Positions 1 through 64,000 of a DNA stretch of 64,000 nucleotides are shown in pieces. Numbering within the stretch: the first letter of the stretch is position 1; every line of letters starts with the position of its first letter. Source of the DNA: a virus (taxonomy: Duplodnaviria > Caudoviricetes); the IMG/VR virus record IMGVR_UViG_3300048691_000224; one strand, given 5' to 3'. Under the pieces are notes generated by a model, which had not been told where the DNA came from, made no database searches, and saw only the letters and a list, made by a program, of their open reading frames with translations. The position numbers and the translations under genes were made by a program.

Positions 1-1
1 G

Positions 2-418
2 GCGAAGGCTGCGTCGTGGTTGTTCGATCCAGCTGACGAAGCCCTCATGGGTGATGCACTGGATGCTGTTGATTCTGGAATGGAGCCTGAGAAGTTTCCA
101 CGATATTTCGACTTCGAGGGTCGTGTAATATTGATCAGTAACTTATCACCTGACGTGCTCGATCCCGATGGTGCACTCGCCACACGAGGATTTATCATAA
201 CACTAGACCCCACAAAGGCTGAGGTGTTTGCATTCATGCGTAAGATTGCTCCCAACATTCCAATCGAGGGTACTCTCACACTCGAAGAGCGAATGGCAGT
301 AGTCGACTTGATAGAGAAACAGACAGGTGCTGTTAATATCAGAAAATTGGTACGCGGGATGAACCTGGCGGCTTCGGGGGTTCCAAATTGGGCTCGATTG
401 GTTGAGCGCTACTGCTAA
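2..418 (+). CDS. C-terminal part of a probable P-loop/AAA+ ATPase-like protein (5' truncated by window edge)
   Basis: Frame open from position 2 to stop at 418; FEGRVILISN...ALATRG resembles the AAA+ strand/arginine-finger region; Walker motifs lie outside the window. Confidence 0.35.
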   Translation, partial: AKAASWLFDPADEALMGDALDAVDSGMEPEKFPRYFDFEGRVILISNLSPDVLDPDGALATRGFIITLDPTKAEVFAFMRKIAPNIPIEGTLTLEERMAVVDLIEKQTGAVNIRKLVRGMNLAASGVPNWARLVERYC

Positions 419-505
419 AAGCTAAAGTGTTTATTGAGCGGGGAACTACACTAAGGTTAACCCTGCTCTATTCTATTGCACATATCATAATTACAATACC
501 ACCAT

Positions 506-513
506 TATAAATA
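506..513 (+). promoter_or_regulatory. T4-type late promoter TATAAATA
   Basis: Exact T4 late consensus 50 bp upstream of the 563 ORF. Confidence 0.7.
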
Positions 514-562
514 GTACACATATGTGCACTGAAATGAAAATTAGTATGAAAGATACCACCAA

Positions 563-1087
563 ATGAAATTATATGGTTATACCCGAGCAACAGCGTTACC
601 TACCTCTCCTGATGTGGGTCAGATTGTATTTTTATCAGTCGATGGTTTGACAGGGACACTACAACACTGGGACGGTAGTGCCTGGGTGCTCGTTGGTGGT
701 ACTCCACAATTATTGAGTATTGTTGGTGATCAATTGACATTATCTGGCGGAGGTGGGTCTGTTACACTGCCAACGTTCTCATGGCGTGAAGTCGTGAATA
801 GTACAATTGTTGCCCCTATGGACGTCGCAAATGGAATTGCTGTGAGCAATTCCAGCGCCACTACAGTCACGATACCTCTCAATTCTGCTGTACCAATTGC
901 AGTAGGATCATCTGTGTTGGTAGCTGCTGATGATGTTGGTACAGTGACACTGGTACCGGCTAGTGGTGTTACGCTACACGTCGGAAATGGTCTGTCCACT
1001 ACTCTGTTGGGACAGTACTCTGTAGTAACACTTATCAAGCGATCACCTGATGTTTGGTATGCGGCTGGAGACTTCGCTACACCATGA
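563..1087 (+). CDS. Virion/tail-fibre-associated beta-rich protein
   Basis: C-terminal SNSSATTVTIP...GTVTLVPASGVTL...GQYSVVTLIKRSPDVW motif is typical of phage tail-fibre accessory domains; late promoter upstream. Confidence 0.55.
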   Translation: MKLYGYTRATALPTSPDVGQIVFLSVDGLTGTLQHWDGSAWVLVGGTPQLLSIVGDQLTLSGGGGSVTLPTFSWREVVNSTIVAPMDVANGIAVSNSSATTVTIPLNSAVPIAVGSSVLVAADDVGTVTLVPASGVTLHVGNGLSTTLLGQYSVVTLIKRSPDVWYAAGDFATP

Positions 1088-1518
1088 AGACTTCTCTCCA
1101 TGGAATCTTAGCCGATAGGCGAGAACTCACAGTAAGTGAATTCTTCACCAGTTCACTCTATGGATTTGAGATTAGTGATACTGCGTCTATAGGGCTACCT
1201 GGAGTGATATCTGGAAGTCTACCACCTTATGGGCTGGCTGAAGACACAGGTAGTATTGGACTACCATCTATCGCATCAGGATCACTGGTTGATCTAATTA
1301 TCAATACAAATATTGAAGACACAGGTAGTATTGGACTACCATCTATCGCATCAGGATCACTGGTTGATCTAATTATCAATACAAATATTGAAGACACAGG
1401 TAGTATTGGACTACCATCTATCGCATCAGGATCACTGGTTGATCTAATTATCAATACAAATATTGAAGACACAGGTAGTATTGGACTACCATCTATTATT
1501 TCTGGAACATTAATTTAA
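1084..1518 (+). CDS. Virion-associated repeat protein (MKTSLHGILADRR start, 25-aa repeats)
   Basis: ATG at 1084 overlaps the previous stop (ATGA); N-terminus matches that of the 3034 ORF. Confidence 0.6.
   Translation: MKTSLHGILADRRELTVSEFFTSSLYGFEISDTASIGLPGVISGSLPPYGLAEDTGSIGLPSIASGSLVDLIINTNIEDTGSIGLPSIASGSLVDLIINTNIEDTGSIGLPSIASGSLVDLIINTNIEDTGSIGLPSIISGTLI
1240..1496 (+). repeat. Perfect 75-bp in-frame tandem repeat, about 3.4 copies (EDTGSIGLPSIASGSLVDLIINTNI)
   Basis: Unit starts at 1240, 1315, 1390 and 1465. Confidence 0.95.
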
Positions 1519-1519
1519 T

Positions 1520-2452
1520 ATGGAAACTACTATGCAACAAGAGCAAACAAATATTACAGCAGCAATGCACATGAGAGTATCAGGTGAATACAGCGCAGAA
1601 GTGCGGCACGCAGATGGTACAATAACAGAGATCCCATGGTTCAAGAATCTGATCCTAAATTCAGGACTTGATGATTTAGGAACAATGGGTGGTTTGCGTA
1701 ATTACTGTCATGTTGGTACTGGGACATCAACGCCCGCCGTGACACAAGTTGCATTAGATGCTAAGATTGGTACATATGGATCATATGCGTCGGCGACGAC
1801 TACTCAGATTGGTGCACCATCATATGCATGGGCTACTACACTCCCATACACATTCGCTATCGGAGCAATTGTGGGTAACATTACTGAGGTAGGTGTCGGG
1901 GCGACAACTTCAGGAACTCGGTTATACAGTCGGGCACGATTTACTGATGGTGGTGGCAATCCAATTGCTATAACTGTGACAGCATCAGATCAACTAGTTG
2001 TGTATCACAAAGTAACAGTCACGCCCCCAATTACCGATGGGACTGGATCAGTTGTGATATCAGGCACCACTTATAATTATACTACCAGGCTATTATCAGC
2101 TGGTCAGAATGTTAGTAGGTTCGAAGACCTTGGGGTGGCGGTATTCCTGCCAACTTCGGCGAGCGCTTTTGGATCTAACGCAGCTCTCTCAGCAATCACC
2201 GCATCTGTGCCGACTGGTACCAATCTTGGTAATTCTAATACGGGTACGTATTTGCCGTATGTTCCTGGAACATACTACCGCGACACCTCACTCGTTTGGT
2301 CACCTGAATATGCGAATGCTGTTGGTGGTATCAAAGGGTTTAGAGCAACGGGGAGTGATTCAACTGTGTTCCAAATTATCCTAGACACACCAATAATGAA
2401 GACCAACCTCCAGCAATTGACGATGGTGTTCAGAAGAAGTTGGGGTAGATAA
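1520..2452 (+). CDS. Tail protein (tail-tip/fibre-associated family)
   Basis: WFKNLILNSGLD...YCHVGTGTSTP motif recalled from phage tail proteins; T/G/S-rich beta composition. Confidence 0.55.
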   Translation: METTMQQEQTNITAAMHMRVSGEYSAEVRHADGTITEIPWFKNLILNSGLDDLGTMGGLRNYCHVGTGTSTPAVTQVALDAKIGTYGSYASATTTQIGAPSYAWATTLPYTFAIGAIVGNITEVGVGATTSGTRLYSRARFTDGGGNPIAITVTASDQLVVYHKVTVTPPITDGTGSVVISGTTYNYTTRLLSAGQNVSRFEDLGVAVFLPTSASAFGSNAALSAITASVPTGTNLGNSNTGTYLPYVPGTYYRDTSLVWSPEYANAVGGIKGFRATGSDSTVFQIILDTPIMKTNLQQLTMVFRRSWGR

Positions 2453-2453
2453 T

Positions 2454-3029
2454 ATGATCCCAGGTAACACAATCATCACAACTGCTCAGGTTGGAGAATT
2501 TACGTATCCAACTAATCTACCATACGCAAAACAGTCCCAGACTGTGATGGGTGGAGTAGCACTAGGCGATCCGAGCCAAGGTAGGCTGTATCAGACTTGG
2601 GTAATTGCGCTATCTGGAACTACTATTACAGTTGCACCAACCGCAACTGGTGTGACTGCACTCACTCACACCGCAACGGGTGCAGACATCAACAGTACCG
2701 TTGCTCTGGCTTTCGATTCCAATATGGCTCCAACCATCTGCTGGACAACGCCGGCTGGATGTAGTCTGTATTGGTACGACTCGAGTCTAGGTGCTTATAC
2801 CACAACAAACTATCCTGGAGTCACAAGCTGCAGGGTAGCAGTGGACGATGCTCGTCCATTCTACTCGAGTGGATCAGATGTGATATTTGCTTATACTCTT
2901 GGTGGTACACTGTATTGGAGACAACAGCGCGATCGATACGCAGTCGAACGTACGGTAGGTGCAACTACAAAGAAATTGGTGCGTGTAGGCTTATCAGACA
3001 AAAATCGTCTGCAATTTGAACTGAGATAA
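2454..3029 (+). CDS. Tail-associated protein (GGVALGDPSQG family)
   Basis: GGVALGDPSQGRLYQTW motif; recalled as the usual partner of the preceding gene family. Confidence 0.5.
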   Translation: MIPGNTIITTAQVGEFTYPTNLPYAKQSQTVMGGVALGDPSQGRLYQTWVIALSGTTITVAPTATGVTALTHTATGADINSTVALAFDSNMAPTICWTTPAGCSLYWYDSSLGAYTTTNYPGVTSCRVAVDDARPFYSSGSDVIFAYTLGGTLYWRQQRDRYAVERTVGATTKKLVRVGLSDKNRLQFELR

Positions 3030-3033
3030 TAAT

Positions 3034-5058
3034 ATGAAAACATCCCTTGCTGGTATTTTGAACAGACGTAGAGTAGTTTCGGGTGTAGTGAATAATCTAT
3101 TATTTGGACTTGGAGCTAACTGGTTTAACAATATATCAACATCCAACACTCAATTTTATACCACTCCGTACCAAGTTGATAATTCAGAGTGGATTTCAGT
3201 TAGCAATGGTATACATTCAGCCTACGGAGTTAGATCTGACGGGACGCTATGGGCTTGGGGACAGAATTCAGGTGATGATTTTTTAGCAGTAGGCAACATC
3301 AATCCTACTCACCCACTACAAGTCGGTTCAGATACTGATTGGGCGAAAGTGGTTGGCTCTCAGTATGGTGCTTACGCCATCAAACAAGATGGGGCGCTGT
3401 ATGCGTGGGGAGAGGATTCGCAAGTACTAGGTTTCGGCAATACACAAATCAATGTAATGACTCCGTCACTCCTACCAGGAACCTGGTCGCATATCGCCGC
3501 AGCACAAGTTGTCACACTAGGTATCAAAACAGACAATACCCTGTGGGCTTGGGGATCTGATTCGTATGGAGTGTTAGGGACAGGTGTAGAAGATGTTGGA
3601 TTGTGGTCCCCAACACAGGTAGGGACCTCCACATGGAATACCGTCGACATGGTTAAAGATATGAGTATCGGGATTCAGTCAGATGGAACCATGTGGTCGT
3701 GGGGTAGGTGGAATAATGGTGCAACTGGGAATGGTGGTACTACTGACATCACGGAATCACTACCAGTCCACATTGGTGTTGGGTATACGTGGTCACGTGT
3801 AGCTTGTGGAATCCAACACAAGCTGGCTATTAGATCTGACGGAACCCTGTGGTCGTGGGGGTCAGGTGATTTGGGAGTACTAGGGTTGGGAGACCTCATC
3901 AATCGATATGAACCAACCCAAGTGGGTACAGACTCTGATTGGGTCTTTATTAAAGCAGGGTGGTACTTCTCTAGTGCACTAAAGGCTGATGGGTCGCTGT
4001 GGGTTTGGGGCGAAAATGTTCAAGTTATGTCCGATGGTTCAGATTATGCTGCGGTCTTAATACCAACTAAGATATCAAAAGGACCATACAAATTTATATC
4101 TCACAGTATATCGATTGAACCTGAGACATTTTTGCTTACAGGGACTAACACACTGCCGGTAGCAATTGCGTTCAATGCAATTGCTACTTTTTCGTTGGGT
4201 TACGATATTAGCAATTACACAACCATTGAGTTCAACGGATTATTCAATGTGGTGCAGACCACTGTTGTTAACATAACCGCCAATGTTGCAGAACTGAATT
4301 TTTTAAACTCTAATGCGATAACTTATGGTAGTGGGTCTGGTGCGCCATTAGTTGAGTTAACACTAACTGAAGCTCAGGTTACCCAACCATCAGCTTTTAA
4401 TGGTATTCCTACGCTACAGAAGTTCACGTGCAATACAATGTCTACAATCGCAGCGAGCACCTTTCAACAGTGTGCCAGCTTACAGACAGTCATTCTTCCA
4501 GCAGTGAGTACAATTGGCACTCAAGCATTTGTTGGTTGTACGGCATTAGATCTAGATCTTAGTGATTTTTCATCGTGCGTTGTCATCGAGGCTCAAGCAT
4601 TTAGTGGATGCACTGCACTCACACCACACATCACCACCCAACACTTTCCAAGTTTAACTCATCTCGGTAAAGGTGTGTTTAGTGCATCTAGTGTAGGTAG
4701 AATTGAGTTGCCTACAGTGACGAGTGTTGACACCGATGGGCCAATATTCACTTCTGTTGGGCACATCCAGCTCAACGGACTTAGCTCAATACAAGGAACC
4801 TCTTTTGTGTACTGCACATCTTATATACTGGAGTTTGCGGGCTGTGTGAGTGTTGGGGATTATGCATTTGCAAACTGGAGTCCTGTCGGTGCTGCATTGT
4901 CGTGGTTATATCTACCGGTCGTAACCACTTGGGGCAATGATGTATTTCATGGAGTCTCCGGATTGTCAGTTACTCTCACTATCCGCACAGATCAACAGAG
5001 TAATCCAAATGTATTATATCTTCAGGCGAATAATGATGTTACCTTGGTGTTAGTGTGA
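3034..5058 (+). CDS. RCC1-repeat beta-propeller plus C-terminal BspA-type leucine-rich repeats; putative receptor-binding/virion protein
   Basis: Repeated (S/A)DG(T/A)LW(A/S/V)WG RCC1 units; IAASTFQQCASLQTV and IGTQAFVGCTAL are LRR_5-type units. Confidence 0.8.
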   Translation: MKTSLAGILNRRRVVSGVVNNLLFGLGANWFNNISTSNTQFYTTPYQVDNSEWISVSNGIHSAYGVRSDGTLWAWGQNSGDDFLAVGNINPTHPLQVGSDTDWAKVVGSQYGAYAIKQDGALYAWGEDSQVLGFGNTQINVMTPSLLPGTWSHIAAAQVVTLGIKTDNTLWAWGSDSYGVLGTGVEDVGLWSPTQVGTSTWNTVDMVKDMSIGIQSDGTMWSWGRWNNGATGNGGTTDITESLPVHIGVGYTWSRVACGIQHKLAIRSDGTLWSWGSGDLGVLGLGDLINRYEPTQVGTDSDWVFIKAGWYFSSALKADGSLWVWGENVQVMSDGSDYAAVLIPTKISKGPYKFISHSISIEPETFLLTGTNTLPVAIAFNAIATFSLGYDISNYTTIEFNGLFNVVQTTVVNITANVAELNFLNSNAITYGSGSGAPLVELTLTEAQVTQPSAFNGIPTLQKFTCNTMSTIAASTFQQCASLQTVILPAVSTIGTQAFVGCTALDLDLSDFSSCVVIEAQAFSGCTALTPHITTQHFPSLTHLGKGVFSASSVGRIELPTVTSVDTDGPIFTSVGHIQLNGLSSIQGTSFVYCTSYILEFAGCVSVGDYAFANWSPVGAALSWLYLPVVTTWGNDVFHGVSGLSVTLTIRTDQQSNPNVLYLQANNDVTLVLV

Positions 5059-5150
5059 TCAGGTACCAATATGGGTCATGGCGGTGGTGGGTGACCCACT
5101 GCTGTTACTCAGCGCTAAGGATCTTTCTAACATTATAAACGTACCGAATG

Positions 5151-5158
5151 TATAAATA
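5151..5158 (+). promoter_or_regulatory. T4-type late promoter TATAAATA with no downstream + strand ORF
   Basis: Exact consensus, followed by a GTGAGC/GCTCAC hairpin and AAGGAG. Confidence 0.5.
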
Positions 5159-5290
5159 AGAATGTGAGCCACGATGAACCAACATCTGCTCACTCTAACG
5201 CTTACAAGGAGCATCAGCAACTGTACGATACAGAGCATTGAGTTTGTATTTTAGCGATTGGCAGTACATTTAACTACCAATGCCCAAACA

Positions 5291-5860
5291 TTAAGCGCCC
5301 TTGGCTCGCTGCGCTCTTACTATTTTCAAGCAATTATAAACGTATGTGGCGGCACCATTTGCGGTTAGTGCTAGTTGATCTCGAAATATCGCCTGCAATT
5401 CTTTATTACTCAACTCAGGGTGAGCTCGCACGATCTCAACTGCTCGGTCTTGTTTAGACGCCGGTCGTGAGTGTGTTCGGGTCAGGTCTTCAATCTTCGC
5501 GCGGTGTTCATCATCTGATGCTCGGATCCATACCAATCGCTTCTTCGTTGGATTCTTAGAAGTAAACACATCAAAATATTTCTCTGCAGCTCGTTGCGCG
5601 CGGTTTAGTGAGCGGGCGATGTTAACTTCGTCATTGATGCTGTACTGTTCAACAATATCATCAACCAAATTTATATAGAACATTCGTGCCTGTTCCATAA
5701 AAGCTGTCTTGTAATAGACCCCTGTAGCTTTGAACACTCGCATCTCAAAGTCTTGTTGTGTTCCTTCAACATCTTGTGCCAGTGAGACAGCAGTCACCTG
5801 ATTGTGGATTGTGATTCCTGAGTCACGAAGAGAAGCAATAGGGTCAAAGTTGAACGTCAT
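5291..5860 (-). CDS. Hypothetical protein with a C-terminal putative HTH-like domain
   Basis: 189-aa ORF; RAVEIV...LALTANGAATYVYN pattern recalled from T4-like phage proteins. Confidence 0.55.
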   Translation of the reverse strand: MTFNFDPIASLRDSGITIHNQVTAVSLAQDVEGTQQDFEMRVFKATGVYYKTAFMEQARMFYINLVDDIVEQYSINDEVNIARSLNRAQRAAEKYFDVFTSKNPTKKRLVWIRASDDEHRAKIEDLTRTHSRPASKQDRAVEIVRAHPELSNKELQAIFRDQLALTANGAATYVYNCLKIVRAQRAKGA

Positions 5861-5976
5861 TTAAGATATTAGCCTTGTAAAAAGATGTTGGGGATGGAAT
5901 TGAGACACACCAGGACAAATTGCCTGATATGTCTCTATTATACACTAAATTTTGAGAATTGCTACCTAAAAATAAA

Positions 5977-6657
5977 TTATTTTTGTGTTAATTTCACACC
6001 AGCAGCGAATTCAATCAGGGGGATTGCTGTACGATAGTTAGTGAATTTGTCACCTGGTTGATATTCTCGATTTTCCATCAAGTATCCTTCCGATGATCCA
6101 GATTCTGGTACAATAATCTTCCAGAAGTGAGTCGGCACTACTACCCCACGTACACCAAGCTTAGCATCACCTGATTTTGGAAATACGACACCTGTATACA
6201 CTACAGCTGTAGGGTGTGTCACCTGAACATACTTCTCAAGAGATCGCCACTGCCCTCGATTGAAGTTTGGAACCTGTGGGGCTGCGTTTGTGTACAAAAA
6301 CGTATCATTATACGCCACCTTGTCACACGAGTGATTTGATGCTGCTGCAAGGTGACCGATATCATAGGCCGACTGTCGATATGCGCTCTTATTTGCTTGT
6401 TTTGTAGATTGGATAGCAGAATCTGCGCCGAATTGTTTGGTGCGTACGATAGTGCACACCGATACTCGAGGTTCTACGACGAAGTGCGGAATTTTGTGTG
6501 TAGTATTATATGCTATTTCATATCCTGATTTACACAATGTCACACTAGGATCACTAGACTCTAATTTGGACGTGAGTTGGGAGGTTAGGCTGGGGCAGGT
6601 TGCCCCTGCAGATGTGGTCAGAATTAAAATTGAGGCGAGTCCGAGCATTTTAAACAT
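5977..6657 (-). CDS. DNA/RNA non-specific endonuclease (NucA/Endonuclease_NS family) with signal peptide
   Basis: YDIGHL active-site motif, TNAAPQVPNFNRGQWRSLE, VPTHFWKII; hydrophobic N-terminus MFKMLGLASILILTTSAGA. Confidence 0.85.
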   Translation of the reverse strand: MFKMLGLASILILTTSAGATCPSLTSQLTSKLESSDPSVTLCKSGYEIAYNTTHKIPHFVVEPRVSVCTIVRTKQFGADSAIQSTKQANKSAYRQSAYDIGHLAAASNHSCDKVAYNDTFLYTNAAPQVPNFNRGQWRSLEKYVQVTHPTAVVYTGVVFPKSGDAKLGVRGVVVPTHFWKIIVPESGSSEGYLMENREYQPGDKFTNYRTAIPLIEFAAGVKLTQK

Positions 6658-6660
6658 ATA

Positions 6661-7719
6661 TCAAACCTCCACATCTTCAAATCTCAACAATTCAACTTCT
6701 ACATCCGATGTAGAGAATTTTGAAATAATCTTTCTGACTCCATCAAACTTCGATCGCACGTGGTCAATTACCTTGGCATTTGGCCAAGGATTGGGCGATT
6801 GGGTGAGTAGGTTATTATAGATCTTCGTCAGTTGAGAGTTAGTCAATTTGAGTAAACGATCGACAAGCTCAGTTTCTTGTAGTGTAGATTGCTCAGCAGG
6901 CGCGGGAGATGCAGGAATCGGCGGCGTAAACACCACAGGAGTTGCAGTAGCAGATAGGGTTGGCTTTGAATAGTCTACCAGGTGATCAACTACGGTGTAT
7001 TCGCAGCATCGGCCTTTTGTGTCGTTGTAATCAGTTGGAATTGCTACGACGTCACGTGGATTGATCTTCAGAATGACCACTGTATGTGAGCTTTGAATGC
7101 CATAACTGCTCAAATAATCATATGAACAAAAATGGAGACCAGCCTCACAAGTTTTATTGTCGTCGTCATTGATCAGGGATCGAGGCATTGTACACACTGC
7201 GCCTACTGAGTTGTCGATGGTGTTTGTGTAGATGTCTTTGAAGCCGGCTGTGACTTTCTTATATGCAAGAAAGCAGCCATCTTCTGTGGTTGGCATATTG
7301 CCGTGTTCCAAAAATTGGTACAACCGGTTGACGACCGAGGAGCTCGGATTTTGATACAAATTTTCCAAAAACTTCAGGAAATACTGAAGTGGCTGAGTAA
7401 GACCACTTTTGTACAGATTCAGTGCGCGTGTGAGAAAAATGCTGGCTACTGGATAACCCTGATAGGTCATCTGCCCTGTCACACCCGAAAATTGTAACCC
7501 CGAGTTGGAGGACTGTGTCGGGGGCGGCAATAGTGCTTGGACAATATCTACCAACTGTTCAATTTTGTGGAAATCCGACTCACTCAGCGCATATAAGATA
7601 TCCTGAAAATTCAAGTGATCGCGTGTAATCACACGAGGGCGACCACTCAAGAACAGTGTGAGTTCGATTGGTTGTGAAGATAATGGATCTTGTTTAATTA
7701 GATATGGGATTGGTTTCAT
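6661..7719 (-). CDS. rIIB: RIIB protein
   Basis: DGCFLAYKKV...GLHFCSYDYL...KINPRDVVAIPTDYNDTKGRCCEY; follows rIIA. Confidence 0.9.
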   Translation of the reverse strand: MKPIPYLIKQDPLSSQPIELTLFLSGRPRVITRDHLNFQDILYALSESDFHKIEQLVDIVQALLPPPTQSSNSGLQFSGVTGQMTYQGYPVASIFLTRALNLYKSGLTQPLQYFLKFLENLYQNPSSSVVNRLYQFLEHGNMPTTEDGCFLAYKKVTAGFKDIYTNTIDNSVGAVCTMPRSLINDDDNKTCEAGLHFCSYDYLSSYGIQSSHTVVILKINPRDVVAIPTDYNDTKGRCCEYTVVDHLVDYSKPTLSATATPVVFTPPIPASPAPAEQSTLQETELVDRLLKLTNSQLTKIYNNLLTQSPNPWPNAKVIDHVRSKFDGVRKIISKFSTSDVEVELLRFEDVEV

Positions 7720-7720
7720 T

Positions 7721-10078
7721 TTAAGCGCTTTCTGGTGTTGATTGTACTAAATTGTCTACCATATTGATGTAAGTTGTCAACATATGGTAGTGTGATCGGT
7801 CTGAGTCTACAATCTTCAACATTGGGTATCGGTCCGCGAGTGTTTTTTCACTCGCCCTAAGGGCTTCTAGTTGTTGAGAACAATTAGATGTTTTGGTAGG
7901 ACGTACGTCAAAGCAACCACCCAATTCACGTAGTTGATGGGGCTCTCTATCTCCGACCGCTCTTTGTGCAGCTTTTCCTAATTCAACGCAGTGCTTGTAT
8001 TGCTCGATAATAGGTAAGAAGCCTGTTGGGACACCATCAAGCTGAGTAGTGTAATACTCTACTAACCGGGTTATTGTGGATAGATTATACCGATGAGAGT
8101 GTGATTTTGATCTGTGTAGGTAAAATGCTGCAAGTTCTGTCTCGGCTAATTTTTCATCTATCACCAAGGCCAGCACACGCTTGATATAAGCATAGACGTT
8201 CTCCCACGAGTCAGGGACCGACTTGATGTGCTTGGGTTGAACACCAATCACGACTACATCACTACCAAATAAGCCGAGTTGACACAAAGCAGCAAAGTAA
8301 TTACCAAACAATTTAGTCTGATGCGAAGTTTCTCCAGATGCTGAATCAACAACGGAGTGACCTTTGCGAGGAATATACAGTACTTTTTTTGATCCTGAAT
8401 TATCTAATTGGTCAGTGAGTTGTACCCACGACGTGGGCATATACGGAGTTGCTGGTGTTTTGGTTCCATAACGTCTGCGTGTGTCAGCGACTTTACCTGT
8501 CCACACCAAGTGCTCGAAGGAGTTTTTTACCTTCGTTGCACGTGCTGGGGATGGTCTCAATGATGAGCTCAACACTACTGAAGATGCTGGGAATCCACCT
8601 AGTGCAGTCAGATACTTAGTGAGTGCAGCATCAAACTCTTGTTGAGTGACTTTTGAGTGCTTTTTTTCAATTAATACAATTTGTCTAGCAGAATCGTATA
8701 ATGGGCTGGTGGTGCGCAAATAATTATACTTAATTTTATCGAGAGCGCTAGTACCATCATCTTTGACAACGGCAGTAAAACTAACTATCCGTGATGGGAA
8801 GGTGTATATTGTGTGCTCACGATCAAATCTAGCTTTGTCATTCGCGTTGTATGGAGGCATTGTTCCCAGCACATTCAACCGAATCTTTAGCACGGCATCC
8901 AATTCGACGAGTACACTACGTGGAACCTCAATGTGGTTAGCAGGACTAAATGGTACCCCATCGATCAAGTACGGGCTAAGCTTTAGTAGACCCTCACGGA
9001 TTGGCTCAGCTAATCCCATACCCGATTGCCACCGGGTTTTACCATACGTCAGTGCAGTTAAAAATTTACTTCCACCGCCCTGAACAAGTTGCTTATGAAG
9101 TAGATCTGTGAGCTCTCGAATAACAGTAGTACACATCAGTGCCAACTGCTCTTTGGTGTGATTAGTATACTGCAGTTCTTCACGAGATGGTGCAAAATCT
9201 AACGTACCGATGGGGGCAGTTATAATGAGGCGGTGCATTGGGGTGCGATTATCTGCAGTAAGTGTATCAACGAACAACTGCAACTCAGGAGAAATGGGTG
9301 TACCCTGTATAACAGGAAATGCGGACGTGACATCAATCGGGTACGGAACATTACCTTGAACAACAATGAGAGTATTTTTGAACTGGGTGTTACGTTTTGG
9401 TGTAATGGTCCAATTACTTCCTACTATAGCACCAGCTATTGTAACATCTACTGGCTCAAAGCGATTGGTCAGCGTTCCTCCAGTGATGTTAGGAAATGTT
9501 GTAGTCCACGTGCTAAAGAACAAGCTGGCTTCATCTACAAATGTATTGAAATCTCGAGCCTTGACCTCAAACAAAACTTCAAACCCGGATCGTTCAGCAG
9601 AAGGTTCGGATCCAACGTGTGACAGAGATGGTGCTCCACTCGAGTCAATGAACGCAATGTAAAGAGATTTAGTTCCTTCAGACCAACTAGTCACCGTGAA
9701 AGTTTCGGTGTATGAGAATGGGCTTTTGCTGCCCAACCCGAGTGCTCCAACTTGCGTGTTAGAATTGGTCTTGGTGCTTCGAAAGTAGGTTGTGTAGATT
9801 GCTTGGATATCATCTGCAGCAATTCCTGTCCCAAAGTCTCTGATTGAGAACCAGCTTTCCAGTGCATTAGGTAAATGGATATCAAAAGGATCTATACTGC
9901 CAGACATTGTGTGAGAGTCGAGTGCATTACAAGAGAGTTCTCGAATAATCGCTCGAATTGGATTCTTGTAGATGGAGTTCGACAAAATTTGAAAGGCTTT
10001 GGCTGAGCTTTCAATTGTAAATGCTTGGCTAGTCGCGCCGACTAGCGTCATTGGTTTGTGTGGGGTTGTTAAAATCAT
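7721..10078 (-). CDS. rIIA: RIIA protein (N-terminal GHKL ATPase domain)
   Basis: AFQILSNSIY..AIIRELSCNALDSH, RDFGTG, GALGLGSKSPFSY. Confidence 0.9.
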   Translation of the reverse strand: MILTTPHKPMTLVGATSQAFTIESSAKAFQILSNSIYKNPIRAIIRELSCNALDSHTMSGSIDPFDIHLPNALESWFSIRDFGTGIAADDIQAIYTTYFRSTKTNSNTQVGALGLGSKSPFSYTETFTVTSWSEGTKSLYIAFIDSSGAPSLSHVGSEPSAERSGFEVLFEVKARDFNTFVDEASLFFSTWTTTFPNITGGTLTNRFEPVDVTIAGAIVGSNWTITPKRNTQFKNTLIVVQGNVPYPIDVTSAFPVIQGTPISPELQLFVDTLTADNRTPMHRLIITAPIGTLDFAPSREELQYTNHTKEQLALMCTTVIRELTDLLHKQLVQGGGSKFLTALTYGKTRWQSGMGLAEPIREGLLKLSPYLIDGVPFSPANHIEVPRSVLVELDAVLKIRLNVLGTMPPYNANDKARFDREHTIYTFPSRIVSFTAVVKDDGTSALDKIKYNYLRTTSPLYDSARQIVLIEKKHSKVTQQEFDAALTKYLTALGGFPASSVVLSSSLRPSPARATKVKNSFEHLVWTGKVADTRRRYGTKTPATPYMPTSWVQLTDQLDNSGSKKVLYIPRKGHSVVDSASGETSHQTKLFGNYFAALCQLGLFGSDVVVIGVQPKHIKSVPDSWENVYAYIKRVLALVIDEKLAETELAAFYLHRSKSHSHRYNLSTITRLVEYYTTQLDGVPTGFLPIIEQYKHCVELGKAAQRAVGDREPHQLRELGGCFDVRPTKTSNCSQQLEALRASEKTLADRYPMLKIVDSDRSHYHMLTTYINMVDNLVQSTPESA

Positions 10079-10084
10079 ATTGGG

Positions 10085-10372
10085 TCACTCATCAGTATAT
10101 TCACAGGGAGCCATTGGATATGGTTCGTATATAAAGCTCGGAGGGAGTTGCAGTTCTTTCAGATCACTAAGTGCTAAATTTCTTCGGTGACCATCTTTGC
10201 TTACTTGGTATCCTGGAGGGACACACGTGTAGGAACTCTTCCATCCTTTGCGAGGTTTCATTGGACGCAGTACCCCCGAGACTTTAAGTGTGTAGAGTTG
10301 TTGCTCGGTGACTGACCAGAAATATCCTGGATAGTTCTTGATGCTGACAAAATCTTCACGTAAGTGAATCAT
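10085..10372 (-). CDS. Hypothetical protein
   Basis: ATG at 10372 coupled (ATGA) to the previous stop. Confidence 0.6.
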   Translation of the reverse strand: MIHLREDFVSIKNYPGYFWSVTEQQLYTLKVSGVLRPMKPRKGWKSSYTCVPPGYQVSKDGHRRNLALSDLKELQLPPSFIYEPYPMAPCEYTDE

Positions 10373-10752
10373 GTAGTGCTCCACGAGCAGTACTCACCAA
10401 CCCGTTCCGGATACAGGTGCGTATTACCATTGATAGGACTCAGCACATCTTCAATCCAGCGAACTCCTAAACCCATACGAGGGGCGGCGAATTTAACAAC
10501 ATCTTCATCATGTACCGCGAAGAATAAGTCATTGCGGTCACCAGTACCTGGTACAGGATATCCACTGGTATCCAAATCAGCGCGTGTGTTGATTTGTTCG
10601 AGGTACTGCACACGAGTACCGAACTCTTTTTGGAAGAAGTCCACAAAATCACCAAAGTCATCTGGACTGAGCACTGTGCCAGGCCACACACAAACTTGGG
10701 TAAATGAAGGGTTTAATTTGATGTTTGACATTTTTGTATTACCTTTAACCAT
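10369..10752 (-). CDS. Hypothetical protein
   Basis: In the operon, overlapping its neighbours. Confidence 0.65.
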   Translation of the reverse strand: MVKGNTKMSNIKLNPSFTQVCVWPGTVLSPDDFGDFVDFFQKEFGTRVQYLEQINTRADLDTSGYPVPGTGDRNDLFFAVHDEDVVKFAAPRMGLGVRWIEDVLSPINGNTHLYPERVGEYCSWSTT

Positions 10753-10951
10753 CTAATCCATTAAACGCCATAACTGTTTCTGTACAATCATCCCGAACAT
10801 AATCTACTAGTTTATTCATATGAGATACAAATTCGTTTTTGGTCATCTGGCCAGTCTTCGCCCACATGAATACGTTCTCGTGTGGAACCGTCAGTGCTGT
10901 GAATATAGTAGAATTTGTTACAAATTCACCGGTATTCATGTTGTATTTCAT
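10745..10951 (-). CDS. Hypothetical early protein
   Basis: First ORF after the promoter at 10987-11014; AGGA SD. Confidence 0.55.
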   Translation of the reverse strand: MKYNMNTGEFVTNSTIFTALTVPHENVFMWAKTGQMTKNEFVSHMNKLVDYVRDDCTETVMAFNGLDG

Positions 10952-10986
10952 TTTGGATTTCCTATATTCGCTTGCTCTTAGGGTCT

Positions 10987-11014
10987 ATTATACCCTAAAT
11001 TTACGTAAGGTCAA
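10987..11014 (-). promoter_or_regulatory. Sigma70-type early promoter (TTGACC-N16-TATAAT) with a TTAGGGT/ACCCTAA inverted repeat around the -10 box
   Basis: Member of the repeated promoter family. Confidence 0.8.
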
Positions 11015-11071
11015 CAGTTATTTTTCAACAACCTGCCTGGCGAACAAGCGCTATTGGCAATTGGTAACACA

Positions 11072-11842
11072 TCACGTCCAGAGATGGTCTCTATATTTCA
11101 CAATGTTAGTACAATGTTTCGTGACTTCATCATCAAATGTTTTCTCCAACTCTGCAATTTTCTTATATGCTTCAGACTTTTCAGGCGTAGTCTCAAATGG
11201 TTTACTTGACTCGAAATCATAATCCACGAGTTTCCAAGCATCGAAATTAAAATATTCATATTTTGCAAAATAATATGCAGCCATAAGTTTCTGGTATGGG
11301 TGCCTATCAATATCACGTTTATTTTTCGCAAATGCTCTGATTTGATAATTCAACCACTGCACACCATATTCACAACGAACAGCTGAATCGATTTTCATTG
11401 GAAACAGTTTACGCTTCAAATACGACTGGTTGTTGTATGCGATAATTACTGGATCAGTGGTATCCGAATCGTAACAAACCATCATGTGGAAGGCTTCTAC
11501 CTCAACAAAGTCGATAATCGATAACATTAGTGCGTCTGGAATTTTTGTGACCAGGTCAGACCACGTACCGGGTTTGGTTTGCGTTTTCAACACGTGGGTC
11601 TGATTCTGTCTATTGGAAACGTAATATACCAGACTTCTAATTTTGTCAGGGACGTACATAACAATATTCTGAACCGTGTTTAATTTTTCTACAAGAAAAT
11701 ACCCAAACTTTGATTTCTGTTTTGATTCACTTCTATAAGTTTTCCACCCGTCGAATGATGCCGCTGCTGGTAGGGTGGTGATACCGAACAAGACTCGAAT
11801 CTTATCAGCAAATTTAGAATTTGACCAGTATGAACTTCTCAT
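11072..11842 (-). CDS. Hypothetical protein
   Basis: 256-aa ORF in the operon. Confidence 0.7.
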   Translation of the reverse strand: MRSSYWSNSKFADKIRVLFGITTLPAAASFDGWKTYRSESKQKSKFGYFLVEKLNTVQNIVMYVPDKIRSLVYYVSNRQNQTHVLKTQTKPGTWSDLVTKIPDALMLSIIDFVEVEAFHMMVCYDSDTTDPVIIAYNNQSYLKRKLFPMKIDSAVRCEYGVQWLNYQIRAFAKNKRDIDRHPYQKLMAAYYFAKYEYFNFDAWKLVDYDFESSKPFETTPEKSEAYKKIAELEKTFDDEVTKHCTNIVKYRDHLWT

Positions 11843-12192
11843 TTTAATACACCAATCAATTTATTAAGTTCCGCAATAGGGTCCCCAAAATGTGGACTTA
11901 GTGAAGCAGCAGCAATCAATTTATTTGAAGCAACAATATGATTACTTCGTTCGAGATTTACTCTATTGTGTGCCTCGAGGTTTTCTGTGATATTCGAAAC
12001 ATATGAATCAAACTTAGCATCTAATGATGTTGTGTGTGTCATAACACTATTGATGTGATCAACCGAAATCTTATTGCAAGTCTCAATACAACCATCGACA
12101 TAGGTTTTAAGTTCATTCGTATAGTTCTTAAACTCACTCTTCAGTTCATTAGCGATCCTAATGAATTCGACCAGTGTTTCTTCATTTGTCAT
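11839..12192 (-). CDS. Helical/coiled-coil hypothetical protein, paralog of 25330-25689
   Basis: Likely start MTNEE; shared ELKS.FK and N..SN.L.A.A.L motifs. Confidence 0.6.
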   Translation of the reverse strand: MTNEETLVEFIRIANELKSEFKNYTNELKTYVDGCIETCNKISVDHINSVMTHTTSLDAKFDSYVSNITENLEAHNRVNLERSNHIVASNKLIAAASLSPHFGDPIAELNKLIGVLK

Positions 12193-12224
12193 GTAATTCT
12201 TTCCAGTTTTGATTTGTAAACTAC

Positions 12225-12407
12225 CTACAAGGCACCGAGCCACAGAAATAGAGGAACGATAATAACATATACTAGATATGCAATAATTGCGGCGGCGCCT
12301 ACCAGTGCTGCAATGATTGTTCCGGTGCTTTCTTTCGCATAGAACCCCCAGTACACTAGAGCGAATGCGGGGATTAGGATTAGTAAATGTTGATATAGAT
12401 TCATCAT
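12225..12407 (-). CDS. Small membrane protein
   Basis: Two hydrophobic segments. Confidence 0.55.
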   Translation of the reverse strand: MMNLYQHLLILIPAFALVYWGFYAKESTGTIIAALVGAAAIIAYLVYVIIVPLFLWLGAL

Positions 12408-12736
12408 TGTGTTCCTGTTGCCTTTAAAATAACTGCATCCAACTTTTCCAGCGCTTCATAGAACCTAGTAGGGCTAAACCTCGCGCTCGCTTGGTGTTGT
12501 CCACTTTTCATGATTTGTCGGACTTCGTTGGAAGCCTTTAATAGCTCGGGTGCTACTGCGATAAGTCGGGCATTGGCTAACATTTCATCACATGAAATCA
12601 CAACCTCACCAGTATTAGCATCTTGTCGGTCGAGTGAGCAAGTTAGGTTATATTGAACACCCAAGTTGACATCACAGCATTGGTTATTTTCATCACCCAA
12701 GGTCCACGGGCCAGGTGTATGGTGAAATGTAGTCAT
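12404..12736 (-). CDS. HTPGPW/ANARLIAAAP-family phage protein
   Basis: HTPGPW...ANARLIAVAPELL. Confidence 0.7.
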   Translation of the reverse strand: MTTFHHTPGPWTLGDENNQCCDVNLGVQYNLTCSLDRQDANTGEVVISCDEMLANARLIAVAPELLKASNEVRQIMKSGQHQASARFSPTRFYEALEKLDAVILKATGTQ

Positions 12737-13086
12737 GATTGTGTTCCTGTTGCTTTAGCAATTGCAATTTCAGCATTGTGAATAGATTCATCCATTGATG
12801 GACTAATGGCGTAAACCCCAAAACCTTCTTTAGCCTGCAGCACTTGACCATATAAATTTTGTAGAGCATCTAGTAGATCCGGTGCCGCTGTTATAAGTCG
12901 GGCATTGGCAGCAAACATCTCTCCGCAGTGCGTACCCTTACGCACTGCGGGAACCGTGCAAATACCTTGGTAACCCCTACCATCCCAATTTACAGGGTCT
13001 TGTTTGATGTGCCAGTTTCCAAACGACATGTTGCAAGCCCAAGGTCCCGGCGTGTGAGTTCCCTGTACTTTAGTTTGGTTACTCAT
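12733..13086 (-). CDS. HTPGPW/ANARLIAAAP-family phage protein (tandem paralog)
   Basis: HTPGPW...ANARLITAAPDLL; both paralogs contain KATGTQ at the C-terminus. Confidence 0.7.
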   Translation of the reverse strand: MSNQTKVQGTHTPGPWACNMSFGNWHIKQDPVNWDGRGYQGICTVPAVRKGTHCGEMFAANARLITAAPDLLDALQNLYGQVLQAKEGFGVYAISPSMDESIHNAEIAIAKATGTQS

Positions 13087-13594
13087 GTAGTTCCTTTGTC
13101 AATTCGACTTTGATTAATTCTTGTACGATTTTTGGATCCGCCTTGATTATCTTCAGTACACTCCCAACTAGTGCACCAATAGCTTTAGTATTACCGGACC
13201 GATATTGATCAGCCGCCCTCTCATTCTTTGCAATGACGTCACGCACTACAACTAAAATATCGGTAGAGCTTGCTTCGTTCATCAATCGTGAAGAACGCAA
13301 ATAGTCGATGATGTTGTACCCACAGTAATTATACCAACAATCATCGATAATTTTTTTCGCGTGAGAATATGATATAGTTTTGTGGTGTAGGCAACAAGCG
13401 ACATCTGCTGTCAGTTGAGTGAATCCATAATGATAGTACTCAATATCACCAATATCGGTGTCTTCCTTTTCCAATTTGGGTAGAATTTCATTTATCATTA
13501 GCTTAGCTAGATATGGGCCCGCCTCATTGGGATGGGCGCTAGTCAAACACGACATCATGATCGCACCCAATTTATCTTTTTCAGTTTCAGTCAT
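13079..13594 (-). CDS. Protein with C-terminal GatB/YqeY-like domain
   Basis: VIAKNERAADQYRSGNTKAIGALVGSVLK...KADPKIVQELI matches the GatB C-terminal pattern. Confidence 0.7.
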   Translation of the reverse strand: MTETEKDKLGAIMMSCLTSAHPNEAGPYLAKLMINEILPKLEKEDTDIGDIEYYHYGFTQLTADVACCLHHKTISYSHAKKIIDDCWYNYCGYNIIDYLRSSRLMNEASSTDILVVVRDVIAKNERAADQYRSGNTKAIGALVGSVLKIIKADPKIVQELIKVELTKELHE

Positions 13595-13606
13595 TGTTAA
13601 AGTAGT

Positions 13607-13978
13607 TTAATCTACATCCAACACGATGTCCATCAATCGGATAGGTTCTTCGCGATCACCACAAGAACCTTTGTGTGCAATGTAAACATCCACACCCCCA
13701 TACATGGTATATTCGCCACCTTTGTAACCGAAGAATTTCTTATCGAGCGCTTCATTCACCAACATTGACAAAAACTCACCAGCTGTAAATTTGTCGTTGG
13801 CCGGTTCGATAGCCAACTCACAATAGTATCCGCGATAGCTGTGCGGATTTACAAATTTCTTTACTGGTTCATCAGACGGCATCGACCTCAAATGTTTGAT
13901 TAACTCACTGAGAGTCAAACATTTTTCGAATGTTTCTTGCAAGTTTTTGAGTGCTTGGTATTGTGTATTGAGATGCAT
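13607..13978 (-). CDS. Conserved-type phage hypothetical protein
   Basis: PHSYRGYYCELAIEP...GYKGGEYTM motif. Confidence 0.65.
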   Translation of the reverse strand: MHLNTQYQALKNLQETFEKCLTLSELIKHLRSMPSDEPVKKFVNPHSYRGYYCELAIEPANDKFTAGEFLSMLVNEALDKKFFGYKGGEYTMYGGVDVYIAHKGSCGDREEPIRLMDIVLDVD

Positions 13979-14015
13979 TTTTGTATTTCCTTGTGTTTTG
14001 TTAGCAGATGAGTCA

Positions 14016-14043
14016 ATTATACCCTAATTCGACACCAAGTCAA
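14016..14043 (-). promoter_or_regulatory. Early promoter (TTGACT-N16-TATAAT)
   Basis: Family member with AATTAGGG before the -10 box. Confidence 0.8.
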
Positions 14044-14046
14044 CAA

Positions 14047-14295
14047 TTATTTTCTAAAATTGTTTAATTCTTCTTCAATCTGCCACTCAAATTCATTTAG
14101 CTTGCGGCTGAGGGCATCCAGTCTGGAAGAGGAAACCACCTCTTTGGCTCGTTCCAGCACTGCTCGCTCACTCGCAACATCAAACTGCATCAATATATCA
14201 TGCAGTGCATCCAAGAAGTCTACACTCTCACCGTTGATTGTTAGTTCAACATCAACTGTGGTATTACCAACACCCAATCCAAATTTGTTGAACAT
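14047..14295 (-). CDS. Hypothetical protein
   Basis: 82-aa ORF. Confidence 0.5.
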   Translation of the reverse strand: MFNKFGLGVGNTTVDVELTINGESVDFLDALHDILMQFDVASERAVLERAKEVVSSSRLDALSRKLNEFEWQIEEELNNFRK

Positions 14296-14417
14296 TTCGG
14301 CGCCATATTTTTTTTGCGAGAGTGTTGATTATGAAAACTGATGGAGTGTCGTGACCACCTAATTCGATCTTAGCCATTTTGAATTTCCTTAAAGGTACGT
14401 TACCTGCGCTCAGCTTG

Positions 14418-14645
14418 TCAAAACAATACAGTGATATTAGGCATTTTGCCAGTAACTTCTAAAATATCAAGCGCTCGCGATCCTGCGTAAATTGCTTCAT
14501 CTTCATTCTCAAACAATGGAGCCGACTCGACGGTATTGAGGATATATTCATCCCCAGGAGTACCACCGTAAGTAACAAAACTGATGCTGAACTTGTCAGA
14601 TGTGCTGTGATAGTTAACAATGTCGAGTTGAGTGCGCATTTTCAA
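14418..14645 (-). CDS. Hypothetical early protein
   Basis: Directly downstream of the promoter at 14676. Confidence 0.6.
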   Translation of the reverse strand: MKMRTQLDIVNYHSTSDKFSISFVTYGGTPGDEYILNTVESAPLFENEDEAIYAGSRALDILEVTGKMPNITVLF

Positions 14646-14675
14646 GATCCTTATTTAAATTTGATTGATGAGTCA

Positions 14676-14703
14676 ATTATACCCTAATTTCACATTAGGT
14701 CAA
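14676..14703 (-). promoter_or_regulatory. Early promoter (TTGACC-N16-TATAAT)
   Basis: Family member. Confidence 0.8.
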
Positions 14704-14725
14704 CAGAGATCGCCGAATTATTACT

Positions 14726-15100
14726 TCACAAGGAGGTGTCAGTGAGACGAAATTTTTCTTTGAGCTCGAGGTATAATTTATACTCTGGATCACTCTGTAG
14801 CTTCAGGTATTGTGCAATTTCACCAACTTGTGTGGGTGTTTCTGGTGTAGTTCCCAATACAGAATACCGGGCTCTCAGAACTTCACCAACGGTATACTTT
14901 GGTTCGCCCAGCACTTTAGTTGAGTCGTCAACTAATTTTATTTCTCTCCATACAATATCATGTATGGCGCAACGATGATCACCGGATTTATCAGTATTTG
15001 GGCAAACGTTATCTGATATAAATGCACACCCGACACAGCTTTGCTGGCTGGACTGGACTGGCTCTGATTCGTATTTCTTGCCTTTTAATTCCAAAATCAT
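14726..15100 (-). CDS. Hypothetical Cys-rich early protein
   Basis: Start at 15100 (MILELKG) fits the promoter at 15138-15165. Confidence 0.6.
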   Translation of the reverse strand: MILELKGKKYESEPVQSSQQSCVGCAFISDNVCPNTDKSGDHRCAIHDIVWREIKLVDDSTKVLGEPKYTVGEVLRARYSVLGTTPETPTQVGEIAQYLKLQSDPEYKLYLELKEKFRLTDTSL

Positions 15101-15137
15101 TTTGAAGTTCCTAGTATTCTGATTGCTCTTGGGGTCT

Positions 15138-15165
15138 ATTATACCTAGTTTTCTGATAAGGTCAA
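15138..15165 (-). promoter_or_regulatory. Early promoter (TTGACC-N16-TATAAT)
   Basis: Family member. Confidence 0.75.
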
Positions 15166-15186
15166 CAAAATAAGTGTACAATTATT

Positions 15187-15263
15187 TGGCAGGGGCGGAA
15201 GGACTCGAACCTTCGCATGCTGGAATCAAAATCCAGTGCCTTAACCAACTTGGCGACGCCCCT
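15187..15263 (-). tRNA. tRNA-Gln(TTG)
   Basis: Cloverleaf; CTGGA-TTTTGAT-TCCAG; G73; encoded CCA. Confidence 0.95.
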
Positions 15264-15426
15264 ATAAAAAGATACTGGTTTCTTTCCCACCAGCAAAGTC
15301 ACGGTTCAGCAGTCAGCGCCGTTGTAACGCTAGAGCAGTGTGCCTTGGTCGATTATACCTAGAATCATCGACCTTCCGAAGTCGTTGGAATTGCTGCAGA
15401 CAACTCTCAACGACTCTATATCCAGA

Positions 15427-15981
15427 CTAAATCAACAGTCCAAGAGCATTTAAACCTTGTGTATGATAGTCGGCTGTAGATTCGAGTGCTTGTGGTGTAG
15501 ACATGTGAGCAAATGCGGCCGTGTGAAAGATTTCATCAGGTAAGATCTTCTGGAATACACTGCGAATGTCAGAGTCAATTTCATTGTCACTACACAGGGC
15601 ACGAATCCGAATCAATCGCATCTTCTCAGCGTGGTGACCCGCGCCAGCGAGCTCTTCAAAGTTTGTGAGATTTTTGAGGATTGGTTCCCAGTAACGATCA
15701 CCATCATAGGTAATCGCAGGTAGATGGATTCCCCTGGTGGTGAGTAGTTCACCGATCCAATCTCGATGAGTAGCTTCATCAACTGCAATGCGTCCTAGAA
15801 TCCTAGCCTTACCTGTTGCATCATCTGCAAATTTAAGTAGGGGAGACTCCATCAAACTATCCAATCGAGAGGCTGCAAGCGCCTCGCCGATGTACTGTCG
15901 GGTCAGCCAGTGGGTCAACTTGGCGCTACTCTGTTTAATTTCGACTAACCATTGTTCAGTTGTTTTCATGGAACTACTCAC
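15427..15981 (-). CDS. Ferritin-like di-iron four-helix protein
   Basis: IGEALA...DEATH...EKMR...DEIFH; paired ExxH ligands. Confidence 0.75.
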   Translation of the reverse strand: MSSSMKTTEQWLVEIKQSSAKLTHWLTRQYIGEALAASRLDSLMESPLLKFADDATGKARILGRIAVDEATHRDWIGELLTTRGIHLPAITYDGDRYWEPILKNLTNFEELAGAGHHAEKMRLIRIRALCSDNEIDSDIRSVFQKILPDEIFHTAAFAHMSTPQALESTADYHTQGLNALGLLI

Positions 15982-15991
15982 TAAAATAATA

Positions 15992-16066
15992 TGGTACCCT
16001 CTACTAGATTCGAACTAGTGACCTGCGCCTTATCGGGGCGTTGCTCTACCACTGCGCTAAGAGGGT
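15992..16066 (-). tRNA. tRNA-Ile(GAT)
   Basis: Loop CC-GAT-AA; CCA encoded. Confidence 0.9.
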
Positions 16067-16075
16067 GTATGTTTG

Positions 16076-16165
16076 TGGTGGGCTTGGGGAGAGTCGAACT
16101 CCCATGTCCTTTTACAGACGGTAGGACCTAAACCTACTGCGTTTCCTGAGTTTCACCACAAGCCC
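16076..16165 (-). tRNA. tRNA-Leu(TAG)
   Basis: GTAGG-TTTAGGT-CCTAC; long variable arm; CCA. Confidence 0.9.
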
Positions 16166-16175
16166 GATTTGTCTA

Positions 16176-16421
16176 TTATCTATCAGAAAGCATTTGTGCA
16201 ATCTTTAAATTTAATACGAAATTTTCTACGGTTAATTTGACGGCCGTCGCCAATAGTACCATGTCTCTGCAATCGCGTTCTGTAGCCAGGTATGTGTCTA
16301 ACACACCACCAGCTATCAATCGATACGCATCACACTCAGAGATCTCCAACATCCCCCAATCAATTGGGTCACCACACTCTATTTGTTGAGCGAGTTCGAC
16401 GAGTTGTTCTGTTAGGTTCAT
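16176..16421 (-). CDS. Hypothetical protein
   Basis: 81-aa ORF inside the tRNA cluster. Confidence 0.6.
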   Translation of the reverse strand: MNLTEQLVELAQQIECGDPIDWGMLEISECDAYRLIAGGVLDTYLATERDCRDMVLLATAVKLTVENFVLNLKIAQMLSDR

Positions 16422-16432
16422 ATTTTATTCTA

Positions 16433-16576
16433 CTACAATATGTATCGAGTGAGAATTAGTTCAATTACCAAGTACCACGCCCAAAATGGGAGGCAGAACG
16501 CAATAAGTGTTGACCAGAAACCTTTGGCAATTACGATACCAGCTACCCAAAATACAAGCACAGCCAATCTAAACAT
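16433..16576 (-). CDS. Small membrane protein, 47 aa (MFRLAVLVFWVAGIVIAKGFWSTLIAFCLPFWAWYLVIELILTRYIL)
   Basis: Translated by hand; AAGGA SD upstream; below the ORF-track cutoff. Confidence 0.6.
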   Translation of the reverse strand: MFRLAVLVFWVAGIVIAKGFWSTLIAFCLPFWAWYLVIELILTRYIL

Positions 16577-16731
16577 TGTCGCAGTTCCTTCATTAATGAT
16601 ATTGATTACTTTTAAGTAGGTGGGGTAGCCTAAGGCATAACTACCATGAGTGAGAGTCCGCTCAGAGGGTCGTGTTTCCGATTACCTCATTATTTGCCTC
16701 ACCTTTTGCGCTGATCAGACGCCTCTATTAC

Positions 16732-16806
16732 TGGTGCTCCCACAAGGACTTGAACCCTGCTTTCCGGATTACAAAACCGGTACATCGCCGTCTATGTTTT
16801 GAGAGC
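16732..16806 (-). tRNA. tRNA-Thr(TGT), class I
   Basis: Loop TT-TGT-AA; CCA. Confidence 0.85.
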
Positions 16807-16818
16807 TTTTTTCTTTAC

Positions 16819-16911
16819 TGGCGGAAACGAAGGGATTCGAACTCACGATGAGGCTCAACACCCCATACTCCCTTAGCAGGGGAGCACCTTCGGCCACTCG
16901 GTCACGTTTCC
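16819..16911 (-). tRNA. tRNA-Ser(GCT) with a mispaired T-stem
   Basis: CTCCC-CTGCTAA-GGGAG; long variable arm; T-stem GTGAG/CCCTT. Confidence 0.8.
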
Positions 16912-16914
16912 TGC

Positions 16915-17121
16915 TTAACTATAAAATTTCACAACAGATGTTACGAATGTAAAACCCCCATCCACTGCAGCTACTGATGCTAGTGCAATGATGTACCGTG
17001 CATCCCAAGATGCTACCATGGTGGCCGGCAACTCGGCATATAATATCGAAGCAAAATATCGATAGATGATTACGATCGCGACGATTGCAATAATTGCGGA
17101 GAGGATCAAAGAACTGTGCAT
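16915..17121 (-). CDS. Small membrane protein
   Basis: Two hydrophobic stretches. Confidence 0.45.
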   Translation of the reverse strand: MHSSLILSAIIAIVAIVIIYRYFASILYAELPATMVASWDARYIIALASVAAVDGGFTFVTSVVKFYS

Positions 17122-17149
17122 ATTGTTGTGTATAGTATTTGAGGTAAGG

Positions 17150-17224
17150 TGGAGCTGGGTATAGGAGTTGAACCTATATTTTCCGACTGGAGGTCGGACG
17201 TATTATCATTTATACGAACCCTGC
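17150..17224 (-). tRNA. tRNA-Gly(TCC)
   Basis: TCCGA-CCTCCAG-TCGGA; U73; CCA. Confidence 0.85.
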
Positions 17225-17242
17225 GTGATTGCGCTAAGAAGT

Positions 17243-17329
17243 TGGTGGAGGTGGTAAGATTCGAACTTACAGCGCCGTTAAGCACCGGGATTACAATCCG
17301 GCGGGGAAACCAGTCTCCCCAACACCTCC
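17243..17329 (-). tRNA. tRNA-Tyr(GTA)
   Basis: Loop TT-GTA-AT; long variable arm; CCA. Confidence 0.9.
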
Positions 17330-17356
17330 ATAGAATAGGTGTGAAATAATGAATAT

Positions 17357-17433
17357 TGGCGGACTGTGTGGGGAACACGATCCCACGACTTCTTGCTCGA
17401 CAGGCAAGCGCTCTACCACTGAGCTAACAATCC
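17357..17433 (-). tRNA. tRNA-Asp(GTC) with an atypical T-loop
   Basis: CTTGC-CTGTCGA-GCAAG; T-loop ATCGTGTTC. Confidence 0.8.
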
Positions 17434-17444
17434 TTATGTGTTTA

Positions 17445-17533
17445 TGGACCAAGCACTCAGATTTGAACTGAGGTGTGTATGTGATACATGCGGATTTGCA
17501 ATCCGCCCCCTTCGACCACTTGGGTATGCTTGG
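17445..17533 (-). tRNA. tRNA-Cys(GCA) with a long variable arm
   Basis: GCGGA-TTGCAAA-TCCGC; U73; extra arm TGTAT-CAC-ATACA. Confidence 0.85.
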
Positions 17534-17541
17534 TTGTGTGA

Positions 17542-17617
17542 TGGCTGACCAGGTTGGTTTCGAACCAACAACCTTCGGTTTTGGAGACCGACGCTCTGCC
17601 AATTGAGCTACTGATCA
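17542..17617 (-). tRNA. tRNA-Trp(CCA)
   Basis: TCGGT-CTCCAAA-ACCGA; CCA. Confidence 0.9.
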
Positions 17618-17626
17618 AAAAATTAC

Positions 17627-17699
17627 TGGTGGCATCACGTGAGGACTCTTACCCCAGAGTGTGTTATGAAGAACACACCAACAAACGATACACCATGCC
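17627..17699 (-). ncRNA. tRNA-like element with a TAAGAGT T-loop and CCA end
   Basis: GGCAT/ATGCC-A-CCA terminus; TGGGG-TAAGAGT-CCTCA arm; GTGTGT/ACACAC arm. Confidence 0.45.
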
Positions 17700-17747
17700 A
17701 CCACGATGCATTCTGTTTACTATTTCGGTTAATTACGCCGACTAATT

Positions 17748-17823
17748 TGGTTGCGGATGGAACGATTTGAACGCCTCCTTGAGGTTATGAGCCTCATGTG
17801 CTGCCGGATTACACTACACCGCG
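17748..17823 (-). tRNA. tRNA-Met(CAT), initiator-like (C1xA72), with a distorted T-arm
   Basis: TGAGG-CTCATAA-CCTCA; CCA; 5' end overlaps the HNH stop codon. Confidence 0.7.
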
Positions 17824-18632
17824 ATAACTTTTAATTTACTTACAGATTTCCGTAGAAAATAACCCGTTGGTGGTTTTGTTAATTCCCACTTTTTTACCCA
17901 ACGATTCACGCCATTGTCTGACATATTATACTTTTTACCAATTTTTGTTAACGGTATCTTCCACAATAATTCTTGCAATTCCTCTTTTGTAAAGTTTGCT
18001 TTTATAGGTTGTGGAATATATGGCGGCTTCTTTGCAACTGGTGAGTTCAATTGGGTTTTATTTCTACCAGCAAATGTGGTGGTTTGACTATGACAATTCG
18101 GACATAAGAAGCACAAATTTTCTAATCTGTGATCAGTTCGTACTCCATTCTTGTGTTCTAGTTGTAAAGTAATGGGAGTACCTTGCCAAATTGGCCCCAT
18201 ATCACAATTTACACATTTGTATTGTAGAACACCTTCCTTAATCAAACGCTTTTTCAAAGACGAACGGTCATAATTCGTGGATTCTATTAATATTTCTGAC
18301 AGTGGGCGGCCGGTAGATCCATTTCTTGTCTGAGGTCTATTTAAGTGAGGATCGAAATGTGAAATATCTATCCCATACTTCGCAACATATTTCCTAAATG
18401 TAACAGCATTTGATGCAGGAGTAAGCCCCAGCTGTCTTAATACTTCACTCATTGAGACCGATTTTTTAATCAACTCCTCCAACATTTGGCGATTATGCCA
18501 ATCTACTTTAAAACTACCTCTTTTTATATTGACCATACTATAGATTTGTCATCTGCTTGTCTATTTATGATGGCCAGCGAGATGGTTAGTTGGTGGGCTC
18601 ATGTGCTGCCGGATTACACTACACCGCGATAA
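17793..18632 (-). repeat. 35-bp exact direct repeat (17793-17827 and 18598-18632) containing the 5' half of tRNA-Met and flanking the HNH gene
   Basis: ctcatgtgctgccggattacactacaccgcgataa present twice. Confidence 0.95.
17814..18536 (-). mobile_element. Free-standing HNH homing endonuclease
   Basis: CVNC...LQLEHKNG...DHRLENLCFLCPNCHSQT; helical DNA-binding repeats at both ends. Confidence 0.85.
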
Positions 18633-18637
18633 ATTTC

Positions 18638-18719
18638 TGGGTCCATTCTGTGAGGACTCTTACCTCAGATTTTCTTCTACCCTTTCGAGGCAGACACTGT
18701 ATACACAGTAAGAATGACC
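18638..18719 (-). ncRNA. Second tRNA-like cloverleaf with a TAAGAGT T-loop and CCA end
   Basis: GTC-ATTCT/AGAAT-G-GAC; ACTGT/ACAGT; TCTGCC/GGTAGA; TGAGG-TAAGAGT-CCTCA. Confidence 0.5.
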
Positions 18720-18934
18720 ATAGACCCGAGATCATTTCTGTTTACTTCTACACCACGTCTGATGTACTAATTTTGGTTTTAGTTGCTACTGAGCTATATG
18801 CCAATAATATTTGTGAGGCTGTGCGAGCTCATCTGCACACTTGGGCTTTTTGTCTTCTCGTTCCAGCTGGCTCTTACGACTGTAGCGTCACCTCAAAAAA
18901 TGGTGCTCCCTCACTCAATCAGGAATACACAAAG

Positions 18935-19020
18935 TGCTGGACACAGGATTCGAACCTGCGATGGATAATAAAATCAATAGCTTACAAAACTATTCCCGTC
19001 AACCGCTTGGGTAATCCAGC
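18935..19020 (-). tRNA. tRNA-Thr(TGT) with a class II-like body (long variable arm); CCA not encoded
   Basis: GCTGGAT/GTCCAGC; ATAGT-TTTGTAA-GCTAT; 17-nt variable region. Confidence 0.75.
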
Positions 19021-19066
19021 ACTTTGTATACTCACTATGAGTGGTGGGTGCACGTTGTATATCTTC

Positions 19067-19137
19067 AGCGGAATGTCAGAATCGAACTGACAACCACAGT
19101 TTGGAAAACTGTCGTTTTACCATTAAACTAATCCCGC
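19067..19137 (-). tRNA. tRNA-Gly(TCC), second copy; CCA not encoded
   Basis: ACAGT-TTTCCAA-ACTGT; U73. Confidence 0.85.
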
Positions 19138-19235
19138 ATAAGTTGGACGTGTGTCGATGAAGCCCCACGATTATCCAATACGTGGTATTTTTCAGACTTG
19201 GCTTTCCAGTATTTACTGACTGGATACATTTGAAA

Positions 19236-19325
19236 TGGTGGAAGTAGTGAGATTCGAACTCACGGACGGATTGCTCCGCCGGCAGTTTTCAAGACTGCTC
19301 CATTAAACCACTTTGGTACACTTCC
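19236..19325 (-). tRNA. tRNA-Ser(TGA)
   Basis: GCAGT-CTTGAAA-ACTGC; long variable arm; CCA. Confidence 0.95.
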
Positions 19326-19346
19326 TTAAAATATTCGCATAATTTT

Positions 19347-19422
19347 TGGCAGGCCGGGCAGGGTTCGAACCTGCGACACTTCGCGTCAAAGGCGAATGCT
19401 CTACCAGCTGAGCTACCGACCG
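19347..19422 (-). tRNA. tRNA-Gln(TTG), second, divergent body
   Basis: TTCGC-CTTTGAC-GCGAA; G73; 1-72 mismatch. Confidence 0.8.
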
Positions 19423-19431
19423 ACAAAAATA

Positions 19432-19505
19432 TGGTGGACCGTCCCAGAATCGAACTGGGACTATAGCTTGCAAAGCTATCGTGTTACCATCTATACCAAC
19501 AGCCC
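19432..19505 (-). tRNA. tRNA-Ala(TGC)
   Basis: ATAGC-TTTGCAA-GCTAT; G3-U70; CCA. Confidence 0.95.
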
Positions 19506-19522
19506 TTTTGTTTACGCGTGTG

Positions 19523-19597
19523 TGGGTCAAATAATGGGGATCGAACCCATGCTAACAGAATCACAATCTGTGTTGCTACCATTACAACATATTTGAC
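19523..19597 (-). tRNA. tRNA-His(GTG)
   Basis: ACAGA-TTGTGAT-TCTGT; G-1:C73. Confidence 0.95.
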
Positions 19598-19600
19598 ATA

Positions 19601-20218
19601 CTATAACTCACCAAGTTGTTGTGCGCTAATCACGATCCTACGTGCTTGGTGTTTATTGTCGATTCCCCAAATTTCCTTGTTTCGAACAAGCGCCCGATAC
19701 TCAACGTCACTGTTAATTTGGGTAATTTCTCGAGGTGGTATCAGACTTACGTAGTATACCCACAAATCAATACGTAACGCATCCAGAATCCTATTGTCCC
19801 AGAATCGTTGCCCATCTTCCGTTTGTTGCGAGTCGGTAATGATTGATCTATACTTCGGCAACAAGCACTCGAAGAATACAAATTCGGTGAGCCCCCTTGT
19901 CTGAAATACCTGGGAGTCTCTCCACACCATTACTTGCTGTGCACAAGTTGTTCTGAGGTATGAGTTCGAGCCAACAGTAAATTGCATTGCGTATGCCGCT
20001 CTCTGAGTATCATGTTCGATCAGTGCGTATGCTCTCGTCGACTCGTAAAGAGTATAGTCGCCTATTTGTTTGATCGCTATTGGTCGCTTTGTTTCGAAAA
20101 ACTTGTGAGTAAATGCGGCATTCTTAATGTCATCCATCAGATGAAAATCTGTCGGAAACACAGACTGAGGCAGTTCAAACAGCTCCTGCGGCTTGACCTG
20201 TGATTGTATAAATTTCAT
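19601..20218 (-). CDS. Hypothetical protein embedded in the tRNA array
   Basis: 205-aa ORF; IITDSQQTEDGQRFW motif (possibly GNAT-like, unverified). Confidence 0.65.
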   Translation of the reverse strand: MKFIQSQVKPQELFELPQSVFPTDFHLMDDIKNAAFTHKFFETKRPIAIKQIGDYTLYESTRAYALIEHDTQRAAYAMQFTVGSNSYLRTTCAQQVMVWRDSQVFQTRGLTEFVFFECLLPKYRSIITDSQQTEDGQRFWDNRILDALRIDLWVYYVSLIPPREITQINSDVEYRALVRNKEIWGIDNKHQARRIVISAQQLGEL

Positions 20219-20233
20219 TGTGTATCCTAATTT

Positions 20234-20307
20234 TACAGCTACAGAGAATTGAACTCTGATTACTGGTGATGAGAACCCCAGCGTCCTAGACGTTAGACGA
20301 TAGCTGC
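20234..20307 (-). tRNA. tRNA-Glu(CTC), atypical anticodon stem; CCA not encoded
   Basis: Glu-type D-arm TCGTCTA...AGGAC; CTGGGG-TTCTCAT-CACCAG. Confidence 0.7.
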
Positions 20308-20345
20308 ATTTATTTTTCGGCTCTTGCTAACCGATCGATTCATCA

Positions 20346-20485
20346 ATATGATGGTCAGGATTTTAACCTGACGTTTCCACGGGCACGAGTATCCTTATTT
20401 AGACGACTACAGTTAACCCGTAGATGAGTTTCAAAACTCACGTCTCTCGCTGTTGAGGTATCCTAATCTCTAGATGACATCATAT
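20346..20485 (-). ncRNA. 140-nt double-cloverleaf tRNA-like RNA candidate
   Basis: ATATGATG/CATCATAT outer stem; two D-arm+T-arm modules; central CTACGG/CTGTAG hairpin. Confidence 0.6.
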
Positions 20486-20497
20486 AATTAAAAATTT

Positions 20498-20571
20498 TGG
20501 TACAGATACGGGGAGTCGAACCCCGCTTAGTAGAGAGAAAATCTACTGTCCTACCGATAGACGATATCTGC
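20498..20571 (-). tRNA. tRNA-Glu(TTC) with a pyrimidine at position 37
   Basis: GTAGA-TTTTCTC-TCTAC; CCA. Confidence 0.9.
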
Positions 20572-20582
20572 ATTTATTTTTG

Positions 20583-20620
20583 TGGCTCCTTAGACAGGCA
20601 TCTCGAACCTGTATATTACG
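20583..20620 (-). pseudogene. tRNA 3'-half remnant
   Basis: ACAGG-TTCGAGATG-CCTGT followed by ...GAGCCA; no 5' half visible. Confidence 0.35.
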
Positions 20621-20623
20621 GCT

Positions 20624-20697
20624 TGGTCAGGGTAGAAGGAATCGAACCTTCACCACGACGTCCCAAACGTCGCATGATACCATTTCACCACACCCTG
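20624..20697 (-). tRNA. tRNA-Pro(TGG)
   Basis: CGACG-TTTGGGA-CGTCG; CCA. Confidence 0.95.
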
Positions 20698-20702
20698 ATA
20701 AC

Positions 20703-20775
20703 TAATTAGATCTAAGTGTGCTCCTGTTACAAACTGCCGGTGAGGCCTGGCGTAGTGCACACTTAGATCTAATTA
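20703..20775. repeat. Perfect 19-bp inverted repeat with a 35-nt loop
   Basis: taattagatctaagtgtgc / gcacacttagatctaatta. Confidence 0.9.
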
Positions 20776-20960
20776 CTCAGGGTTGAGAGACACAAATTGT
20801 ATTAACGGGAGGAATGAGGCATCAGCGACCACTCATATTACCAACTCACAAATTAATACAAAGCATTTCACGCCCTGAGTAATAAGATATTATTTCACAC
20901 CTATTTGTTAATGATCATTTTTGCTACAGAATTCGATGATTCTGAGTGCACATATAATTG

Positions 20961-20992
20961 AAAAGAGCCTTGTAAATTACTTGGCTCTTTTT
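20961..20992. terminator. Bidirectional intrinsic terminator-like hairpin
   Basis: AAAAGAGCC...GGCTCTTTTT. Confidence 0.6.
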
Positions 20993-21182
20993 GTGTTTGT
21001 TATAATTCTTATTATTCTGAGGGATCAAATTCTTTTTCGATCTCCATAATTTCGATTATCACATACACAGGGAGCTTTACAATCCGCCGGCGTCCAATAA
21101 TTGGCTTCCGTCTGGCAATGTTCACTTCCTGTATTATACGAATTCAAAATCATTTCTTGATCTCTTTATTTGCTATCTGTCT

Positions 21183-21211
21183 ATTATATATGCTTTATTT
21201 ATATAAGTCAA
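21183..21211 (-). promoter_or_regulatory. Sigma70-type promoter (TTGACT-N17-TATAAT) driving the main tRNA array
   Basis: Near-consensus, upstream of the ORF-free structured region. Confidence 0.8.
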
Positions 21212-21233
21212 CAATTATTTTACCAAAATTTTA

Positions 21234-21352
21234 AAAATATTTTCAAATCAAAGTTTAGAAAGGACTTGAACCTCCCATCCAATAGGATAGCAATTGAACG
21301 CCGCCCCGACTGCTCTACCAATGAGCTATAAAATTTGATTTGAAAATATTTT
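21234..21352 (-). ncRNA. tRNA-mimic element E3 (D-arm and T-arm inside a 19-bp perfect terminal stem)
   Basis: TA-GCTC-ATTGGTA-GAGC; GGAGG-TTCAAGT-CCTTT; AAAATATTTTCAAATCAAA and its complement. Confidence 0.65.
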
Positions 21353-21376
21353 AGATTTTCTAACTACTTAGACCCC

Positions 21377-21404
21377 ATTATCAACATTTATTTGAACAGG
21401 TCAA
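21377..21404 (-). promoter_or_regulatory. Promoter (TTGACC-N16-GATAAT) for element E3
   Basis: Family-like -35 box, directly upstream of E3. Confidence 0.65.
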
Positions 21405-21423
21405 CAATTATTTTTCAACTTGA

Positions 21424-21600
21424 AAAATAAATTTAGAAAGAGCGGGTAAAGGGAGATCGAACCCTAACAACTTAGTGGATTTCTCGATAGGTAATATTAC
21501 CTCCTATCGCGGCACAGATCCTCAATACTAATTAGGAGTCTACTAATCTATGCCCGCACGAAGTTGGCTGCCTTGCAACCACTCTTTCTGAATTTATTTT
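21424..21600 (-). ncRNA. tRNA-mimic element E2 (extended anticodon arm, 19-bp terminal stem)
   Basis: GCGGGCA/TACCCGC; GATT/AATT D-stem; AGGG-TTCGATCT-CCCT; CGATAGG/CCTATCG. Confidence 0.6.
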
Positions 21601-21616
21601 ATACAAGAATTGCACT

Positions 21617-21766
21617 AAAAACTGAACACAGTACTCGGTTGGATTTGCACCAACTACCACCTGATGGTTACAGGTCGTACTATTCTCATGGGCTTTATAG
21701 CTAATATTTCCCACTACCTTTGTACTAGCTCTACTATTTAAGCTATCGTTACACTGTTCAGATTTT
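21617..21766 (-). ncRNA. tRNA-mimic element E1 (extended anticodon arm, variable arm, terminal stem)
   Basis: GCTT-AAATAGTA-GAGC; ACCTG/CAGGT; GTTGG-TGCAAAT-CCAAC; CTGAACA/TGTTCAG. Confidence 0.6.
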
Positions 21767-21789
21767 AATGTAATCCTCACTTGATATCC

Positions 21790-21817
21790 ATTATCAATGA
21801 AGTTTCAAACAAGTCAA
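21790..21817 (-). promoter_or_regulatory. Promoter (TTGACT-N16-GATAAT) for elements E1+E2
   Basis: Directly upstream of E1. Confidence 0.65.
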
Positions 21818-21824
21818 CAATTAT

Positions 21825-22025
21825 TTAATTTACTTTCTGGCCGGTGCTGGAATTGATGCACAAAAATCGGCTGGTATTAGAGTCTCCAATTTTACTAGCC
21901 ACAAGCAATGTGGTGCTTGCATTTTTGCAAGCAAGTTCTGATGCATAATTACCTAACACAGCTGGTGCAGCTAATGGATTGTGGAATGATGCTGCAATGT
22001 AAATTAGTGTGTATACGGTCGCCAT
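21825..22025 (-). CDS. Small exported/membrane protein (GxYAS..AC family), paralog of 27254-27466
   Basis: Hydrophobic N-terminus; LGNYASELACK; AAGGA SD. Confidence 0.6.
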   Translation of the reverse strand: MATVYTLIYIAASFHNPLAAPAVLGNYASELACKNASTTLLVASKIGDSNTSRFLCINSSTGQKVN

Positions 22026-22061
22026 TTTGAATTTCCTTTATTAAACTTGCTCTTAGGGTCT

Positions 22062-22089
22062 ATTATACCCCAAATCGGAGTAAGGTCAA
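22062..22089 (-). promoter_or_regulatory. Early promoter (TTGACC-N16-TATAAT)
   Basis: Family member with the -10 palindrome. Confidence 0.8.
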
Positions 22090-22128
22090 CAAGTAATTCA
22101 AGTTTTTATGGTTTTAATCAAAAAAAGT

Positions 22129-22473
22129 TCAGATATCGTGGTAATCCCAGTTTTCAATACATGAACCATATGATTCGATAAAATTATTGTAGGCAGCTTC
22201 CGTCGAGGCTTCTACCAACGATTCTAAATCTCCAACCACTTTACCGTACACTAGGTGTGATGCTTCAAAGTGGTTCACCCACTTGTAATAGTCTTCATGA
22301 ACTTCCGCGACCACTGTCCATCCAGACACTTCATCATATCCAATACAAACTGGATTAAGCGTAATTGCTTCTGTTCTTCTTTGCACACACGAGTTAACTT
22401 TAAATGGTAACTCGTCAACGGTAGGGACAATTGGTCTGTTCAAAAACTCGGTTAATGCTTGATTATTCATCAT
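22129..22473 (-). CDS. Hypothetical protein
   Basis: Likely start MMNNQAL. Confidence 0.6.
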   Translation of the reverse strand: MMNNQALTEFLNRPIVPTVDELPFKVNSCVQRRTEAITLNPVCIGYDEVSGWTVVAEVHEDYYKWVNHFEASHLVYGKVVGDLESLVEASTEAAYNNFIESYGSCIENWDYHDI

Positions 22474-22636
22474 TGATTCCTTCGGAGTACAATCTATCTG
22501 CCTCATCGCACGGGTCTTCGTCGAGTGGATTAGTATCAATCATGATGTGCCCGATGTGAATTTTACCATCTTCAGTTGCACAGCACGGGTCACCAATGAA
22601 GTGTTGGCCAGCGAGTAGCGTTACTTTATTTTTCAT
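22463..22636 (-). CDS. Small hypothetical protein, 57 aa (MKNKVTLLAGQHFIGDPCC...)
   Basis: Translated by hand; fills the gap and overlaps the next start. Confidence 0.45.
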   Translation of the reverse strand: MKNKVTLLAGQHFIGDPCCATEDGKIHIGHIMIDTNPLDEDPCDEADRLYSEGINDE

Positions 22637-22649
22637 GTCAAACTTTCAG

Positions 22650-31056: not shown

Positions 31057-31263
31057 TCAATAACATCTAGCACACCGAATTTCCACAGTTTGTTGAAAGA
31101 AATCATACGACACCGATTCGACGATAGTATCGCACAACTGTCGCAACTGTCCTGGTCCTTTTTTGCGCATCGCCACAGTTTCACCAACACGTGGGATTGG
31201 AACGGCTGTCCCTGTTTCACCACTAATCACTTCACAACCTTCAGCGCTAATATAAAAGTTCAT
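31057..31263 (-). CDS. Hypothetical early protein
   Basis: AAGGA SD; follows the promoter at 31298. Confidence 0.55.
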   Translation of the reverse strand: MNFYISAEGCEVISGETGTAVPIPRVGETVAMRKKGPGQLRQLCDTIVESVSYDFFQQTVEIRCARCY

Positions 31264-31297
31264 CTTGGTTTTCCTTGTTTGTTTGATCTTAGGGTCA

Positions 31298-31325
31298 ATT
31301 ATACCCTAATTCTACATCATGTCAA
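31298..31325 (-). promoter_or_regulatory. Early promoter (TTGACA-N16-TATAAT)
   Basis: Perfect TTAGGGT/ACCCTAA palindrome at 31289-31309. Confidence 0.85.
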
Positions 31326-31385
31326 CACTTATTTGAGAAATGAGATTTTTACTCACAAAAGTCCACAGTATTGTTAAATTGCGTT

Positions 31386-31616
31386 TCAATAAAATAGTGT
31401 GTATGTTGGGTTTGAATACGTGATCGCTTCAATTTGCAAGAGCTCAATGGATTGGACCAACAATCTGGTCTTTGCTTGAGTGCTTTGAGCAAGTTTAAAT
31501 GACGAAATCACACTATTCGTATAGTCCACAGTTATTTCCTTGACCCGATCGAGTACCAGTGAGTTTCCAGATTTCATAAAAATCTCAACAGTGTGAATTT
31601 TTGTAATTTTAATCAT
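31386..31616 (-). CDS. Hypothetical early protein
   Basis: IFMKSG..L.LD.V; AAGGA SD. Confidence 0.6.
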   Translation of the reverse strand: MIKITKIHTVEIFMKSGNSLVLDRVKEITVDYTNSVISSFKLAQSTQAKTRLLVQSIELLQIEAITYSNPTYTLFY

Positions 31617-31646
31617 TTTGAACTTCCTTGTTTGATCTTAGGTTCA

Positions 31647-31674
31647 ATTATACCCTAATTCAACATCAAGTCAA
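31647..31674 (-). promoter_or_regulatory. Early promoter (TTGACT-N16-TATAAT)
   Basis: Family member; leader nearly identical to that of the 31298 promoter. Confidence 0.8.
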
Positions 31675-31688
31675 CACTTATTTTGGAT

Positions 31689-32678
31689 TTATGATGCCCA
31701 ATGTCCCAGTTTCATTTGTGCACTAAATTCACTATCAACAATTCCTTGTGTAATTGCACTTTCGAGGTACATACTCCCATATTTGCGCAGGGCTTCGTTA
31801 AGATCGCTGCAAGATCCAATGTCGGGGAAACTCAGTGAGAACCCAACACTAAGGGCTTGCTTAGCCATCACAGCGCCATTTGCATCTTTATTTGGTACGA
31901 TGATTTTTCTACCACGCGCTTGCGTCAATTTGTGAACGTGATACTTAGAGAAAGTGCTCCCCAGTATTGCAACACCATTAGACACCGATAGAGCATCCAA
32001 TGATCCCTCACACACTACAATATCATCTTCCGAGAACCGCGGAATTGAATTGTAATTGAACAACACGTTCGTCTTGGGGTGGATAGGTGATTCCCAACGC
32101 TTTGTGTTGGGGTTGCCTGTTATGTCACGACCTTGAAAAAAAGTTACCTGATTAGCTTGGTTGCGGCACAAAACAATCAACCTGTCTTGCCACTTGCCTC
32201 CTATTTTATCACTCACCATAAACTCATGACTGGAAGGCTCGAGTGCTCGAGTGCGTAAGTAATCCACATATGTAGTATCTCGAGTTGGATCCAGCGGTCT
32301 GAAGAAGGTCGGTAGTTCAATCTGAGAGGCTTCAGCGAGGTTAGCTGGGATATACTGAGTAGAGTCGACTTGCCGACCACCTGCGGCGAATGCCGAGAAT
32401 AGTACTGATTTTGCGCTATCCAATAACCCAAAGTCTGATAAAACCGTTACCATTTTTTCAGAGAATCGGCTAGCGCCGGCTTTGTATCCAGCTGTGGTAG
32501 AGCAATTAAAACAGTGGTAGCTTGCGCTTCCACCCTCAAATTTCCACCCGCCGCGCGACTTCTTATCATTACACACCGGACAACGCAGTGTATACCACCC
32601 AGACGGGGAGCGGGATCCTAGGATCCCGCTTGATGTGATTATCTGCTCGAGAGTGTCGTCAGATCCAGGCAGTACCAT
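31689..32678 (-). CDS. DNA primase (Zn finger plus TOPRIM)
   Basis: CPVC...HCFNC; VVCEGSLDAL; AILGS; DLNE. Confidence 0.85.
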   Translation of the reverse strand: MVLPGSDDTLEQIITSSGILGSRSPSGWYTLRCPVCNDKKSRGGWKFEGGSASYHCFNCSTTAGYKAGASRFSEKMVTVLSDFGLLDSAKSVLFSAFAAGGRQVDSTQYIPANLAEASQIELPTFFRPLDPTRDTTYVDYLRTRALEPSSHEFMVSDKIGGKWQDRLIVLCRNQANQVTFFQGRDITGNPNTKRWESPIHPKTNVLFNYNSIPRFSEDDIVVCEGSLDALSVSNGVAILGSTFSKYHVHKLTQARGRKIIVPNKDANGAVMAKQALSVGFSLSFPDIGSCSDLNEALRKYGSMYLESAITQGIVDSEFSAQMKLGHWAS

Positions 32679-32689
32679 GTGTGTATGTA

Positions 32690-33373
32690 TTATTCAATGG
32701 GTTGATCGGGATTGGGTTTAGCTAATTTTGAAGTTAATTTTTTTGGTTTAGGTTCTTGGAGAGTTGATTGCGCTTGCTTGGCTAGTTCCTTCAGTCGCTT
32801 CTCAATTGTCTCAGAAAGTAACCAAAGTTCTTCACCGTTGTCTATCTTCTTAATCTCATCGCTGGTGAGAAACTTTGAACATATCTTCTTGACGAGATTT
32901 GAGTATTGTCTCTTGTATGCGACAATCTGTCGATCGACGTCCGAACTCTTACCATAGAATCCACCACTGAATGTGTGGAACATCAACATTGTACAATCAT
33001 GCACAACATACTGGTGCCCCGCAAGGAAAATAATTGCAGCCATCGAGCTAGCACTAGAATCTAGCACTGTCGTAACAGTCGCTCGTGATTCAGCAATTGC
33101 GCTACAAATTGCAATACCAGTATCGAGTCTCCCACCATCCGAATTTAGGTATATCGTGATGTCATCGTGTGGTTCTGCAGTGCGAATCGTATTGATCATC
33201 TCAACATAATTAGCGGGTGCGCCGATCGGTCCATACAAGTAGTACGGATGTTGTTTTACGGGGATTACCCGCGAAAGACTTTGCTTGTATACGATGTTAA
33301 TCGGGGCATCATCTAATTCTGCTTCTTCATCAAGATTGTTATTTTTGGAGATTTTGCTCATTGCCTGATTCAC
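32690..33373 (-). CDS. ClpP-like serine protease
   Basis: IYLNSDGG...SASSMAAII...MLMFH. Confidence 0.85.
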   Translation of the reverse strand: MNQAMSKISKNNNLDEEAELDDAPINIVYKQSLSRVIPVKQHPYYLYGPIGAPANYVEMINTIRTAEPHDDITIYLNSDGGRLDTGIAICSAIAESRATVTTVLDSSASSMAAIIFLAGHQYVVHDCTMLMFHTFSGGFYGKSSDVDRQIVAYKRQYSNLVKKICSKFLTSDEIKKIDNGEELWLLSETIEKRLKELAKQAQSTLQEPKPKKLTSKLAKPNPDQPIE

Positions 33374-33391
33374 CGTACCTTTGTGTGTAAA

Positions 33392-33946
33392 TTAAGTTCT
33401 CACATAGTCGACAAAGACAAAATTATCTCCGTCGAGCTCGCCGGCTTTATTTACAGGCACAAAGTTTGTGGAAATCGCCTTTATGGGGTAGAATACATCG
33501 CAATCATCTGTGTTCTTGACTACAGTCATGTAACAGTGTGTTGTGAAGGGTAGTGTTTCTACAAACAAATAATACCCTCCAATTACAAATACAGTCTCAC
33601 CATCCTGCATGATGTTTATATCACGCAATTTACCTACGCTGGGAATTTTGGTGGCGTGGGCCGGGGTAAAGTCCTCAGTATTACTAACAACATAACACTT
33701 GCGACCTGGCAGAAATTCAATACCCTTCTCTTGAGCAATTCGCTCAACATCCAGATACGTCCTCCTCCCCATCACGACAGTGTGCCCCATAGTCAGTTCT
33801 TTGAATCGCTTCAAATCTTCCTTTATGTACCAAGGTTGTTTGCCGTCTTTGCCGATTCCACCGTACGAATTGACACTGACGATGTGCTTGAAGCCGTTAT
33901 CGATAGTTAGTGCGTTAACCGCAGGGGTTACATTTTGAAATATCAT
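33392..33946 (-). CDS. frd: Dihydrofolate reductase
   Basis: GGIGKDGKQPW.IKEDLKRFKELT...VVMGRRT...VIGG. Confidence 0.9.
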   Translation of the reverse strand: MIFQNVTPAVNALTIDNGFKHIVSVNSYGGIGKDGKQPWYIKEDLKRFKELTMGHTVVMGRRTYLDVERIAQEKGIEFLPGRKCYVVSNTEDFTPAHATKIPSVGKLRDINIMQDGETVFVIGGYYLFVETLPFTTHCYMTVVKNTDDCDVFYPIKAISTNFVPVNKAGELDGDNFVFVDYVRT

Positions 33947-34152
33947 TTAGTTTGGTGGGGAAAATAAATTGTAGTGCCTACAATCCGGGCACCAAGAACA
34001 CTGTTCACCATATCAATATTGTGCATTTGGCGTATTTTGCTTTTTACAGTATCTCGTCTGATGCACAGGGCCGCGATTGAATCCATAATCTCAGCGAGTT
34101 CAGTGTTGAGTTGGTCTAGCGGTGTGGGAAAGTCGAATTCTAGTTGTACCAT
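33943..34152 (-). CDS. Small coiled-coil hypothetical protein
   Basis: Start MVQLEF downstream of the Acb1-like stop. Confidence 0.5.
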   Translation of the reverse strand: MVQLEFDFPTPLDQLNTELAEIMDSIAALCIRRDTVKSKIRQMHNIDMVNSVLGARIVGTTIYFPHQTK

Positions 34153-34156
34153 TTTA

Positions 34157-34636
34157 TCAGTCCTCCAACTTAGAGTGATATTCGCTCGTGAGCACGATTC
34201 TTGGTAGTGTTGATACGTCAGGCAACTCACCTGACCATTCCTTAGACAGTGTGATGTGAGGGAGATACTCATCATAATCATACTCAGCTCCACACTTCAT
34301 GTATTCTTTGAACCTCTTTGTCGCATAGGGACACTTCACACGGACTACCAACAGTTTAGTCTGGGTATTTGGTGTTTCAAACACATCAAACTTAGTCGGC
34401 TGAGCCTCCACATTCTCCAGATCAGTTTTGAGAGTGGTCCAATCATACTCAAATGGTGTCTTTGAGTACGCAGTTGTGATGTGTAGGTCGTACTCATCAT
34501 CAATTTTGATATTATGATTGCGCGCCCAATCTTTGATGGCAGCAATACTGGTATCACTCAGTGAGAGTGCAGCATAATCCCCGGCGGGTTTCTTTGCTTC
34601 CAATAATATATGGAGTTTCTTGATGAATTCAAACAT
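34157..34636 (-). CDS. acb1: 2H phosphoesterase, T4 gp57B/Acb1 (anti-CBASS nuclease)-like
   Basis: Two HxT motifs (LHITTAYS, YLPHITLS); GAEYDYDEY and LTSEY match the gp57B pattern as recalled. Confidence 0.7.
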   Translation of the reverse strand: MFEFIKKLHILLEAKKPAGDYAALSLSDTSIAAIKDWARNHNIKIDDEYDLHITTAYSKTPFEYDWTTLKTDLENVEAQPTKFDVFETPNTQTKLLVVRVKCPYATKRFKEYMKCGAEYDYDEYLPHITLSKEWSGELPDVSTLPRIVLTSEYHSKLED

Positions 34637-35213
34637 TTGTGTCTAGTGCTTTATTGAAAATAGTACGAATCATTCTGACCGCTTTGAGTGCAGCTTGAGC
34701 ATCTTCAAGTGAATTGTGCTTGTCACGAACTACATTGAACATCTCAAACAACTCATTCGAGTCCTTGGTGTTATATAGGATAGACCCAACTGAGAACGAA
34801 TCGATGCTGTGCCCCGACAACTTGAGAGCCATGTTGTATTTGTCGAACCAACTTAGTAAGAAATGCCGGTCGAACGTATCTACATTGTGTCCACCAAGCG
34901 TTAGAGCCTTGTTCGTGTCGAAGTTTTCGCTCAAGAATTCACAGAATGCTGCAAGAGCTTCCTCTTCTTCAACACCATTCTCCTCTAGGTACTCTCTCGA
35001 CAGTCCGTGTACAGCCTCTGCTTCACTGTCCCACAAACTCATACCATTTGGTTTAATTTCAATATAGAATGAGTTTCCTTCTTTGAGCGTTTTAGTATCT
35101 GATACTACCCCTCCAAGGGATACAATTTGGTACTTGTAGCCGTTGCTCCGATCCATGCCGGTATTCCTACTATATCCACTAGTCTCAACGTCAATGAATA
35201 AGACTTTGCTCAC
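34629..35213 (-). CDS. DEDDh 3'-5' exonuclease (DnaQ-like)
   Basis: FIDVETSG; GHNVDTFD; HNSLEDA. Confidence 0.85.
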   Translation of the reverse strand: MSKVLFIDVETSGYSRNTGMDRSNGYKYQIVSLGGVVSDTKTLKEGNSFYIEIKPNGMSLWDSEAEAVHGLSREYLEENGVEEEEALAAFCEFLSENFDTNKALTLGGHNVDTFDRHFLLSWFDKYNMALKLSGHSIDSFSVGSILYNTKDSNELFEMFNVVRDKHNSLEDAQAALKAVRMIRTIFNKALDTNV

Positions 35214-35797
35214 AATACGTCCTTATCAAATTCTGTCGTTGGACGAGCAATATTGCTGGTGGCTGTGTCCTTCCAGGATGTACCAAGTTGATTGTTGTAC
35301 GTACCATCATACAACTTAGCTGAATCACTGTCCCACAACACCATCTGGGCTAACCGCATATTCTCTTCAACGGCGATTGTGTAATTGACGTGTAACAGCA
35401 TTCCACAGTTTGTTGAAGTGAAGCCGGAATCGTACAAACCACTTACCCCAAAGCAACCATTGCGCACGAATGTACTGCGCAGGTGCAATGTTGCAGCTAC
35501 CCCCAAGGGCAATGCACACCCTTCATTAAATGTAACATCATACACAGCCGGGTGCAAGAAGTACGATCGTGGTAGACTAGAATCTGCACCCGGGGTCGAT
35601 ACCGGTATAATAGGGGTATGATCGAGGTACTGTGTCCGTTGTTTGGATTCTGATAGGGTAACTGGTCGGTGTGGACTAGCCACCCGCGAGATAGATTTGA
35701 TTGTCAAATCAATACCATCACTGCCAATTTGTTTGGTAGCGTTTAATAGTTTTGTAACAATCCCGAGGTCGTAGGCTTTTTGTGGTGAAATAATCAT
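35210..35797 (-). CDS. dCTP deaminase/dUTPase family protein
   Basis: GIDLTIK; LRSTFVRNG; GLYDSGF; RLAQM. Confidence 0.8.
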   Translation of the reverse strand: MIISPQKAYDLGIVTKLLNATKQIGSDGIDLTIKSISRVASPHRPVTLSESKQRTQYLDHTPIIPVSTPGADSSLPRSYFLHPAVYDVTFNEGCALPLGVAATLHLRSTFVRNGCFGVSGLYDSGFTSTNCGMLLHVNYTIAVEENMRLAQMVLWDSDSAKLYDGTYNNQLGTSWKDTATSNIARPTTEFDKDVL

Positions 35798-36645
35798 TTT
35801 TGATACGATCTAAAAATCTCGTCAATAATTGCGAGGTTATGGGAGATGATTGAGTCATCTTTAACGGGGTGAACTGAGAAGTCTACCTCTGGTACATATT
35901 TCTTGTCAACAGGAGTCAGTGATTCACTAAATTGATTGTAAGGAATTCCACAGTGACCAAACCACACAGGATTGGAGCTATCGAGGGTATCAACGAGACC
36001 CATCCCCAACAGTGCCGGTAACTCCAGTCCAGGATTCAACAAACCCAACCAATGGATGTGTTTGTAGTAGAATGCTTCAGCACGCTCAGTATCTTGTGTT
36101 AGCCAGGTTGCAATACGATCGGCTGCTACAACACGGACGTATGATTTTGGGATGTGGGGAAGTGCAATTGGGTGTGCGAGGATTGACATACCGATCATGT
36201 CAATTTCAGGATTGAATAGAGCCCACTCGAAGCTTCGTAGCCACCCACCCCAATCACCTGGTGCTGATTGTGGGACGTAGAATGTTTTGAATCCCGCGTC
36301 TTTGAATTGTGGAATATATTTCTTCGCTGCTGTAATTGTGACATCGGATGGTTGCCCAGGGTAATCAGGCAACACTAATACATCAGCTCCTACCGACTTA
36401 CCAATTGTGATTAATCGGTCAGGAGCATATGACTGATTTAACTCGAAAGCTCCATTGTCGCAGATGTATGTTTCGTTGGAATACTTCGACTCCTTATAGA
36501 ATGATGCGTAGCCGGGATCATAGTGAGATGAATTGGGATCAATTAAATGTGCCAAAAGCAAGTGGAAGTCGGAGCCGTTTGCACGGGCAAATTTAGGCAA
36601 GTATGCCGTTGGTGTGATTGTACAGAATTGTGGATGTTGTTTCAT
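35794..36645 (-). CDS. TIM-barrel protein, tRNA-guanine transglycosylase/DpdA-like (tentative)
   Basis: CDNGAFE; LPDY; HWLG; DTLDSS follow TGT-superfamily motif order. Confidence 0.45.
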   Translation of the reverse strand: MKQHPQFCTITPTAYLPKFARANGSDFHLLLAHLIDPNSSHYDPGYASFYKESKYSNETYICDNGAFELNQSYAPDRLITIGKSVGADVLVLPDYPGQPSDVTITAAKKYIPQFKDAGFKTFYVPQSAPGDWGGWLRSFEWALFNPEIDMIGMSILAHPIALPHIPKSYVRVVAADRIATWLTQDTERAEAFYYKHIHWLGLLNPGLELPALLGMGLVDTLDSSNPVWFGHCGIPYNQFSESLTPVDKKYVPEVDFSVHPVKDDSIISHNLAIIDEIFRSYQK

Positions 36646-36709
36646 GGATGTTTGAATATAGTGATGGGAGTGATCTAATTATGTGGTAATCTAAAGATGG
36701 TGTCAAAGC

Positions 36710-36919
36710 TCACTTAGTGGGTCTACTCGACTTTACTATTTTAGCAATGGATGTAGGATCAAATAACCCCGAATGTACAACTTCGCCGTCAACCAATATG
36801 CACCGGGTGGTTCTCGTTGCTCGAGCAAATCTCAAAAATGAGTCGACATCACAATCTGGTAGTGCATATTCGATTTTGTTGGTTATTGAGCTAAACTCTG
36901 TTACTGTTCTTGATTGCAT
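36710..36919 (-). CDS. Hypothetical protein
   Basis: In the operon. Confidence 0.5.
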   Translation of the reverse strand: MQSRTVTEFSSITNKIEYALPDCDVDSFLRFARATRTTRCILVDGEVVHSGLFDPTSIAKIVKSSRPTK

Positions 36920-36929
36920 GTAGTATGTT

Positions 36930-37169
36930 CTAGTTAGTGGTTAATCGAATAGGGTAGAATGTTTCGCATGGAGAATCGGCTCCAATATCTCTACAGGGGT
37001 GGCAACAAAACCACACCTCCCAACCAGACTTATCTTCTTCGGTTGCGCCTGTCCACACCTCCTCTGTGTGCCCAACATCACTACCACAAAACATGCAGGT
37101 TGGGTCAAGGGGGTAGCGAGATTGGTCGATGCGTTGCTGAACTTCAAAAGACATAAAATCTGATCTCAA
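36930..37169 (-). CDS. Small Cys-rich hypothetical protein
   Basis: CMFC...CCHPC. Confidence 0.5.
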   Translation of the reverse strand: MRSDFMSFEVQQRIDQSRYPLDPTCMFCGSDVGHTEEVWTGATEEDKSGWEVWFCCHPCRDIGADSPCETFYPIRLTTN

Positions 37170-37176
37170 TGAGTTA

Positions 37177-37536
37177 TTAAACTTTCCTACCCATCGTATG
37201 AAAGTCTTTGCTGTCTGTAATTACTTGGTACGCACCTTTGTTACAGATTGGTGCTATGGTAGCAGTAACTGTTAGCACCGGCTTGTGAATTGGGGTTGTG
37301 CCATTTCCGACCAGGTCACCATAGGACGAGAGCTTCGGCGACTCTCCACGAGGCGGAGATTTTGGTTGCCAAAAAGAGTTACTATTAGTGGTGGTCTTGG
37401 TTGCCGAGGCGGATGTGTTGGCTCGGTATCGAAGCTTGAGGGCTTCCCATTCGACTAACAACTCTCGCTGCGCTTTTGTTAATTTTTTAGGTTTACTTTT
37501 TGTGGATGTGTATATCATAGTGTATGCAGCATACAC
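37177..37536 (-). CDS. T4-like conserved hypothetical protein
   Basis: APICNKGAYQVIT...MGRK ending. Confidence 0.6.
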   Translation of the reverse strand: MYAAYTMIYTSTKSKPKKLTKAQRELLVEWEALKLRYRANTSASATKTTTNSNSFWQPKSPPRGESPKLSSYGDLVGNGTTPIHKPVLTVTATIAPICNKGAYQVITDSKDFHTMGRKV

Positions 37537-37545
37537 ACATCTGAA

Positions 37546-37869
37546 TTAGTTGACAACAGACAGTGGAGTAGATGATGCGAGAACGGCTTGTTGTTCTAAT
37601 TTTCGGCGAGCCTCAGTGGCTACCCAACTTTTTTCATAAGCGCCTTCATCAAGCAGCTTGAGAGTTCCGATAGCCCGCAACCGCGTCAATCCTTGCAAGA
37701 CGGGGTTATTAGACAGGCAATCCGCCAACAGCAGTTCGTACATCTTATTTCGCTGTGTGAGCTGAACCTGAGTTATTTGATCACTGGGTAGTGCATATAG
37801 TGCGATCACGACCCTAAACCAAGCAAAAAATGTTGCTGGAGTTGGGACGATTTTAGTTAGAGAGGCCAT
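37546..37869 (-). CDS. Hypothetical protein
   Basis: In the operon. Confidence 0.5.
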   Translation of the reverse strand: MASLTKIVPTPATFFAWFRVVIALYALPSDQITQVQLTQRNKMYELLLADCLSNNPVLQGLTRLRAIGTLKLLDEGAYEKSWVATEARRKLEQQAVLASSTPLSVVN

Positions 37870-38227
37870 TTATTTGGACAAAATTTAATGTATCTTCAGG
37901 TGCCCCTACACTCCACACATCAACTGTTTGCTCTCCATCGGGACTCTTGCGAGAGTGTTTGGAAATATCTGTACCAGCAAGAATTGCTGTGTATACCACA
38001 TCTTCGCGCTTAGCTAACTTGTTGCTTTTGTATATCCACAGTTCACTGTACCGAGTAGCATCATCTTTGCGTTTATATACCAAGTGAGCGCCTTTAACAG
38101 TACGGATAGTACCTTGTTTGTTTGGATCATCCTGATCTTCCGTTTGATCATCAACTTGATCTTCTGTGGTGTCAGGGATAGCAGCAAAAGATACGATTGG
38201 AGATTCTAGGATTTGAAATAATCGCAT
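37853..38227 (-). CDS. Putative virion (internal head) protein
   Basis: MRLFQILES N-terminus; RTVKGAHLVYK...ELWIY...AGTDI; CTAAATA upstream. Confidence 0.55.
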   Translation of the reverse strand: MRLFQILESPIVSFAAIPDTTEDQVDDQTEDQDDPNKQGTIRTVKGAHLVYKRKDDATRYSELWIYKSNKLAKREDVVYTAILAGTDISKHSRKSPDGEQTVDVWSVGAPEDTLNFVQINGLSN

Positions 38228-38329
38228 AATATTAGATTGTTTTAAGTGTATTACTATTTAGGAGCGTGACTACAAGGATAGTCCGACTAAGTACACCTTG
38301 AATATCTCAGCACTCAGCTCAACATACAC

Positions 38330-38662
38330 GTGAAGAAACTACAGACCATTACCCGCAACGGAAAATTACATACCTTTTTTCCGGATGTTTTAATTGACGA
38401 TCACGTGAAAGGTTTTTTAGTAGATCAATCATGCACCCACATAATATTATCACTTGAGGTATTGTGGCAGGACTTTACTACAATCTGCGGAGAGGTGCCG
38501 GCGGCGACACATTACTTCAGTTTGTATATCGCTAGTGTCGTTGAGGAAAGTCTTAGTTCTAAATTTTATACCCACTACGTATCATTACCGACAACACAGG
38601 TACTCACTAGTGGAGAACCACTAGTGTCGTTTTGCTCGATTGTGAAGAAACATCGCTTGTAA
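38330..38662 (+). CDS. Hypothetical protein (divergent orientation)
   Basis: Fills an otherwise empty gap; GTG start without a clear SD. Confidence 0.35.
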   Translation: MKKLQTITRNGKLHTFFPDVLIDDHVKGFLVDQSCTHIILSLEVLWQDFTTICGEVPAATHYFSLYIASVVEESLSSKFYTHYVSLPTTQVLTSGEPLVSFCSIVKKHRL

Positions 38663-38938
38663 TGATTCGGTAATCACCATGTCGATGTAGCTCTGTCCTA
38701 GTTCTGTCAACTCTCCGACATCATCGATAATACCATACTCAACACACTTCGCTTGAGTTGCAACTACATCCACAACAACGCTCTCAGGGCCTATCGAAAT
38801 CAAGTGTTCGGATTCCAAGAGTTTGCCAAAAGACAGTGTCTTGGTGTTAGCATTTACCAAGTTGTAACAATCAATCGCCGAATCTCGTGATTGCCACAGT
38901 TGGGCTAGTAGTGCTAATTGTAAGTCGGACAGTATCAT
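38621..38938 (-). CDS. Hypothetical protein (possible winged helix)
   Basis: GII...GELTELG motif. Confidence 0.5.
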   Translation of the reverse strand: MILSDLQLALLAQLWQSRDSAIDCYNLVNANTKTLSFGKLLESEHLISIGPESVVVDVVATQAKCVEYGIIDDVGELTELGQSYIDMVITESLQAMFLHNRAKRH

Positions 38939-39306
38939 GGAGTTGGGTGATCGATTACAGCAAGTGTATCTACAACTACATACGCAGTATTGGAGTCTTG
39001 TTTCACTTGATGTGAAATAGACGTCAGTTTGCTTGCAGATTTTTTGCCTTTGAAAATATCGGCGATTGTTGGGACTGTAGTCTTATTTGGCAAGCTATCC
39101 AAAAATTCACCAAATGTTGGCACATCGTGTGCTTCTGTCACTGCTACTTGAGGTTGGTATGATGTGATAATTGGGAATGCTTGTACTACACTCCCTCTAG
39201 TATCTGCTGAAATAGCATCTGCAATAGAGCGTTCGCTAGTTATGCTGTGGATTGTGTTGTTTACCAACACAACGTATGCTGATGTAGAGTCTGAGAATGA
39301 TGCCAT
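38935..39306 (-). CDS. Hypothetical protein
   Basis: ATAAATA upstream. Confidence 0.5.
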   Translation of the reverse strand: MASFSDSTSAYVVLVNNTIHSITSERSIADAISADTRGSVVQAFPIITSYQPQVAVTEAHDVPTFGEFLDSLPNKTTVPTIADIFKGKKSASKLTSISHQVKQDSNTAYVVVDTLAVIDHPTP

Positions 39307-39358
39307 GGTATGTTACTACTGTAGTTAGTTAATTATTTATCTGCGTGGTGTTAAGAAC

Positions 39359-39673
39359 TCAGAGCCGCAATTCCCACGATTTGTGAAGGATACCTGTGCC
39401 GGTCTTGGATATTTTGTATGATGCTTTCTTGATAAGCATATCCACTAGGTGTTGAGTTTCATCAATCGTTTTCTTGTCGTCCGCAGTGAATGTGAGTGAT
39501 GTTCGTTGATAGGGAGGCAACTTCACGATATCCTGAAACTTCTTGCTAGCTGGGATCATCACTTTGAGCTTTTTGTTCATATTAAAAGCAACTATCCCTG
39601 TTGCGAATCCAGCCGCAATTGTTAGCAATGATGTGCTTAGTGCAGATTCCGCGAGTACAGTTTCGAGTCTCAT
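39359..39673 (-). CDS. Hypothetical protein (possible head-packaged)
   Basis: MRLETVLAES N-terminus. Confidence 0.5.
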   Translation of the reverse strand: MRLETVLAESALSTSLLTIAAGFATGIVAFNMNKKLKVMIPASKKFQDIVKLPPYQRTSLTFTADDKKTIDETQHLVDMLIKKASYKISKTGTGILHKSWELRL

Positions 39674-39685
39674 GTGGTCACAACA

Positions 39686-39979
39686 CTACTTCGATGGGGT
39701 TTGATTCACCGCATTCAACAGTGATTCTAGCTGGCTAGCGTAAGTCTGCAATTGCACAATTGTGACTCTATACGCAATTACCAACTCTGATACTGAGCTT
39801 GTAGGAGTGATTTTAGCAATTTCTAGGGCGGGGCGGGGTGGCACTACAACCTTGGGTAGATCCAGTGCAACAGGCACTTCAACAACTTGGGTTTCTACTC
39901 GAACAAACTTAGATTTCGGGAGCGCAAAGCATCCACTGAGTAGTACACACAACACGACGGGTAAAATTATTTTTTCCAT
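39686..39979 (-). CDS. Outer-membrane spanin (Rz1-like lipoprotein)
   Basis: Lipobox LLSGC; Pro-rich stretch; overlaps the end of the i-spanin. Confidence 0.8.
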   Translation of the reverse strand: MEKIILPVVLCVLLSGCFALPKSKFVRVETQVVEVPVALDLPKVVVPPRPALEIAKITPTSSVSELVIAYRVTIVQLQTYASQLESLLNAVNQTPSK

Positions 39980-40395
39980 TGTAAGGCCTCTAGGTTTCTT
40001 AGCACACTAATTGCATCAACACAAGTAAGGGCAATATTTTCATCCTGGCGAATAGTCGCAATCTTGCGGTTGCCATCGACAACCACTCGTTGGTTGGACT
40101 TTTCAGCAGTGGTTACTCTCGTTTGTTGCTCAATAACTTGGGTCTTGAGTTTGTTGACAGCCGCATTTTGGAGTGCTATTGTGTCTCGGAAGCTATCTGC
40201 TTGTTGGGTATTCAACTCTGAAGCAACAATTAAATCTGTTTCTTGTTGTTTAACTTTGACTTCGAGTTTAGATACCACTGATTGTGAGTGTTGCAGCATA
40301 CCATACATGACGATAATGACTATCGAACATACGCCATACCCCCAGGCGGCGAGTGGTACTCGTCTTAATAAAGATACAATTATTGATATACTCAT
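39967..40395 (-). CDS. Inner-membrane spanin (Rz-like)
   Basis: N-terminal TM segment, coiled coil and C-terminal Cys. Confidence 0.75.
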   Translation of the reverse strand: MSISIIVSLLRRVPLAAWGYGVCSIVIIVMYGMLQHSQSVVSKLEVKVKQQETDLIVASELNTQQADSFRDTIALQNAAVNKLKTQVIEQQTRVTTAEKSNQRVVVDGNRKIATIRQDENIALTCVDAISVLRNLEALQWKK

Positions 40396-40424
40396 GTGCG
40401 TATGGCCACTGTTGGTCTGTGGTC

Positions 40425-40432
40425 TATTTATA
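40425..40432 (-). promoter_or_regulatory. T4-type late promoter TATAAATA
   Basis: Exact consensus upstream of the spanins. Confidence 0.75.
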
Positions 40433-40440
40433 CAAAAGCG

Positions 40441-41394
40441 TCAAAACGAGAAGTCAGACTCATACGCCTTACTTTGGCGAGTGGGGACTTGTCTGGGAAT
40501 CGAATCGAACATATTATGCAGCATATTGTCAACCAACATACCAACGTGGCGTTGCCTATCAATTTTATCAAAGAATTCATCCTTGAACCACTGAGGAATC
40601 ATCTCCTCATCTGTCGGGACAGCAATCGCCTTAAACATACGACCGGCGTGTTCCATTTCATATTTTAGTTTGAAAATCTTAATTTTCATACCACTCGATA
40701 TTAACAGCGACTCAGTATCTCCCGCAGCTTGTCTAAAATCATTATATAAAATTGCTGCTGATACATGGCCGGGTAGGCGTGTAGTTGGGTAGTCTCTAAA
40801 CGAGGCTGTGTACTGTTCAATTCCCTTGATACCTTTTGGAAGGCCGAGATCCATTAGATCAATCTCATCAATCATTTCATCACGATATTCCATGATAAAA
40901 TCATCTAGCTCTTCATCAGGGGTTCCTGTAAGCATTTTGTGACACGTAGATCGCAGGAATGCTTTGACGGGGCGGGGGGTCGTAGTCTTGCGCATGTCGA
41001 CCCCCATAGCCTTCAGTTCATCCTTGGCCTTGCCTTCTTTGTCGATCACATGGATGACATACCGCTTCTTCTGAATGAAAAATCCTTTATCAGCAACCAA
41101 TTCTCTACCAGTTTTAATGTGCTGGTCGAACCCGGGTTGTACCAAGAATGCTGATCGATTGTACGCGGGGAATGAGGCATTGATCTCATGACCTATCTTG
41201 TCAGCAATCTTAACTACAAGGTTTGGATTGGCATTGGGTGGGATTATCTCACTGAGTGAACAATACAAACTGTTGTGCACCAATATACCGTTGGCGAAAA
41301 AATTATGTACCCCATCAACCTCAATGTCGTACACATCAAGCTCTTGTAGACCCAAATCAATAATTTCAAAATTATCTGTCTCAACTATATTCAT
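40441..41394 (-). CDS. DNA polymerase B, C-terminal fragment preceded by a 41-aa C-intein (41272-41394)
   Basis: VYDIEVDGVHNFFANGILVHN|SLY; FIQKKRY; KAMGVDMRK. Confidence 0.9.
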   Translation of the reverse strand: MNIVETDNFEIIDLGLQELDVYDIEVDGVHNFFANGILVHNSLYCSLSEIIPPNANPNLVVKIADKIGHEINASFPAYNRSAFLVQPGFDQHIKTGRELVADKGFFIQKKRYVIHVIDKEGKAKDELKAMGVDMRKTTTPRPVKAFLRSTCHKMLTGTPDEELDDFIMEYRDEMIDEIDLMDLGLPKGIKGIEQYTASFRDYPTTRLPGHVSAAILYNDFRQAAGDTESLLISSGMKIKIFKLKYEMEHAGRMFKAIAVPTDEEMIPQWFKDEFFDKIDRQRHVGMLVDNMLHNMFDSIPRQVPTRQSKAYESDFSF

Positions 41395-41401
41395 CTATTT
41401 T

Positions 41402-42475
41402 TTACTCTTCAGGGGGATCACGAGGTGGTAGTTTATATTCTGCACGTATTATGTCAAGCACGTGGCTGGGATCACGATCAAAATCTCGCTCCCACACTAC
41501 TATAGTGCGATAGTTCCGGCTTTGTATGTGGGCAAGTTTTTTAGCGTCTGCGTCCCAACACTGAGATGCGGTTTTTCTGCCTCTACCGCGGAGTGCTTTT
41601 GGGAAGTCGGTTGGACCATATAGCGTTGGATTCCCATGATAGTGATCCCCGTTGAATTCTATACAAATCTTGTGGTTGGTATCAACGTAATCATATTTGT
41701 AAAATCGTCTACCCAACGGGTCAAATGACCCAAATTCGGTATTTTTTGTGGCGTAATATACGTGCTCATCCGGAAGCTGTAAGTCATTGACTATTAAGTC
41801 GAACAATACTTGCGACTTTACGGAATAAAAGTTAAATTGATTTGAGAACTTCTCAACCAATTTCTGAGTAGCAAGCTCAATATCCCCATACCGTTGGATA
41901 TAGTTGTCAATTGTGTGGGCTTTAGATTTACATAGCGCATCCCATACTACCAACCCCTCATCCACCCCATGCTTGTCCTGGAACCACTGTAGGGATACTC
42001 CTGCAGTTCGTTGCTTCTCGACATAACTGGTCCATCTAAGCAACCCCTCTTGTTCACCATGGCGGGCGATCATTCTTTCTTTAGTCTGCTTTCTGGTTGA
42101 GTTGTATTCATCAAACTGATCGAGGGTCCACCCATGTGTACGCGATTTATACACAAATGTATTTTTTTCAGCCATGAATGCCCGACGTGCGGCCCATTTT
42201 GCATCTGCGTAAGCGCCGTATGATAATACGTAGCGGTCATATGTGTGGGATAACCCTCCTTTATGCTCAATAACAATCCTCCAATACCGATCAAACATAT
42301 TAGGTTCGATCTTATGAATTTCATATTTCAAGAAGTTATACGTAAACTTGTGGTGATTTTTGTTCCCACTATCTTCCAATTGCTTACTCAGTTGCTGGTA
42401 TTTAATTAAGTCGATATCTGATATGTCTAGGTTGAATGTAGTTGCTTTATTGCGTAGTGTTCGTAAGGTTAGCAT
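41402..42475 (-). mobile_element. Free-standing Vsr/EDxHD-like homing endonuclease between the polB halves
   Basis: YDYVD...IEFNGDHYHG...WDADAKK...VVWERD; KHG.EEG..W repeats. Confidence 0.75.
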
Positions 42476-42477
42476 GT

Positions 42478-44973
42478 TTATGGAGATACAGATTCGGGGG
42501 TATTTACACTAATCAACTTATCCCCCCTTACTATATTCATCGGTGTTGTGCTTATTATTTCAGTGCCGCGGCGGACTATAATGGAGTGATCAGCTGTTAT
42601 AGTAACCGATGCTCCATTTACCCTAACCTCAAACATGCGTTTTTTGACAGTATGTTTCATGACATAATTAATGGGTTTGGTTACTGGGTTGGACCCATCA
42701 AAACCCACACTCGTTGAGCCGACTACTCGCTTGACATAATTGTTGGTAATCGGGTCGTGTTTTATGAAATCACCTGGCTGCTCCTCGTAAAACTGGGCAA
42801 TAGTTTTTTGAATTCCGTTTACATAAATCGCGGTACCCCCAACAACCGAGTCGGTGTCGCCATAGATCAGACATGGGCTTGCAATCTCGTTGTTGATCGC
42901 CCGTGGGTCTTCATCACTAGTAATTGGGTTGATGTTGTAATCTCCATCTATAATTTCACAACCCTTGCGAATTTGGTGCCCGAGTATGCACCTACCTGTT
43001 GCAGTCACTGATTGCCCCATCCGCTTATCATAGAACCGGAAATTTTGATTGAGTAATGCACCGTATGCTGAATTGAGCTTAATTTTCATCGCATATTGCG
43101 TCATATCTGCGAATTCATACTCTGTCTGCAGTAATGCCGCTTGATGAGCATCAGTCGTTGCTGCTATGGCACCCAATACTTGTTTGGATTGAGCTTGGAA
43201 TTGCTTCCTTGTCGAATACCACCTACCGAGTAATGCTGGAATGATGCCTTCAACATCTTGGCGGAAAACTGTACCGTACCCTGAAATGGCATACTTCAGT
43301 TCAATGAGATGCTCCTTCCACATTCTAGCTGACTTAGTTTCTACTTCCTGAGTTTTTTCCCATCTAAATGTTAATTGGGCGGTTGACCCAGCATTAATCT
43401 CAGTCCACGCAGACTCAAACTCACTGAATTGTCCGATTAACGTCTCGGGTGAAATGTTGACGGTGCGGATTGTATTTGGGTATAGAGAATTTATATCATA
43501 ACAAACTATCCAGTTATGCATACCAGTTTGCGGAACTAACACATATGCACCGGCAGCTTGCCCTTGTTCGTCTAGCTGTTTTGTATCAGGGACCCGAACA
43601 TTTAACTCGTACCAACAGTAATTATTGATAGCCATCTCTGCAGACCGGACAGTACCCACAATGTTTTTGAAATGGCACGTAGATTCATGAATTAGTGTAT
43701 TAGCTAAATTTATAAATTTATACTTCTTATCTAACTCTCGAAGAATTTCAGTGTCACGGCAATTGTACCTCACAAACTTACTAAAGTTGTTGTTGTACAG
43801 ATGGTGCAGAGTGCCTTCGTAATCCAACTTCTTGAATCGCTCGCCGAGATGGTCCTGGGAAACAGTTTCCAAGTTCCACGAGTCTCGATCCTCGACTGTA
43901 AACTTCTTGAATAACTCCATGTAGTCGAGTGTGACGCGGCCATCAAACTGAACAAATAATTGCTCTTGGAAGAATACTTCTTTGGTCTGGAACCACGGCG
44001 CTTTACCTTTTGGAAATGACAGCATCTGCAACCACTCTTTGCCTAACACAATCTCCACTCGTTTAGCGAAGTATGGATCATCAAATCGTGAGGAGTTCCA
44101 ACCAGACAACAAATCTGATTGTTGAATTTCCTCAACGGACCGAGTGAGTAGCTCAGTCTCATTTTTACAGAACACAATTGTAACCTTGGAATCAATATCT
44201 TCAAATAAACTGTAGTCAAACAGTTCTTCGACATTGCATCCTGTCCAGGACTTGGGTGGGACAGAAAAGATGACGTACTCGTCTTTCCAGGTGTGGTAGA
44301 ACGCAATTGAGTTTAGTGGTGCGTATGGATCGAGTGGTGAGCTGAAACCGATTGGCCCATCGTATGTGTACAATGAATTTTTAACCGCCACCCACTTCTT
44401 TACCGGCTCATCCCACACCTCAACATCAGGATCGCTCCTATAATCGCGAAGGTCCCAAACTGTAGCTTCGAAGGATTCTGAACCAATATTGCGAAGTTTG
44501 ATTTTATGGTCCGCGTCGTACTTTTTGGGCCGGTAATCTACCTCGATGTCATAGTATGTTGTGTTGATGTGAGGCAATTCACATTTATAATACAGCGCAC
44601 TCAGCGCCTTTAGTTCAGGTGGAATGTCGCTCTCAAATAAATCAACATCGATTGGTTTGCTATCTAGAAACTTCGACATCTCCTTCTTATTTGAGAATTC
44701 TAGTTCATACAAATCATCACCAAACATTGATTGATATTTGGTAGTTTCATCAATTGCAGTAGTACCAAGCCCCAGAAACTTTTTTAACACTCCATCAGGC
44801 GTTCCTTCTTCTACCGAATCACTAAACTCAGCGTGGGTTGAGTACCAGTCGCTACACTTGATGTAGCAATTGTACAGCGCCCTGACTGTCTTAATCGTCG
44901 GGGCGTGGTTAGGTGTCAGGCGTTGTTCCCAGATGGTTACGTGATCGAAGTGTCTACTAGCTGCAATGTACAT
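42478..44973 (-). CDS. DNA polymerase B, N-terminal fragment ending in a 123-aa N-intein (42478-42849)
   Basis: ExoI YDIEVD, ExoII WNSSRFD, ExoIII YNCRD; YDINSLYP; KIKLNSAYG; YGDTD|SVVGGT. Confidence 0.92.
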   Translation of the reverse strand: MYIAASRHFDHVTIWEQRLTPNHAPTIKTVRALYNCYIKCSDWYSTHAEFSDSVEEGTPDGVLKKFLGLGTTAIDETTKYQSMFGDDLYELEFSNKKEMSKFLDSKPIDVDLFESDIPPELKALSALYYKCELPHINTTYYDIEVDYRPKKYDADHKIKLRNIGSESFEATVWDLRDYRSDPDVEVWDEPVKKWVAVKNSLYTYDGPIGFSSPLDPYAPLNSIAFYHTWKDEYVIFSVPPKSWTGCNVEELFDYSLFEDIDSKVTIVFCKNETELLTRSVEEIQQSDLLSGWNSSRFDDPYFAKRVEIVLGKEWLQMLSFPKGKAPWFQTKEVFFQEQLFVQFDGRVTLDYMELFKKFTVEDRDSWNLETVSQDHLGERFKKLDYEGTLHHLYNNNFSKFVRYNCRDTEILRELDKKYKFINLANTLIHESTCHFKNIVGTVRSAEMAINNYCWYELNVRVPDTKQLDEQGQAAGAYVLVPQTGMHNWIVCYDINSLYPNTIRTVNISPETLIGQFSEFESAWTEINAGSTAQLTFRWEKTQEVETKSARMWKEHLIELKYAISGYGTVFRQDVEGIIPALLGRWYSTRKQFQAQSKQVLGAIAATTDAHQAALLQTEYEFADMTQYAMKIKLNSAYGALLNQNFRFYDKRMGQSVTATGRCILGHQIRKGCEIIDGDYNINPITSDEDPRAINNEIASPCLIYGDTDSVVGGTAIYVNGIQKTIAQFYEEQPGDFIKHDPITNNYVKRVVGSTSVGFDGSNPVTKPINYVMKHTVKKRMFEVRVNGASVTITADHSIIVRRGTEIISTTPMNIVRGDKLISVNTPESVSP

Positions 44974-45062
44974 TGATTTGGGTGTTTTGTATACTAAGAA
45001 AAGATAAAACTCACCTAATATTATCAGGTGAGTTGTGAGTTGTTAGCTAGATTGTAGTAGGA

Positions 45063-45578
45063 TTAAAATTCAGAGAGTAGATCTTCATTCCACTCTCTGT
45101 GACCTTCCCGAAAGGCCATATTCGCTTGTGTTTCACGGACCTCAACTTTATAGCACCAGAGCCGCTCAGCTTCGCTTTGCCCCAACATGTCGGGAATGTA
45201 AACGCCATTGACGTATTTGTATAACATGTCTGCCAATCCTTCACAGCCCAATCTAGGGAGGATCGTTAGCTTAGCAATGCCTGCACTCTGCATTGCTTCA
45301 TAGAGCGTAATATATGGATCATCCTGGGCGACTAGTAGTGTATGGTCAAATTGATCTGCCAAAACTTGTTTTAATTCTTTGAGGCCGCCATAGTCACAAA
45401 CCCAGTTTCTTTTGTCAAGATCATTTGTACCGAAGTAAAACTTCATTGAAAAACAGTACCCGTGTACAGTGTTGCACCAGGTGTCTGATTTCCACTGGCG
45501 ATATGCACACGGGAATGCGTCAACGTACTCTTTTGTGGATGTGAATTTGTATGCGATTGGCTGATGTTGTGGGGTCAT
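45063..45578 (-). CDS. queD: 6-carboxy-tetrahydropterin synthase (QueD/PTPS family)
   Basis: CAYRQW...C..VHGY...WVCDYGGLK...QFDHTLL...GCEGLA. Confidence 0.85.
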   Translation of the reverse strand: MTPQHQPIAYKFTSTKEYVDAFPCAYRQWKSDTWCNTVHGYCFSMKFYFGTNDLDKRNWVCDYGGLKELKQVLADQFDHTLLVAQDDPYITLYEAMQSAGIAKLTILPRLGCEGLADMLYKYVNGVYIPDMLGQSEAERLWCYKVEVRETQANMAFREGHREWNEDLLSEF

Positions 45579-46540
45579 TGTAATCTTTCTGTAGTATAGT
45601 TAATAAATTCGCTCAGAACTTCTACTGTTTGTTGCTCCGTGAAGTCAGATCGGACGACAAAGACTTTGTACCCTCGATCTTCAGCCATTTGTATTTTAGC
45701 TTGGTCTTTTGAATATTTTTGTGCATATGTCATGCCAGTTATCTCCATCAGCTCATCAGGAAATTCCTCAGCTTGCTGTTTAGTTGGGTGCCACCGAAAT
45801 CCATCATACTCTAAAATTGATTTGGCTTCACGTACACAGAAATCATAAAAATTAACACCACTCTTAGAACTCAAAAACCACTCACATTTGGATTTGTCGG
45901 AGGAACTTCTGTAATACAGCGAGTAATTTAATAGCCATGGATTTTCCAACAACACTCGATCGATTAGTATTTCAGCTTCCTTCGAATGGCCGATAGACTT
46001 GAAAATTTTCTGGAGGTAACGGGCGTATAATTCGTGACCAAGCTCACCATGCTTGTCGATGTAAATTTGGAGCTTTGTTTTATTACCATATCGCTCTTTT
46101 TTGGTTGCGGATGATTTCGCAGCTCTCGTCGTGATGTGGTATTGCCGTTCTGTCTCAGATAGATTGGACCAATACTTATCAATAGCAGCTTTTCGTTTTG
46201 CATGCATTGCATCTACCGCAACCTCTCCACCACTTGCTCGGACTAGAGCGACAGTGTTCTTCTTAGCGACAGTGTCCTGCCATTTTTTTCTACCTAACTC
46301 TTCACCCCACCTAGCAATCATATTTTCTTCCGACTGCCTGGATTTATTCACATGATTATTAAATCTAGTTAAACCATCTAGTGGATATCTCCACACAAAC
46401 CACTCCTTGGTTAGTCGTGTATACGGGTGAGTGGCGTAAGTTTGTGCTCGTATAGCCAATCGCCGTTGGGTAGCCTCAAATTTCTCAACCCCTCGATCGT
46501 TACCATATTTATCGATGTAGTCTTGTACCGTCATTACCAT
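45575..46540 (-). mobile_element. Second Vsr/EDxHD-like homing endonuclease
   Basis: FYDFC...ILEYDGFRWH...KDQAK...GYKVFVV; KYG..RG and WGEELG repeats. Confidence 0.7.
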
Positions 46541-46579
46541 ATCCGTGCTCCTAATTAAAAGAGTATTTATACACGGATA
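46540..46579 (-). promoter_or_regulatory. Late promoter TATAAATA (46564-46571) inside a hairpin that covers the SD-to-start region
   Basis: TATCCGTG/CACGGATA arms; CTCTT can pair with AGGAG. Confidence 0.75.
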
Positions 46580-46625
46580 CTAATTATAGGTAGCACGTTA
46601 GGGTCATAATTATTTGCAGTATACT

Positions 46626-46808
46626 TTAATCAGTTGAGTTATCAGTATGGAGGTCAGGATTCAGATCTTCTTCAATTTCTTCGTGGTCGGACCACTCAAC
46701 GTTCGGTTGTTTTGTGCCGAATATTCTATCCCAACCTGTTCGATATGAGTCTGATGCTTTCTTGGAAATCAGTGCGTCACCAGTGATGTCATTGCGGGCT
46801 GTGGTCAT
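46626..46808 (-). CDS. Small T4-like conserved hypothetical protein
   Basis: MTTARNDITGD...SK...Y..GWDRIFG; coupled to the folE stop. Confidence 0.65.
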   Translation of the reverse strand: MTTARNDITGDALISKKASDSYRTGWDRIFGTKQPNVEWSDHEEIEEDLNPDLHTDNSTD

Positions 46809-47497
46809 GATAATTTTTGACGGGCGATGGCCAGAAATTCTGAGCGGACACTCGAGTCGGTTACAAATTTTCCACTCATCGCACACGTTGTTGTATCCGA
46901 AGCTGTATCTTTTGCTCCCCGTGTTGACATACACAAATGTGCCATGGATGCAAACACAGCGACACTGTCGGATTTTGTGACAAACTTGACAGCTTCCAAA
47001 ATTTGATGTGTGAGACGTTCCTGTACCTGTGGGCGGGCGGCGAAAAAGTTCGCAATTCGACTCAACTTTGACAACCCAAGCACTTTATCCGCTGGAATGT
47101 AAGCGATCACAATTGAAGGTTGGTTCAAGCCACCCGCAGGAATTATGGACAAAAGGTGATGTTCACACTGAGAAGCCGCAGAAACTGCGACTGCAACAAA
47201 TTCATCTGGTGCTGACATCTTATTGTCTACGGTCGTGCACTTTGGGAAGTTGTTGTAATCAAGCCCCCACATCATATCATCTACCCACATCTTAGCAACC
47301 CGCATCGGAGTCTCTGTTAAGCTATCATCCGTCAGGTCTAAACCAAGCACTTCTAACATTGCTTTGGTACTCGCTTCAATAGCGGCTAATTTTTCCGCTC
47401 TGGAAGCGTTCACCTTATCTGTAGTCGGTGTCTCGAGACCGAGAGATTTCAAGTGGGTGTGTACTTGACTTCCAAGTAATTTATCTGTGCTTGCCAT
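46805..47497 (-). CDS. folE: GTP cyclohydrolase I
   Basis: ETPMRVAKM; CEHH; GLSKLSR; RPQVQERLT; HLCMSTRG. Confidence 0.95.
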   Translation of the reverse strand: MASTDKLLGSQVHTHLKSLGLETPTTDKVNASRAEKLAAIEASTKAMLEVLGLDLTDDSLTETPMRVAKMWVDDMMWGLDYNNFPKCTTVDNKMSAPDEFVAVAVSAASQCEHHLLSIIPAGGLNQPSIVIAYIPADKVLGLSKLSRIANFFAARPQVQERLTHQILEAVKFVTKSDSVAVFASMAHLCMSTRGAKDTASDTTTCAMSGKFVTDSSVRSEFLAIARQKLS

Positions 47498-47520
47498 GGT
47501 TATATCCTATAATAGTTTTG

Positions 47521-47805
47521 TTAAATCAATTGAATGCCAGAAACCTCTGTGAGGTACTGCTTCTCAAAATCGGGGTGTGGAGTACTTACAACAACAACGT
47601 GCTTGCGATCCAATTCAAAATCTTCTTTGTCATTGTTACTCATCAGTACGGGAATGAGTGCCATGCCGACCCCGCCTCCTTGTTGAGGCATGATGTGGAG
47701 TTTGCGGACTTTTGTCAGCGACAAGACTGTATTGGAGTCGAGTGTCTCTTGTTGCTGAGCAATCCATTCAGCGCCGTTAGTTAGTAGAATTGATACTGTT
47801 TTCAT
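47521..47805 (-). CDS. Small beta-barrel (Sm/SH3-like) hypothetical protein
   Basis: LLTNGAEWIA pattern. Confidence 0.5.
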   Translation of the reverse strand: MKTVSILLTNGAEWIAQQQETLDSNTVLSLTKVRKLHIMPQQGGGVGMALIPVLMSNNDKEDFELDRKHVVVVSTPHPDFEKQYLTEVSGIQLI

Positions 47806-48352
47806 GTGCTTTCTTTTGTTTTAGTAGGTATCTTAAAATTGTATCGTATTGAAACTTGTTACTAGGATCAAATTTGATATATTTGATATTTTGAGATATA
47901 AGATGAGTTGTGATCAACTCATCGATCACCTTCGCTTGATCTACATCTTCATTTCTGCCTAGATGACTGTATGGTAGTGAACCACGATCGATGAATAGGT
48001 TTACATTATTGTAGCTCTTGTACACTTTGTTCACAAGAGCGCTATACTCATCGAATGGGCAATATTTGTCGTATGGGCGTTGGGACGCATACACAACTGG
48101 CAAGTTGATTGGAGAATCACATACTGCAATCTCACACTTACCTACAACTGATCGCAATAGTCGATGTTGTTGAGCAAAGCAATAATCAGGCTGATCAAAT
48201 ACATCTGTGTGTCCCCACCAAGCAGCGTCCTTGACAAATTCGTACACATACTCAGTCGTTAATCCAGCTAATTTCAAATCATACGTCAGGCGTAGTGCTG
48301 TAGTTGATTTGCCAGCGCCAGGGCCAGCATACAGGTTAACGACTATTGTCAT
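47777..48352 (-). CDS. P-loop nucleotide kinase-like protein (NadR/AAA_28 type)
   Basis: AGPGAGKST; EFVKD; CDSP. Confidence 0.8.
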   Translation of the reverse strand: MTIVVNLYAGPGAGKSTTALRLTYDLKLAGLTTEYVYEFVKDAAWWGHTDVFDQPDYCFAQQHRLLRSVVGKCEIAVCDSPINLPVVYASQRPYDKYCPFDEYSALVNKVYKSYNNVNLFIDRGSLPYSHLGRNEDVDQAKVIDELITTHLISQNIKYIKFDPSNKFQYDTILRYLLKQKKAHENSINSTN

Positions 48353-48555
48353 GTTGTGGTGGGAGTAGTACTAACAGAATCTGTATATTGTCGAATACTC
48401 TTGAACAGTGGAGACTCAGGAGCTGTGGTGTACCAAGACACAGCATTACTAACCGTATTCGCGACCCACGCTTCGTGGACTTGTTTGAATTCTCCCGTAG
48501 ATCTTTCCCGTGTCAGATACTTCTCAATATCTGCGTGCGTTATAATGGTGCTCAT
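48349..48555 (-). CDS. Hypothetical protein
   Basis: Coupled ORF. Confidence 0.5.
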   Translation of the reverse strand: MSTIITHADIEKYLTRERSTGEFKQVHEAWVANTVSNAVSWYTTAPESPLFKSIRQYTDSVSTTPTTT

Positions 48556-49220
48556 TTGATTTGTCCTAATAGTGTATACCGTTGATATGCAGCACAGTAT
48601 AGTATGTTACATGAAATGATGTCAACATGCTTGTGTGCTTGTTCAACCAAATCAAATATTGAATTGCAACAATTGACGTGCCCTTCACAGTCGAATAGAT
48701 TATTGCTCTGCAGCAATATAGTCTGCCCTCGTTGAAGCATACTCAACCACATCGGAAGATCAGGTATGTGTTCGCAACTTGTGTTTATTACTACACCGTA
48801 ATCACCGTACAACTGGAAGTCGTACATATCAACAGTAACAGCAGTAAAACGATTTGGATCACGGATGTACGCGTCTGCGATCGGTGCTACAGTTGGGTCT
48901 ATATCCAATGAAGTAATGTGTAAGTTTTGTTTCTTACTCAACAACAATTTGCTTAGTGTACCATACCACCCACCAACCACCAGAGCTGTGTCGTGGTCGA
49001 GACCTGTGTTGTATAGCATATCGCAAGCTAATATCTTACTCGCAAGTTGTCCCTCTGATAGTGCGTCTCTGACGGCATCAGCTTGCACTCGCATTGGTTG
49101 GTGGTATAGTTCGCTAACAAGGTCACTGGTTAGGGCAGCAGGAATGTGGTTATCGCTCAATATATCCCAAGAGTAAGAAGTTGTGAGGTGTAGTACTAGA
49201 TCAGTGTGTGATGTATTCAT
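48552..49220 (-). CDS. SAM-dependent methyltransferase
   Basis: VVGGWYG; SLDID; VINTSCEH; LQSN. Confidence 0.75.
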   Translation of the reverse strand: MNTSHTDLVLHLTTSYSWDILSDNHIPAALTSDLVSELYHQPMRVQADAVRDALSEGQLASKILACDMLYNTGLDHDTALVVGGWYGTLSKLLLSKKQNLHITSLDIDPTVAPIADAYIRDPNRFTAVTVDMYDFQLYGDYGVVINTSCEHIPDLPMWLSMLQRGQTILLQSNNLFDCEGHVNCCNSIFDLVEQAHKHVDIISCNILYCAAYQRYTLLGQIK

Positions 49221-49986
49221 TGGGTGATTGTGATGTCCATTGGTCTCTCAACCATGTGAAATTATTAATGAGTGTTGGATCTATATTCTGATCATACCAC
49301 GTTTGTGCAGCACAAACCCCAGCGTTATATTCCAATTGATATTCAGTATTCGGATCATCCGTACGCCAGAGGCTAAGCCTCGCTATCACATCAGCATATT
49401 CTGTGTTGGTCGATAACTCAGCTAGTGATAGGGTAGTTTCGTAGTGGTGTTGAGCGGTTGCTAGTTTAAACACCTCCCGAGCTGTTGCTCTGAATGTGTG
49501 GAATGGAGTTTGGTCAAAATGAGTTATACTTGCGGGTGGAGTGTTCATGCATTTTATGCCGAGTCCTCGCGTCGAGCAGAAATCAATCCATGTGGGTGGT
49601 TTGTCTACGGTCATCAACTGAGTGTTGAATAATTTTATACCACCGTAACCATACGTGCTACCGTTCACAATATTTTTTGTTGGCCATATGTGGGTATATC
49701 CCTGATCCCAAGGTTGGACCTCAGTGTCAAACTTAAACGTACTCAATGGTTCATTATCACCATCAATTACATAAAACATCTCAGTGCTAGCAAGCTTGGC
49801 GGCTTCGTAATGTGCCGCTGCTATACCAACCACACCGTGGACGCGTTTTACATATGGGAAGTCTTCCTGGAGTTTTGCATATGTTGAATCAGCGGTTGGT
49901 TCATCATAACTAATTAGTACAATATCAAACATATAAGCGAGTTCTATAGGCTTATAGCCTACATTCAAAACAAGGAAAAGTTGCAA
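49201..49986 (-). CDS. GT-A fold glycosyltransferase-like protein (start may be ATG 49932)
   Basis: IVLISYDEP; AHYEAA; YVIDGD; YGYGGIKLF. Confidence 0.6.
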   Translation of the reverse strand: MQLFLVLNVGYKPIELAYMFDIVLISYDEPTADSTYAKLQEDFPYVKRVHGVVGIAAAHYEAAKLASTEMFYVIDGDNEPLSTFKFDTEVQPWDQGYTHIWPTKNIVNGSTYGYGGIKLFNTQLMTVDKPPTWIDFCSTRGLGIKCMNTPPASITHFDQTPFHTFRATAREVFKLATAQHHYETTLSLAELSTNTEYADVIARLSLWRTDDPNTEYQLEYNAGVCAAQTWYDQNIDPTLINNFTWLRDQWTSQSPNEYITH

Positions 49987-50043
49987 CAGGTGTTAATCAC
50001 CGTACAACTTTTCCTTGTTGGGGGGAAGCTTTAGTTCAATAGG

Positions 50044-51279
50044 TCAGGCGATACCAACAGATGAACTTGCTGGGTATGCTACAGGCGGATTATTGTAGCA
50101 CAGTGCTCCAACTCGTGTGAGTGATATTCCACTTGTGAACGAGCCTGTTACTGTAGCTGAGTCGTTGAATGATATGGTTAAAGTTAATACATTTCCTGTT
50201 GTATTAACTTTGCCTTGAATCAAGACAGATCGAGTAGCTAGTACGTGCGAGAACATTGTTTGATTTGCGGTTGTTAGATCCTCAAACCCAATGGTCGAAG
50301 TCTGAGCTCCTTGAGTTGTATTGCTCTTTGTGACCGTGACGTTTGGAATTGAAGCTAACGCTGTTTGCCAAGCTACGTCAACAGCGCTACTGGTATTAGT
50401 AACTGCTCCGGTCCAGACAATCTTACCGCCTGTGTTAAAAAATCTACCAACAGAACCGGCGTCTGCCCATGACAAAGTCACAGTGTGTGCGATTGTCCCT
50501 ATCCATGCGGCGGTGCGAGCAGCTGATGCATTCGGTGGTGTGATCGTCTCGAAGCACGACGTGTTAATGGTTGGTGACAGTAGCGCTTGATTCAACAGCG
50601 TTTGTAGCTTACTATACTCACTCAATACTGTAGCCAAGCCACAGCGAGCATCCGAACAGAGGCGGAAGTTGTTAAATGCTACAGCATTGATTGTAGCAGT
50701 TGGAACAGATTTTGCATATGCAAGTTGCTTCACTCGATTAATCAGAGTCTGCCACTGAGCGTCGGTAATTCTGTACACAGTAGCCGGTGTCGGAGACGGT
50801 AGGATTTCAGTCTGACCAACTGCGATTGAGTCAGCGTTTACAAGCGCAACCAGTTCGTCGTACTCACACACACCAGCAACTGCGATGCATACTGTGTTGA
50901 TCCAGGCTGCGCCATCATAATAGTATAAACCACCAGTGATGGGGTTGTACCAGAGAGTATTGCTGTTGGCGGGGGCTGTGGGTCCTACGTATACGCCGGA
51001 TCCGATTGTGTGCCATAGATTGTCTACACCATAGAATTTGGGTGTACCTGGAGTAGTTCCTGTATCCAACCAAATTTGTCCAGCAATTGGATGGATGGGT
51101 GGAGAATTGCGAGCAAAGTGCTCTAGCATTTGTAAGAAGTTTGTCCAAACAGCTTCTTGGTATACAGGAGATCTGTAACCTAAAAGTGTCAGTGATGTGC
51201 TCATATCTATACCAAGGGGTTGGATGGATATGGGGGTTTTTGTTGGGTCGCTGTGTTCGACTGAATAGGTTCCTGGCAT
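50044..51279 (-). CDS. Virion structural protein (tail/baseplate-associated)
   Basis: NFLQMLEHFA...P.HPIAGQIWLDT module shared with the 51759 ORF. Confidence 0.7.
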   Translation of the reverse strand: MPGTYSVEHSDPTKTPISIQPLGIDMSTSLTLLGYRSPVYQEAVWTNFLQMLEHFARNSPPIHPIAGQIWLDTGTTPGTPKFYGVDNLWHTIGSGVYVGPTAPANSNTLWYNPITGGLYYYDGAAWINTVCIAVAGVCEYDELVALVNADSIAVGQTEILPSPTPATVYRITDAQWQTLINRVKQLAYAKSVPTATINAVAFNNFRLCSDARCGLATVLSEYSKLQTLLNQALLSPTINTSCFETITPPNASAARTAAWIGTIAHTVTLSWADAGSVGRFFNTGGKIVWTGAVTNTSSAVDVAWQTALASIPNVTVTKSNTTQGAQTSTIGFEDLTTANQTMFSHVLATRSVLIQGKVNTTGNVLTLTISFNDSATVTGSFTSGISLTRVGALCYNNPPVAYPASSSVGIA

Positions 51280-51336
51280 GATGGATGGCAGTTTCTCTGG
51301 TTGTAGTATTGTTTATTTAGTGCGATGAGTGATACG

Positions 51337-51762
51337 TCACGTTGCTAGTGCTATTTTTGCAAGTAATTTTAACTCATCACTGGTAACTCCTAGCTTAGCG
51401 CACAGTGCGGCTTCTTTCTCAGCTTGCTCTGTAGATAGTTTGAGTTGTTCTTTATCATATACTTTTTGTAGCTTTGCCTGCTCTTTTTGTAGTTTGGTAT
51501 AGGTTGTCTTGTCAACTACACCAACCCTTGGAAATTTACCAGGAAAGTAAGTGATCATGTCGGGGGAAGCAATTTGTTGTTGCAGGGTAATATATTCAGC
51601 TTCTGAGATCTCTGTGGGCTTGTACCCCAAAAATACACTACCATCTGTAGTTCGCATTACACCAATCCACTCACCATTGTCATCTTGATTGTAACACGCA
51701 AGTGTTAGACCTGTTCCAAATGAGTCATTGAGTTCACCTAGTGTGTAATATTTTGTTATCAT
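51337..51762 (-). CDS. Hypothetical protein (possible fibre assembly chaperone)
   Basis: Coupled to the fibre-like gene; C-terminal coiled coil. Confidence 0.55.
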   Translation of the reverse strand: MITKYYTLGELNDSFGTGLTLACYNQDDNGEWIGVMRTTDGSVFLGYKPTEISEAEYITLQQQIASPDMITYFPGKFPRVGVVDKTTYTKLQKEQAKLQKVYDKEQLKLSTEQAEKEAALCAKLGVTSDELKLLAKIALAT

Positions 51763-53168
51763 AGATATGCTCCTCCGCGTGTTACTTTAACTTTCATTGC
51801 CATATTGCCGTGAATTACAGCGTATCCGTTCCAACTATGGGCTTGATATAGAATGCCCCACCATTGAGCGTATACTGTCACCGTTCCACCAGGTGGGATA
51901 ACTTTGAAAAATCTCGCTCCTGATACAGTAGATTCTGTGTAGACGTCGAAGCCGCCAGCACTTCGCGTATTGAGGCCCGAAGAGTACACATCCTGTCTCA
52001 TCGTGCCTTGTAGATTTGGGTCACCATTACCACTGTATCCAGCAGGCATTGTTATATTTAAATTCTCACCGATTGTATAAACCAAACCAAATGCGGCGTT
52101 GGGTAATCCATAATACAAATTGCCGTGTCCAGTGAGGTCTGCTTCAAATAGTACCGATTGATTTGTCGGATTTGTATATGAATAACTTAGATACGCGGGT
52201 GGATTGCTGCCAGAGGGAATTGTAACTCCTCCAGCTTCAGTTGCAAAGTCCCTACCTCGGAAGATTGCTACACCATCACCATTCCCTGTGTCGTATTGAT
52301 ACCATTGGGCACCGACAGCCAGACAAATCCCAGCACCAATCAGTGTGCTGGGGTTGCTAACCCAAACTGCTGGATAGGGTTGCTCAATCGGCCAGACTAA
52401 TTGCCATGTACCAGCTGTGTCGCAGATGTATAACTTATTGACCGCGGTATTGTGCCAGAGCAAACCAATTTCATTTGCTGGTTGATTAGGGCTAACGATT
52501 ACTTCCTCAGGAATTGGCCAGACTAATTGCCAGATGTTATTCACATCACAGATTCTGAGTTGATTAGCAGCGGTATTGTGCCAGAGCAAACCAATTTCAT
52601 TTGCTGGTTGATTAGGGCTAACGATTACTTCCTCAGGAATTGGCCAGACTAATTGCCATGCGTTATTGGTGTCACAAATATACAACGTATTGGTTGCGGT
52701 ATTGTGCCAGAGTAGACCAGTTTCGTACGCTGGTTGAACTGGGCTAACAATCACCTCTTCGGGGGTGGGCCAGACCAATTGCCATGTACCAGCTGTGTCG
52801 CAGATGTATAACTTATTGACCGCGGTATTGTGCCAGAGCAAACCAATTTCATTTGCTGGTTGATTAGGGCTAACGATTACTTCCTCAGGAATTGGCCAGA
52901 CTAATTGCCAGACTCCAACAGAGTCGTACAATTTCAACTCCTGGGCTCCAGTATCATACCACATCTGCCCCGGGGTTGGGTTGACAGGGGGATAATCACT
53001 CGCGAAGTGCTCCATTGTATGGAGCATATTCTCCCAAATCAATTCTCCGTACACTGGAGATCGATACCCAACCATCTTGAGTGATGTTGAGTGGTCGAAA
53101 CTCAGTGGGGGAATTATAATCTGTGGTTTTGTATTGTCGCTATGGTCGACTACGTAGGTTCCTGGCAT
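51759..53168 (-). CDS. Virion fibre-like protein with 42-aa repeats
   Basis: MPGTYVVDHSD...NMLHTMEHFA...PTPGQMWYDT N-module; four repeats. Confidence 0.7.
   Translation of the reverse strand: MPGTYVVDHSDNTKPQIIIPPLSFDHSTSLKMVGYRSPVYGELIWENMLHTMEHFASDYPPVNPTPGQMWYDTGAQELKLYDSVGVWQLVWPIPEEVIVSPNQPANEIGLLWHNTAVNKLYICDTAGTWQLVWPTPEEVIVSPVQPAYETGLLWHNTATNTLYICDTNNAWQLVWPIPEEVIVSPNQPANEIGLLWHNTAANQLRICDVNNIWQLVWPIPEEVIVSPNQPANEIGLLWHNTAVNKLYICDTAGTWQLVWPIEQPYPAVWVSNPSTLIGAGICLAVGAQWYQYDTGNGDGVAIFRGRDFATEAGGVTIPSGSNPPAYLSYSYTNPTNQSVLFEADLTGHGNLYYGLPNAAFGLVYTIGENLNITMPAGYSGNGDPNLQGTMRQDVYSSGLNTRSAGGFDVYTESTVSGARFFKVIPPGGTVTVYAQWWGILYQAHSWNGYAVIHGNMAMKVKVTRGGAYL
52391..52912 (-). repeat. 126-bp in-frame tandem repeat, 4 copies (QLVWPIPEEVIVSPNQPANEIGLLWHNTAVNKLYICDTAGTW)
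   Basis: gccagac anchors at 52391, 52517, 52643, 52769 and 52895. Confidence 0.95.
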
Positions 53169-53172
53169 TTTA

Positions 53173-54030
53173 TTAATTCACAACCAAATTAGTGAGATAT
53201 TTATGCAGATCAGGCAGTCCGCCAATGGAGGTGCCATCAGGGCACACTATTTGCGGGAAGCTTCGAGCGCTTGGAAACTTCTCACTAAAGTCATCACGCG
53301 TGAAGTCAACATCCAACATCTTGGTTATAAATTGTTTATCCTTGTTTGTCAGTAGCGCTTTAGCTTGATCGCACTGTGGACAGCCGGGTTTGGAATATAC
53401 AGTAAATTCTGGAATTCCAACATATCGATCTGCTGAACCAAACATTGGAGCATCATCACCGCTGTATTGGCCCCAGACGTCATCCCAATCACCCTCTGTA
53501 GCACCTTTGGAATACTCAAATACTTTTTGTTCGAAAAAGTTTCCGTGAGTTACGCTATCAATCATCTGCTCTACCCATGGTAGCGGATTCTTTTTAATTT
53601 TGAATATCCCCTTTAATCCAAGGGCGATCAATCGGCGATCTGCAATGTACCTAATATACAACTTCACATCAGCTGCCGTAAGGTCTTTCATTTCACCCAT
53701 CTCAAACGCGAGATCGATAAACTTATCCTCCAAATCAACCATGCGCTCTGCAATTGTATAGAGTTGACTCTTCAGGCTATCTTTCCAGATGTGTCGATTT
53801 TCCTCAATAAACACACGGAACAACTTAATCATAGCGTCTGTATGACAATTACCAGAAATGGATAGTGTGTTAGCATGTCTAATTTGAAACGCTGTACCAG
53901 GGACGCTGAGACAAAACACTTCTGTTGACTGAAGTTCTTTGGTCACTTGTACTGCTGATTTGGGGATCGGTGGTAAGCTACCAGCAATCGCCTGAAGCAT
54001 ATTGATAATATCCGTATTTGTTTTATTCAT
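53173..54030 (-). CDS. nrdB: NrdB C-terminal fragment: 61-aa C-intein (53848-54030), RNR beta C-part and fused glutaredoxin
   Basis: VFCLSVP...SISGN|CHTDAMIKLF; YIADRRL; NFFEQ; YSKPGCPQC. Confidence 0.85.
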   Translation of the reverse strand: MNKTNTDIINMLQAIAGSLPPIPKSAVQVTKELQSTEVFCLSVPGTAFQIRHANTLSISGNCHTDAMIKLFRVFIEENRHIWKDSLKSQLYTIAERMVDLEDKFIDLAFEMGEMKDLTAADVKLYIRYIADRRLIALGLKGIFKIKKNPLPWVEQMIDSVTHGNFFEQKVFEYSKGATEGDWDDVWGQYSGDDAPMFGSADRYVGIPEFTVYSKPGCPQCDQAKALLTNKDKQFITKMLDVDFTRDDFSEKFPSARSFPQIVCPDGTSIGGLPDLHKYLTNLVVN

Positions 54031-54982
54031 TTGTTGTATTCTGAGCACTAGTTAATGTTTTTGCGCGAGCCGCTGCTGCAGCGGCTAGCAGTTTGTCAAT
54101 GTGTTTTATGGTTCTACCTAATTTCCACCCAGTTGGTATCTCAGCTAGCCTACCAATAGTTTTAGATTCAGTGCCGTTGGTTATCCACTGCTTATCGCGC
54201 TTCTTTTGGGTCATCCCAGCCCAGAATCCAATTGGAGGATCTATATTAGGCTGAAGCTTCAGATTGGTTGTGCCATCTGTATAGCAAATTACACCCCTAA
54301 TATTTGGGTGATTTGATACTTGCATCCTTTGGGCAGCAGTACGGATTTGGGGTGGGGGTGGATGTTTACCAAATCTCCACCCAACTGGTAGTTGGGCTGT
54401 TTTTAGCATTTGTGTCGACGTTGTACCATCAGTAATCCACCTAAACTTCCCTACTCGAGTTGCTGAGGCCTTGCGCCTAATCTCTATTGCTTCTTCAGTA
54501 TACACTCGTCCTGTGTTGTTGGGAATACTATGTGGGTGGTCTTGCAACCGCTTGATGTTGCGCCTAGTCACACATTCTAGTTCATCCGCCGAATAGTAAC
54601 TACCACCATTTAATAATCGCCGGGCAGCAGATGTTTTTGCACGCGTAGCGGTAGCTTTTGACCTTGCGGTTTGACGCACATAATCAGGTACACCCGCTAG
54701 TGTGTCTCCACCTTGGCCACCTATTGCTATGTTGTAGGTATCATCCCTTGATACAAAATTAACGTCAACTAGTTGACGTTCTACAGCTCGAGCTTCGTCC
54801 CAAGTGTCACACTCATGCAATGTGATTCTCACAAAGTTATCTCTACCATATTTTTCGACGGCCCTAGCTAACAATATACCCGAACCCAAATACCCATCAA
54901 ATTGATCGGCAAACTGCTTGTGGATCCCCACATATATGCGATCATTGATTACGTTAGTTGTCTGGTACACGATATAATTCAT
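54023..54982 (-). mobile_element. Free-standing GIY-YIG homing endonuclease between the nrdB halves
   Basis: YIVYQTTN...IYVGIH...YLGSG...KYG..NF...E...YN; WITDG/WITNG repeats. Confidence 0.85.
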
Positions 54983-54996
54983 TCAGATTCAAGATG

Positions 54997-55036
54997 TTAC
55001 GTGGTACCATATTTATGTCTTCGTTGTACCACGTAA
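54997..55036 (-). promoter_or_regulatory. 11-bp hairpin with a late-promoter-like CATAAATA in its loop
   Basis: ttacgtggtac / gtaccacgtaa. Confidence 0.6.
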
Positions 55037-55044
55037 TATTCTCT

Positions 55045-56094
55045 TCAGCTCATGTACTCTAGTAGAAATTCCTTCGCCCACGATGAGTCCATTATTGGGA
55101 GCAGTGGCAATACCCACTCCAAAGACAATACACCTTCTTTGGTGAGTCTACACAATTCCTTATGCTTGTCTGTCAATACTTTCAAGGAGCCACTCTTAGT
55201 GCCCGAGCACACGTAACTAAACTCCTCAGTTACAGATTCAATATCCTTCGCCTGAACGTCCTGTATCCGACCATCACCCATCTCTAAAATCATTCTATGA
55301 TTTGGTGATACTGATTGTGAGAAACCTTCACCCTTAAAATGGTACACTGTCGGTACTGTTTTCTTGGTAAGATTGGTTGGAGTCACAAAATTAGTCTGAC
55401 TGGTTTCGGTATCATACTCTAACAGTTCAGTAGATAGTGTGACACATTCGATAGGTAACCACCCATCTAGTGTCATAACTTCTGTGCCGGCAACCAAACA
55501 CTTCTCATCAAGGATCGACCAAGAGATGTTTGAGCCCATTCCAACCATCGTTCCGTGACGGGGGAAGTTCAATAACATGATGAATGATGAAAATAATTGC
55601 ATACCTTCAGTGAATGCTGAGAATACTGCTAGCTGTTGAGCAATGGACTCGGTGTCAGTTCCGATAAAATTCTCAACATATTCGTATTTTTCACGCATCG
55701 CATCATATTCTAAGAACTGATTGTAGATTGTGTCAGGCATTCCTAGCGTTTCCACTAGGTTAGAGTATGCTGCAATATGAGTAGCTTCACGAGCCGCAAA
55801 ACTTAACAACATCATCCGAACTTCTGGTTGGGGAAATACCGGTAGATAATTCATCACATATGCATTTGCTACACTGATGTCACCTTGAGTGAAAAATCTG
55901 AAGATGTGGGTCAAGAAGTTTTGTTCAGACTGTGTTAATTTGGTGTTCCAATCTTTAACATCCTCCAGGAGAGGGGCCTCCCAGTGACCCCAATGCATGC
56001 GTTCGTGATCCATCCACGTTTCGTAGCACCACTGGTAGTTGAATGGCTTGTACGATGGACGTGGGTCTGTTAATTTTAATTTCTTTTTGGACAT
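55045..56094 (-). CDS. nrdB: NrdB N-terminal fragment ending in a 151-aa N-intein (55045-55500)
   Basis: FFTQGD; REATH; FTEGMQLFSSF; WSILDEK|CLVAGTEV. Confidence 0.9.
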   Translation of the reverse strand: MSKKKLKLTDPRPSYKPFNYQWCYETWMDHERMHWGHWEAPLLEDVKDWNTKLTQSEQNFLTHIFRFFTQGDISVANAYVMNYLPVFPQPEVRMMLLSFAAREATHIAAYSNLVETLGMPDTIYNQFLEYDAMREKYEYVENFIGTDTESIAQQLAVFSAFTEGMQLFSSFIMLLNFPRHGTMVGMGSNISWSILDEKCLVAGTEVMTLDGWLPIECVTLSTELLEYDTETSQTNFVTPTNLTKKTVPTVYHFKGEGFSQSVSPNHRMILEMGDGRIQDVQAKDIESVTEEFSYVCSGTKSGSLKVLTDKHKELCRLTKEGVLSLEWVLPLLPIMDSSWAKEFLLEYMS

Positions 56095-56100
56095 AGTAGT

Positions 56101-57927
56101 TTATTGGCAGGCGATACACTCTGTAGAATCAACAGCTTCTGTGGTAGGAGACTGTTCGTCGATTTTAACTCGTTTGATTGTTTTGGAGATTTTTTCAGTA
56201 GATTTAAGTTTCTCACTTCTAAGGTAATATAGCGTCTTCAATTCTTGTTTCCAAGCATTGAAGTGAATGTCGTGCAATACCTTAGTAGTCACGTTAGGTT
56301 TGGTGAACACATTAACACTCTGCGCTTGGTCGATGTGGGGTTGACGATCAGCAGCGAGATCAATGATATGTTGTTGGTCAATTTCCATTGCTGTCTTGAA
56401 CACGTCTTTTGTATGTGCGTCAAATAAATCAGAGTGTTGGATTGACCCATCGTGTGCATTGATGTCCGACCAAATATCATCACGGTCCAACTTTTTATCT
56501 GCAGCACACAGAGCAATAATCAATTTATCAAGGTATGGGTTGCGATGGAAGTTGAATCCAGAGAGTGTGTCCTGACGATAGCAGTTGGCTCTGAACGGTT
56601 CGGCGCTTGGTGAAGTGTTTCCTAGAATCAAACTAGACGACGCATTTGGCGCAAGTGCGCATCTGTGAGAGAATCTAAGTGGTTTGGTCATGTCCCCACC
56701 ACCTTCGATATAGTCGAGGTTTGCTCCACGCTCTACCCCAAGTCTCTCTGAGGATTCGAGTGATTGATCGTCTAGCTGTTTGAATATTTGGATATTCATT
56801 GCTCGCGATTCGGGTGATCCAAACGCAACATTATTTTTTTGGAAATATGCGTGCAGACCAAGCAAACCCAAACCAACTGATCTCTCTCGTTGAGCTGAGA
56901 AGCGAGCTCGAGCAATCGAATCTGGCGCATTATCTATAAAATATTGCAGCACATTATCCAACATTTCCATAACATCAGATATAAACAAGTTGTCGTTCTT
57001 CCACTCATCGTAGTACTCCGCATTTACAGATGATAGTACGCAGATTGCAGTTCGATTTTCATCGACAGGTAGTGTTATCTCAGAGCACAGATTCGACTGT
57101 CGGATTTTCAATCCTAATTTTTTTTGCCAGTGAGGGAGCTTCTTATTTGCGGTGTCGATGAACAGAAAATATGGTTCGCCGGTTTCTTTGCGGAGTTTGA
57201 GCAGTTGAGACCAGAGAGCTTTGGCAGATACCACCTTAGTAACTTCTTTGCTGAATGGATCAATCAGTGGCCAATCATCATTAGCATTACTGTCCTTCAT
57301 ACATCGTTCGATGATGTGCATGAAAGCATCTGGGATATTGACTGCGTGATTCAAATTTGTGCAACGTGTATTAGCATCGCCAGTAGGTTTTCTCATTTCT
57401 AAGAATGGGATAATCTCGGGGTGTGAGATATCCAAATACATGGCGAAACTACCTCTGCGCGTAGATCCTTGTTTGTAGGCCATACTCGCGCTGTCATACG
57501 TCTTCATATGGGCAAGTACGCCAGTAGATTTATCGTCGCTAGTACGAAGGCCAACACCTACGCCAACGCCTCCCCCAAGCATACTCAGAATACAGGTTTC
57601 TTTATAGGTATCAACCAACCCATCAGATGAATCAGGCAAAAAACTAAGGTAGCAGCTAACAGAAAGACCTTTCTTGTTGCGGCCATGTGATAAGATTGGC
57701 GTTGAATAACTCAACCAGTGTTTACTAGCGTAATTGTATAACCGCTGAGCGTGTTCAGGATTGCTAGAAAACTGCTTGGATACTTTAGCGAACCGCTCTT
57801 GTGGACTGACCTCGTCGGAGGTCATATATGATTCTCTGAGCCTCTGTAGACCGAGTTGATCAAACAATGAATCGCGTGAGTAGTCTACGGTAATGCCTGC
57901 TATTGCAGGTGGGAGAGTGGTTGTCAA
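56101..57927 (-). CDS. nrdA: Class Ia ribonucleotide reductase alpha subunit (no ATP cone visible)
   Basis: VSCYL; SNLCSE; CVLSS; APNASSS; EP; DQAQS; TLYY; C-terminal CIAC. Confidence 0.95.
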   Translation of the reverse strand: MTTTLPPAIAGITVDYSRDSLFDQLGLQRLRESYMTSDEVSPQERFAKVSKQFSSNPEHAQRLYNYASKHWLSYSTPILSHGRNKKGLSVSCYLSFLPDSSDGLVDTYKETCILSMLGGGVGVGVGLRTSDDKSTGVLAHMKTYDSASMAYKQGSTRRGSFAMYLDISHPEIIPFLEMRKPTGDANTRCTNLNHAVNIPDAFMHIIERCMKDSNANDDWPLIDPFSKEVTKVVSAKALWSQLLKLRKETGEPYFLFIDTANKKLPHWQKKLGLKIRQSNLCSEITLPVDENRTAICVLSSVNAEYYDEWKNDNLFISDVMEMLDNVLQYFIDNAPDSIARARFSAQRERSVGLGLLGLHAYFQKNNVAFGSPESRAMNIQIFKQLDDQSLESSERLGVERGANLDYIEGGGDMTKPLRFSHRCALAPNASSSLILGNTSPSAEPFRANCYRQDTLSGFNFHRNPYLDKLIIALCAADKKLDRDDIWSDINAHDGSIQHSDLFDAHTKDVFKTAMEIDQQHIIDLAADRQPHIDQAQSVNVFTKPNVTTKVLHDIHFNAWKQELKTLYYLRSEKLKSTEKISKTIKRVKIDEQSPTTEAVDSTECIACQ

Positions 57928-58080
57928 GGGTTCAGACTTTCAGGTTAAGGGATGGTGTGGAATCTAATAACAAATCAAATGCGTGAAGAGATTTCTCGTA
58001 TGTGATCGGATCACATGAAGTGGATCTATTTAGTACACATGAGTGTGAACTATGCTCCAAAATTAACATGTTTACTACAA

Positions 58081-58088
58081 TATAAATA
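58081..58088 (+). promoter_or_regulatory. T4-type late promoter TATAAATA
   Basis: Upstream of the 58169 ORF. Confidence 0.7.
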
Positions 58089-58168
58089 TACGGGAGTATT
58101 CACTCAGTAAACACGATACTAAATTCGCGTTTATCACATATCAACAACTCAGTTCTGACAAGGAAACC

Positions 58169-58495
58169 ATGGAACAACAAACCCAATATCAACAACGCCC
58201 AGCTTTCAATTCCGAGGCAATGACGAATAAGCTATCAGCAATGTTTCGTAGTGCTACTCGAGCACTACCACACTCTTCCCCTAATTTGAGAAAGCTTCAG
58301 GTTAAATTTACATACTTTATTGACGACATTCAACGTGGGCCAGCATATGACCAGTCAAAGTTGAGTATGTTTGTACTACAATGGGTAAATGACTTGACGC
58401 GATCTCTCCAAGAAGCTCAAGGTACTAGTGGAGTAGACTCGTGTGTTCGCAGACTTATGGTACCTGAGTACGAGCACCGAAATTACTACATCTAA
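58169..58495 (+). CDS. Hypothetical late protein
   Basis: AAGGAAA SD; own late promoter and terminator. Confidence 0.65.
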   Translation: MEQQTQYQQRPAFNSEAMTNKLSAMFRSATRALPHSSPNLRKLQVKFTYFIDDIQRGPAYDQSKLSMFVLQWVNDLTRSLQEAQGTSGVDSCVRRLMVPEYEHRNYYI

Positions 58496-58502
58496 CATCA
58501 AT

Positions 58503-58527
58503 AAAAAGCCGCTTCAAGCGGCTTTTT
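58503..58527. terminator. Bidirectional intrinsic terminator
   Basis: AAAAAGCCGC-TTCAA-GCGGCTTTTT between convergent genes. Confidence 0.9.
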
Positions 58528-59416
58528 ATGTAATAACAAGATTTTTAATCGATTGCCTGAGAGCCTCAGCTTTTGCTCGGGCAGATGATTGTGCTGCTTG
58601 AGACTCTTCGTTGATGTCTCGCCTAATTGGGTACTCTATGTTTCCACACATATTTGAGATATCAGGATTCTGCTCAAAGGGGACACCTAAGTCCAGGCGG
58701 AACGCATCATAATCGAATGTGAATCTCAATATTGAGTTGTCGGTAGCTTCCATAGACAATTCATCCAACTCAAGCGTTGCTACTCTAGGGTTTATGAATG
58801 TGTATTTGTTGAACGTGCGGCCGAATCGATACACGTGATACAATTCAATAGATTTAATTAATTGTGGTGGGGTTCCACCACCTGGCAGTCCTAAGGGCCC
58901 CGAACTAACACTGTATAAGTTTGCTGGTGTTTCATTGGGGTTGGTAGGTTCGTCATACTCAGCTGCCCCAAAGTTATACAGATACTGCCCCGATTCCAAC
59001 AATGAGCTTGTATCTGAATTAGATAGTGGACTCTGAAGCCTTAGTACATTAGCGTAAAAGTTCATCATCTGATTTTGAGAATCGTCCAGAAATGACATAG
59101 ACATATTGTCATAAGTGGTTTTTTTCAATACACCAGTCCGCATTCCATAGAGGTTCACATCACCATATTCAAACTTCGGCTTTGGTCGAGTCATCGTCTG
59201 AGTCAGTAGCGAGAACTTATCCACCCCAACAATTGTATCATAAGGAGCATTGAATGTTATCATCGTAACAAACAAAAACTTATGTTTGGGGAAAAACTTA
59301 TCAAGATCTCGGGCATATGCAGATACGTCCCTAGTAGCACCCGGCGCTACTTCAGGGGCACGTGCCCCCGAAACGAACGATCGTTGGGCTACTGTTGGTA
59401 TTCTAGGGTCTGCCAT
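58526..59416 (-). CDS. Tail tube / tube-junction protein (T4 gp19/gp54-like)
   Basis: RPKPKFEY...KKTTYDNMSMSFLDD...YTFINP...FTFDYD. Confidence 0.7.
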   Translation of the reverse strand: MADPRIPTVAQRSFVSGARAPEVAPGATRDVSAYARDLDKFFPKHKFLFVTMITFNAPYDTIVGVDKFSLLTQTMTRPKPKFEYGDVNLYGMRTGVLKKTTYDNMSMSFLDDSQNQMMNFYANVLRLQSPLSNSDTSSLLESGQYLYNFGAAEYDEPTNPNETPANLYSVSSGPLGLPGGGTPPQLIKSIELYHVYRFGRTFNKYTFINPRVATLELDELSMEATDNSILRFTFDYDAFRLDLGVPFEQNPDISNMCGNIEYPIRRDINEESQAAQSSARAKAEALRQSIKNLVIT

Positions 59417-59448
59417 TAGGGTGATAACTTACAAATGTGGTCTATTAT

Positions 59449-60870
59449 TTAGCGCCTCCATCGCTCATCACGAACTTTGTGCTCGCGACCGACCATTGGA
59501 TCATCATACTCATATTTTGGCTCAAGTGAATTATCATTCATTGTTCCAGTTCGAGCCCACGGTTCATGGTGAGGATATCGACTTGGCCAGAAGCAGTCAA
59601 GTGGATCAGCTTTCGGTGCTGTAGGGGCGGTTGGTCCATTCATATCAATGCGGGCGGCGGTTTCAGTGATATTCCCACCAGCTTTTTCAGTGATATTCCC
59701 ACCAGCTGATTCTGTGATGTTTTTACCAATATTATCAAGCATACTACCGCCGGCGGTGTGCATTATATCACCCCCAGCTGTCATTTGAATATTCTTAACC
59801 GCATCGAGAAAAATGCTGCCCTCCGTCTTCAGATGAATGCTATCATATGCAAATAAGCGTACGGTAGCTTCACCTATTAAATTAATATCTGGTGCATTGA
59901 CAGAGATCTTAGTTGTCGAGAATAATTCAACACACCCATCTTCGTCAAACTCCATCCAATTGTTGCCTTTGCATGTATTGATGTAGATGCGCTCATTTGT
60001 ATCATCCAAGATAATCTGGTGGCCAGCCGTGGTACGGAATCGCATTCTACAGTTCTCGATTCGATCATCCATCGTAATAGAGTGAAACCCCGGAGTAGTC
60101 CATGTGTACACGGAACTGTCAGGAGAGTCAGCGTTGGTTCTATCCATCGTCTCAGCCATCCCTTGGACTACAAAAATTACGGTACCATCCTCTTGCTCGA
60201 ATTCGACAATTTCGTCGTCTGTAACATTACACGGACTTGGGTCTAGATAATTATCGAAAATTGCAGTGGCTTGATAGTCAGCGCCGCGGGTGCGCCACTC
60301 AAAATTGTGATCTCTACGTTCGAACGCTTCTGTTTGATTATCGAAGATCGGTTGGATTGGTTCTTCTGTTCCACTCAATGGACCATATGGCGCACCAAGT
60401 GGGTGTGGAACATTACCTTCTTCATCCTCATAGAAAAATCTACCGTGAGGGAGGGTGTTTGTTGTGAATTGGTCGTAGATGCACCCAATCCAGATTCGTT
60501 GAGTTGGATTTCCATCGATGCACATTACGACGACTGTTGCACCAGGCTTCGGTATATTCCACATGCCGTAAGTGACAGGCCCATTAGTTAAGTTCTTCTC
60601 TAGTTCATAACTTGGGCCACGCTTCAAAATTGAAGTCGATGTTCCTGCTAATGGTGAACAATATGTGCAGAGTGGCAGATCTTCATATTCATCTTGAGCA
60701 AGATCGACTGGATCCCCTAGTTCGGGGCAATGGACGTACAATCGACCCATCTGTTGAGGATCATTGGTACTAACAACACGGCCGGTTGTTACACCATAAA
60801 ACAGTGCGCCGCCCCTAGAGGCGTCGCTATTGACATATTGAGTTCGTTCGGTATTAAAAAATTCTGCCAT
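59449..60870 (-). CDS. Baseplate central spike (T4 gp5/VgrG-like OB fold and beta-helix)
   Basis: NDPQQMGRLYV; PKPGATVVV...DGNP; GHQIILDD; repetitive AGGNITE strands. Confidence 0.8.
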   Translation of the reverse strand: MAEFFNTERTQYVNSDASRGGALFYGVTTGRVVSTNDPQQMGRLYVHCPELGDPVDLAQDEYEDLPLCTYCSPLAGTSTSILKRGPSYELEKNLTNGPVTYGMWNIPKPGATVVVMCIDGNPTQRIWIGCIYDQFTTNTLPHGRFFYEDEEGNVPHPLGAPYGPLSGTEEPIQPIFDNQTEAFERRDHNFEWRTRGADYQATAIFDNYLDPSPCNVTDDEIVEFEQEDGTVIFVVQGMAETMDRTNADSPDSSVYTWTTPGFHSITMDDRIENCRMRFRTTAGHQIILDDTNERIYINTCKGNNWMEFDEDGCVELFSTTKISVNAPDINLIGEATVRLFAYDSIHLKTEGSIFLDAVKNIQMTAGGDIMHTAGGSMLDNIGKNITESAGGNITEKAGGNITETAARIDMNGPTAPTAPKADPLDCFWPSRYPHHEPWARTGTMNDNSLEPKYEYDDPMVGREHKVRDERWRR

Positions 60871-60871
60871 A

Positions 60872-63280
60872 TTACTTCTGTGTTTTTTGAGTTTTCTTGT
60901 ACGGGATGTACTGTTTGTTGCCTAGGTATCTGAGAATGCTTTTTTTACCCTTTGGGTTGAAAGCAACGTGAATCCAAACACTCTTGTTGGGGGGTTGCTC
61001 AAAAATGACTTGACTGAAAGGCAACCCAGATGCTAATATCTTTTCCATAAATGCCTCAGCATCGGACGCTGCAAAGCCAGGACAAACGATGTCAGCGGCT
61101 AAGCCGGATACGTGATCAGACTTTGCAGCACCTTTCACCTTGGCGTTAACTGTAGGAGATCTGTATCCACTGTTAATTTGAATCGGGAACCCAACAAATT
61201 TCTGCAGCTGCTGGAGGTACCCAATTGTAGATACGATGTTATCCAAAATCTCCTGCGATGGTGGAAAGTTATCCTTCTGCCAGTTGGCAACCTGTCTAGT
61301 AGCTAACATTCGTCCGAGTGTAAAGTCCTCCGTAATCTTGGTCTCTGCTGATACACTATCTATTAAGAACTTTCCACTCAATGATGATGTGGGTACTACA
61401 CCAGGAATAGCTTTGATCTCTGATGTCACAGTATCTTCACGAGCAGCCTCAAGCTCAACAGGGACATCTTTCTTGCTCTGAGGTTTACCAGCAGCTTCCC
61501 CAGCAGATGGCTGATCATCTCGTGTCGGAACTATCTCTCCCGTCATAGGGTACCCAATAATCTCCAGCTCGTGCCTAAATTTACCATCTGCAAATATTGA
61601 CTTCACTTGGAGAATTTGCCAGACCCCTTCGTACCAAAAAGCATCATATGTAGGAATTTCTTCTCGACTTGCTCCCGTCTTGGTATAAGTCGAGGGCATC
61701 TTGACGTGTATTTTAATATACGGAAGTGCGGTGTGTAGTCCGATATCAATGGTCTCATCGATCACATTCCCCGGCTCCAGGTTAAATAATGAGATCCAAG
61801 CTGGATTTCCCCGAATTCCCAAAGTCGCGGCAGATTTTGCTACAGTGATAGATGTTGATTCGGAAAGTAAGTTTTTATACTGCGTTATCGCAACATCCAT
61901 GTCTGAATTTCGCTGACGAACCGAATCCGACATTGCCCCCACCCCAACAAGAGTATTGTCAGGGATTTGCTTAGCTGGATCTTTTTCATTTGTCAGAAAC
62001 CCCGACTCCTTTGCTCGCGCTGTTCCATCTCGAGTGAGTGATGGTGATCTATATGAGGTGCTAAGACTTTGATTCGTGGTCACAGTTTGAAACAAAGGGA
62101 ATCCTTCATCTACTACCATATCAAAATCTGTGATGTCTATATTCTTTCCTGTAAAAATATAGTCAAAGTGTAATACATTACTCGTTTCTTGGAGGTTTTT
62201 ATCTTCAGAGATCTGTTTGTGTTCACCCACAACATACGAAGGTGTAATCCTATACACAACATCGAGTGAGTCTTTCATCGTGTAAATGGTTGATACTATT
62301 CGATATGTAAACGATTTGCCTGGGATTTTCTCATTCGCTTGCTGTAGGTACTGCTTGCAGGATTCAAATACCAATCGAATTGCACCTTCGATTGCGATCT
62401 TTTGTCCTACAGATATTGCGTTTGTTTGCCCTGAGCCCTGAGATCGTGGGGATTTATCTTCTGTTATCGCCCAATCAGAAGCTTCAGCGATTGATGGGTC
62501 AAATTCAATTGTATATGTTGCTACTCGTTTGTTACCAACACTACCAAACATCGTCTTGCAATTCTTCAACGCATCTTGAGTGTATGCGTCCGCTATTGTA
62601 TCAAGCGCATCACCAACGCTACCACTACCACGAATGTTGATTCCACCTGCTGATGTGGATATGTTTGGGTGCATTGCTCCACTGTTAATTATGGGAAGTA
62701 GCGATAGTGAGTAGACAGTACCCTGTTCATCAATTCGTGCGCGAGATTTCAGTATGTTAAAATATAGCGGTGCAACATTCCAAACTGTTTCTACAGTTCC
62801 TTCGTCGGTGTAACCGACGAAGACAGTCTTTATCACATTAGTGTTGTCCTGAGCAAGCCCACCGAGCGTGCGGTTGGCTTCACGAAAAATATTTGCAAAC
62901 CGGATACCTGCAGGCTCTTCGACGACAATGTCGGCTTCTTGGACCGTGGCATTTGAAGTCCCCATACTCATTTGATTTGATATAGGGTTGGCGGTAGTGA
63001 TCATACTCGTTATACGAAGATCAGCATCTTGTGCTTCGTTTATCAATATAATGAAGTCGCCACCAGCAGGGGTGGCGGCTAAGCGGTTGCCAAATTCATC
63101 CTTCGGTGTGGGTTGTGATACTATTTGTTGGAGGAGTTCAACATCAGAGAATACCTCTTCAGCTCGACGGGTTGAATTTGCCATACCCCATATGTGGAAA
63201 TACGAGTATGATCTGTACTTGTCAAGTGGGTTAGTGAAGCGAGCTTTGGTAGCTGCTGGAGCAGAGTCTAGTATACGCAT
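60872..63280 (-). CDS. Baseplate hub-like protein with a C-terminal peptidase M15 domain
   Basis: INSGYRS...SDHVSGLAADI...QVIFE...WIHV; N-part lies in the baseplate operon. Confidence 0.75.
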   Translation of the reverse strand: MRILDSAPAATKARFTNPLDKYRSYSYFHIWGMANSTRRAEEVFSDVELLQQIVSQPTPKDEFGNRLAATPAGGDFIILINEAQDADLRITSMITTANPISNQMSMGTSNATVQEADIVVEEPAGIRFANIFREANRTLGGLAQDNTNVIKTVFVGYTDEGTVETVWNVAPLYFNILKSRARIDEQGTVYSLSLLPIINSGAMHPNISTSAGGINIRGSGSVGDALDTIADAYTQDALKNCKTMFGSVGNKRVATYTIEFDPSIAEASDWAITEDKSPRSQGSGQTNAISVGQKIAIEGAIRLVFESCKQYLQQANEKIPGKSFTYRIVSTIYTMKDSLDVVYRITPSYVVGEHKQISEDKNLQETSNVLHFDYIFTGKNIDITDFDMVVDEGFPLFQTVTTNQSLSTSYRSPSLTRDGTARAKESGFLTNEKDPAKQIPDNTLVGVGAMSDSVRQRNSDMDVAITQYKNLLSESTSITVAKSAATLGIRGNPAWISLFNLEPGNVIDETIDIGLHTALPYIKIHVKMPSTYTKTGASREEIPTYDAFWYEGVWQILQVKSIFADGKFRHELEIIGYPMTGEIVPTRDDQPSAGEAAGKPQSKKDVPVELEAAREDTVTSEIKAIPGVVPTSSLSGKFLIDSVSAETKITEDFTLGRMLATRQVANWQKDNFPPSQEILDNIVSTIGYLQQLQKFVGFPIQINSGYRSPTVNAKVKGAAKSDHVSGLAADIVCPGFAASDAEAFMEKILASGLPFSQVIFEQPPNKSVWIHVAFNPKGKKSILRYLGNKQYIPYKKTQKTQK

Positions 63281-63322
63281 ATGTAGTCGACAGATCTTTC
63301 CTGTACCCGCAGTCGGGTGCTG

Positions 63323-63604
63323 TTAATTTATACGGGTAGGGTGAGGTAATACAATTACTTTACCTGGGAACAATTCTTCCACCGGATCAATAATATTGTT
63401 ATATTGCAGCAACAGCCACAATAAATTATCTTTACCATATAACTTATAGGTGACTTGACTTGGTTTCAACGCTTCGACAACTGACATTTTAATATACACG
63501 TCATCAGAGCGGAACGGGAGTATCTTCCGTGTCCAGAAGCCGACACCAACGGTGTTGGTGTCCACGACCCCCCCAAAACCATATCTCGTTTTATCTGTTA
63601 CCAT
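63323..63604 (-). CDS. Baseplate wedge protein (gp53/LysM-like)
   Basis: YKLYG...LWLLLQYNNIIDP.EE..PG. Confidence 0.7.
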   Translation of the reverse strand: MVTDKTRYGFGGVVDTNTVGVGFWTRKILPFRSDDVYIKMSVVEALKPSQVTYKLYGKDNLLWLLLQYNNIIDPVEELFPGKVIVLPHPTRIN

Positions 63605-63999
63605 CCTAACATCCTACCTTGCTTGAATGCTGCAATGTCAAAACTCTCAACTTCCCTAGGTGAGTGTGTCTCTCTCAAGGTCATTGATATTGTCATTACA
63701 GCTGGGAACGGAATACCCTCAGATGTTGGTATGTAGTCGACGTCATTTGGATAATCGTACGTCAGACTCTCAATCACAACTGGGATCTTATTTATATTTT
63801 GAGCGGATGTTGAATTTCCAGGGTCTGAATATCCATATAGGTACAACACCATCGGAGGAGCACCCAACATACTTGATTCGGTTGTTGCTGCTGCTTTAGA
63901 AGCGGCGATTCGGTTGGCTACAGCTTCTGTCTTTTGTGCTTGAGCTGCTTTTCGTGCAGCTTGAGCCGCAGAATCTGCAGCACTTTCTGTCGCTGTTTG
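63598..63999 (-). CDS. Baseplate/tail tube initiator-like protein, C-terminal part (open to the window edge)
   Basis: Frame open to 63999; PVVIESLTYDYPNDVDY...ISMTLRE. Confidence 0.6.
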   Translation of the reverse strand, partial: QTATESAADSAAQAARKAAQAQKTEAVANRIAASKAAATTESSMLGAPPMVLYLYGYSDPGNSTSAQNINKIPVVIESLTYDYPNDVDYIPTSEGIPFPAVMTISMTLRETHSPREVESFDIAAFKQGRMLGW

Positions 64000-64000
64000 G

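Follow-up and report, generated by a model that had tools for sequence, protein, structure and literature searches.

The locus at positions 53173-56094 of the viral DNA analyzed here (64,000 nucleotides, hereafter the window) raises the question of how an nrdB gene that is broken within a metal-binding motif could still yield a whole small subunit of ribonucleotide reductase (RNR). A fractured nrdB with a two-piece intein was confirmed in this freshwater phage. It is very probably a mobile unit, composed of a naturally split intein plus a free-standing GIY-YIG gene, placed inside the second Glu-x-x-His motif of the class I RNR small subunit. A fractured nrdB with a GIY-YIG gene at this RNR motif was already published in 2020, and the present locus is a well-preserved relative of AceL NrdHF rather than a new kind of element.

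Organization of the locus

Three consecutive ORFs, all on the minus strand, were found downstream of nrdA, and they contained the following host parts and intervening gene:
56101-57927, minus strand: nrdA, RNR large subunit, 608 aa, without ATP-cone (Pfam PF02867, 1.3e-102, plus PF00317)
55045-56094, minus strand: nrdB-N/IntN ORF, 349 aa (ORF list)
55501-56094, minus strand: nrdB N-extein, residues 1-198 (PF00268 positions 4-193, E 3.2e-44)
54023-54982, minus strand: GIY-YIG ORF (ORF list), a free-standing homing endonuclease gene of 319 aa (PF01541, 28 bits with a cut-off of 22.6; phrog_314 'homing endonuclease', 2.6e-33)
53173-54048, minus strand: IntC/nrdB-C ORF, 291 aa counted from a GTG
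53404-53847, minus strand: nrdB C-extein (PF00268 positions 193-281, E 3.7e-17)
53176-53403, minus strand: glutaredoxin (Grx) domain (CPQC) at the NrdB C-terminus (PF00462, 3.2e-08)

The host parts in the first and third ORFs abutted exactly by their Pfam matches. The N-extein harbored the iron ligands D (FTQGD), ExxH (EATH), E (FTEG), and E of the second ExxH, together with the radical Tyr (HIAAY), while the C-extein opened with CHTDAM, in which the iron-ligand His comes directly after the +1 Cys, and ran through to the NrdB C-terminal tail (GDWDDVW). The join was confirmed by contig L003 from a 99%-identical phage, whose uninterrupted nrdB encoded a 422-aa NrdB reading DEKVH: all 198 of 198 N-extein residues were identical, and the C-extein differed only by V>C, A>T, and S>A at +1, +3, and +5. 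The locus thus displayed one conserved host gene as two same-strand ORFs, an N-ORF ending in an N-intein, a C-ORF starting with a C-intein that ends in Asn before Cys (...SGN/C; slashes mark junctions), and a homing endonuclease gene between the halves, and this arrangement is far beyond chance. The first-pass annotation had proposed a split intein interrupting the second ExxH and a GIY-YIG gene between the halves; both proposals held, with the junctions exactly as it had placed them.

The ATG at 54030 is the likely start of the IntC/nrdB-C ORF, giving 285 aa. With this start, nrdA, nrdB-N/IntN, the nuclease gene, and IntC/nrdB-C/Grx were arranged head-to-tail on one strand (spacing of 6 nt and 62 nt, then an 8-nt overlap), and they are presumably co-transcribed. 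No Shine-Dalgarno sequence was visible before the nuclease gene or the C-half, and a scan for sigma-70 promoters and terminators gave signals not above shuffles. RNA-library contigs (X22) covered both junction regions; such contigs cannot show transcription. The region had no megablast match among phage records, and no second nrdB was present within the 64-kb window. The directly upstream nrdA (~50-55% identical to phage NrdAs) was intact in the window; in the sibling contig L003, nrdA was fractured instead and nrdB was intact. The glutaredoxin domain was part of the C-extein and lay outside the mobile element, and the same NrdB-glutaredoxin fusion was found in Stenotrophomonas phage ANB28, Caulobacter phage CcrBL9, and others as well as in intein-free L003.

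Intein halves and catalytic residues

The two intein halves were delimited as follows:
55048-55500, minus strand: N-intein (IntN), 151 aa, Cys1 (CLVAGTEV), stop codon at 55045-55047 (phmmer against PDB)
53848-54030, minus strand: C-intein (IntC), 61 aa (sequence; alignment with IntC of L006, L009, L010, L012, and 6ZGQ)

The N junction read ...SILDEK/CLVAGTEV... and the C junction ...TLSISGN/CHTDAM..., at the point where uninterrupted phage NrdBs have DE-x-(M/L)-H; the L003 alignment set the codons of Cys1 (55500-55498), terminal Asn (53850-53848), and +1 Cys (53847-53845). The IntC start codon overlapped the stop of the nuclease gene (ATGAATAA). In phmmer searches against PDB, IntN residues 2-103 matched 6zgq_A (AceL NrdHF intein) at E 1.7e-18, while IntC gave chance matches only, the segment being short and the 6ZGQ construct carrying C124A and N146A; the relation of IntC to 6ZGQ was visible by direct alignment. 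A search of 1.84 billion representatives yielded 124 IntN relatives at E<=1e-3. Pfam and PHROGs searches with the intein halves alone gave nothing useful (Hint_2 only at E 0.14, and no LAGLIDADG family).

AceL NrdHF is a split class 3 intein at the ExxH of an RNR beta subunit, with a GIY-YIG gene (PDB 6ZGQ; Hoffmann 2020, PMC7891396). That report introduced it as the first class 3 intein known to be split in nature and found no split one in a set of 1701; its G145 is the penultimate residue, restoration of His there abolished all trans-splicing activity, and T144A made splicing tenfold slower (PMC7891396). The AceL fragments bind with a Kd of 82 nM. The residues that matter in AceL were all kept in the window, namely block B Ser-x-x-His-Arg-Met (S-P-N-H-R-M), block F Cys with L-S-V-Pro-Gly (F-C-L-S-V-P-G), block G Gly-Asn (S-I-S-G-N), and a +1 nucleophile, with Ser in place of Thr at G:5. 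The Cys at block F position 4 (C2:4) was fixed by alignment of F-C-L-S-V-P-G with AceL F-H-C-L-S-V-P-G. The B:12/F:4/G:5 triplet was accordingly Met-Cys-Ser, with Met as in AceL and Ser as a conservative change from the Thr found in the split relatives and in all contiguous relatives aligned. The absence of a penultimate His, pointed out in the first-pass annotation, was genuine: the intein ended in S-G-N and had Arg at B:11 (block B H-R-M) as the compensating residue, and the Gly-Asn end is a family trait common to the active AceL NrdHF intein. Class 3 inteins lack Cys, Ser, or Thr at position 1, whereas the window had Cys1, aligned with AceL Ala1. Among close relatives, Ala1 was found in P0007, P0011, P0019, P0025, P0026, and AceL, and Pro1 in P0028; assignment of the Ala before V/L in some relatives to the extein was rejected, because the AceL junctions (mass spectrometry-verified) make it intein residue 1.

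Complex prediction of the IntN/IntC halves gave a score of 0.90 (best of 3 controls, 0.00), a mark reached by 51/78 solved complexes and 2/108 mismatched pairs; the runs shared >=92% of contacts, and partner pLDDT was 81. The predicted halves resemble solved complexes (6ZGQ and other split inteins), which is to be taken as resemblance rather than as proof that the pair binds.

LAGLIDADG vestige

The intein halves were longer than those of AceL NrdHF (151 + 61 aa versus 98 + 48 aa). The excess of about 65-75 aa is supported as a putative vestige of a LAGLIDADG domain, with its larger part in IntN:
55048-55209, minus strand: putative LAGLIDADG vestige, N-terminal part, IntN residues about 98-151 (hhalign probability 89%, E 2.2e-6, three collinear blocks)

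The profile of the extra segments was collinear, at these hhalign values, with the endonuclease domain that 38 full-length relatives carry, and that domain in turn matched solved LAGLIDADG enzymes (7qss, 1.8e-5; 2dch, 1.3e-4). The call rests on this profile-profile comparison and not on the HMM of the relatives' endonuclease domain, which matched the window tails alone only marginally (E 0.005-0.04), still above all shuffles. The template aligned to the extra segments was the endonuclease domain of P0009, P0022, P0052, and P0070, contiguous inteins of the same clade and the same D-E-x-x-H motif (Cys1, block F Cys, and T-G-N/C); compared to the window, they were in one piece, 320-335 aa long, kept a complete LAGLIDADG domain, and had no GIY-YIG gene, and they were inserted directly after Glu.

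What remained in the window was three helical blocks only, with motif 2 Asp-Gly and both sheets absent: a motif-1-like helix (LTDKHKELCRLTKEG) and a motif-2-like helix (SSWAKEFLLEY) that ended before the catalytic Asp-Gly, followed by the IntC head helix (TDIINMLQAIAG), which corresponds to the last block. The IntN tail motif was kept in all split relatives aligned, and residues 340, 341, 343, 344, and 347 were predicted to contact the IntC head in the complex. The first-pass annotation had read these flanks as LAGLIDADG remnants broken by the GIY-YIG insertion. The remnants stood, while the breakage did not: disruption of a whole LAGLIDADG domain by the GIY-YIG gene is not supported, because three contiguous relatives (P0028, P0032, and P0049) carried the same vestige unbroken and reduced to the same extent. 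The GIY-YIG gene sits inside a vestige. VAGGYIDGSD in P0032, considered as a LAGLIDADG motif, was rejected, since it is the helix after motif 2 in the hhalign register.

GIY-YIG gene, empty allele, and mobility

The GIY-YIG protein was composed of an N-terminal catalytic domain, in which Y6, Y17, G19, E68, and N84 were invariant in alignment, and a C-terminal region in which the repeat W/C-x-T-[DN]-G...P-x-G-[WF] occurs three times. It showed 39-45% identity to the nucleases at the same place in L005, L006, and L007, versus 23% to the GIY-YIG gene located in nrdA of L006. A hairpin lies in the gap that separates the IntN stop from the GIY-YIG start:
54997-55036, minus strand: perfect 11-bp hairpin with 18-nt loop (sequence)

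Its folding energy was -16.7 to -18.1 kcal/mol (z -2.7 to -3.2), and its loop held CATAAATA, which differs at one position from TATAAATA, the late promoter of T4 type; comparable hairpins were found at the same place in L005, L007, and L012, and TATAAATA was found at the hairpin position in L007, L008, L010, and L012. The hairpin was rejected as a terminator or ribosome-site trap, as it had no U-tract and did not cover the start codon.

Alignment with L003, whose intein-free site lies around 4540-4660, fixed the inserted element at 53848-55500 (1653 bp) and disclosed diverged borders around it:
53833-55543, minus strand: mobile unit plus diverged borders (alignment with L003)

The border differences comprised (i) seven synonymous ones within 43 nt upstream (55504-55543) and (ii) nine in the first 15 nt downstream (53833-53847); seventeen base differences fell within -43 to +15 nt of the site, the next one lay ~540 nt off on either side, and the flanks were otherwise 99.2-99.3% identical. 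A freshwater (lake) metagenome (X15) held both filled and empty alleles, with one contig linking 53832 to 55501 via 15 L003-type bases, and contigs of X14 ended exactly at 53832 and 55501. In an independent sample (X3), a contig of 15,515 bases (record 23) spanned the whole locus including the element. The presence/absence polymorphism and the clustered flank differences are indirect support that the GIY-YIG protein may cleave the element-free allele. The insertion is recent relative to L003, and therefore intact reading frames alone are no proof of function.

Relatives and known systems

At least seven other metagenomic loci shared the arrangement. In L005-L012, nrdB-N/IntN was followed by a homologous GIY-YIG gene and then, where the contig extended that far, by IntC/nrdB-C with its start overlapping the nuclease stop. 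Intein identity of these loci to the window was only 35-47%, and persistence of the split arrangement at such distances argues for function. The present locus and its relatives, among them at least 14 sequence clusters of NrdB N-halves ending in an AceL NrdHF-type intein, make AceL NrdHF one member of a sizeable phage family of fractured nrdB genes. Trees of the ~100-residue N-domain were poorly resolved; the window grouped with P0005 and P0006 (97/93), and AceL paired with P0019 (91/82).

In AceL NrdHF, whose contig is phage-like, as in the window, an RNR beta-subunit gene is fractured within the D-E-x-x-H motif, and the two halves of a homologous intein enclose a GIY-YIG gene. Both inteins have Met at B:12 and Arg at B:11, Cys at F:4 with Pro-Gly after it, and a Gly-Asn end that lacks the penultimate His. 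They differed in residue 1 (Cys versus Ala), in the +1 residue (Cys versus Ser), in G:5 (Ser versus Thr), in the insertion point, which was one codon later in the window (DEK/C...N/CH versus DE/A...N/SMH), and in the redoxin, which was located at the NrdB C-terminus in the window while AceL was NrdH-NrdF. The fractured genes of Dassa 2009 (PMC2677866), including gp41-1, NrdJ-1, IMPDH-1, NrdA-2, and others, likewise come from phages and are host genes interrupted by a split intein whose halves flank a free-standing GIY-YIG or Vsr-like endonuclease gene; reading frames overlap there too, and hairpins precede the nuclease gene. NrdB was absent from the host proteins listed there, and no intein there was described as class 3, the class being then undefined. 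Classical class 3 cis-inteins (mycobacteriophage Bethlehem DnaB and Msm/Mch DnaB-1) shared F:4 Cys and a G:5 hydroxyl residue beside block B His with the window, but they are unsplit, carry Trp at B:12 and a penultimate His, and lack a nucleophile at residue 1. In Aeromonas phage Aeh1 (Crona 2011, PMC3045599), nrdA was halved by the homing endonuclease gene mobE with both parts in one operon; different from the window, it involved no intein, the parts assembled non-covalently via insertion-made tails, and the nuclease was of HNH type.

Proposed mechanism and alternative readings

In the proposed mechanism, the intein halves would bring the two NrdB polypeptides together, with the LAGLIDADG-vestige helices on both halves predicted to add contacts, and trans-splicing would link Lys198 with the +1 Cys, so that a 422-aa NrdB-Grx of about 48 kDa containing D-E-K-C-H results; all six metal ligands would lie on one chain only in this spliced product. 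By analogy with AceL NrdHF, a class 3 route is the somewhat likelier one: the block F Cys (IntC Cys40) would attack the Lys198-Cys199 bond to give a branched thioester, the acyl group would move to the +1 Cys, and Asn61 would cyclise without a penultimate His, aided by the block B Arg. Counting against this route, G:5 was Ser and not Thr, and Cys1 places the intein outside the operational class 3 definition of Hoffmann et al. At the DNA level, the nuclease would cut intein-free nrdB of co-infecting relatives, and repair would copy the element together with short flanks.

The chemistry may instead be of class 1, with Cys1 forming the first thioester and the block F Cys being structural, regulatory (e.g., a disulfide partner), or a relic. 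Such a route is a serious contender of lower probability: Cys1 was present as in most wider-clade relatives including full-length LAGLIDADG forms, block B S-x-x-H was class 1-like, and B:12 was Met and not Trp, whereas the block F Cys occurred in every aligned relative with or without Cys1, F:4 is usually Asp in class 1 inteins, close relatives had Ala1 or Pro1, and AceL with Ala1 splices through the block F Cys, so that the clade can dispense with residue 1 as nucleophile. Both routes lead to a ligated NrdB, and two further readings do without one. The locus could be a decaying copy, with no splicing, inactive NrdB pieces, and use of the host RNR or another nrdB outside the window; the recent insertion would have left little time for decay to show, and G:5 carried Ser for Thr. 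Yet all catalytic positions were kept with the reading frames intact, the same split arrangement persisted in the distant relatives above, the closest homologue with known biochemistry has a splicing half-time of ~4 min, the adjoining intact nrdA would be useless without NrdB, and the window held no second nrdB; decay is quite improbable. Least probable is that the intein halves only dock the NrdB pieces and the enzyme works without ligation, for which Aeh1 nrdA offers a precedent in an RNR gene split by a homing endonuclease gene and which would agree with the predicted association of the halves; the break separates the Glu from the His of a single metal-binding motif, where 212 residues of intein would stay in place if no splicing occurred, and the splicing residues would lack a reason for conservation.

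A further, rather unlikely proposal is that the intein may preserve a state ancestral to AceL-type class 3 split inteins, with Cys1 and the block F Cys in one active site beside the +1 Cys. Either route, or disulfide gating by the three Cys on a glutaredoxin-bearing polypeptide, might then operate, and the LAGLIDADG helices may have been re-used as an affinity-raising clamp. Protein ligation relies chiefly on natural split inteins, and the fractured-nrdB family, with Cys1, Cys+1, and LAGLIDADG-vestige members, offers natural variants that bear on the origin of class 3 chemistry, on intein fragment affinity, and on how a free-standing nuclease gene takes over an intein whose own nuclease has decayed. 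Filled and empty alleles in 99%-identical phages of one lake sample constitute a natural system in which intein homing could be measured; for phage biology itself, the result is ordinary.

Second fractured gene

The window contained a second fractured gene, polB (40441-44973), whose N ORF ended in YGDTD/SVVGGT... and whose C ORF had an Intein_splicing match and read VHN/SLY. A second fractured gene with a different intervening gene had been predicted from the first reading of the sequence, and intein ends at both ORFs bore this out, the nuclease type of the intervening gene being tentative. The nrdB and polB inteins showed no similarity by BLASTP (E > 3) and so belong to different families, a result that speaks to family and not to cross-reactivity.

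Organization of the fractured nrdB locus

Three consecutive minus-strand ORFs were called after nrdA in the window:
55045-56094, minus strand: nrdB-N/IntN ORF, NrdB residues 1-198 plus 151 residues starting CLVAGTEV (IntN, N-terminal half of the split intein)
54023-54982, minus strand: GIY-YIG ORF, 319-aa protein
best start ATG 54030, minus strand: IntC/nrdB-C/Grx ORF, 61 residues to SISGN (IntC), then CHTDAM..., the rest of NrdB, and a glutaredoxin domain (Grx)

ATG 54030 of the third ORF overlapped the nuclease gene stop, as ATGAATAA. The first ORF matched positions 4-193 of the Pfam RNR small-chain model and the third ORF positions 193-281; uninterrupted phage NrdBs displayed D-E-x-(M/L)-H at the same point. 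The N-half carried the Asp, first Glu-x-x-His, radical Tyr, third Glu, and Glu of the second motif, and the C-half contributed only the last His to the metal site; thus, only by joining Lys198 to the +1 Cys can a single chain have the whole metal site. The abutting Pfam halves, the junctions, and the empty allele (see below) bore out the first-pass annotation of a split intein in the second ExxH of NrdB, its halves separated by a GIY-YIG gene. Another intact nrdB, which would have marked this copy as decayed, was sought, and no second nrdB was found within the window.

The glutaredoxin (CPQC, window 53176-53403) was fused behind the C-terminal tail with which NrdB normally docks on NrdA, as also in Stenotrophomonas phage ANB28, Caulobacter phage CcrBL9, and metagenomic protein P0025. 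The ORF 3′ of nrdB (51759-53168, 469 aa) held five tandem copies of a ~42-aa unit reading …WQLVWP.PEEVIVSP.QPA.E.GLLWHNTA.N.LYICD…, and rearranged joints at 52822-52912 in metagenome contigs suggested that the repeats may vary between strains.

Intein identity and comparison with AceL NrdHF

Family libraries recognized neither intein half. An exhaustive search recovered 124 relatives of IntN, and its only solved structural match was 6ZGQ (E 1.7e-18), the AceL NrdHF intein. AceL NrdHF, which Hoffmann et al. (PMC7891396) described as the first class 3 intein to be naturally split, resides in a fractured nrdHF gene of a phage-like contig, its halves separated by a GIY-YIG gene, and has the flanks SIRDE/A...TGN/SMHVE (slash, junction); it spliced with a half-time of ~4 min via block F Cys124, had Met replacing Trp in the class 3 triplet, and lacked both C-terminal histidines, relying partially on Arg69 (PMC7891396). 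The two inteins shared block B S-P-N-H-R-M and block F C-L-S-V-P-G, but the window intein differed from AceL NrdHF in: (i) block G (S-G-N versus T-G-N); (ii) residue 1 (Cys versus Ala); (iii) +1 residue (Cys versus Ser); (iv) insertion point, one codon later (E-K/C-H versus E/S-M-H); and (v) half lengths (151 + 61 aa versus 98 + 48 aa).

Among the relatives, the same intein clade occupied the same motif in three states: E/C...N/C-x-H, E/A...N/[STC]-x-H, and E-x/C...N/C-H. Same-clade inteins were also observed at NrdB Pfam position 93, near the first Glu-x-x-His, in metagenomic proteins P0033, P0039, P0040, P0043, P0056, and P0089, and thus both NrdB iron-ligand motifs are intein insertion sites; P0017 carried two inteins. 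A giant-virus MAG RNA polymerase subunit 2 (L004:2-5725) also harbored two, the second of which (CLVPETEVMTLDGW…VYCIEVP…WTGN/S) was related to the window intein (E 7e-8) and shared its Cys1, block F Cys, and Gly-Asn ending.

The block F Cys was present in every relative aligned, in an alignment made without requiring it, while residue 1 varied among Cys, Ala (P0007, P0011, P0019, P0025, P0026, and AceL), and Pro (P0028), and the Ala1 member AceL has been proven active through its block F Cys (PMC7891396). For these reasons, the class 3 route was, on balance, considered likelier than a class 1 route from Cys1 for the window intein, which is not class 3 under the operational definition, as that calls for a residue 1 that is not a nucleophile.

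Complex prediction was applied to IntN (N ORF residues 190-349) and IntC (C ORF residues 1-75); the score was 0.90 (best of three controls, 0.00). Of 78 solved complexes, 51 attained the mark, as did 2 of 108 mismatched pairs. Because like complexes are already solved, the value shows likeness to these, not binding. The runs agreed on at least 92% of contacts, with a partner pLDDT of 81.

The window element belongs to kinds already published, the fractured genes of Dassa (2009) and the split intein AceL NrdHF of Hoffmann (2020), and the earlier observation and interpretation held. Its noteworthy features are an active site with both Cys1 and Cys+1, a LAGLIDADG vestige present on each half, the family size, and the natural filled/empty polymorphism.

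LAGLIDADG vestige and GIY-YIG gene

The extra IntN tail and IntC head (~65 residues) were conserved in split relatives, and the two segments were joined directly, with nothing between, in the one-piece relatives P0028, P0032, and P0049. Profile-profile alignment of these segments to an endonuclease-domain profile built on 38 full-length relatives gave three collinear blocks (probability 89%, E 2.2e-6):
block 1, motif-1-like helix: LTDKHKELCRLTKEG versus ..LLIAxQADG
block 2, motif-2-like helix: SSWAKEFLLEY versus W..xFxxELxxWDG
block 3, helix after motif 2: TDIINMLQAIAG

The endonuclease profile in turn matched solved LAGLIDADG enzymes (VMA intein 7QSS, 1.8e-5; 2DCH, 1.3e-4; PI-PfuI, 0.088), and the extra segments are therefore LAGLIDADG remnants that lack the beta-sheets and the second catalytic Asp-Gly. 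The split point, with the GIY-YIG gene, fell between blocks 2 and 3. The first-pass reading of the flanks as LAGLIDADG remnants thus stood, but destruction of a working domain by GIY-YIG insertion was not supported, because the vestige exists unbroken in P0028, P0032, and P0049; the trees were too weak to order LAGLIDADG decay, splitting, and vestige loss. In the predicted model, one face of the motif-2 helix (residues 340, 341, 343, 344, and 347) contacted residues 12 and 15 at the head of IntC, so the vestige may add to the IntN-IntC interface.

The contigs of seven relatives (L005-L012) all had nrdB-N/IntN followed by a GIY-YIG gene and, where they extended, IntC/nrdB-C with its start overlapping the nuclease gene stop. 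Their nucleases were 39-45% identical to that of the window (L005, L006, and L007 compared) and their inteins 35-47%, while the GIY-YIG gene located within L006 nrdA was only 23% identical to the nuclease of the window; intein and nuclease gene therefore diverged together, an argument for long-term function. The 62-nt spacer 5′ of the nuclease gene contained a perfect 11-bp hairpin whose loop had CATAAATA; strong hairpins occurred at the same spot in L005, L007, and L012 (z -3.5 to -5.3), and exact TATAAATA in L007, L008, L010, and L012. This resembled the control of T4-type homing endonuclease genes, also noted for fractured genes (Dassa 2009), and suggested possible hairpin plus late-promoter control in the window.

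Empty and filled alleles

Sibling phage contig L003 (IMG/VR), which matched the window at 99.2-99.3% identity across the 8 kb around the locus, encoded an intact 422-aa NrdB-Grx reading DEKVHADSM, and its alignment delimited the inserted element to 53848-55500 (1653 bp). The differences were concentrated at the insertion site: seven synonymous changes within 43 nt upstream and nine in the first 15 nt downstream (V-H-A-D-S in L003, C-H-T-D-A in the window), with the next difference ~540 nt off on each side. Such clusters would be expected from co-copying of the flanks during homing or from an altered nuclease target, neither being favored. Among public freshwater samples, X3 (independent) yielded a 15,515-base contig (record 23) covering the whole filled locus, X15 contained contigs from within the element and one linking 53832 to 55501 via exactly the 15 L003-type bases, and X14 contigs stopped exactly at both element borders; filled and empty alleles thus coexist in nature.

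Other fractured genes

In the reverse arrangement, nrdA was intact in the window but broken in L003 (882-3994) by a different split intein (…AVS/CFESN… and …VVHN/CYLSF…); the opposite strand there carried an HNH-type homing endonuclease gene (326 aa). The phage lineage of the window and L003 carries several elements of this kind, which are gained and lost. In window 57610-57655, window/L003 differences also clustered, at 57610-57628, beside the position of the L003 nrdA insertion.

As the first-pass annotation had noted, a second gene was fractured around a different intervening gene: polB (window 40441-44973) was split at YGDTD/S by a 123-aa + 41-aa intein of canonical class 1 (Ser1, D at F:4, VHN/S), unrelated to the nrdB intein, and its halves were separated by a 357-aa gene (phrog_22677, weak PD-(D/E)xK-type Pfam match). 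TATAAATA also occurred on that strand, at 40432 and 46571. The metagenomic scaffold L006 (1-6472) contained an nrdA that carried an intein and was, in addition, fractured by a split intein accompanied by a GIY-YIG gene; an nrdB fractured in the same manner as that of the window lay directly 3′, placing two fractured genes side by side.
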